From assembly GCA_965644295.1 (NCBI GenBank), contig CBFFRP010000611.1:1-39696 (forward strand): a DNA stretch of 39,696 nucleotides, written 5' to 3'. The translations under genes were made by a program, and so were the position numbers. Positions 1 to 39,696 of the stretch are shown piece by piece (position 1 is the stretch's first letter; each line of letters opens with the position of its first letter). Below the pieces are notes generated by a model that was not told the DNA's origin, made no database searches, and saw nothing but the letters and a program-made list of their open reading frames with translations. This stretch comes from Paraphysomonas bandaiensis. Its lineage: Eukaryota > Protista > Chrysophyceae.

Positions 1-30
1 AGGAGGAAACATAGGCGCGAGACAAGGCAA

Positions 31-3000
31 ATGATACCGACAAAAACCAGAAGATCGCAGGAGCTTGGAGGACTTATAGCAGTTGATTTTACTGGACCAT
101 TTTCACCTCCAGCAATAGTCACAGGAAACACCGTAGTCTTTGGAGCTACCGATGCAGCTTCAAGATACAGTTGGACATTCTATGGAAAACACAGAACCGA
201 GGATTTTGTCATTGAGTGCATTCAGAAAATTGTGGATTATCTGCATTCGAAAGGCAAACGGCTAATACACTATCATGCTGATGGTGGCCGTGAGCTAGTA
301 TCACATCGTGTACTGAACTTGCTGAGAAAATTAGGATCAACCTGGACCTTCAACGCTCCGTACACGCCAGAAGACAACCCCATACAAGAACGACCATGGC
401 GCACGACCAAGGAAAGAACGCTTGCATCCATTTGCAACTCGGGCCTACCACCCAACTTCTGGGAACAGGCTATGTCCACCGTCACGCATATGAAAAATCG
501 CCTGCCATGCGCCACTGCAAAGGGATTCATATCACCGTATCAGTTCATCCACGACGAGGCCCCCGATTTATCTTACGCCAGAATTTGGGGCTGCAAATGC
601 CATACATTCATAGACAAGTCTCAGAGAAGAAACGATTGGTCTCCACATAGCCATATTGGGTACTTCATGGGATACCGAGAAGATGGACCAGGGTACGTCA
701 TATATGTACCTTCACTCAAGGACTTCGTAATCTCAAGTCACGTCTTTTTCAATGAGTGCATCCCCGACGTCAAGGAAAACTACTACGCTGAAATCGAATC
801 ATCACTGAGAGAAGAAAATTCAGAGAATCGAACAACCGAGAGCTTCCAATACCTCGTTGGAATGACCCACACAGATCCACAGGATGGCCTCCAATACATC
901 ACGACAAGAATCACAGTCATCAAAGGCCACGTGGCTGCTTACAGAGGATTGGCCCCACGAGAAAATGAAGGGCGAGTCATCGAGTTAAATGACCCAATAC
1001 ACGCTGCGGACATCGAAAGATACACCGCCGAGCACTTCAGTTATCAGAACGCGGTATCACCCCCGCAAGAGGAACCAGGATGCCCCGTGGAAGGAACAGC
1101 TCCAGGGAGGAGCAGTTCAACCGACAGCCGTCATGACGCCACACGGGGCGGGAGTCACAGCCATTTGAGAGGACCCTACTCAAATGAAAAGGAGGCAAGG
1201 CCTCGCCGCACAGCAGAAGCTCAGCGGAATACAGTGCCGAAGGAGGCACGGGGTGACAACAAGCGTGATCACCCTGCTCGTAAGGTCAAACGAGCTATCA
1301 AGACTGTGAATTCCCAGGGTGACAGGAGCCGGCAAAGCCCGGATGGCACAATTACGGGTGTAAGGACACCCCACCGACACAAGGTGAGCCGTTGCGTAAA
1401 GAAAAGTCTCCACAGCAAGAGGCAGACCAGGAAAAGGGTAATCATGAATGTACACAAATTCGGTGATAATATATACCACTGTGATGTTGATAAAAGATAT
1501 TTGTACAACCACAAAACACCTGATAAACATGATAGTTACAGAACATTATACATGAATGATGTTGACATCATTATGCATGCAAATGACACATGTAGCAATG
1601 ATGTACCTAACACACCTAACAATGTTGGCGAGGCACTATCAGGCAGGTACAAGGAACAATGGCTGAAAGCCATCAACAAAGAAATCAAGTCTCTAGAGAG
1701 CAAAGGCTGTTGGAGGATAACGACACCACCAGCAAATTCCAACATTATAAGGGGAAAATTCGTGTTTAGGGTAAAGGTCAAGCGAGATGAGGTTACCTTC
1801 AAGGCGAGGTTAGTGGCTCAAGGTTTCTCCCAGGTCGAGGGTAAAGACTACAACGAAACCTACAGCCCAGTCGCAAAGGCCACATCAATGAGAACAGTCA
1901 TAGCACTAGCAACTATACTTGGGTTGGAGCTTCACCAGGTAGATTTCTCCACTGCTTACATCAATGCAGACCTCCAAGAGGAAATTTACATGTATCCACC
2001 CGCTGGTCTCAATGTTCCAAACGGTAAAGTCCTCAGACTTCTAAAGAGTATATACGGACTCAAACAGTCCGGGTTAAATTGGTATAAATGTTGTACTAAT
2101 TATTTGTTAGACTGTGGTTTTACCAGATTAGTGTCCGACCCGTGCATATTCACGAAATCAATCAATGGTCGACCCATAATTCTGGCAGTTTACGTCGATG
2201 ACATCATTATCGCCGGTAAAAGTAGGACTGACATCATCCAAATCAAGAATTCGTTAGCTGAAAAATTCGACATTCATGATCTCGGCCTCCTAGATTACTA
2301 CCTCGGCATATTCGTCAAACAGGATATACAGAATCGAACTACGACACTAAATCAATCTCAATACATACGGAACCTACTCCACAGATTCAACATGGAAGAT
2401 TGCAAGCCACGTAGTCACCCCATGACAACAAATTTTCATATAGACATTCTCGAAAAGAAACAACTATCTCAAGAAAATCAAGAATTTGTCCAAAATTTTC
2501 CTTACAAGGAGCTCATAGGTTCACTTATGTATATTGCTGTGTGCACTAGACCTGATATTGCATATGCTGTAAACACCCTTGCTCGTTTCAGTACTAATCC
2601 AAATCTAACTACATGCAAAGCCGCATTAAACATACTTAGGTACCTCAAAGGCACTATCGATCAAGGTCTACAGTACTCCGGGAAGTCTGTTACTTTAACT
2701 GGATTCGCTGACAGTGATTGGGCACGCTGTAACTTAACTCGCAGGTCGACCACAGCGTTTTGCTTCTTTATTGGAAATTGTCTCATTTCCTGGCAATCAC
2801 GACTCCAGACCACTGTAGCTCTATCCTCTACAGAAGCGGAGTACATGGCACTATCAACAGCATGTCAAGAAGCTATTTGGCTACGGTCACTACTCTCGGA
2901 ATTGGGCTTCCACATGCCATACTCAACAACCATATGGTGTGACAACAAAGGTGCAATTCAACTATGCCTAAACCCCGTACACCACCGACGAACAAAACAT

Positions 3001-3174
3001 ATTGCCATCAGATATCACTTCATAAGAGAACAAGTCGCATCGCACTCTATTATTGTTGATTACATGCCTACAAACGAGATGCTGGCCGACATTCTAACTA
3101 AACCCCTCACATCAAACACGTTCCACAGATTGCGGGATTCACTAATGGGGGGGAGGTATCAACATACCTGCTAG
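31..3174 (+). CDS. Copia pol polyprotein (integrase core, RT, RNase H), N-terminally incomplete
   Basis: Integrase DFTGP / HADGGRE / NPIQER; RIWGC SH3-like region; RT motifs FKARLVAQGFSQ, QVDFSTAY, KSIYGLKQSG, YVDDII; RNase H ADSDWA, SSTEAEY, TKHIAIRYHF, ADILTKPL. Confidence 0.96.
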   Translation: MIPTKTRRSQELGGLIAVDFTGPFSPPAIVTGNTVVFGATDAASRYSWTFYGKHRTEDFVIECIQKIVDYLHSKGKRLIHYHADGGRELVSHRVLNLLRKLGSTWTFNAPYTPEDNPIQERPWRTTKERTLASICNSGLPPNFWEQAMSTVTHMKNRLPCATAKGFISPYQFIHDEAPDLSYARIWGCKCHTFIDKSQRRNDWSPHSHIGYFMGYREDGPGYVIYVPSLKDFVISSHVFFNECIPDVKENYYAEIESSLREENSENRTTESFQYLVGMTHTDPQDGLQYITTRITVIKGHVAAYRGLAPRENEGRVIELNDPIHAADIERYTAEHFSYQNAVSPPQEEPGCPVEGTAPGRSSSTDSRHDATRGGSHSHLRGPYSNEKEARPRRTAEAQRNTVPKEARGDNKRDHPARKVKRAIKTVNSQGDRSRQSPDGTITGVRTPHRHKVSRCVKKSLHSKRQTRKRVIMNVHKFGDNIYHCDVDKRYLYNHKTPDKHDSYRTLYMNDVDIIMHANDTCSNDVPNTPNNVGEALSGRYKEQWLKAINKEIKSLESKGCWRITTPPANSNIIRGKFVFRVKVKRDEVTFKARLVAQGFSQVEGKDYNETYSPVAKATSMRTVIALATILGLELHQVDFSTAYINADLQEEIYMYPPAGLNVPNGKVLRLLKSIYGLKQSGLNWYKCCTNYLLDCGFTRLVSDPCIFTKSINGRPIILAVYVDDIIIAGKSRTDIIQIKNSLAEKFDIHDLGLLDYYLGIFVKQDIQNRTTTLNQSQYIRNLLHRFNMEDCKPRSHPMTTNFHIDILEKKQLSQENQEFVQNFPYKELIGSLMYIAVCTRPDIAYAVNTLARFSTNPNLTTCKAALNILRYLKGTIDQGLQYSGKSVTLTGFADSDWARCNLTRRSTTAFCFFIGNCLISWQSRLQTTVALSSTEAEYMALSTACQEAIWLRSLLSELGFHMPYSTTIWCDNKGAIQLCLNPVHHRRTKHIAIRYHFIREQVASHSIIVDYMPTNEMLADILTKPLTSNTFHRLRDSLMGGRYQHTC

Positions 3175-3409
3175 CAATAAAAGAACAAAAGTATCTATCC
3201 CACCGGCAGAGAACTCAACCAAGAGACCACGATGGATGACTTAGAGATCTACGGAGTTTCCCACGAGTATGCTGTATGTTGACATCAGTGTAATCCACAA
3301 TCTGTGATTGCACTCGTGGGTTTTACCCTCAGTAGAACTATCTCCAAATATATACACCTATATCCATATATCTATGTATACGCCATATGATTATTTCATT
3401 GAGGGGGAG

Positions 3410-3669
3410 TATTAGGAGTCATTGATTCACGTATATCTCTTAACGCGTGAATACAACACACATATACAATGAAATACCAAATAGACTGAATAATTACCAA
3501 ACTATACATGATACGCGACTGTACAAGATACGCACATGTGTGTGGTGCTAACGCTCTGCTCAAACGTGTCTTGCTATTATACTATTAGGCCTTATCGTTC
3601 AATCTTTATCTCTAATAATATCAAGTATATTCTTACTAAATATTAAGACTAACCTTAAATCTTATTTCA
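3410..3669 (+). repeat. 3' LTR of the first copia element (~260 bp)
   Basis: Begins immediately after the PPT with TATTAG, the same start as the LTR of the second copia. The right end is inferred from TTTCA and the onset of similarity to the LINE copy at ~18886. The partner LTR is not in the window. Confidence 0.7.
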
Positions 3670-4124
3670 ACGCCGACGGCTTCGACAACTCTATCTACAC
3701 CCGCGGCCCCACAGGAGCACAGTAACACAGACTACAAACCCAACTCCTCCTCCCAACAATCCCCACCACTCTCAACCCACACATCTGGAACTAGGTGCAC
3801 TCAGGACCCTAATCCAGAACGCTGAGCCCCCTCCAACACCAATGGAGACCTATCCCAAAGGGAGACCCCCAGATCAATAGCGCCGGTGAGTCCACGGACA
3901 CACGATAAAGGCGAATTTCATATCACACAAAAAGAACGGAAGTGGTTGCACCTTGGTGCTTGCGGCGACGCACAAGCAGCTTTCGTAGCGTTAAATAGTA
4001 GGATAAAAGAGTTTGTATTGATTAGTTACGGGTAGTGGTCTAACTAGTATGACTAGCATTCTTCTAGCCACTAATTGCTGCAAGGTCTCAACGCCTATTG
4101 CTAAATAATCAGACATTCACTACT
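3670..4124 (+). mobile_element. LINE 3' end, copy A (interrupted on its 5' side by the copia element)
   Basis: Colinear with ~18886-19315, e.g. CACACATCT, CACTCAGGAC, TATCCCAA, GTGAGTCC, AAGAACGGAAGTGGTTGCACCTTGGTGCTTG, and the shared 3' UTR ending AACGCCTATTGCTAAATAA. Confidence 0.8.
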
Positions 4125-4134
4125 ATAGTGATAT

Positions 4135-4800
4135 TTAGGTACTGCGAGATACTGTTGTAAACTTCCGCGTTTGTTAGAACGGTACATCTTTGTTGAGTCC
4201 ATAGCTATTTTGGTACAATTTTGTATGGTGTAGAGCAATCTTGGACAGTTGAAAAGTGTGATGAGAAATCTCATTAACAAGTGTTCATTCATTAAGTCCC
4301 TCAACAAAGTCGGACTCGCACCTTTTCGTGGTGTTCTGGGGGATAAGTACCGGAGAGATTCTCTCTGGGAAACTAACGTGAGCTGCAAACATAGTCAGCA
4401 GATATTCTTCTGCCCACGCATAGCCGAATGCCTGTGTGGTACAAGGGGCACCAATTAGTGTCACTTGTGTAGACGTCTTTGGGCCCTGACCAATAAACAG
4501 GCCCAGCTCAAGGGCATCCGGGACAGGCCCCACCTAAAGGGTAACCGGGGTATTGGGCTGCCTGCTGAAGTCAAGCATCCGGGATGTTCACCTTAAGAAC
4601 TCAGAGCGGAAGTTGTCGCACCTTGGTGCTTGCGGCGACGCACAAGCAGCTTCCGTAGCGTTAAATAGTAGGATAAAAAAAGTGTGTACTGATTAGTTAC
4701 AGGTAGAGGTTTAACTATAGTTTGTCTAGCATTCATCTAGCTACTAAGTTGTTGCAGGTTTTTAACGCCTATTGCTAATAAAAAGACTTTCAATACAATA
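4135..4800 (+). mobile_element. LINE 3' end, copy B (tandem with copy A; 5' boundary approximate)
   Basis: Shared 3' UTR core at 4606-4795 (CACCTTGGTGCTTGCGGCGACGCACAAGCAGC...AACGCCTATTGCTAATAAAAAGACTTTCAATA) with a short CAATA duplication at the tail. The upstream part resembles the minus-strand copy at ~17940-18070. Confidence 0.7.
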
Positions 4801-5007
4801 CATTCATTAAGTGTTGTGTTTACTGAGAGTGGTTACCTTACTTCAAAGTTTAATCATTAATCATGCCATTCCTGACAAGATTGTAAGGATAATATACACA
4901 TCTATTACAAACTATTGACAATTAGTATGTAAGTAAATTCTACGACTATTTTCATACTATTCATGATACTACAGAACAATGCAATGTTAGTTCGTGATGT
5001 TTTCTAG

Positions 5008-6513
5008 CTATATCATTCCTACTTTCAGGGCTGGAGATAGCCCAGGATGAATGGCTGTGTACTGTCCCGCCTTGATATCTGCCAGAAGTTCGTCAAGGTG
5101 CTTAATGAGGCTGCGTAGAGCGAACGAGTAGCTATCATCACCGGAATTGCTCGGCAATGTATGTGCATGGTCGATAACACGTACCGCTGCGGTTGAATTC
5201 CTACAAGCATACGTCCTGGCTGGAAGGGAAATAGGGACAGGGCTGTCATTGCTCTCTCTACACCGAACTAGGAAATGCGACGAGGGATGATGTGTGTGTT
5301 CCAGATTAGAAATAAGTGGATAGAGTCTCTCTGCCTCGTATACAATTAGTATAGAAGAGCTATAAAACTTCCATGAACGTTGAGTTTCAGTCCACTGGAG
5401 CAGAGCCTCCAGCTGTTGTAGCACGTCCAATATTACATCTGTCCTAAAGCCCGAGCCATTACAGAAAAATGCAGCCAGTCCGTGCTGTGATATGTTAGAA
5501 AAGCAGAACTAGTACATTTAGAGTCGTACCTTGATCATATCCGGTGATAGGCTGCGTCCGAACTTCTTCCGCACCTCTATATACTCGCCCTGGACAGCGT
5601 CGAATACCTTAAACCCAGTCAATCGGAAGCCCACTGTTTCTTGGTGCTTGTACTTTATTTTCTCACGGATCATTTTCTCAAGGGAAGCGGTGGGCTCAAA
5701 TGTCTATGTACGCATATATCAACCACACACAGACATTTACAGAAAAAAATATAGGAGAAAGTGCACCTGTCGACCCATCTTAATATCTATCACACATGGG
5801 GTCCGGAACCGACGTGTAGCATCTTCCAAAGCAATGTATGGAATTAGTTTCCCACATCTATTTTCACACTAAATAGTATGATGACTTATCGCTGCTCTAC
5901 CAGTAATCAAATGGCATCTACTTACCATTACAACTCCAAAGTAGCGAGGGAGGAATGCATGAGGAAATCTTGATGATGAACGGCCACAACTTGCACAGTC
6001 CTCATAAAAACTATACGTGATATGGCTTAGACAGTTACTACATTAAGCCTGAACAAGATACCACCTAACTTCACGTATGAATAGCTTGTGCTTTATCATC
6101 GGCTTTAAAACCATGTCTTTGTATCGTCGCAAAACTTCCATAGAGTACAAAGTCAGTCATGCAACCCATATATTTCCGACAGTCACCCTCACCTTCATTG
6201 ATATGGCCGGCTACCTGATGTTCGAATTGTTCAGAACCCTCAAGCTTGATCACCGACAGAGTTTGAGAAGCCCCTCTGCACCTCATCTCCAGGAATCGCT
6301 TCCTTATTCCCATAATTAACATATCGTTTAGTCCGAACCCTGCCATGAAGTCACTCACCTTGCTTTATCGATCGCATCCGCAGAATGAGAGGCTCGTTCC
6401 TGACAAATCTCTTTCCTGATACGAGAGAGAAGCTTGAGCAGGAAAATTCCAGCAACAAAGGGGGAGAATGTGACCGCCAGTACAGTTATGGTATCAGGAA
6501 TACGGGCTGACAT
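5008..6513 (-). CDS. IPMK: Inositol polyphosphate (multi)kinase, IPK family, multi-exon
   Basis: Spliced translation gives FEHQVAGH, VLKP, FLPRYFG, LEDAT..FRTPCVIDIKMG (PxxxDxKxG), GFRLTG, SSSILIVYE, VRVIDHAH. Putative first exon starts at ATG 6513 with donor GTGAGT at 6358. Confidence 0.88.
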
Positions 6514-7120
6514 GCCAGTCCTCTCCAGTCCTCGTCTATCTGTCCATCTGTACCATTACACCACACAACTATTACTATGAATCTCCATTATCTTCCTACA
6601 CTCACAGCAACAGATGTATCGATAGTATCTAGCAACAGATGAGATGATATGTAGCTATCTAGCTATGTACTGTACACAGCGAGGAGAGGAGCTATCGTCT
6701 ATCCAACATCCATCATCCATCATCCATCATCGAGCTATCCACGCTGTGCTGTGCTGCTGTACATGCATCAGTCACATGCGAATAGTATACGAGCACAGCA
6801 CAGTGGCCGTCTCGTGTGTAGCCCGTTCACTACTGGGTTGGTAGTTTGCAGGTATTTTGCTGTCTGTAGGAGCCGTATTCTATATATCGAATGTGTAACT
6901 GTCGCATATATATACACATGTATACATATATACATCTCTATATACTCATGCCCACACAGCGGCACATACACTCTATATATGCAGCTCACAACACACTTCC
7001 TGGCCGTTTAATAGCTACTCCTGTGAATTCAACTCTAGGATGTCCATGTCAAAGTCATTTGCATCCCTCGGGAGCACCAAAAGTGAATATTGCCTTAGCA
7101 TGGAGGCTAAAAATGACGGC

Positions 7121-8116
7121 ATGAATATGGAGGAAAGGTACGCAGAGTTCGTCATATTACTTCTGTTTGACGTCACATAATACACCAGGGCATACCCAAC
7201 AATAAAAGATTATTATGAAGCTTCCAGTGTTGATAGTGATCGACCGCTCACTTATCAACATGGCCTTTCAAATTATTCGACACTTCAGCTTGGCGACGAA
7301 AGAATAACTTTTAAGAAATCTCTGGCGAAGTCAACGTTCACTCAAGAAGCCATCCACTCGGACAATATGTCTGTTCTAACTGACGCTCACTTGCGTAATA
7401 AGACTAAAACTCCGAAGACTCGACATGCGGATTATCTGAGTGCGTTAGAAATTGTTGGCGAACAAAATGTCCTGGATATGGAGCAGAGTGTTAGAGATCG
7501 CATGCAAGACTGCACAAAAAATGATCCTTCCCTTATTCGTAAAGCTTTTCATCATTTTGATCGTGATCACTCTGGAGGAATCGATATTCAAGAGTTTGAT
7601 AGGGCTCTGAAAATTATTGGTCTTGACTTAAAAGAAATTGAAGTGTATGCTCTCTTCGGAAAGTATGATGCTGATTGCGAGGGATATATAAGTTATGCAC
7701 ATTTCAAAGAGTGTGTTGTCAATGGACATACTCCTAATCGCAGATTTCAGAGTAGCGGTATGATTTTCGATTCCAAAACTGATGACGATGACTACATTGA
7801 TGAAAGGACAGAAGAGGAAAAAGAGCGCGATGAGGTATAGATCCATAGATGTAATTACGCTTTATGTCGACTAATCCAAGAATGTATGTACTTATTCAAT
7901 CAGCTTCACAGAATTCAAGAACGCAGAATCGGGGAAATTTTCAGCGAGGTTGATGAGTCAGGCAGCGGAATTATAGACGCTGCTGGAGCAGCCATGCTAC
8001 TTGACAAGATGTCGGGCTTGGTGGATGCAGCAACCAAGCAATGCATTATGAAAGTGCTCGCTGATCAAGATCAAATTACTCTTCAAGAGTTTATTGATCT
8101 GTGGCGATCGTCGTAA
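7121..8116 (+). CDS. EF-hand calcium-binding protein (3 exons)
   Basis: EF loops DRDHSGGIDIQE, DADCEGYISYAH, DESGSGIIDAAG. Exon 1 ATG 7121, intron 7138-7188 joins in frame to ORF 7367..; second intron from ~7835 joins ORF 7886..8116. Confidence 0.85.
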
Positions 8117-8502
8117 ATATTTGTAAGTTTAACGCATGCGACGTTATAGCGATCAGGAATAAGAAATCTGTACGATTTATTTGTTGTCACTGTCTTGGTA
8201 TAAATGGTAGTCATGGATAACGACAAGTTACGATAATTTATCAACTAATATATATGAATTTGACTATCTTGCTTTATATATTCTGAATTTGCTTAGGCCA
8301 AGTCAGTATTAACAAAACCAGGTAAAGAAATCACAAGTATATTGAAAGCTGTACAGTTTAAAGTGTGTTAGGATTCATCTTAATATTATGATGTTCAATG
8401 AAATATATCATGAACTGAATTAATGATTGTATCTGTTGAAGATACTTCGTCGTCACCATAACGATCGTCATTGTCAGTTATACTTCTAACTATTCCGTTG
8501 TG

Positions 8503-8667
8503 CGGCGACGCACAAGCAGCTTCTGTAGCGTTAAATAGTAGGATAATAGAATTTGTGCTGATTAGTTATGGGTAGAGGTCTAACTAGTAGATCTAGCATT
8601 CAACTAGCCACTATATCGGAACGAGTTTTTAACGCCTATTGCTAAATAAAAAGACATTCAATATTAA
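8503..8667 (+). mobile_element. LINE 3' end, copy C: ~165-bp 5'-truncated insertion with 12-bp TSD
   Basis: Same 3' UTR core; flanked by the direct repeat TATTCCGTTGTG at 8491-8502 and 8668-8679. Confidence 0.88.
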
Positions 8668-9365
8668 TATTCCGTTGTGTATGAAGTTATGTTCTGCATT
8701 ATAATTCTCCTTTCTACATAATTGTGTGTATCACTTTACACTCTAACAATCACAACATTCTTCTTACTATTACTAAGCTTAAATCTGCAATAAGTGACAG
8801 GAACGATGCTACTATATGTACAGTAATCTGAGAGAAACCGGCAGATATCTGAGGAAAAGGTTATCGTAATACATATAAAATGGCAGATTCGATGACGTGA
8901 TGTTCTCGGGATGTTAGAGTTCTATGTATATGCTGTTCACAGACTGTAGAGATGTTAGGTTTCAGTTTTGGTACCTGTCCCATACCTTCTATTTGAGGAC
9001 AAGTGGTGCTCCGTGCCTGCCTGCATGACTGACAGAGAACATTGCTAATCCGAAATGCTTCTTGCATCTCTATGCGTTGTGCTCTCCCGGATAAAGGTGG
9101 GTCGGAAATCTAAACACAGATGTATGACGGGGTTGACAGCACAGACAGTCTGAAAATGACGATTTCGCTGTGTCCATATCATGCTTGAACTAGATCGTTA
9201 CAGGGAGTGTCCACCAGATAAGATCCTACTGGTCGAGTACATAAGTGCACAGAGAGCGTCCTTATTAAGACTTGTCAAGCAACTGGACACTCTATGCTTC
9301 ACAAACACACCGTTATAGCTAGGTTGGAATGTGGCTCCTTCTTGTTGTGTTCGCCCCAGCCAGAT

Positions 9366-10844
9366 TGTATGTATGTACAGTATGTATGTATGTATGTATG
9401 TATGTATGTATGTATGTATGTATGTATGTATGTATGTATGTATGTATGTATGTATGTATGTATGTATGTATGTATGTATGTATGTATGTATGTATGTATG
9501 TAGGTATGTATGTATGTATGTAGGTATGTATGTATGTATGTATGTATGTATGTATGTATGTATGTATGTATGTATGTATGTATGTATGTATGTATGTATG
9601 TATGTATGTATGTATGTATGTATGTATGTATGTATGTATGTATGTATGTATGTATGTATGTATGTATGTATGTATGTATGTATGTATGTATGTATGTATG
9701 TATGTATGTATGTATGTATGTATGTATGTATGTATGTATGTATGTATGTATGTATGTATGTATGTATGTATGTATGTATGCAAGTATGTATGTATGTATG
9801 CAAGTATGTATGTATGTATGTATGTATGTATGTATGTATGTATGTATGTATGTATGTATGTATGTATGTATGTATGTATGTATGTATGTATGTATGTATG
9901 TATGTATGTATGTATGTATGTATGTATGTATGTATGTATGTATGTATGTATGTATGTATGTATGTATGTATGTATGTATGTATGTATGTATGTATGTATG
10001 TATGTATGTATGTATGTATGTATGTATGTATGTATGTATGTATGTATGTATGTATGTATGTATGTATGTATGTATGTATGTATGTATGTATGTATGTATG
10101 TATGTATGTATGTATGTATGTATGTATGTATGTATGTATGTATGTATGTATGTATGTATGTATGTATGTATGTATGTATGTATGTATGTATGTATGTATG
10201 TATGTATGTATGTATGTATGTATGTATGTATGTATGTATGTATGTATGTATGTATGTATGTATGTATGTATGTATGTATGTATGTATGTATGTATGTATG
10301 TATGTATGTATGTATGTATGTATGTATGTATGTATGTATGTATGTATGTATGTATGTATGTATGTATGTATGTATGTATGTATGTATGTATGTATGTATG
10401 TATGTATGTATGTATGTATGTATGTATGTATGTATGTATGTATGTATGTATGTATGTATGTATGTATGTATGTATGTATGTATGTATGTATGTATGTATG
10501 TATGTATGTATGTATGTATGTATGTATGTATGTATGTATGTATGTATGTATGTATGTATGTATGTATGTATGTATGTATGTATGTATGTATGTATGTATG
10601 TATGTATGTATGTATGTATGTATGTATGTATGTATGTATGTATGTATGTATGTATGTATGTATGTATGTATGTATGTATGTATGTATGTATGTATGTATG
10701 TATGTATGTATGTATGTATGTATGTATGTATGTATGTATGTATGTATGTATGTATGTATGTATGTATGTATGTATGTATGTATGTATGTATGTATGTATG
10801 TATGTATGTATGTATGTATGTATGTATGTATGTATGTATGTATG

Positions 10845-10875
<31 letters not shown>

Positions 10876-12473
10876 TGTATGTATGTATGTATGTAGGTAT
10901 GTAGGTATGTAGGTATGTATGTAGGTATGTAGGTATGTATGTATGTATGTATGTATGTATGTATGTATGTATGTATGTATGTATGTATGTATGTATGTAT
11001 GTATGTATGTATGTATGTATGTATGTATGTATGTATGTATGTATGTATGTATGTATGTATGTATGTATGTATGTATGTATGTATGTATGTATGTATGTAT
11101 GTATGTATGTATGTATGTATGTATGTATGTATGTATGTATGTATGTATGTATGTATGTATGTATGTATGTATGTATGTATGTATGCAAGTATGTATGTAT
11201 GCAAGTATGTATGTATGTATGTATGTATGTATGTATGTATGTATGTATGTATGTATGTATGTATGTATGTATGTATGTATGTATGTATGTATGTATGTAT
11301 GTATGTATGTATGTATGTATGTATGTATGTATGTATGTATGTATGTATGTATGTATGTATGTATGTATGTATGTATGTATGTATGTATGTATGTATGTAT
11401 GTATGTATGTATGTATGTATGTATGTATGTATGTATGTATGTATGTATGTATGTATGTATGTATGTATGTATGTATGTATGTATGTATGTATGTATGTAT
11501 GTATGTATGTATGTATGTATGTATGTATGTATGTATGTATGTATGTATGTATGTATGTATGTATGTATGTATGTATGTATGTATGTATGTATGTATGTAT
11601 GTATGTATGTATGTATGTATGTATGTATGTATGTATGTATGTATGTATGTATGTATGTATGTATGTATGTATGTATGTATGTATGTATGTATGTATGTAT
11701 GTATGTATGTATGTATGTATGTATGTATGTATGTATGTATGTATGTATGTATGTATGTATGTATGTATGTATGTATGTATGTATGTATGTATGTATGTAT
11801 GTATGTATGTATGTATGTATGTATGTATGTATGTATGTATGTATGTATGTATGTATGTATGTATGTATGTATGTATGTATGTATGTATGTATGTATGTAT
11901 GTATGTATGTATGTATGTATGTATGCAAGTATGTATGTATGTATGCAAGTATGTATGTATGTATGTATGTATGTATGTATGTATGTATGTATGTATGTAT
12001 GTATGTATGTATGTATGTATGTATGTATGTATGTATGTATGTATGTATGTATGTATGTATGTATGTATGTATGTATGTATGTATGTATGTATGTATGTAT
12101 GTATGTATGTATGTATGTATGTATGTATGTATGTATGTATGTATGTATGTATGTATGTATGTATGTATGTATGTATGTATGTATGTATGTATGTATGTAT
12201 GTATGTATGTATGTATGTATGTATGTATGTATGTATGTATGTATGTATGTATGTATGTATGTATGTATGTATGTATGTATGTATGTATGTATGTATGTAT
12301 GTATGTATGTATGTATGTATGTATGTATGTATGTATGTATGTATGTATGTATGTATGTATGTATGTATGTATGTATGTATGTATGTATGTATGTATGTAT
12401 GTATGTATGTATGTATGTATGTATGTATGTATGTATGTATGTATGTATGTATGTATGTATGTATGTATGTATG

Positions 12474-12504
<31 letters not shown>

Positions 12505-12795
12505 GTATGTATGTATGTATGCAAGTATGTATGTATGTATGTATGTATGTATGTATGTATGTATGTATGTATGTATGTATGTATGTATGTATGTATGTAT
12601 GTATGTATGTATGTATGTATGTATGTATGTATGTATGTATGTATGTATGTATGTATGTATGTATGTATGTATGTATGTATGTATGTATGTATGTATGTAT
12701 GTATGTATGTATGTATGTATGTATGTATGTATGTATGTATGTATGTATGTATGTATGTATGTATGTATGTATGTATGTATGTATGTATGTATGTA
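9366..12795 (+). repeat. (TATG)n microsatellite array, ~3.4 kb
   Basis: Near-perfect tetranucleotide repeat with rare TAGG/CAAG/TAAG variants and a 1-nt deletion at ~10874. Confidence 0.99.
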
Positions 12796-12993
12796 TTGTG
12801 AGGGAGAGCGGGTGTGAAAAAAACTTTTTTTTCTCTCTTCTTCAATCTTCTTTGATCGCGATTACAAAACTTGCTCACCTACATTAAACAGTACCATAAA
12901 CCCACAATTACCATGATAAGCACTGCAAATCAAGGTGATTTCTTCTACAATGTGTTGAAGCAACCTTCTCTCACATGTTTGTCATTCGCAGCA
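12796..12993 (+). repeat. Left terminal inverted repeat (198 bp)
   Basis: No mismatch seen by eye against the reverse complement of 16073-16270. Confidence 0.96.
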
Positions 12994-14677
12994 TGTCATC
13001 AGACAGCCAAAACTCTGAAATAGAAGAAGGTCTGTGGGTGCGAGTAAAAATTGTCGCTTTGACTAAATTTCGAGAGGAAGCACAGGCATTCTCTGTAAAT
13101 CGGTCCGAGTTAACTTCTTCGACAGACCAATTAACGATTTGGGTGAGAATTACTGCAATTACTGCTAAAGATGTTTTAATATAACATTTTTTTTAGATTC
13201 CAGGAGGTAATCTTTTTGAAGACGATAGTAATATCTGGCGTGTCAAAGGTCATGCATTCTTGCATGCACTCGTTGAGGGCGTAGCGAGGCAAGCGTATAA
13301 TCAAAAGTTATTGCCACCACTATCAGACTTCAACGACCAACTCAGGATAGACTTCAGCAGAGGTATTACTGTTCGAACTGCAACAAGTTCTGGTATCATT
13401 GGTAATTTCCACATAATCCCTCCCGATGGAGAATTGGACATACCGTTACTTCCCACTAGACGCCAGACAGATCACGATAGGAAGTGTTGTCGGGAAAACG
13501 CTTCCCACTATGTGGTGATTGCTGGTGTCCCGTTCCAAAATTGCCCAGACGATGTGATACTACAGAGACAGCTCAGCTTTGTTGATTCTTCCCTTGCGCT
13601 TGTTAAACATAAACAGAATGATCTTCCCCTCTGTAAATACATGCACTCAAAATATTTCAAAGTTGGCCTGAATCATCGTCCAGGAAATGATATGAACACG
13701 TACTGGTCACCGGCAATGAAAGAAGCCATGACCGAGTGCAGTGAAGAGGGTCAAAGACTCTTCGAGCTTAATCCTCCAAAAAGTATGCAAAGTGGTATCC
13801 GCAAGCAGAGAGGATTTGGTCACGGTGGTCAATCAGGTCTTAAGCTTTCAACCGCCAGTGAACATGATGCGGCGGACACATCGAGTCATTTGGAAGCACA
13901 AAGGAATCGCTTGCATATCGAGCGATGTCGTGCCAAAGCTTGGAGCAAGAAAGATTTGATTTCTGATAGCAAATTGAAAGATCTACTCGAGCTTCCCGAG
14001 GGCAAGAAAGTAAAGAGCTACTCGCAGTTAAGAACATACTTATGTGAATACTTTAGTACCCTAGAAGGTGAAGAACGTGCAGCTGAAGACCCGTTGGAGT
14101 ATGACCCGACACTCGATACATGGGTTCTCAAGTTGGATTGGATGGGTCAAGGCTTCCCAAAATATAGTGACCTCAAGGGGGGTAATAAGCCAATACCTGC
14201 AGCCCGTGAAAATATCATATTCTCGTCGGTTCGAATAGGACCACACCCGCCACCACCACCGCCCCCTGCTCTACCAGCTCCTCCAGGTGTTCCAGCACAA
14301 GGTTGGCCTATCCCAATTGGTGTTCCCCCTGCTGGAAGTAGTGGCCCTTCTTTTGGTGTCCCTTTTCCCCTTCCACCAGACTGTGGACCATCGCCCTACG
14401 GGGTATACCCCCTCCTATTTATCCAACTGGGGGTTTTCCTTTTCAGCAGCAGCTTCCTCCGTATTACCCACAGGGATCTGCTCCTCGGCATTATCCGCAT
14501 CACATGCTGTATGGCTACCCGCCAGAATATTACCACGGCCACAGGGATTTTGATTATGCATCGCGTTATCGCCAACAGCGATTTGCCTGGGGAGAAGGAA
14601 TGCGAAAGGATGAGAGGGGTGAGTGGATAGCATATGAGGCCGAGTATGAAATTCCTTATCCTGCCGACCCTTACTAA
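12993..14677 (+). CDS. Transposon accessory gene of unknown function (2 exons; Pro/Tyr/Gln-rich C-terminus; apparent 1-nt frameshift at C5 run 14408-14412)
   Basis: ATG at 12993 (or in-frame ATG 12975 inside the TIR); phase-0 intron 13143-13196 (GTGAGA...TTTTAG) joins in frame to ORF 13260..; adding one C at 14408-14412 continues PPIYPTGGFPFQQQLPPYYPQ...PADPY* to TAA 14677. Confidence 0.75.
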
Positions 14678-15031
14678 ATAGAACAGATTGCAGTCAATCG
14701 TTATCTGCCGGGTCTCATTTATTATTTATTTCGAATCTTGGTAATTTTTGGATGAATTTAACACATACGCTCCGATGCATCGAAATTTAGGTTTAGACTC
14801 ACTAACCGATTTTCTTTTTTCTTCTTAGTATGCAACTGTATGAACTGATATTTTAAATTCTCCACAAACTTTTCAAAATTTTGTTTTTTTGATTTATTAA
14901 TATTACTTGAATCTATTGCGTATAATTAATCATATTCTATCACGAAGTAGTAGCAAGCATATCACATTCAATCATCAGTACATCTATATTAGTAACTAGT
15001 GAGTAGAGTATAGAGTATAATCTGCAAATGA

Positions 15032-16062
15032 TCAATAGTTACAGGCTTCGCACTGTTCTTTCCAAGTAACGGTAATATCCACTCGATTGAATAAATTGCA
15101 CGCAGTTTCGGCAGTACAGCATGACCACAAAGCTTCATGTAGTTGAGCTGCAAGTGGTTTATATGCGTACATAATTCCCCACTTCTTTCTAATGTGCGCT
15201 TTGGCAAGATGAAATACGGGTTCAATTGGTGAAAAATCATAAGAATAAGGGGGAGAAACACAACCATCACGCCGAATTCTGCACACATATTATAAATATC
15301 TATCTTCACGTGCGTCGAAGCATTATCCATGAGCAGCACACTGCGATCCCCAGGAAAAGGGTTCATGTGGGGAAAGATGTCATGTTCTAGGGCATCTAGA
15401 AATGTATTATGATCAACATTTTCTTCGTGTACAGTAACAGCAAAAACTCCTTCGATAGACATTGCAGCAATGGCACAACAACTAACTTGGGGATTGAAGT
15501 GGCCTATAACATCACCACTCACGAAGGCAGGGTAGCCATGTGGTGAACGCCCATATCGGCGTAGAACTTCTGCCGGCTGGAGATGTGATTCGTCCACAAC
15601 AGCATAGCAGCGAGCTGGAATTTCATCCAATGATCGGGCCAAATTATTCTTATAGTAACGCCTCAAGCCCTCATTTCTGTTGTGGGAAATTCTTTGACAA
15701 ACTTTTACGGTATAGCCCTCAGTGTTCATGGCATGCTTCATTTGGTGCTCCAAGTACGCCACGCCGTACACATTAAAAACCTTTTCGCATAATTCTTCGT
15801 TGGAATAAGTTGAATTTTCTGCCAGCAACTCTTTAACAAAATTGATATGCTCGAGTGAAATGACAGTGTGGTGCGAATGGTGTGAAGACTCTGGTTTAAC
15901 TGATCCAGTGTCCAGATATTTGTCCAACCACCTTCTAACTGTGCTTTGGGACACATCGTATTTCTCGTATATATGATCTAGTGATGCGGCCACAGAATTT
16001 GTGATTTCCAGAGAGTGATCAAACACATCCAAAATTAAAAGACGGAAAGCCTCGGAATACAT
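15032..16062 (-). CDS. IS630/Tc1-like DD34E transposase (apparent 1-nt frameshift at 15249-15253)
   Basis: N-terminal HTH-like YDVSQSTVRRW; catalytic VVDES, LMDNASTH and, after restoring one base, FLPPYSYDFSPIE; 34 residues lie between the second D and the E. Confidence 0.93.
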
Positions 16063-16072
16063 GTAAATATGG

Positions 16073-16269
16073 TGCTGCGAATGACAAACATGTGAGAGAA
16101 GGTTGCTTCAACACATTGTAGAAGAAATCACCTTGATTTGCAGTGCTTATCATGGTAATTGTGGGTTTATGGTACTGTTTAATGTAGGTGAGCAAGTTTT
16201 GTAATCGCGATCAAAGAAGATTGAAGAAGAGAGAAAAAAAAGTTTTTTTCACACCCGCTCTCCCTCACA

Positions 16270-16270
<1 letters not shown>
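16073..16270 (-). repeat. Right terminal inverted repeat (198 bp)
   Basis: Reverse complement of 12796-12993. Confidence 0.96.
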
Positions 16271-16300
<30 letters not shown>

Positions 16301-16406
16301 TGTATGTATGTATGTATGTATGTATGTATGTATGTATGTATGTATGTATGTATGTATGTATGTATGTATGTATGTATGTATGTATGTATGTATGTATGTA
16401 TGTATG
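16271..16406 (+). repeat. (TATG)34, right-hand remainder of the array split by the transposon
   Basis: Perfect TATG units in phase with the left array once the element and one TA are removed. Confidence 0.98.
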
Positions 16407-16594
16407 CACTGGTGCTCATATGATGGTGTACATAAATCATGTGCTGTGTGCTGTGGATGATATCATAGAGGACACATACTCACACGTGCTCATATTAATC
16501 TGTGTATTTACAGCAATAACTCTCTGCGTTTCAGCACTCTCTTGGCACCCTTAAAAGACAGTGTTCCGTATCACTCTCCTAGGACTTAATATAA

Positions 16595-17502
<908 letters not shown>

Positions 17503-17798
17503 CAACGTCACATAGTAGTATCAACTCTGGCGATTAATTCTGTAACACGGTAGATATGACAGTCACACATTGTCGTACTGTGTACCCTTGATACTAATTA
17601 CGTGAATGCGTGGCGAGTAGCTAGGTTGTAGCATCATAATATCGACGTGCGAAAGTTTGCTTGAAACACGCTAATAATATGAATTTGTGCGGTAGGATTA
17701 ATGAATATTATATGAACCAGTGCCTTCGTCTACTAACACACCCTTAATACAGATTGCCTTGATAGGTCGTGAATATTTTGTAGATATCATTACTATAG

Positions 17799-18190
17799 AA
17801 GTGAATGTCTGATCATGTTGCTTATAGGCGTTTAAGATCAGAACTAGTGCTTTACTCTGATATCCTACTAATTAACGGTACAAAAGCTGCTTGTGCGTCA
17901 CCACAAGCACCAAGGTGGCTGCAACAACGCAGTGAGCACGCAGATGTTGATACACCTGACTTCTGCTGACAGGATTTGAGTCTTTAAGTAAGTGTGAGAG
18001 TAGCCCACGGACGTGTAGCGTGTAGCCCTCTTAAGTGTCAAGAGGCGTCATTAATCAGGGGGACGACCGTTGAGTTGGGGGTCCGCGACGTTTAAGGGAG
18101 GGTCAAAGTTATGTAGATGGGAGGATACTGCTCCGAGGGAATGTGAGAAGGTGCGAGGTGGAGGCGTGGAATATCTGGAGGCGCCGCTGA
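17799..18190 (-). mobile_element. LINE 3' end, copy D (minus strand, shortened 3' UTR; 5' boundary approximate)
   Basis: Reverse complement reads CACCTTGGTGCTTGTGGTGACGCACAAGCAGCTTTTGTACCGTTAATTAGTAGGATA...AAACGCCTAT...ATCAGACATTCACT; the minus-strand ORF ends ...NGRPPD*. Confidence 0.75.
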
Positions 18191-18199
18191 CTGCAGTGT

Positions 18200-19315
18200 A
18201 TAAGTTGGACATTAATAGAGCTGGCGGAGGGCGTAAAAGTGTAATAAGAGTAGGGGAATCTTTCAGCATAGGAAGAAACCGGGCGAAAACCAAACACCTG
18301 GCTATGTTCTGACTGCGGATTTAGACTAGACTCACTCAATCACATGTGTCTAGACTGTACAAATGACACCATAACGCAGATAAGGGAGTCTGCATTTCAC
18401 AGCCACAAAAACGCGCTTCTAGAAGAAATGAGAAATCCGGTACTACCCCAATGGACCACCACTGTACTACAGCGGCTCTCCAGCAGGGCCTCGAATCCCT
18501 TCGTTCCACTGGTGGAGAGATTCTGGACGGGTACCATCACAACTGCACAACTCGAGACGGTTTTTGGAGATCACATCCATGAGTCACTGACACCCTAAGG
18601 ACTGCGCAGCATCGAATCAGCGGTCAGCAGATTGCTTCTACCGCTTTTCGCTGCAGCAACGCTAATGATCCAAGATCGAAGTAGACGATACGTTACCCTA
18701 CAGAAAGGACCCCCTAGGCTACTACAGCGACCGCGTCCAAAACACAGACAGAAATGGAAACGCCCAAGGGTGCTAAGATTACTAGGAATCCACAGACGAA
18801 CCGAGACTGGAACACCGCCCACCGCACATATAAACCCCACCAACCATACACAAAGGACCATAGAACCGGACCGCATGAAACCATCAGCGGCGACGCCGTC
18901 TCCGGCAACTCCACCTATGCCTGACGCCCAGACGGTGCACGGCGACAACGCCACATTCCACCACACCATCAACCTCTCAGCACACACATCTAGTGCTCGG
19001 TACACTCAGGACTTTAATGCAGAACCCTGTACCTCAGAGCCTGGCGGAACCTTATCCCAAGGGGAGGCCCCCGGACAACACGCGCCAGTGAGTCCTCAGA
19101 CACACGAGCAGGGCGAAACTCACAAACAACATTAAGAACGGAAGTGGTTGCACCTTGGTGCTTGAGGCGACACACAAGCAGCTTCTGTAGCGCTAAATAG
19201 TAGAATGATTAGTTATGGGTAGAGGTCTAACTAGTATGTCTAGCATTCAACTAGCCGCTAGATCGGAACGAGTTTTTAACGCCTATTGCTAAATGCTAAA
19301 TAAAAAGACTTTCAA
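18200..19315 (+). mobile_element. LINE 3' end, copy E: degraded ORF2 C-terminus with CCHC zinc knuckle plus 3' UTR
   Basis: 18305-18358 translates CSDCGFRLDSLNHMCLDC (CX2CX8HX4C, typical of non-LTR ORF2 C-termini); in-frame stop at 18596-18598, ORF ends 19135; shared 3' UTR at 19135-19315. Confidence 0.82.
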
Positions 19316-19588
19316 TATAGTGGCATTCTCTAATAATCAGACACTCTCTATTCTCTAGTCCCCTTGTTCCTTGTTGGGGGTTATGGAAATTTATATGCTG
19401 TGATAAGTACTCTCTCATTGCCTTCATTTAATTCATTCATTTAAGTAGACTCATCTACTAACAGAATTTCTTCTCACAGTGTGTTCAGTGTTCACGTGCT
19501 GACGGACTCTACCAACCTACTGTCCAAAAGAGAGTTGCCGTATTAATACCTCATTTCATGTATATTTATAGATTAATGGTTTGTAGCA

Positions 19589-20999
19589 TTAATAATCCAG
19601 AAAATCGCAGTATTTGTTTCTAAAAGGGTGTTCAATAAGCACTTCCTCGATGGAGCCCGACTTTGAAACGTTCCGTGTTAACTCTATCCAATAACTTGCC
19701 GTCAAATGACGGTACTTGTACAAGTGCGCATTATCAACAAAGCAAGGGTATGCTTTCTCTAAAAAAGCAGGTGTCACTACAGAGAAATTCCTTACAACTA
19801 ACACAGGGAGGTTCGAGTAAATTCTATCCATTCCAGGTGGATTACTCTCAACTACTGGTATAGAACCCAACAATAGAGTTTCCCAAATTCGGAAGCTATC
19901 CATGCTAAATCCAGATGGACATAAAACGAATTTGGAAGACCGAATAGTGCTTTGCCACGTAGCCTGGGGTGTGCGAAGATTGTATTCGTTTCTTATCGTG
20001 TAATTGAATGCAGATATGACCGCACGGTTTATCTGGGACCTCCATCTCCATCCTGAATTGTTAATAACCAAAAGGCGCGTCTTCTCTTTCACTGGAGGAA
20101 GTTTTCGCATTGCGGCGTATATCTTAGAGTTTCTAATTCCTAATGGGATGGAGAGTATCTGCAGATCAAAGACAACAATTTGAGGATACGTACTAGTGCT
20201 CATTTACGTAGAAACACCTTTGGGTGAACTCCGAACCGTTCATCTACGTGCGCATTCACAAATAGGGCAATAATCTACAGACAAAGAATAAAAATATATC
20301 TTGAGTACATATTATCCTTTTTTTAACGAAGAAATATTCACTACACACCTTATCGGAATCTAAAAATGAGCGAACTGCAAAGTAGCTCGAATGGTGGAGT
20401 CGAAGATGATTAGTCATGTTAATCGTCTGTGCTGTTCTGTTGGGAACATCTATAAAAAATTAACACAACAATAACAGATTATATAAAACCATATAAAACC
20501 TACATGTTGACATAAACCCCCAATTCTGATCTACCAGTGCCACAATGACAACAGGCTTCTTTAACTCAGCCAACATTGAATGTATTCTGTGTTTCACTTG
20601 CTTTTCCTTTTCTTTTTTAGACGGGCCTCGCATTGAAAGCATCAGATCGCCTAGAGTTGCCTTGACACTAATCGTGACAGCTGCATCATCAGTGATGTTG
20701 GATACTCTCTCCACCAGAGTGGTCTACAGACAGCAATAAAGATATCTGGCTGTTCGTCGAGCAGAACATTCTCACCATTTCTTTCCATTTCTTGATAGAT
20801 TTTATCGTCCCTAATGTCTTAAATTTGTTTCTCATGACATCAGTGTTGTGAATGACGTCAGCGGGAGATGAGACGACGTGACTGACTTCTCTGTAGAACA
20901 CACTGGCATCCATGTACATGGCATCATCCCACGAGCAGCTCGACAAACATATGCACAGCAATATGCACAATGAACGGGATACCACTATAGGCACCATGC
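19589..20999 (-). CDS. Exostosin/GT47-like glycosyltransferase family protein, multi-exon
   Basis: Last exon SSKFVLCPSGFSMDSFRIWETLLLGSIPVV...LPVLVV; hydrophobic N-terminal signal/anchor (SLCILLCICLSSC); intermediate exons separated by short introns. Start approximate. Confidence 0.8.
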
Positions 21000-21393
21000 G
21001 AATCAACGCCTTGCGAATGGTATGGAAGGCAGCTTGAGGTAGCTTGAGAGCGCAGCTCAGCTCACGCGCTCAGTATCATTGACAGCATCGTGACCATATA
21101 CAGCTGTATACTGCCGTATACCGAGAGGTATATACTGCTGTACTGTACTGTACTCTGTACTTGGAGGTAGAAATCACACACCACTTTGTACGTGTCCGTA
21201 TATTGCTGTATACGTTATGTGTTGTGTGAGTAGCAGCAGCAGTAGCGAGTAGAAGTGTGGAGTAGCAGTAGCACACAGTGCGGGGTGGCAGCAGCAGTGG
21301 TAACTGATACTGTCAGTCAGGTCAGCAATACATATACATACATCACTCTTTAGCTCCGTACATTCTGCGCAATTGGCCATTTGATCTTGGAAA

Positions 21394-22745
21394 ATGTTGG
21401 GCACATTACGCAGTGGTATCTGCTTTAACCAGCGTCGATTGCTGTCTATGTCTGTCAAGCACAGCGTGTGTGGTGCTCCACAGGATGTGCTCAAGTAAGA
21501 CACTCAATAACTAATTTACTGTATCGCCAGTGATGCATGTTAATGTAGGCTTGAGTCTGTTGATCCTATCGGCAAAGTTGGACCCAATCAAGTTGCATTG
21601 AAGATGTTGGCTGCGCCTATCAATCCATCCGATCTCAATATGGTACACTATATACGTGCTATATGCAGCAGACGCTAATATGTTATGCAGATCGAGGGTG
21701 TTTATGGTATTAAGGCAAAGCTCCCTGCGATTCCTGGCAACGAGGGTGTCGCTGTGGTAAAGAATGTTGGAGAAAAGGTTGCATCACTGAAGGAGGGGGA
21801 CTGGGTGATTCCTCACGGCGGGGGATTCGGTAAGTTGCGTTGAGAGACTAAAAATGTCATTCTAAGATTTTGTCTATCTGAATGAATAGGAACATGGAGA
21901 GAGGAAGCTGTTGCGGAAGAGGGCGATCTTGATAAGATACCGAACGATATACCTGCGGCCTATGCTGCAGTACTGGGTGTGAACCCGTCCACTGCCTACA
22001 GACTTCTTAGAGACTTCGGCAACCTTCAACCGGGGGACTATGTCATACAGAACGCAGCCAATAGCATGGTCGGCTTGGCTGTTGTGCAGCTTGCTAATCT
22101 AATGGGGCTTAAAACGATTAACATCGTTCGTTCTGACAGGTTCTAACATAGACAGTCTGCGAAAATTGTTCATATTCTATGTGCAGGCCCGATGTGTATA
22201 CCGAGCTTCGGCTTTTGGATAATCTCGGTGGCATGCTGAATGTCCCGTCTGACTATGCGGCGACTCATTCCTTCCGAGAAATCATCTCTGACTTGGATCG
22301 CCCTGTGCGCGTTGCATTCAACGCTGTAGGGGGACGTAGCGCTGAGGACATGGCTAGGGTCCTTCATCATGGCGGAACCATGGTAACTTATGGCGGAATG
22401 TCTAAGCGACCAGTGGAAATATCCCAGGAGATTCTCAACTATAAGCAACTTGACATGCGCGGCTTCTGGATGACGGAGTGGGTAAAGAGAAACAGTAGAG
22501 AGGACCGATTGGTGATGCTGGAGGACTTGGCTGGTTGGGTAAAGCAGGAACAGCTGTCTCTCTTCCTTGAACTACATGATTTCGACGATTTCCAGTACGC
22601 CCTTGAGCGTTCCCTCCTCCCCAACCGCAGGCGCAAGATTGTACTGAACATGGACTACCCCGATCGATTGGCTCAGCATGATGAGCTCGCTAAGGATAAG
22701 GAAGAGAACTACTCTATGTTTGACGTCGACCCCTTGATGCATTAA
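21394..22745 (+). CDS. MECR: Mitochondrial trans-2-enoyl-CoA (enoyl-ACP) reductase, multi-exon
   Basis: Spliced motifs [61 protein letters not shown]; Arg-containing targeting-like N-terminus [15 protein letters not shown]. Confidence 0.93.
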
Positions 22746-24608
22746 TTGCACTGCGGTGTAACAGCTTGCTTATTATATAGTTATACTGCTCTTGTTTAAA
22801 TATGCAGGGGCGAAATAGTGTGATTTAATGAAAATTGCTCCTAATAAATAGTAATCGTAAAAACAGTGCTGGTAGAATATTCCGCGAGCTGGAACATAGA
22901 ACATAGTAACTTGTGCTGCGTGCAATGTTGTTGACACTCCGTGAACTTTAGTCATCGAACACAGATTTGTGTTCATCTTGTTTGATTCGATAAGGTCTTG
23001 TTAGAAAAATATAAGGATATATGTTACAAATCTACAAATTATTTCGCTAGTTCATATATAAGAAAATAGAAACTCGTATATCATGCCTTATTTGTAAACA
23101 AGCCAGCCATTGAAATACATGAAAAAACAGTTAAATACGGTATTATATAATTTTTTGATGAACTAGGTTTGACTAACTAAATTACATAGACTGAATAAAA
23201 TTTTAAAATAGTGGCTGATCGAATACGATTGATAACATTATAACTTTTCTCTATAGCGAATGATAATAAATTAACTATTGGAGAAGATGAGAAATAGATT
23301 TTATAATATTAATTGATTGAGTGTAGTATTCAGTTAATAATACTTTTTCTAATTGTACATATGTCAAGAAAGTGATATTATCGATACAAACATTTTATAA
23401 GAAAGCTCATTGCTAATAATAAGACATTCCCTACTATGACCATTTATTTAGTGCTAGTGTACTACAATGTTTTTTGTTTCCCTTGTATCTTATCGCAAGA
23501 ATGACGATATAGGACAACGTTTCTAAACAAGACAAGGTTCAGAAAGAAGAATCTACAGGGTTATCTGGATCGGTAAATGTCTCACCTAAATTACGCCCTG
23601 GTTTCATATTTCTTGGACCTGACTGCTGCGAATATCTTATTATGTACGTGATACATTATACTTACCTATGTATATATATATATATATACTATAACTGAGC
23701 AAATGAACTTATAATTTTCCAGATTTTTTATATAACATATTAACAATATAGAAGTGTAATAAATTAAAAGCTTGTATATTTGATGCAGCTATATGTTGGT
23801 CATTGAATTTAGTTGTAGAAGAAGACTGATATATATAATAATTGTAGTTACAACTTGTACACGGACATAATATATTATATTAACCAGTGAGATAGTTAAT
23901 TATAAATTCAATCTTGGAATATAAATTCATCTATGAAACTTTTATTTAAAATGTACGGTCACGTTCTAAACATATACATGCTGTTTGCATCAGCAGGCAC
24001 AGGATATAGTATTGCAAGACTGCTGTTCAGCTGTTGCATATATGAGGAGCACAGACTACATGATACATGTACCTGTACTTAGATATATCAACTTTTTGTT
24101 TGTTGAGTTTGTTTGTGGTTAGTGACTGGTGAAAATCTGTTCTCAGAAAAGTTACATGAATATATTTATGTTGTGAATTGTGAAGTGTTGAGTTAAATAA
24201 TTTTAATTCTTACTTGGAAATACATTGTGTGCAACAATGCAAGGTTAAGGTATACATGTAGAGCAAGTTTGACATCAGTGTGATGTCCAATTCGAACGTG
24301 CTTTTCTCTTTCCTTGGTTTGTACGTTTGCACTACACCTCCTTATCTCCTTATATGTAACCTTCTACGGAACTATCAGTTGCGGGAATGGTACAGTAACA
24401 TTGAGTAAAGTGTACCAAAGCAACATAGTAGTTGCGACATCGCGCACAGTGACCCAGACGTATCACATGGATCTTAAACCCGGAGGTGAAATAAAATCCA
24501 ATATATTCATATAAGTACAATCGATACAAGTAACTATCAAATATGAGATACGGAATATACGGACAGAGTCATGAAAAAGTATAATAACATAGAAAAACTA
24601 TGACAACG

Positions 24609-25479
24609 CTACGTGGACAAAAGCTCATCTCGCAGCATGAGACTCATCCGCCTCGCAACTGGTTCATCAGACATGTCCACCATTGATGTTCTATTCTCGG
24701 CTAGCACTTCATGAGTATAGTGGTAACGAAAGGAACCTGAAAGTATATAGAGGCTACGCGGGGGAGCCACAAATTCAACAACTTTAGGAACATCGTCACG
24801 ACCATCGTAGAGGTGCTCGAACTCCTCACTCAATTGCAAGCGGAATATTCTACTTGACATAAGCGATAGGCCAGCCACAAGACCTCCGCTGAACTTAATA
24901 CTATCAATGTGAGGTGCTACGGGTGCACATATCAATTACGATAAATAATATCGATGTAAACGCAATCAATAACGTATAATACCTATAAATCCTTCGTTGT
25001 GAAGGTCTATGACATGGGGATTCATGAGTACAATGTCGTCTCCATGTACATCTTTAACGCAATCGATGACTTTCTGTATAGCGACACTGACCTGAATAAT
25101 CAACCATAAACCGGAATATCAACAGCACAGTGGTAAGAGACTTACATTGGATGGAATATCCCTGGATCTAATCTCTGTTTCGCGGTACTTAACGATAACG
25201 TTATCCCAGTGATCAGCCATATAACGCCTTCGAGACAGCAGAGGCTCAATAAAAGATATAAGAGCTCTACAGCAGTGCCTCAGATGAATTAAAAACACAC
25301 TCGTGTCCTGTGAAGTACCTTTCATCTTCCTGAGTGATAATATCGTTAGTGAGGTGGAGGGAATCAGAGGGAACCACTGAGCCAGAGGGGTGCATGTACA
25401 GGCTGCTATGATAACGATGGATTGCTCTGTTCATGAATCGAATCGGGCCTGCTGAGACCCCGCTTACAATAAACGTCAT
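24609..25479 (-). CDS. ALKBH7: AlkB homolog 7-like Fe(II)/2OG dioxygenase, multi-exon
   Basis: HWDNVIVKYRETE, PHVIDL, PHIDSIKFSGGLVAGLSL (HxD), RSLYILSG.FRYHYTHEVL, RRMSLMLRD. Confidence 0.9.
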
Positions 25480-26376
25480 ACTGGATTGATATTGTCCGAG
25501 ACAGGAGCCGCAGACACATACATATATATATATATATATACATGTGCCTGTCAACATCAATGTACAGCACAGCAGAGCAGAGTACAGCACAGAATTCCAC
25601 TGTATACCGGTATACATACACAGTACACTGCTGTATATGTGTAGCTATATACCTACTATGGTATGCTGCATGTACATATGTGCGTGTACACAGACTACGC
25701 GCATCCCATGTATGTGCGTCTAGCTATAGATGCATCATGTACAGCTGTTGCAGTGTGTCCATGCTGTGACCAGACCACAGGGACTATGACAACAGCCTAG
25801 AAGGAGGTGACAAGGCAATGGAAACTGTTATTGAAAGGTTAAGCAATATCAAGAGGTTATGAGGGGATTATATATATACATGTATGAGTGAGAGGCGCTG
25901 GTAAGATACGATGCATGAGAGTAAATGAATACCTCGTCATAACTGTTACATGCTACATATAGGATAGTGTAGCATAAGAAGTAGGTAAATTAGTCCTTAT
26001 CAAACGGAGTAGAGTAAAGTAAAAACACGTGAACACCCTTTTATATAGAGTGTTGGATATTTTTGCACTACGTGATGGGGTGGGTAATATTCTTGCCATT
26101 ACTTACCATAGTTCATGCTCTTTTGCAATATAGAACACTGCCTCGTTGACGTAATTACGATGTAAGATGTTCTATATTACCTTACTACAACTATTTACAC
26201 AATACATAAAACTATTGAAGGATTAAAGATTGTCAATTACTTTGTACAATAAGAAATCAGGTGAAAAGGAGGGGATCTGTCTTTAGATGCATAATGAAAA
26301 TATGTTCAAGCCTATGATCATGACATTTAGATGGTTACTTTATAGAATCCTCTTCAATCGCAATGTCAAATCCCTT

Positions 26377-26636
26377 TTGCTCCATTCTGAGCGCGTACTT
26401 AGGTAGATCCGGGTGGGGTCGGGTGGGTACTTAACTAATACTTGTTCAAGGCCCATATGTTATTTGCTAGCTACCTACTGAACCCAACTAGCTACATCGT
26501 TATCACACGGTATTCGGCGCTAAATATGCAGTGAGAACCGCTGAACTAAGCAATGTGTACATGGGTAGCGGTGTTAGGTCGCAGCACCCACTAGAAGGCC
26601 GCACGCAGTGATTAATTACGCTGTCAGTATGGGGCA
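26377..26636 (+). mobile_element. MITE, ~260 bp, copy 1
   Basis: Imperfect TIRs TGCTCCATTCTGAGCGCGT / ACGCTGTCAGTATGGGGCA; flanked by CCCTT on both sides; colinear in reverse with 38886-39146. Confidence 0.78.
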
Positions 26637-26852
26637 CCCTTCACAGTAACCACAAAATGCACCTATATAAGTAAAAGGCGTTCCAATACTTCACCTACGC
26701 ACACATACGCAACATTGATGATTTTACTACATAGAGAACAAACTTTCCATTATTAACGTATATACGGTAACAACTAAAACACTAATAACATCACATAGGA
26801 AAATACGACATCTACTTTGGAATATACATTACTATTAATACTCAACTGTGTA

Positions 26853-27431
26853 CTACATATTATCTCCTACGCTATACTTCATCGACGCTAGTGTGACGTA
26901 TTGATGAGGTGTCAGTCTTTTACTTTCATATCTATATTTCGTATTTTCGATTGCATGGCGCAGAAGAAGACCACTTGTTCCTCGCGATCGTGAAGGATTA
27001 CGGTTACAACCTCTACGGCATACCAGTTGTTTGAAGTACAGATTATCCTCTGGTAAATTACAAAACACCAAAAAATCGGCGGTTGACATGGAGTACTTCT
27101 CCCTTATTTCACGGACCCATTTGTGCAAATTGAGCCACTCTCTCTTTGCATCTTTTAGTTCATTCGCAATTAGCTTCTGCATTCTGACCTCAGATGTATC
27201 ACTTGCGGAATCGTCACTTAAATCTTCATCATCATCGCTATCAATATCTGAGTTGTGACTTGAATCTGAACCCTCAACTGATCCCTCATCATCATCACCA
27301 TCTTCACTATCACCGGAGATGTCGCCGTCGCTACTGTCACCATCGTCTCCTGATTCATCAGATGAATTGACATCATCATCACTCCCAGACTGTGACTCGT
27401 ATTCACTTTCCTCTTCGCTTTCAACTGACAT
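26853..27431 (-). CDS. Hypothetical protein, Asp/Ser/Glu-rich N-terminus plus ~110-aa globular C-terminus
   Basis: 192-aa ORF with protein-like composition; no family recognised; may have upstream exons. Confidence 0.5.
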   Translation of the reverse strand: MSVESEEESEYESQSGSDDDVNSSDESGDDGDSSDGDISGDSEDGDDDEGSVEGSDSSHNSDIDSDDDEDLSDDSASDTSEVRMQKLIANELKDAKREWLNLHKWVREIREKYSMSTADFLVFCNLPEDNLYFKQLVCRRGCNRNPSRSRGTSGLLLRHAIENTKYRYESKRLTPHQYVTLASMKYSVGDNM

Positions 27432-27566
27432 ATCTCTCAGGTACCGGTACTACAAATGCATCAGAGCGTTGTAGTTATGTACTTGTGTTCAACTGAACTT
27501 TGTATCAACTGGGAACTGCTCTATATTACACGACAATGTGAACTGTTAGGCGTTACGGTAACAAGA

Positions 27567-27907
27567 ATACATACATACATACATACATACATACATACAT
27601 ACATACATACATACATACATACATACATACATACATACATACATACATACATACATACATACATACATACATACATACATACATACATACATACATACAT
27701 ACATACATACATACATACATACATACATACATACATACATACATACATACATACATACATACATACATACATACATACATACATACATACATACATACAT
27801 ACATACATACATACATACATACATACATACATACATACATACATACATACATACATACATACATACATACATACATACATACATACATACATACATACAT
27901 ACATACA

Positions 27908-27938
<31 letters not shown>

Positions 27939-28563
27939 CATACATACATACATACATACATACATACATACATACATACATACATACATACATACATACA
28001 TACATACATACATACATACATACATACATACATACATACATACATACATACATACATACATACATACATACATACATACATACATACATACATACATACA
28101 TACATACATACATACATACATACATACATACATACATACATACATACATACATACATACATACATACATACATACATACATACATACATACATACATACA
28201 TACATACATACATACATACATACATACATACATACATACATACATACATACATACATACATACATACATACATACATACATACATACATACATACATACA
28301 TACATACATACATACATACATACATACATACATACATACATACATACATACATACATACATACATACATACATACATACATACATACATACATACATACA
28401 TACATACATACATACATACATACATACATACATACATACATACATACATACATACATACATACATACATACATACATACATACATACATACATACATACA
28501 TACATACATACATACATACATACATACATACATACATACATACATACATACATACATACATAC
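27567..28563 (-). repeat. (CATA)n = (TATG)n on the minus strand, ~1.0 kb
   Basis: Near-perfect array with one 1-nt deletion at ~27908. Confidence 0.99.
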
Positions 28564-29413
28564 GACATGCACTTCTGTACACACTTGTATATACCTCTTC
28601 CTCCAACACATTGTGGGACTGCTGTAGTATTACTGTAACTGAAGTCGTCTAGTTCAATTGGTATCATGCTGGAGTTTCTGTATTCTCCTCAGAGAGATGT
28701 GTCGTATGACTTTATCGCAGGCATGTACCTTGCAGGTTTGTGTTCTCCATTAGTTGACCGTGTGTCTGACCTCTTTCTTTAAGGTTGTGTAATAGGATTG
28801 TTATTGGGTGTACTGGACATAGTTTTTGAAGTTGAAGAAGTTAAAGGGTTTTGGATTATATTTGCTCCCTTTTCTGTTTCTTTGATATGGGCACTAGTTT
28901 TACGTACAAAAGCTAAGAAGCTGTTTACTTCAGAGGATATTCAAAAGAAGAATAAATAATTAATTAGTTTAGTATGTGTGGTCGTTTTAATTTAAAGAAA
29001 TTATATTTCAGTGTAGTATTGTGCAGAAAATGATCAGGTATCGGCGGTTTCTCATTGGAAAAAGTACAATTACAACTATCACTGGTCAGTGGTGACTTAC
29101 TAAACCTAATAAGCTTGTAATGATGTATTGCACACGACAAAACTGAAGATGAGATAATTAGCATTGTGGTATATTGTGAGACAACGATATTGTAGGTGTC
29201 GAAATTTAGTAAAGTCACAAGTATCAAGTATCTGTTGGTAGGAAGTAGGAAGGCCAACAAACAGCCTTTAAATATACGCTATTACAGCAAAGAACTGTGA
29301 TTAATTCATATCATGTAGCTATACTTAAGCATACTATCCCCAGTAAGTTTTAATGTGAAAAGCTCGTAATAGCACCATTCATTCGGTACGGCCTCTTCTA
29401 TTTTTGTTGTGCT

Positions 29414-29706
29414 TGTTGGGAAATGCTCATTTTACTTAGATCAAAGAGAGATTAAGTTGTTAGACTAGATAGATTTATTAATATCGTTTACACGAATTGT
29501 GTTAAACAACACAAGCTCGTTTTGTGCCATGCATAAATCACTACTTCTGTAGACCTTTCGCTACTAAACATATCTTGAAAGAGCAAACTATTTCAGTTTT
29601 CTCAATATCATAACAGCATCTACACATCACCATACTTCACTGTATTCTCGTACATTGTCTTCAAGTACCACATTGAATATACTAGGATACAGTCCATATT
29701 CTAATA
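29414..29706 (-). repeat. 3' LTR (293 bp)
   Basis: Direct repeat of 34576-34868; minus-strand ends TATTAG...CCCAACA. Confidence 0.97.
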
Positions 29707-29879
29707 CTCCCACTCAATGTAGAATGCAGTGATACGAAACAACAATGAGTACAGTGATCTTCATGCTATAAACTAGTCTCATAGGTAAAATAGATGTGAA
29801 ATCTTATCAAGATACATATATAACTAGCAGTCAACTAGATATATAGTTATGTGGGATTCTCACCCACTAAAACACACCT

Positions 29880-32800
29880 TTAACCTCTTCGGGGTCGCTT
29901 CTTCTGCTGCTCCTCAACTCTGGTTGACACACTTCTCTTAACCCCGGTAATAGTTTTCTCATGACGACTGAAAAGTTTCGTTGACAATGCCTTCGTGAAA
30001 ATATCAGCCGCCATATCATCCGTCGACACATGAATCAACTTTGCCGTAGGAAATTTTCCATTTACATGCTCTCTCACCCAGTGATACTTGATGTCTATAT
30101 GCTTCGACCTCTTATGATACACAGGATTCTCGGAGAGATCTTTCGCACTCTTGCTATCCATAAAGAATGGAGTCGGCTTCGCAACTAAGAGCCCGAGCTC
30201 CTTGAACACCCCCCGAAGCCACACCAGTTCTTGCATAGCCGCATACTCCGCCATATATTCAGATTCCATGCTCGAAGTTGCAACTGTGGTCTGTAGTTTA
30301 GACTGCCAGGCCAATGCGCCTGCACATAAGAACACAATGTATCCTGTTGTCGATCGCCGAGTCAGTCTATCACCAGCCCAATCTGAATCACTGAACACAT
30401 GTAAGTCGAACTCACTCCCACTGAATCTGATGCCCTCATCAATTGTTCCACGCAAATATTTCAATAAGTGAATCGCCAGTTTGCACGATGCATATGTCGG
30501 ACAACTACTAAATCGAGACAATAACCCCACTGCATAAGCCAGATCAGGTCTAGTATGCATTGCTAGATACAACACTGCTCCAATAATTTGCCGATACGGA
30601 AATGAGTCAACCCACTGCTTCTGCTCCTCCGTAAGTTCACGTTCCTCGGCCAACAGATCCTGAACATTAGTAGGTAGTGGGGCCTCCTTATTCTTACTAC
30701 TCTTTCCCATAACTGAGCTGAATTTCTTGATAATATTCTTAGCATACTCAGATTGATCTAACATATACCAATTTTCTCCTCTGGTTATCCTGATGTTCAG
30801 AAATCGCTTACACACTCCCAGATCATGCATCTCGAATGTTTCACAGAACCTACGCTTTACGCTTTCCAAGTAAGTCAGATCAGCGGATGCAATTATGATA
30901 TCATCAACATATATCAATAATAAATGCAGTTTTCCGTTACTCCATCGCATATACAAACACGTATCCAAAATACACGGAGTAAAATGCAATGATTTAATAA
31001 ACTTGTCAATATGTTTATTCCACTGTCGCGGTGAAGATCGCAGTCCATACAATGCCTTGATTAGTTGAAAACACCATCCAGCTAGTAATTCCTCATCTGG
31101 TGGAGGTGCCATATACACGTCATCCTCCAGATCTGCATAGCAAAATGCGGATGATACATCTAATTGATGCACATGCATCTGTAACATAAACGCAATCGCT
31201 AACACTAGTCTAATGGTTATACCCTTAACCACTGGAGCGAAAGTGGACGGCTCCTCCTCCTTCTTCTCTTGGAGATTTCCTAATGCCACTAGCCGAGCCT
31301 TGTACTTTACTATATTCCCTAGTATGTCTCGCTTCACCGTATGCACATATTTCGCTCTAACTAATTTCACTCCGCTTGGAATTTTCACGATCTTCAAGAC
31401 ACGTCTTTTCAGCAATGATGTCTTCTCCACCATTCGAGCTTTTCTCCATTGTTGATACTGTGGAGATCTCTCTGCCTCGGCATATGAATTTGGTATCTTG
31501 ATATCTTCTGTCTCTGCATGGTTAAGATCAATATTATGCGCATCCGGTACTTCAACCATATTAATCTCTCCTAAAACTGACGCGTTTGCCAGTCTCCGCT
31601 GCAGCCGTTTGCGTCGGACCCGACCATCACCATCTAGTTCAATCGGTCGACGAGGTATATAAGAACCCATACCTTGCTCATCCTGAGCACGCACATCGTG
31701 CGTTGTGGGAGGAGCCCCGCTCACAACCCCAGACTCATAGTCTTCAGAGGTCTGCAACCTCACAGCTGTCTCCTGACAGGTTGGGTCAGGACTCTCCTGT
31801 AACCCTCCAGGTCTTCCCTGGTCCAGCACCCTGGCTGGCATAGTACTCAGGGCGTCCCCCTTTCCTATATATCCGGTATTCCCGGGAGTTTCTGCAGTCA
31901 TTCGCACTACGTCCTCGACGTGAATCGGCACCCGGTGCTCGATATGCTTCCGACCTGCAGTTACCAGAGATCGATAGGCTACTATTACCCCCTTTCGTTC
32001 TACTACTCTCGTGGTCTTGTAGAGAAGACCATCCTCATCATCAATATGATATGTACCTTCTAAGCCCGCATAGTCAGACACAATTTTCGGTCTCTCGGCC
32101 TCCTTCACTCGAAGAGCATCTATCTCAGCGAAATAGCTCTCCGAGCGTGACGGTATGGACTCATCAGTTAATACATGTACCGACGTGACGACCCTATCAG
32201 TCGCAGGTAGATATACATCATATCCTACCTTTTCATCTGAATATCCTATCAGATATCCGATAAGGGCCTTGTCGTCCCAGTCTTTCCGTCGATCCGCCTT
32301 TGTAGTGAGGACATACGCACGACACCCCCATACTCTGAGATATTTCAGGTTGGGAGCCTCACCAGTCAAAAATTCAAGAGGGGACATATACCCCTTCGCT
32401 GTCTTTGTAGGCAATCGAATTAATATGTACCTGGCTGCCATGTAGGCATCTAGCCAAAACTGTGAAGGCAATCCTGACTGAATCAGCATCGCTAATGTCA
32501 TCTCACCACAGGTCCTGAATTTCCGCTCCTCAATCGCGTTCATCTCAGGAGAGTCCGTAGAGCTCCACGTATGTTGATAGCAACCCTGTGACCTAAGATA
32601 TTGTCGCAGCTCATCACATATTAGCTCCCCTGCTCCATCTGCATGGTAATGATGCATTTCTAATTTGTACCTTTTCACATCTCCTTCAAAAATCTTCTTG
32701 AAAACCTGCAGTACCGATGACCCAGTCCTATGAACAAGCCCTTCCGACCAGAACATCCGACTGGCATGGTGTGTTAGTTTGAGCACATATATTTCCCCTC

Positions 32801-34592
32801 CTCGAGCTGGACAATTTAAGTATACTGCTATATCGGCCGAGAAATTTGGACGAACGGAGTCCTCATCCTTTGTCCGAAAACTTACTCTGGTGATCTTCGC
32901 CCTGGCGCATACATCACATAGACACTGTTCTTTGGAAACACGTTTCGAGAGATGTTTTCGTTTCAGTCCAGTCCCAATAATTAGCATTCTTTTGTGGGCT
33001 TCTACCAACGCATGCTTGTTAAAATGACCCGCTCTCCTATGTAACAGCTCCAGTTCATCCTCACCCGTACGGTCACTGAGATTTACTTCTGAATCACTGG
33101 ATGTCGATACGTCTGGAAGCTCCAATAACTGCTGTGTTGGCACAGCAGTCATTCCATTCTTCATAGGTCCCTCCAACACCAGCTCATCCGTATTTCTGTC
33201 ATATATCTGTATACCATACCATACAGTAAATCGATATCCCATATCGTTCAACTTCCGTCCAGAACAAAGACACCGATTTATCTGACTTGATACCTCAATG
33301 TTCTTCCATGCTCCACGGGAACCTACACTCGTGACGCATATCTCTGACCCTTTTTTCGAACCATTAATAACCTTTGATGTGTGCATATGACTATCAAGTA
33401 TATTCACATCATTTATCAAAAACATTGATGACGAACAACAGGTATCAATGTATGTATAGTGAATATCCTCATGCACACTACTGCATATATTCGTCTCATA
33501 CACATTACATGACAAGTGATACTCTTCCTGTTGCTCGATCATATTTGCTTCGTCTTCGTCAGACAAATCCGCTGGCTCTCCACGCCTGATGTTTTCAACT
33601 GTAAGTAGTCTTTTGTCTGGTTTCCTTCCATCTTGAAACCTCACAGCCTTGCTCTTGCTTTGCGAGTACTTCTTTTTCGATGCTGGACAATCGATGGCAA
33701 GATGTTCCTTTGACTTACAATTTCTGCACCCAGTATATTCGGCACTTCCAGGTCGCTGCCCTGTAATCTCTGTATCCTTCTTCATCGGCTTCTTCTTACC
33801 GTTGTTCTTCTTACGATGATCCCTCTCTCTGCGATATCGTTTCTTACTGTCTATCAGGTTCAGCTCCTCCACTCTTTTACGCTTCTTCTCCAACGCTTCC
33901 TTCCCAGCCATAGTATCATCATAGCCTTCTATCTTACGTGATACAGTTACATAATTAACATCATCATCCATCAAGTATAATCCAACTCTCAGTTGAGCAT
34001 ACTCTTCATTGAGCAAGCCTTCTCGTAGTCGACTTGTTTTTGATACCTCCGAGATATCCTGCTGCTGCTCCTGTAGTTCCTTCAGCAGTAGTTCGAACCG
34101 TAGTACGTAGTCCTTCGCCGTCTCCTCCGGACGCATACGGAAAGAACCATATTGAGTTAAGAGGTCACTGATCCTATTTTGCTTCCCTCCAGCAAAACAC
34201 TTCTTCAACTCATCAATCATTACATGTGTTTTGAACCTGTTTACACCACTCCCTTCTGCCTTGAACGCTTTGTGGGTAAGATGGAATTTACGCAGCGCTT
34301 TCGGGGAATGCTGCACCGCATCCCTGCAGTAAGAATAAGCTATGGCGTTCGCCTTCCAATACCTCTTCACAGCCTGTCTGTACGCCTTCTCCTCCATCAA
34401 CGTAAGTGGCTGCTCCCCGAAGTCGCTCTCCTTAGGTGGCAGTTCCACCGCTACCTCGCTTTGTTCCTTCCTCATAAGGAATGTCTCGAAGTCCTCAATC
34501 CATTGTTCAACGTTAGTCTCGTTGAACTGAGGAACTACTCCTCTATCCTCCTTCTCTCCTCCTCGCTCGCTACCATGTTGGGAAATGCTCAT
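29880..34592 (-). CDS. Copia gag-pol polyprotein, 1570 aa
   Basis: Gag PQFNETNVEQW, zinc knuckle CRNCKSKEHLAIDC, protease-like YIDTCCS, integrase HRRAGH..CDVC / HADGAGE / NAIEER, RT YKARLVALG, ALYGLRSSP, YVDDII, RNase H SDSDWAG, SKHIDIKYH. Confidence 0.97.
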   Translation of the reverse strand: MSISQHGSERGGEKEDRGVVPQFNETNVEQWIEDFETFLMRKEQSEVAVELPPKESDFGEQPLTLMEEKAYRQAVKRYWKANAIAYSYCRDAVQHSPKALRKFHLTHKAFKAEGSGVNRFKTHVMIDELKKCFAGGKQNRISDLLTQYGSFRMRPEETAKDYVLRFELLLKELQEQQQDISEVSKTSRLREGLLNEEYAQLRVGLYLMDDDVNYVTVSRKIEGYDDTMAGKEALEKKRKRVEELNLIDSKKRYRRERDHRKKNNGKKKPMKKDTEITGQRPGSAEYTGCRNCKSKEHLAIDCPASKKKYSQSKSKAVRFQDGRKPDKRLLTVENIRRGEPADLSDEDEANMIEQQEEYHLSCNVYETNICSSVHEDIHYTYIDTCCSSSMFLINDVNILDSHMHTSKVINGSKKGSEICVTSVGSRGAWKNIEVSSQINRCLCSGRKLNDMGYRFTVWYGIQIYDRNTDELVLEGPMKNGMTAVPTQQLLELPDVSTSSDSEVNLSDRTGEDELELLHRRAGHFNKHALVEAHKRMLIIGTGLKRKHLSKRVSKEQCLCDVCARAKITRVSFRTKDEDSVRPNFSADIAVYLNCPARGGEIYVLKLTHHASRMFWSEGLVHRTGSSVLQVFKKIFEGDVKRYKLEMHHYHADGAGELICDELRQYLRSQGCYQHTWSSTDSPEMNAIEERKFRTCGEMTLAMLIQSGLPSQFWLDAYMAARYILIRLPTKTAKGYMSPLEFLTGEAPNLKYLRVWGCRAYVLTTKADRRKDWDDKALIGYLIGYSDEKVGYDVYLPATDRVVTSVHVLTDESIPSRSESYFAEIDALRVKEAERPKIVSDYAGLEGTYHIDDEDGLLYKTTRVVERKGVIVAYRSLVTAGRKHIEHRVPIHVEDVVRMTAETPGNTGYIGKGDALSTMPARVLDQGRPGGLQESPDPTCQETAVRLQTSEDYESGVVSGAPPTTHDVRAQDEQGMGSYIPRRPIELDGDGRVRRKRLQRRLANASVLGEINMVEVPDAHNIDLNHAETEDIKIPNSYAEAERSPQYQQWRKARMVEKTSLLKRRVLKIVKIPSGVKLVRAKYVHTVKRDILGNIVKYKARLVALGNLQEKKEEEPSTFAPVVKGITIRLVLAIAFMLQMHVHQLDVSSAFCYADLEDDVYMAPPPDEELLAGWCFQLIKALYGLRSSPRQWNKHIDKFIKSLHFTPCILDTCLYMRWSNGKLHLLLIYVDDIIIASADLTYLESVKRRFCETFEMHDLGVCKRFLNIRITRGENWYMLDQSEYAKNIIKKFSSVMGKSSKNKEAPLPTNVQDLLAEERELTEEQKQWVDSFPYRQIIGAVLYLAMHTRPDLAYAVGLLSRFSSCPTYASCKLAIHLLKYLRGTIDEGIRFSGSEFDLHVFSDSDWAGDRLTRRSTTGYIVFLCAGALAWQSKLQTTVATSSMESEYMAEYAAMQELVWLRGVFKELGLLVAKPTPFFMDSKSAKDLSENPVYHKRSKHIDIKYHWVREHVNGKFPTAKLIHVSTDDMAADIFTKALSTKLFSRHEKTITGVKRSVSTRVEEQQKKRPRRG
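34564..34575 (-). promoter_or_regulatory. Primer-binding site, probably initiator tRNA-Met
   Basis: TGGTAGCGAGCG directly after the 5' LTR; TGGT+A is complementary to a tRNA 3' end U72-A73-CCA, the A1:U72 signature of eukaryotic initiator tRNA. Confidence 0.7.
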
Positions 34593-34868
34593 TTTACTTA
34601 GATCAAAGAGAGATTAAGTTGTTAGACTAGATAGATTTATTAATATCGTTTACACGAATTGTGTTAAACAACACAAGCTCGTTTTGTGCCATGCATAAAT
34701 CACTACTTCTGTAGACCTTTCGCTACTAAACATATCTTGAAAGAGCAAACTATTTCAGTTTTCTCAATATCATAACAGCATCTACACATCACCATACTTC
34801 ACTGTATTCTCGTACATTGTCTTCAAGTACCACATTGAATATACTAGGATACAGTCCATATTCTAATA
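34576..34868 (-). repeat. 5' LTR (293 bp)
   Basis: No mismatch seen by eye against 29414-29706. Confidence 0.97.
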
Positions 34869-35242
34869 GTGCTATTGAATATTGACAGGATACAATATAT
34901 AATATATTACATAAGAATATAAAAACGATTTCAATGCAAGTGATCTATCAATCCTTCCAAATAATATTTTCAGAATTTTACTGGAAATTTCAAACGTCAC
35001 ATCAAAAGCTGAAGATGATGCGGAGCAGTCTATCTAGTACAATTGAAATTCACTGAGCTTAAATATATGTACCATTGATTTTATTTTACTTCTTTCCCTA
35101 ATATTAACCAGGATGATATTGACTTCTTATAAAACTATATTCTTATAAAACTTCTAATCCCATTAGTTATAATCAGGGCCAGGTAATATTATATTGGAAT
35201 ATTGCAATATTTTTTCTTCTTATTATTTGTCTTTAAAATATT

Positions 35243-35686
35243 CCCATTCCGAGGGCGTGGTCGTAGTGTAGGCTGGCTGGTATAACACCACCCGCGTACC
35301 CATGTACCAACGTAGTTGACCGCTTAGATCACTCGCAGATTCTGTTGCCGCCCCACCCGTGTTCACCTTTGCTAAGATTTTTTCATAACTATACAAGACT
35401 TCTATATGTAAGTCGCGCAGATTCTAGTAGGACCATATGTGCCTTCCCATTACCTAACAAAGATTACGCGGAGCTTCTCGTGACCATGCATAACTCAGTA
35501 TAGGTCTAGTGTGACATTGACCGCCCCTCCCTCCCATAGAATGGGCGGGGTTCTCATATTTCCATATAGGCGCCGAGTATAGGTTCCGACACACAAAGAA
35601 TACACAGAAATTTTATTAACAATCTATACGTTAACAATCTAGTCAACACTAGCACTTAACTAGAGTACGCTCTCGGAATGGGGCAA
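35243..35686. mobile_element. MITE-like element, ~445 bp, with termini related to the 260-bp MITEs
   Basis: TIRs CCCATTCCGAGGGCGT (35243-35258) / ACGCTCTCGGAATGGG (35667-35682); GC-richer island in AT-rich DNA; TATT on both flanks. Confidence 0.65.
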
Positions 35687-36115
35687 TATTATTATTATTT
35701 ATTTTTGCTGGCAATATATTGTTTTCGCCCCCTGTTTATACTCAACACTAATAAGTTTTGTTGCTATTCATCACTTCATCACATCATTCTTTAGCATCTT
35801 CAACCATATATACATATGTACTCACTAGATTATATTGTCAACAAAACTTCTGCTATAGTCAATGGTCAGTATTAATGCCATGCAAATTGTACTTCCGCTC
35901 ACACTAGATAGAAAAATTTTAAACAAGTTTCGTCTTCCGCTACAAATATTTTTGTACATAGCAGTGAGAATAAGCTTCCTCGAAAATGATAAAGCCAATG
36001 GTCAGCGTAAACCATTCAATGTGTTTATTGTAAATTAGGGAAAATCCATCTTCAGTGTTGAATCAATAATACAATACTAAAACACGGTAATAATGTTACT
36101 AATCTAGAGAGCAAA

Positions 36116-37179
36116 TTACAAGATAGCACATTGGTCATATTGAAAGACATTGAGAAGACTTATATCCTGCTCTCGTCCTTTGATACTACTAGTTTCATAT
36201 CCACTACGCGAATCAACTGAACATGTCATATGCCACTGATCGCGAAAGCCAGTCAAAGAGAGATCCCCAGTGGATGTGTAAATCAGTTCAGGGGTCTCTT
36301 CGTTTCGAAATGTGCATACAAAATCAGCGTAAGGAGAGAGTTCTTCTATGGCTCGAGGGATCTTTTCCATGGTCTCCAAGATAAGTTCCATCGGAACGAC
36401 ACGACCTGTCGCCACCGTCAAAACGTCTTTGAGTCAAAATGTAGGATTAAATACCTGTAACTTTCGCCCTCATTTGAGCGCGACGCTGCGCAGTAACCGG
36501 CGACACCGTCACATGAAAAATCGCAAGCTTGAGAGACGGAAAAGTGTACCGTAATCCGGACATGTATTGTGCGTACCAATCATAGTCTCGTAGTGTTCCG
36601 TCAACAATAATATTTTTTCCTTCTTGTAATGCGGTGAGTGTGAGAACCTCGGCAATGTACCCAACCTCTTTCTGAGTAAGATAGCCGGCTGTGCTGGGCT
36701 CGCGGCGTTGGTACTCGGCAGTTTCGGGAAGGAGATCGCGCAATCCATCAAAATCCACCCTAACAAAGCTCCATAATGGGAATAAGTCTCTTGACGATAG
36801 CCACGACAACGTATGAGATTTCCCTGTACCACGCAGTTGAGTAATTCACAACGAAAAATGAAAATTTATCACCACCCGCACCTGATCCCATGCAGCCAGC
36901 TGTGAAAACGAGCCAGTTTCGCTCAGGTCTTTCACACACAACATCACCATCGTATATCACAGTGGATCGGAATCTATTTATAATAGTATCATGAAACAAC
37001 TGTCTCCTTTCTGAATAGCGTTTGTGATAAGAATAATCAAGACTCTGTCGAAGACTAGAGTACTCGCCCACGAACTCAGCATCAGGGTCCATGTAATTTT
37101 CCTCAGTGCTAATTTCATAATTCACAGCACTCATATCAAACTCGCTTTCTAGAGGAGCGGAATAATCGTTATGACTCAT
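36116..37179 (-). CDS. Zeta-toxin-like P-loop kinase domain protein, multi-exon
   Basis: WLVFTAGCMGSG|KSHT (Walker A split by an intron at ~36881-36826), VDFDGLRDLLPE, GKNIIVDGTLRD, RAKVT..GRVVP. Start uncertain. Confidence 0.82.
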
Positions 37180-37845
37180 CGGCGCTGCCTGGAGAGATAT
37201 TCGTAAAATGCTATACAGAATAAATAGTTTCACAATCTCGATGCAAATGGAGTGTTATATATCGCCAGCTCCTGATACGCTTCTAGTGTTAGCGACACAG
37301 ATCAGTGCATTCAGATGAATATTAGCTGCTAACTATCACACATTCAGTGCAATGGCAGCCTATGAGTGATATAGTCGATGCATCTACAGCTCGCTGACAA
37401 GCGAAACAATCCAATGAACGCTCATCCCTCTTAACTGCACTACAGCAGAGTACAGCACTGTACTGTGCTCTGTACGTCACATGTATGATGCATTCCACCT
37501 GTCAGCTCCGCATCATACTGCTGTATATGTACAGCAGTGTATCACAGAGTACAGCAGTCTTTGGATGAAATCCTCGTCACAACCTGTTCTTTTACTTGTG
37601 TCAGGTACAGCTGTGTACTGATGCACTTCTACATCTATGTACAGCAGTACATATTATAAGTTTTTCGCTATCCCTGTCATCGAATCAGTGTGTATTTCCA
37701 CTATATCATTGGCTGCGTATCCAGCAGTGTAGTCTATGCATGTGGTTGTGACTCTAGAAGCCAGTCGGCACGGTATCGCACAAGTCAAATCCAGGACTTG
37801 TGCGATACCGATAGATAGGGATCTTTTCAATCCCTTCTATGTGCG

Positions 37846-38628
37846 ATGCGAAGGCTCTTTGAAGGCATATTCCGTAGGAAGGTACCGAATGAAGATTTCG
37901 CCAGCAAAGATGTTCTCAGACAATGTTTTGAGCTATTATATTTACCACATCAAGCCAATTTTTCTGTTCGTTGTGATGTGTCCTCAATTCCTGACTCAGA
38001 CGATGGTGTTTATCTGCAAGGTTATGTGAAAGAAGGAACTGTTGTTGCTCTTTATCCAGGCACATATTATCCTCCGTTGCCATTACATTGTGTTGGGGCA
38101 CCAGATGGTAGCTGCGCTTTTGCTGCTAATGAAATGAGACACAAGTGGGACAATAATGTGTATATGATTAATTTGCCCACAATCGGGGGGTATATTGATG
38201 GAAAAGATGTTGATTTTTTGCAACCTAAGGGGGGAAACCTCAACAGGATATCACACAATCCCAGCCCTTTTGCAGTTGGTCAGGTAATTAACCACCCTGC
38301 GATGGGGACGGCACCTAATACGACTGTAGTGGATTTCATTTGGAGAGATGCTCTTGAGATTGGTGAATCTTTATATCCTGATGCTTTCACTTCGACTGAT
38401 ATTTCACTGCTGGTTCCAAACAGACTGGGTAGTGGCCCTTGGTTTATAGATCCAGTTACGAATGATGTTGTGATGATAAACGAAAGCGATGGGCCGCCAT
38501 GCCCACTTGCCGGGGTGGCCGTAGTAGCGATATCAGATATTAGTGATGGGTGTGAATTATTTTTTGACTACAAACTTGCACCGAAAGATAGACCTGATTG
38601 GTACAGTGAGCCCGTTAGTACAACGTAA
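37846..38628 (+). CDS. SET-domain protein, SETD9/C5orf35-like, intronless
   Basis: SSIPDSDDGVYLQG, GTVVALYPGTYY, NPSPFAVGQVINHP (NH motif), ELFFDY. Confidence 0.8.
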   Translation: MRRLFEGIFRRKVPNEDFASKDVLRQCFELLYLPHQANFSVRCDVSSIPDSDDGVYLQGYVKEGTVVALYPGTYYPPLPLHCVGAPDGSCAFAANEMRHKWDNNVYMINLPTIGGYIDGKDVDFLQPKGGNLNRISHNPSPFAVGQVINHPAMGTAPNTTVVDFIWRDALEIGESLYPDAFTSTDISLLVPNRLGSGPWFIDPVTNDVVMINESDGPPCPLAGVAVVAISDISDGCELFFDYKLAPKDRPDWYSEPVSTT

Positions 38629-38885
38629 GTTGCATAACACGTTGGTACAACAGAGATTGCATTGCATCTCATTTCACTCTCTGTAATACAACTTCAGTTT
38701 ATGGCAACTCTACCTCCATATAAGTGGCATGAAAACAGTAATTCAAGTTTGGATTATGCCGCTGAAGTGTTCCGTATATATTTGTTGCTTCTGTAGGAAT
38801 GTAGTCCGTGTGTCATATGTCAACCGTTTAGACACACAAAAGAGTTTGAGAACAATGAAAAATATTAAGATTGCTTATTCGTTCC

Positions 38886-39146
38886 TGCCCCATATTGACA
38901 GCGTAACTAATCACCGCGTTTGACAGTCTAGTGGGTGGTGCCTATGTACACCTTGCTTAGTTCAGCGCTTCCCCACTCCTGTCCTCGTGCTCTCTCAGCA
39001 TATTCAGCGCTAAAAACTGTGTGATAATGATATAGCTAGTTAGTTTCAGTAGGTAGCTAGCAAATACCATATGGGACTTAATCAAGTATTAGTTGGACAT
39101 TAGAAACCACCCGGATCTACCTAAGTACGCGCTAAGAATGGGGCAA
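38886..39146 (-). mobile_element. MITE, ~260 bp, copy 2 (inverted relative to copy 1)
   Basis: Ends TGCCCCATATTGACAGCGT / ACGCGCTAAGAATGGGGCAA; internal blocks (CAGTAGGTAGCTAGCAAATA, CACCCGGATCTACCTAAGTACGCGCT) are reverse complements of 26390-26482; TTCC(T) on both flanks. Confidence 0.8.
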
Positions 39147-39412
39147 TTCCTCTCCTCTTCTATAGTTTGAGAAAATCTGTGCAACCTAATAGTACTAACG
39201 AAAGTGAAATATATATCAAAAGCTAATGTTTTCTAAATATCTACAAATCTATTAGTGTTCCCATTAATTACAGACATTTGAACAGTTACTACGTGGTTTA
39301 TGGAGTTTTTGTAATCATGAATATTAAAGAGTATGGGTTAGAATAGTTCTAACATAAAGTGTATGGGAATCCAATCCACGTGAAGACTACGGGACGTACC
39401 TGGAGAGCATCT

Positions 39413-39509
39413 ACGGTCCGATTAAACACGCATTGGTCTACGGGACGTACCTGGAGAGCATCGGCTTTGCAGTCAACCCCGTAGACCAATGCGTGTTTAA
39501 TCGGACCGT
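39413..39509. repeat. Perfect 32-bp inverted repeat with 33-nt spacer, overlapping a 25-bp direct repeat
   Basis: Arms at 39413-39444 and 39478-39509; direct repeat CTACGGGACGTACCTGGAGAGCATC at 39387-39411 and 39438-39462. Confidence 0.9.
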
Positions 39510-39617
39510 CAACAGAAAACAATGCACTGTGGGCTTGCATACATATGTGTATGTGTGCAAAGCAATACCCAAGTACAGAAGTACAAAATAATGATTATTA
39601 TTGTATAATGAATCATG

Positions 39618-39673
39618 AATAATACTGTCTACAATATCAACGGCTAATAATACTGTCTACAATATCAACGGCT
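39618..39673 (+). repeat. 28-bp tandem duplication
   Basis: AATAATACTGTCTACAATATCAACGGCT x2. Confidence 0.9.
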
Positions 39674-39696
39674 ATTGCTAATCCCAACAACAATCA

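Follow-up and report, generated by a model that had tools for sequence, protein, structure and literature searches.

A two-gene IS630/Tc1-type transposon with a bias towards TATG arrays in Paraphysomonas bandaiensis

Tc1/mariner and IS630 elements are textbook single-gene transposons, believed to require the transposase alone. A locus in Paraphysomonas bandaiensis, a single-celled marine stramenopile, raises the question of what a second gene contributes to such an element, and whether it accounts for the position of the element inside a microsatellite. The original prediction, made from a stretch of 39,696 nucleotides (the whole of which we call the window), was that a two-gene element with long terminal inverted repeats (TIRs) might use TATG arrays as a safe harbour, with the second protein as a targeting, regulatory or anti-silencing factor. 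The element occupies positions 12796–16270 of the window (3,475 bp), starts with TTGTGAGG, and is bounded by a 198-bp TIR at each end (12796–12993 on the plus strand and 16073–16270 on the minus strand) and by the two copies of a duplicated target TA (12794–12795 and 16271–16272). The inverted arms, each 200 nt long and made up of the TA and the TIR (12794–12993 and 16073–16272), are 100% complementary, which bears out the predicted perfect repeats and target duplication. Within the TIRs, the only internal repeats are 7–8-mers, to which we assign no meaning. On the left the element is flanked by a (TGTA/TATG)n array of approximately 857 units at 9366–12793, identified with Tandem Repeats Finder and from the sequence itself (the count in TGTA units runs to 12796). 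On the right the (TATG)n array extends over 16273–16406, or (TATG)34 at 16271–16406 when counted from 16271. Deleting the element and one TA brings the array back into phase, as had been predicted and as can be read directly from the sequence; this restoration is unavoidable, because the TATG unit contains a single TA.

Two convergent genes lie between the TIRs. The left TIR holds the 5′ untranslated region (UTR) of the second gene, ORF2, including a 57-nt GT..AG intron (12935–12991) that is precisely missing from the contigs L062 and L063. The ORF2 start codon overlaps the final base of the left TIR, and its first exon (12993–13142, plus strand) comprises 50 codons from the ATG. A 54-nt GT..AG coding intron follows (13143–13196), which is missing from L062, L063 and the MMETSP protein P0022, and the second exon (13197–14677) ends in a TAA stop; the two exons are joined in P0022 and in P0034. 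The 3′ ends of the convergent genes are separated by an AT-rich spacer (14678–15031). In one other genomic copy (C217), a 1,033-bp hAT-like element is nested in this intergenic spacer. The transposase gene (15032–16062, minus strand; 343 amino acids if intact) has its ATG 11 nt inside the inner edge of the right TIR, which carries the same 57-nt intron sequence on the transposase side.

The transposase belongs to the IS630/Tc1 group by several measures. Its triad D157, D246 and E281 is invariant in an alignment of 11 family members, with 34 residues from the second D to the E, in agreement with the predicted DD34E type. It matches the Pfam DDE_3 profile (PF13358) at 68.1 bits against a cut-off of 28.6, and the NCBIfam IS630 profile (NF033545) at 102.1 bits against a cut-off of 100. 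The helix–turn–helix profiles HTH_23, HTH_32 and HTH_33 gave sub-cut-off scores only, and the pogo-type DDE_1 profile matched weakly (E = 0.043). The Pfam mariner model (Transposase_1) and the Tc3-type helix–turn–helix model did not match the element, and a comparison with solved protein chains, Tc1/mariner transposases included, returned no sequence match. The DD34E triad, the TA duplication, the TIRs and the DDE_3 and IS630 profile matches together place the element in the ITm superfamily. The original view of an IS630/Tc1-type element that has two genes and long TIRs is supported, and the TIRs of relatives measure at least 127 bp and at least 156 bp.

Both reading frames are broken in the window copy, each by one base in a homopolymer run. 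In ORF2 the run at 14408–14412 is C5, compared with C6 in intact copies, and in the transposase the run at 15249–15253 is G5, compared with G6. The 472-amino-acid ORF2 reading is intact in copies C439, C297, C128 and C241. In short-read contigs the run length is six in 10/10 cases for ORF2 and in 8/8 for the transposase, and contigs L051 and L052 each contain the 472- and 343-amino-acid frames together. Because every short-read contig is intact, the one-base gaps are probably assembly errors. A second ORF2 intron near position 14400, with which the original prediction had explained the change of frame, was therefore rejected in favour of the C5/C6 gap, and the true introns are those at 12935–12991 and 13143–13196. 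The remainder of that description of ORF2, a convergent and spliced gene of approximately 540 amino acids, held: P0034, the database entry for the full protein as spliced in nature, has 543 residues.

ORF2 is expressed and spliced, as shown by the MMETSP transcript proteins P0022 and P0033, the former derived from a transcript of the same element, and by the intron-less contigs L062 and L063, which encode P0034. The cDNA contig L062 spans the TIR from its first base together with 146 nt of flanking array; no other cDNA contig extends to the 5′ end, and this one begins in the array.

We then consider how the element is distributed. In the 62.6-Mb genome the element is present 13 times, at 13 loci whose flanks are unrelated, and the near-identical copies vary at just 25 alignment positions or indel runs. 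Across the genome, 22 of 26 TIR ends are 100% identical and 4 are 99% identical. In each of the 12 copies with both ends present, a TA lies on either side, and a metagenome contig (L051) adds one insertion site that is missing from the assembly. Near-identical copies at unrelated loci point to a cut-and-paste mode of transposition; we recovered no empty site or excision footprint. We consider it probable that this DNA transposon of the IS630/Tc1/mariner group is autonomous, has been active recently by cut-and-paste transposition, and combines a bias towards arrays with an accessory ORF2.

ORF2 consists of an orphan conserved region of approximately 330 amino acids followed by a variable, disordered tail. 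Within the genome it is confined to the 13 elements plus a single decayed one, and of 1.84 billion representative clusters its family accounts for just 18. Its relatives are either identical to it or at most 42% identical. Exon 1 is 43% and 37% identical to that of relatives, and all of these exons end in IW followed by gt. The original prediction had proposed co-occurrence with the transposase as a check, and the two genes proved to be linked: in 8/8 relative loci long enough to show the neighbouring gene (L039, L041–43 and L046–49), the ORF2 homologue has a DDE_3 transposase gene in convergent orientation beside it. These loci represent six relative lineages, with transposase identities ranging from 63% down to approximately 27–35%. 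ORF2 diverges faster than its partner (40% compared with 63% identity, 32% with 53%, and 25% with 45%). Judged from these sequences, the lineage is small and marine, and its DD34E transposase invariably has a convergent ORF2, specific to the element, as its partner. PPxY motifs were tried as a family feature and rejected, since the three in this element are found in 0/6 relatives.

Searches of ORF2 and seven homologues against Pfam matched no family, Myb/SANT domains included. Two AlphaFold runs gave mean pLDDT values of 53 and 63, with confident prediction only at residues ~215–330. A Foldseek search of the model against the PDB returned nothing below E = 2, wide searches with VIA-align gave best Z scores of 3.1 and 3.7, and a structure search in Atlas gave no usable match. 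As the models are poor over the N-terminal two thirds of the protein, we make no claim to a new fold. The basis for assigning a function to ORF2 is its conservation and its linkage to the transposase; most probably the protein is an accessory factor that the element requires for its own propagation, comparable to the second protein of Harbinger or MuDR.

To what extent does the element favour TATG arrays? Seven of the 13 copies lie within TATG/TACA arrays and six lie elsewhere. The genome contains 134,928 matches to (TATG)8 and 131,121 to (TATG)9, corresponding to approximately 161,600 units, so that arrays make up approximately 1.0% (1.03%) of the genome; they hold approximately 3.2% of its TA sites, with a TA frequency of 0.079 outside arrays that was estimated from just 104 kb near the copies. 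The enrichment is approximately 17-fold, with a binomial P value of 4.9 × 10−8. Scoring the flanks of every copy, as had been suggested, thus revealed more array insertions than TA abundance predicts (P ~5 × 10−8). Array targeting, as first proposed, stands as an enrichment beyond the microsatellite's share of target sites (7/13 compared with 3.2% of TA sites), but not as obligate or near-exclusive insertion, because six copies and the metagenome site L051, which is also outside arrays, sit elsewhere. Arrays are therefore a bias and not a rule. At the non-array sites no consensus is visible beyond the TA. Among the TIR ends and flanks of metagenome relatives, on contigs that are short or variable, we saw no TATG arrays.

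These observations can be accommodated in the following model. Each of the two identical 198-bp TIRs has a gene starting at its inner edge, and would provide that gene with a 5′UTR that includes the 57-nt intron. The transposase, as family membership and the TA duplications suggest, would cut at the TIR ends and integrate at TA. Integration, or the survival of inserts, is strongly skewed to (TATG)n arrays. Most of the bias would come from a liking of the transposase for TA steps in deformable, alternating pyrimidine–purine DNA in gene-free promoter gaps, and the loss of insertions outside arrays would add to it. There is precedent for such a preference in the transposase itself: in Sleeping Beauty, which favours ATATATAT and bendable DNA, single residue changes suffice for a preference for simple repeats, and the K248R variant prefers TA-rich simple repeats approximately 43-fold over random (PMC8934666).

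An alternative is that survival does all the work. On this account the element integrates at any TA according to abundance, copies in arrays persist as they are on neutral ground, and insertions that fall in genes or close to them are quickly lost from this compact genome. This account fits the five copies outside arrays for which both flanks are available, in that no long open reading frame reads well across the insertion site and the long frames nearby are one-sided. However, the copies have hardly diverged, which leaves little time for selection to have worked on them, and six of 13 have persisted outside arrays. Raising P above 0.02 would also require that fewer than approximately 10% of non-array TA sites tolerate insertion. 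We regard survival as the only cause as unlikely, and favour a model in which it adds to a preference of the transposase.

Two further possibilities assign the bias to ORF2. The first is that the second protein is structurally new and an obligatory transposition cofactor of this marine lineage, and that it, or the pair of proteins, steers integration into (TATG)n arrays in promoter gaps, where the element would be harmless to its host and would be transcribed by read-in from promoters next to it; we consider this combination distinctly improbable. The second, that ORF2 binds (TATG)n or its chromatin and tethers the transposition complex there as a dedicated satellite-targeting system, could draw on the strong enrichment in arrays and on a protein that is conserved, expressed and strictly linked to the transposase, but is in our judgement highly improbable: the structure and profile searches offer ORF2 no DNA-binding domain or fold (nil in Pfam, a best Z of 3.7, and no Foldseek hit below E = 2), nearly half of the copies are outside arrays, the recovered flanks of relatives, though short, are without TATG arrays, and residues of a transposase can by themselves yield a simple-repeat preference (PMC8934666). 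We found no evidence for the earlier suggestion that ORF2 is a targeting factor; it has no recognisable domain, DNA-binding or other, and no recognisable fold. Finally, the assembly consists of 669 contigs and has homopolymer errors, and arrays are difficult to assemble, but it is scarcely credible that the copies or their array flanks arose from assembly duplication, haplotigs or microsatellite mis-joins. Past the arrays, the flanks have nothing in common but short dispersed repeats of 76–96% identity, with no collinear pair; independent short-read contigs (L053) and the cDNA contig L062 also show the end of the TIR next to CATA/TACA repeats; and exact TA duplications are present at every copy.

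With a transposase-led preference as the favoured reading, the element can be set beside known systems. It shares with other IS630/Tc1 elements (DD34E, DDE_3; bacterial IS630 and eukaryotic Tc1-like) the catalytic triad, the TA duplication, the TIRs and a transposase of approximately 340 amino acids, and differs from them in having a conserved second gene and very long TIRs with an intron-bearing 5′UTR. MuDR of maize has two convergent genes, one for the transposase and one for a protein whose function is unknown, and TIRs of approximately 215 bp that contain the transcription starts (PMC3440606). The resemblance of two convergent genes that each start from the inner edge of a long TIR is one of analogy, not homology, since MURA and the DDE_3 transposase belong to unrelated superfamilies and the target duplications are 9 bp and TA, respectively. 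Moreover, whereas transcription of MuDR starts within the TIRs, one cDNA contig here starts outside the element. PIF/Harbinger elements pair a DDE transposase with a faster-evolving second protein on which transposition depends, as it acts in nuclear import and binds the TIRs (PMC9179366). ORF2 also evolves faster than its transposase, but the Harbinger partner has a Myb/SANT domain whereas ORF2 has no recognised domain, and the superfamily and target site differ. Ciliate TBE/Tec elements combine a DD34E-type transposase with extra genes (PMC7325037); they carry three open reading frames, including a site-specific recombinase in Tec, and because ORF2 matches no Pfam family it appears to be different cargo. 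Enrichment in simple repeats with TA steps has been described for the plant elements Micron, MuTAnT and SaTar and for Sleeping Beauty (PMC4486113, PMC5907723, PMC8934666). The plant elements are Mutator-like, mostly non-autonomous, and target (TA)n, whereas the P. bandaiensis element is an autonomous, IS630/Tc1-type stramenopile element that is biased towards tetranucleotide (TATG)n arrays, with no more than about half of its copies inside them.

In the literature we came across no description of this two-gene layout for an IS630/Tc1 element, nor any account of TATG arrays in stramenopiles. The retention of an orphan ORF2 alongside transposases that have diverged to 35% identity or less suggests an as yet unknown accessory function in this superfamily. 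A 17-fold bias to one tetranucleotide array that makes up 1% of the genome offers a natural case in which target choice by DNA shape can be set against safe-harbour survival. Because it looks intact, young and expressed, the element is a candidate tool for the genetics of marine stramenopiles, for which we know of no such tools. The literature linked to the run identifiers of the metagenome matches consists of archaeal papers from the Mariana Trench only.

The element is an IS630/Tc1-type DD34E transposon, which is a known kind; what is new in it is a conserved second gene (ORF2) without a recognised fold, long terminal inverted repeats (TIRs) with an intron-bearing leader, and a strong but partial bias towards (TATG)n arrays. 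Two-gene TIR transposons are known from other superfamilies (PMC9179366), and microsatellite-biased DNA transposons are already known in plants (PMC4486113, PMC5907723). The original prediction placed the element, with its TIRs, inside a TATG array, and this description was correct. The inverted repeat arms (12794–12993 and 16073–16272; 200 nt, 100% complementary) comprise TA and a 198-bp TIR that opens with TTGTGAGG, and they are flanked by 857 units of (TGTA)n on the left (9366–12796) and by a (TATG)34 array on the right (16271–16406). Removing the element and one TA restored the array in phase, as predicted, which is inevitable because the repeat unit has a single TA. The intact transposase of 343 amino acids, obtained from the copies on contigs C551, C247, C134 and C241 (all G6), scored above the cut-offs of Pfam DDE_3 (68 bits against 28.6) and NCBIfam IS630 (102 bits against 100). 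HTH models scored only below their cut-offs, and searching solved structures by sequence gave no match. Across 11 aligned family members, D157, D246 and E281 were invariant, and 34 residues separate D246 from E281, so the DD34E assignment was borne out.

We searched the 62.56-Mb assembly (669 contigs) and found the TIR 26 times, representing 13 elements: 12 with both ends and one that begins at a contig end. When oriented by their interiors, these copies differed at just 25 positions or indel runs. All-against-all BLAST of the 4-kb flanks recovered only short dispersed repeats (76–96% identity), which shows the 13 to be independent loci rather than haplotigs. In L051, a contig from short-read metagenome data, the TIR abuts a flank absent from all 13 loci, so additional insertions exist, possibly polymorphic. 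We also found a decayed, older two-gene copy (C375:41280–44137) whose transposase is 63–89% identical and contains stop codons, and which retains a convergent ORF2 remnant. More distant transposases (32–50% identity) lie on contigs C249, C37 and C219. The open 349-aa frame at C249:11006–11923 is 35% identical to the window transposase, and a profile search detected no ORF2 homologue nearby; this could be a single-gene relative, or its ORF2 could have diverged beyond the reach of the profile. The spacer of the C217 copy carries a nested, non-coding 1,033-bp element (L034:5451–6491, corresponding to window position 14820). Its 8-bp duplication (CTTCTTAG) and its inverted ends, which read CAGGGATAGGGAAC... 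(CAGGG...), give it the look of a hAT-type element. A partial second copy of it adjoins the C357 copy (L029:8563–10000).

In the window copy, the transposase frame is broken at a G5 run (15249–15253; C on the coding strand). All 19 frame-breaking homopolymer differences among the assembly copies were 6-to-5 losses at three sites (window 14408–14412 and 15249–15253, and a G run in the C551 copy, L027, equivalent to window 14178–14183), and their distribution did not track how the copies group by SNPs. The transposase run was G6 in 8/8 short-read contigs, irrespective of how these were picked; the ORF2 run was C6 in 10/10, a state that follows from selection because these ten were obtained through the intact ORF2 protein. 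Given the G6 state of all eight contigs and the uniform direction of loss, the two window frameshifts are most likely homopolymer errors. The assembly probably under-calls homopolymers, which, if so, would affect gene models genome-wide. Outside homopolymers, C241 additionally has 13-bp and 8-bp deletions.

The convergent gene of about 540 amino acids predicted beside the transposase is real, but its proposed structure was wrong. The frame change near 14400 is not an intron: the C5 run at 14408–14412 is C6 in C439, C297, C128 and C241, which read straight through. The true introns, both GT..AG on the plus strand, lie at 12935–12991 (57 nt, within the TIR and one base before the ATG) and 13143–13196 (54 nt, coding). 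Both are absent, to the base, from two intron-less contigs of JGI sample 3300017004 (L062 and L063), which encode a 543-aa protein (P0034). Two MMETSP transcript-derived proteins confirm ORF2 expression: P0022, which has the exon 1–exon 2 junction made by removal of 13143–13196 and shares the 13-bp deletion of C241, and P0033, the C-terminal part. Exon 1 is conserved among relatives, ending in all of them with IW and then gt. The conserved region of about 330 amino acids contains no Pfam family; confident folding was predicted only for residues ~215–330, and structure searches with the model gave no credible match. The tail is Pro/Gly/Tyr-rich in the window element and is replaced by other low-complexity sequence in relatives.

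ORF2 belongs to the element family, and its anticipated co-occurrence with the transposase was found in all eight relative loci that extend far enough to include a neighbour. It is the convergent neighbour in L039 (transposase 63%, ORF2 40% identical, E = 4e-72), L041–43 (53% and 32%) and L046 (45% and 25%, E = 1e-6). A profile of its conserved part retrieved just 18 representative clusters among 1.84 billion proteins, and the placeable long members (L047, L048 and L049) are each convergent to a DDE_3 gene, that of L048 being 35% identical to the window transposase. Within this genome, profile matches were confined to the 13 copies and the decayed C375 copy, with no free-standing host paralogue. 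ORF2 diverges faster than the transposase yet is always retained, a pattern that points to selection acting at the level of the element.

Each gene begins at the inner edge of one of the two identical TIRs, and the two converge on a 354-bp AT-rich spacer. This layout resembles that of maize MuDR, whose two convergent genes include one of unknown function and whose transcription starts within TIRs of ~215 bp (PMC3440606). L062 spans the entire TIR and extends upstream through 146 nt of imperfect TACA array; at least some transcripts may therefore start outside the element. This array (L062:1–146 and L063:1–146) had no match above 90% among the 13 assembled flanks and could reflect transcription reading into a copy that is missing from the assembly, or a contig that is chimeric across copies.

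Scoring the flanks of every copy upheld the predicted use of TATG arrays in part. TATG/TACA arrays lie on both sides of 7/13 copies (C611, which is the window contig, C551, C439, C357, C294, C217 and C134), measure 22 to ~3,400 bp and occur in both orientations (4 versus 3); C241 lies within a mini-array of 2.5 units, and ordinary sequence surrounds the other five. From exact counts of (TATG)8 (134,928) and (TATG)9 (131,121), we obtained 3,807 perfect runs with ~161,600 units, totalling 646 kb (1.03% of the genome). With a TA frequency of 0.079, from 104 kb of non-array flanks, arrays contain ~3.2% of genomic TA sites, making the bias ~17-fold (P = 4.9e-8): strong but partial. A cause intrinsic to the transposase is favoured by the pyrimidine/purine alternation of TATG and by Sleeping Beauty, which favours ATATATAT and bendable DNA and in which single residue changes raise use of TA-rich simple repeats to ~43-fold over random (PMC8934666). 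Reading the bias as pure integration preference fits less well with the five non-array copies that have both flanks, where no long open frame reads well across the insertion site, and with the non-array sites, where the consensus is limited to TA. Survival after insertion is unlikely to account for the bias alone, since it gives P > 0.02 only if fewer than 10% of non-array TA sites tolerate insertion. That ORF2 is a targeting factor, as originally proposed, is a candidate role we consider improbable.

The window contig is itself rich in TATG-type arrays (~11%, versus ~1% of the genome), and another array, 1 kb of (ATAC)n without interruption, lies at 27567–28563 on the same 40-kb contig. Three related 50–56-nt segments (8501–8550, 17856–17917 and 19151–19206; 86% identity), inverted and flanking the array and element on either side, may be the termini of a small family of TIR repeats.
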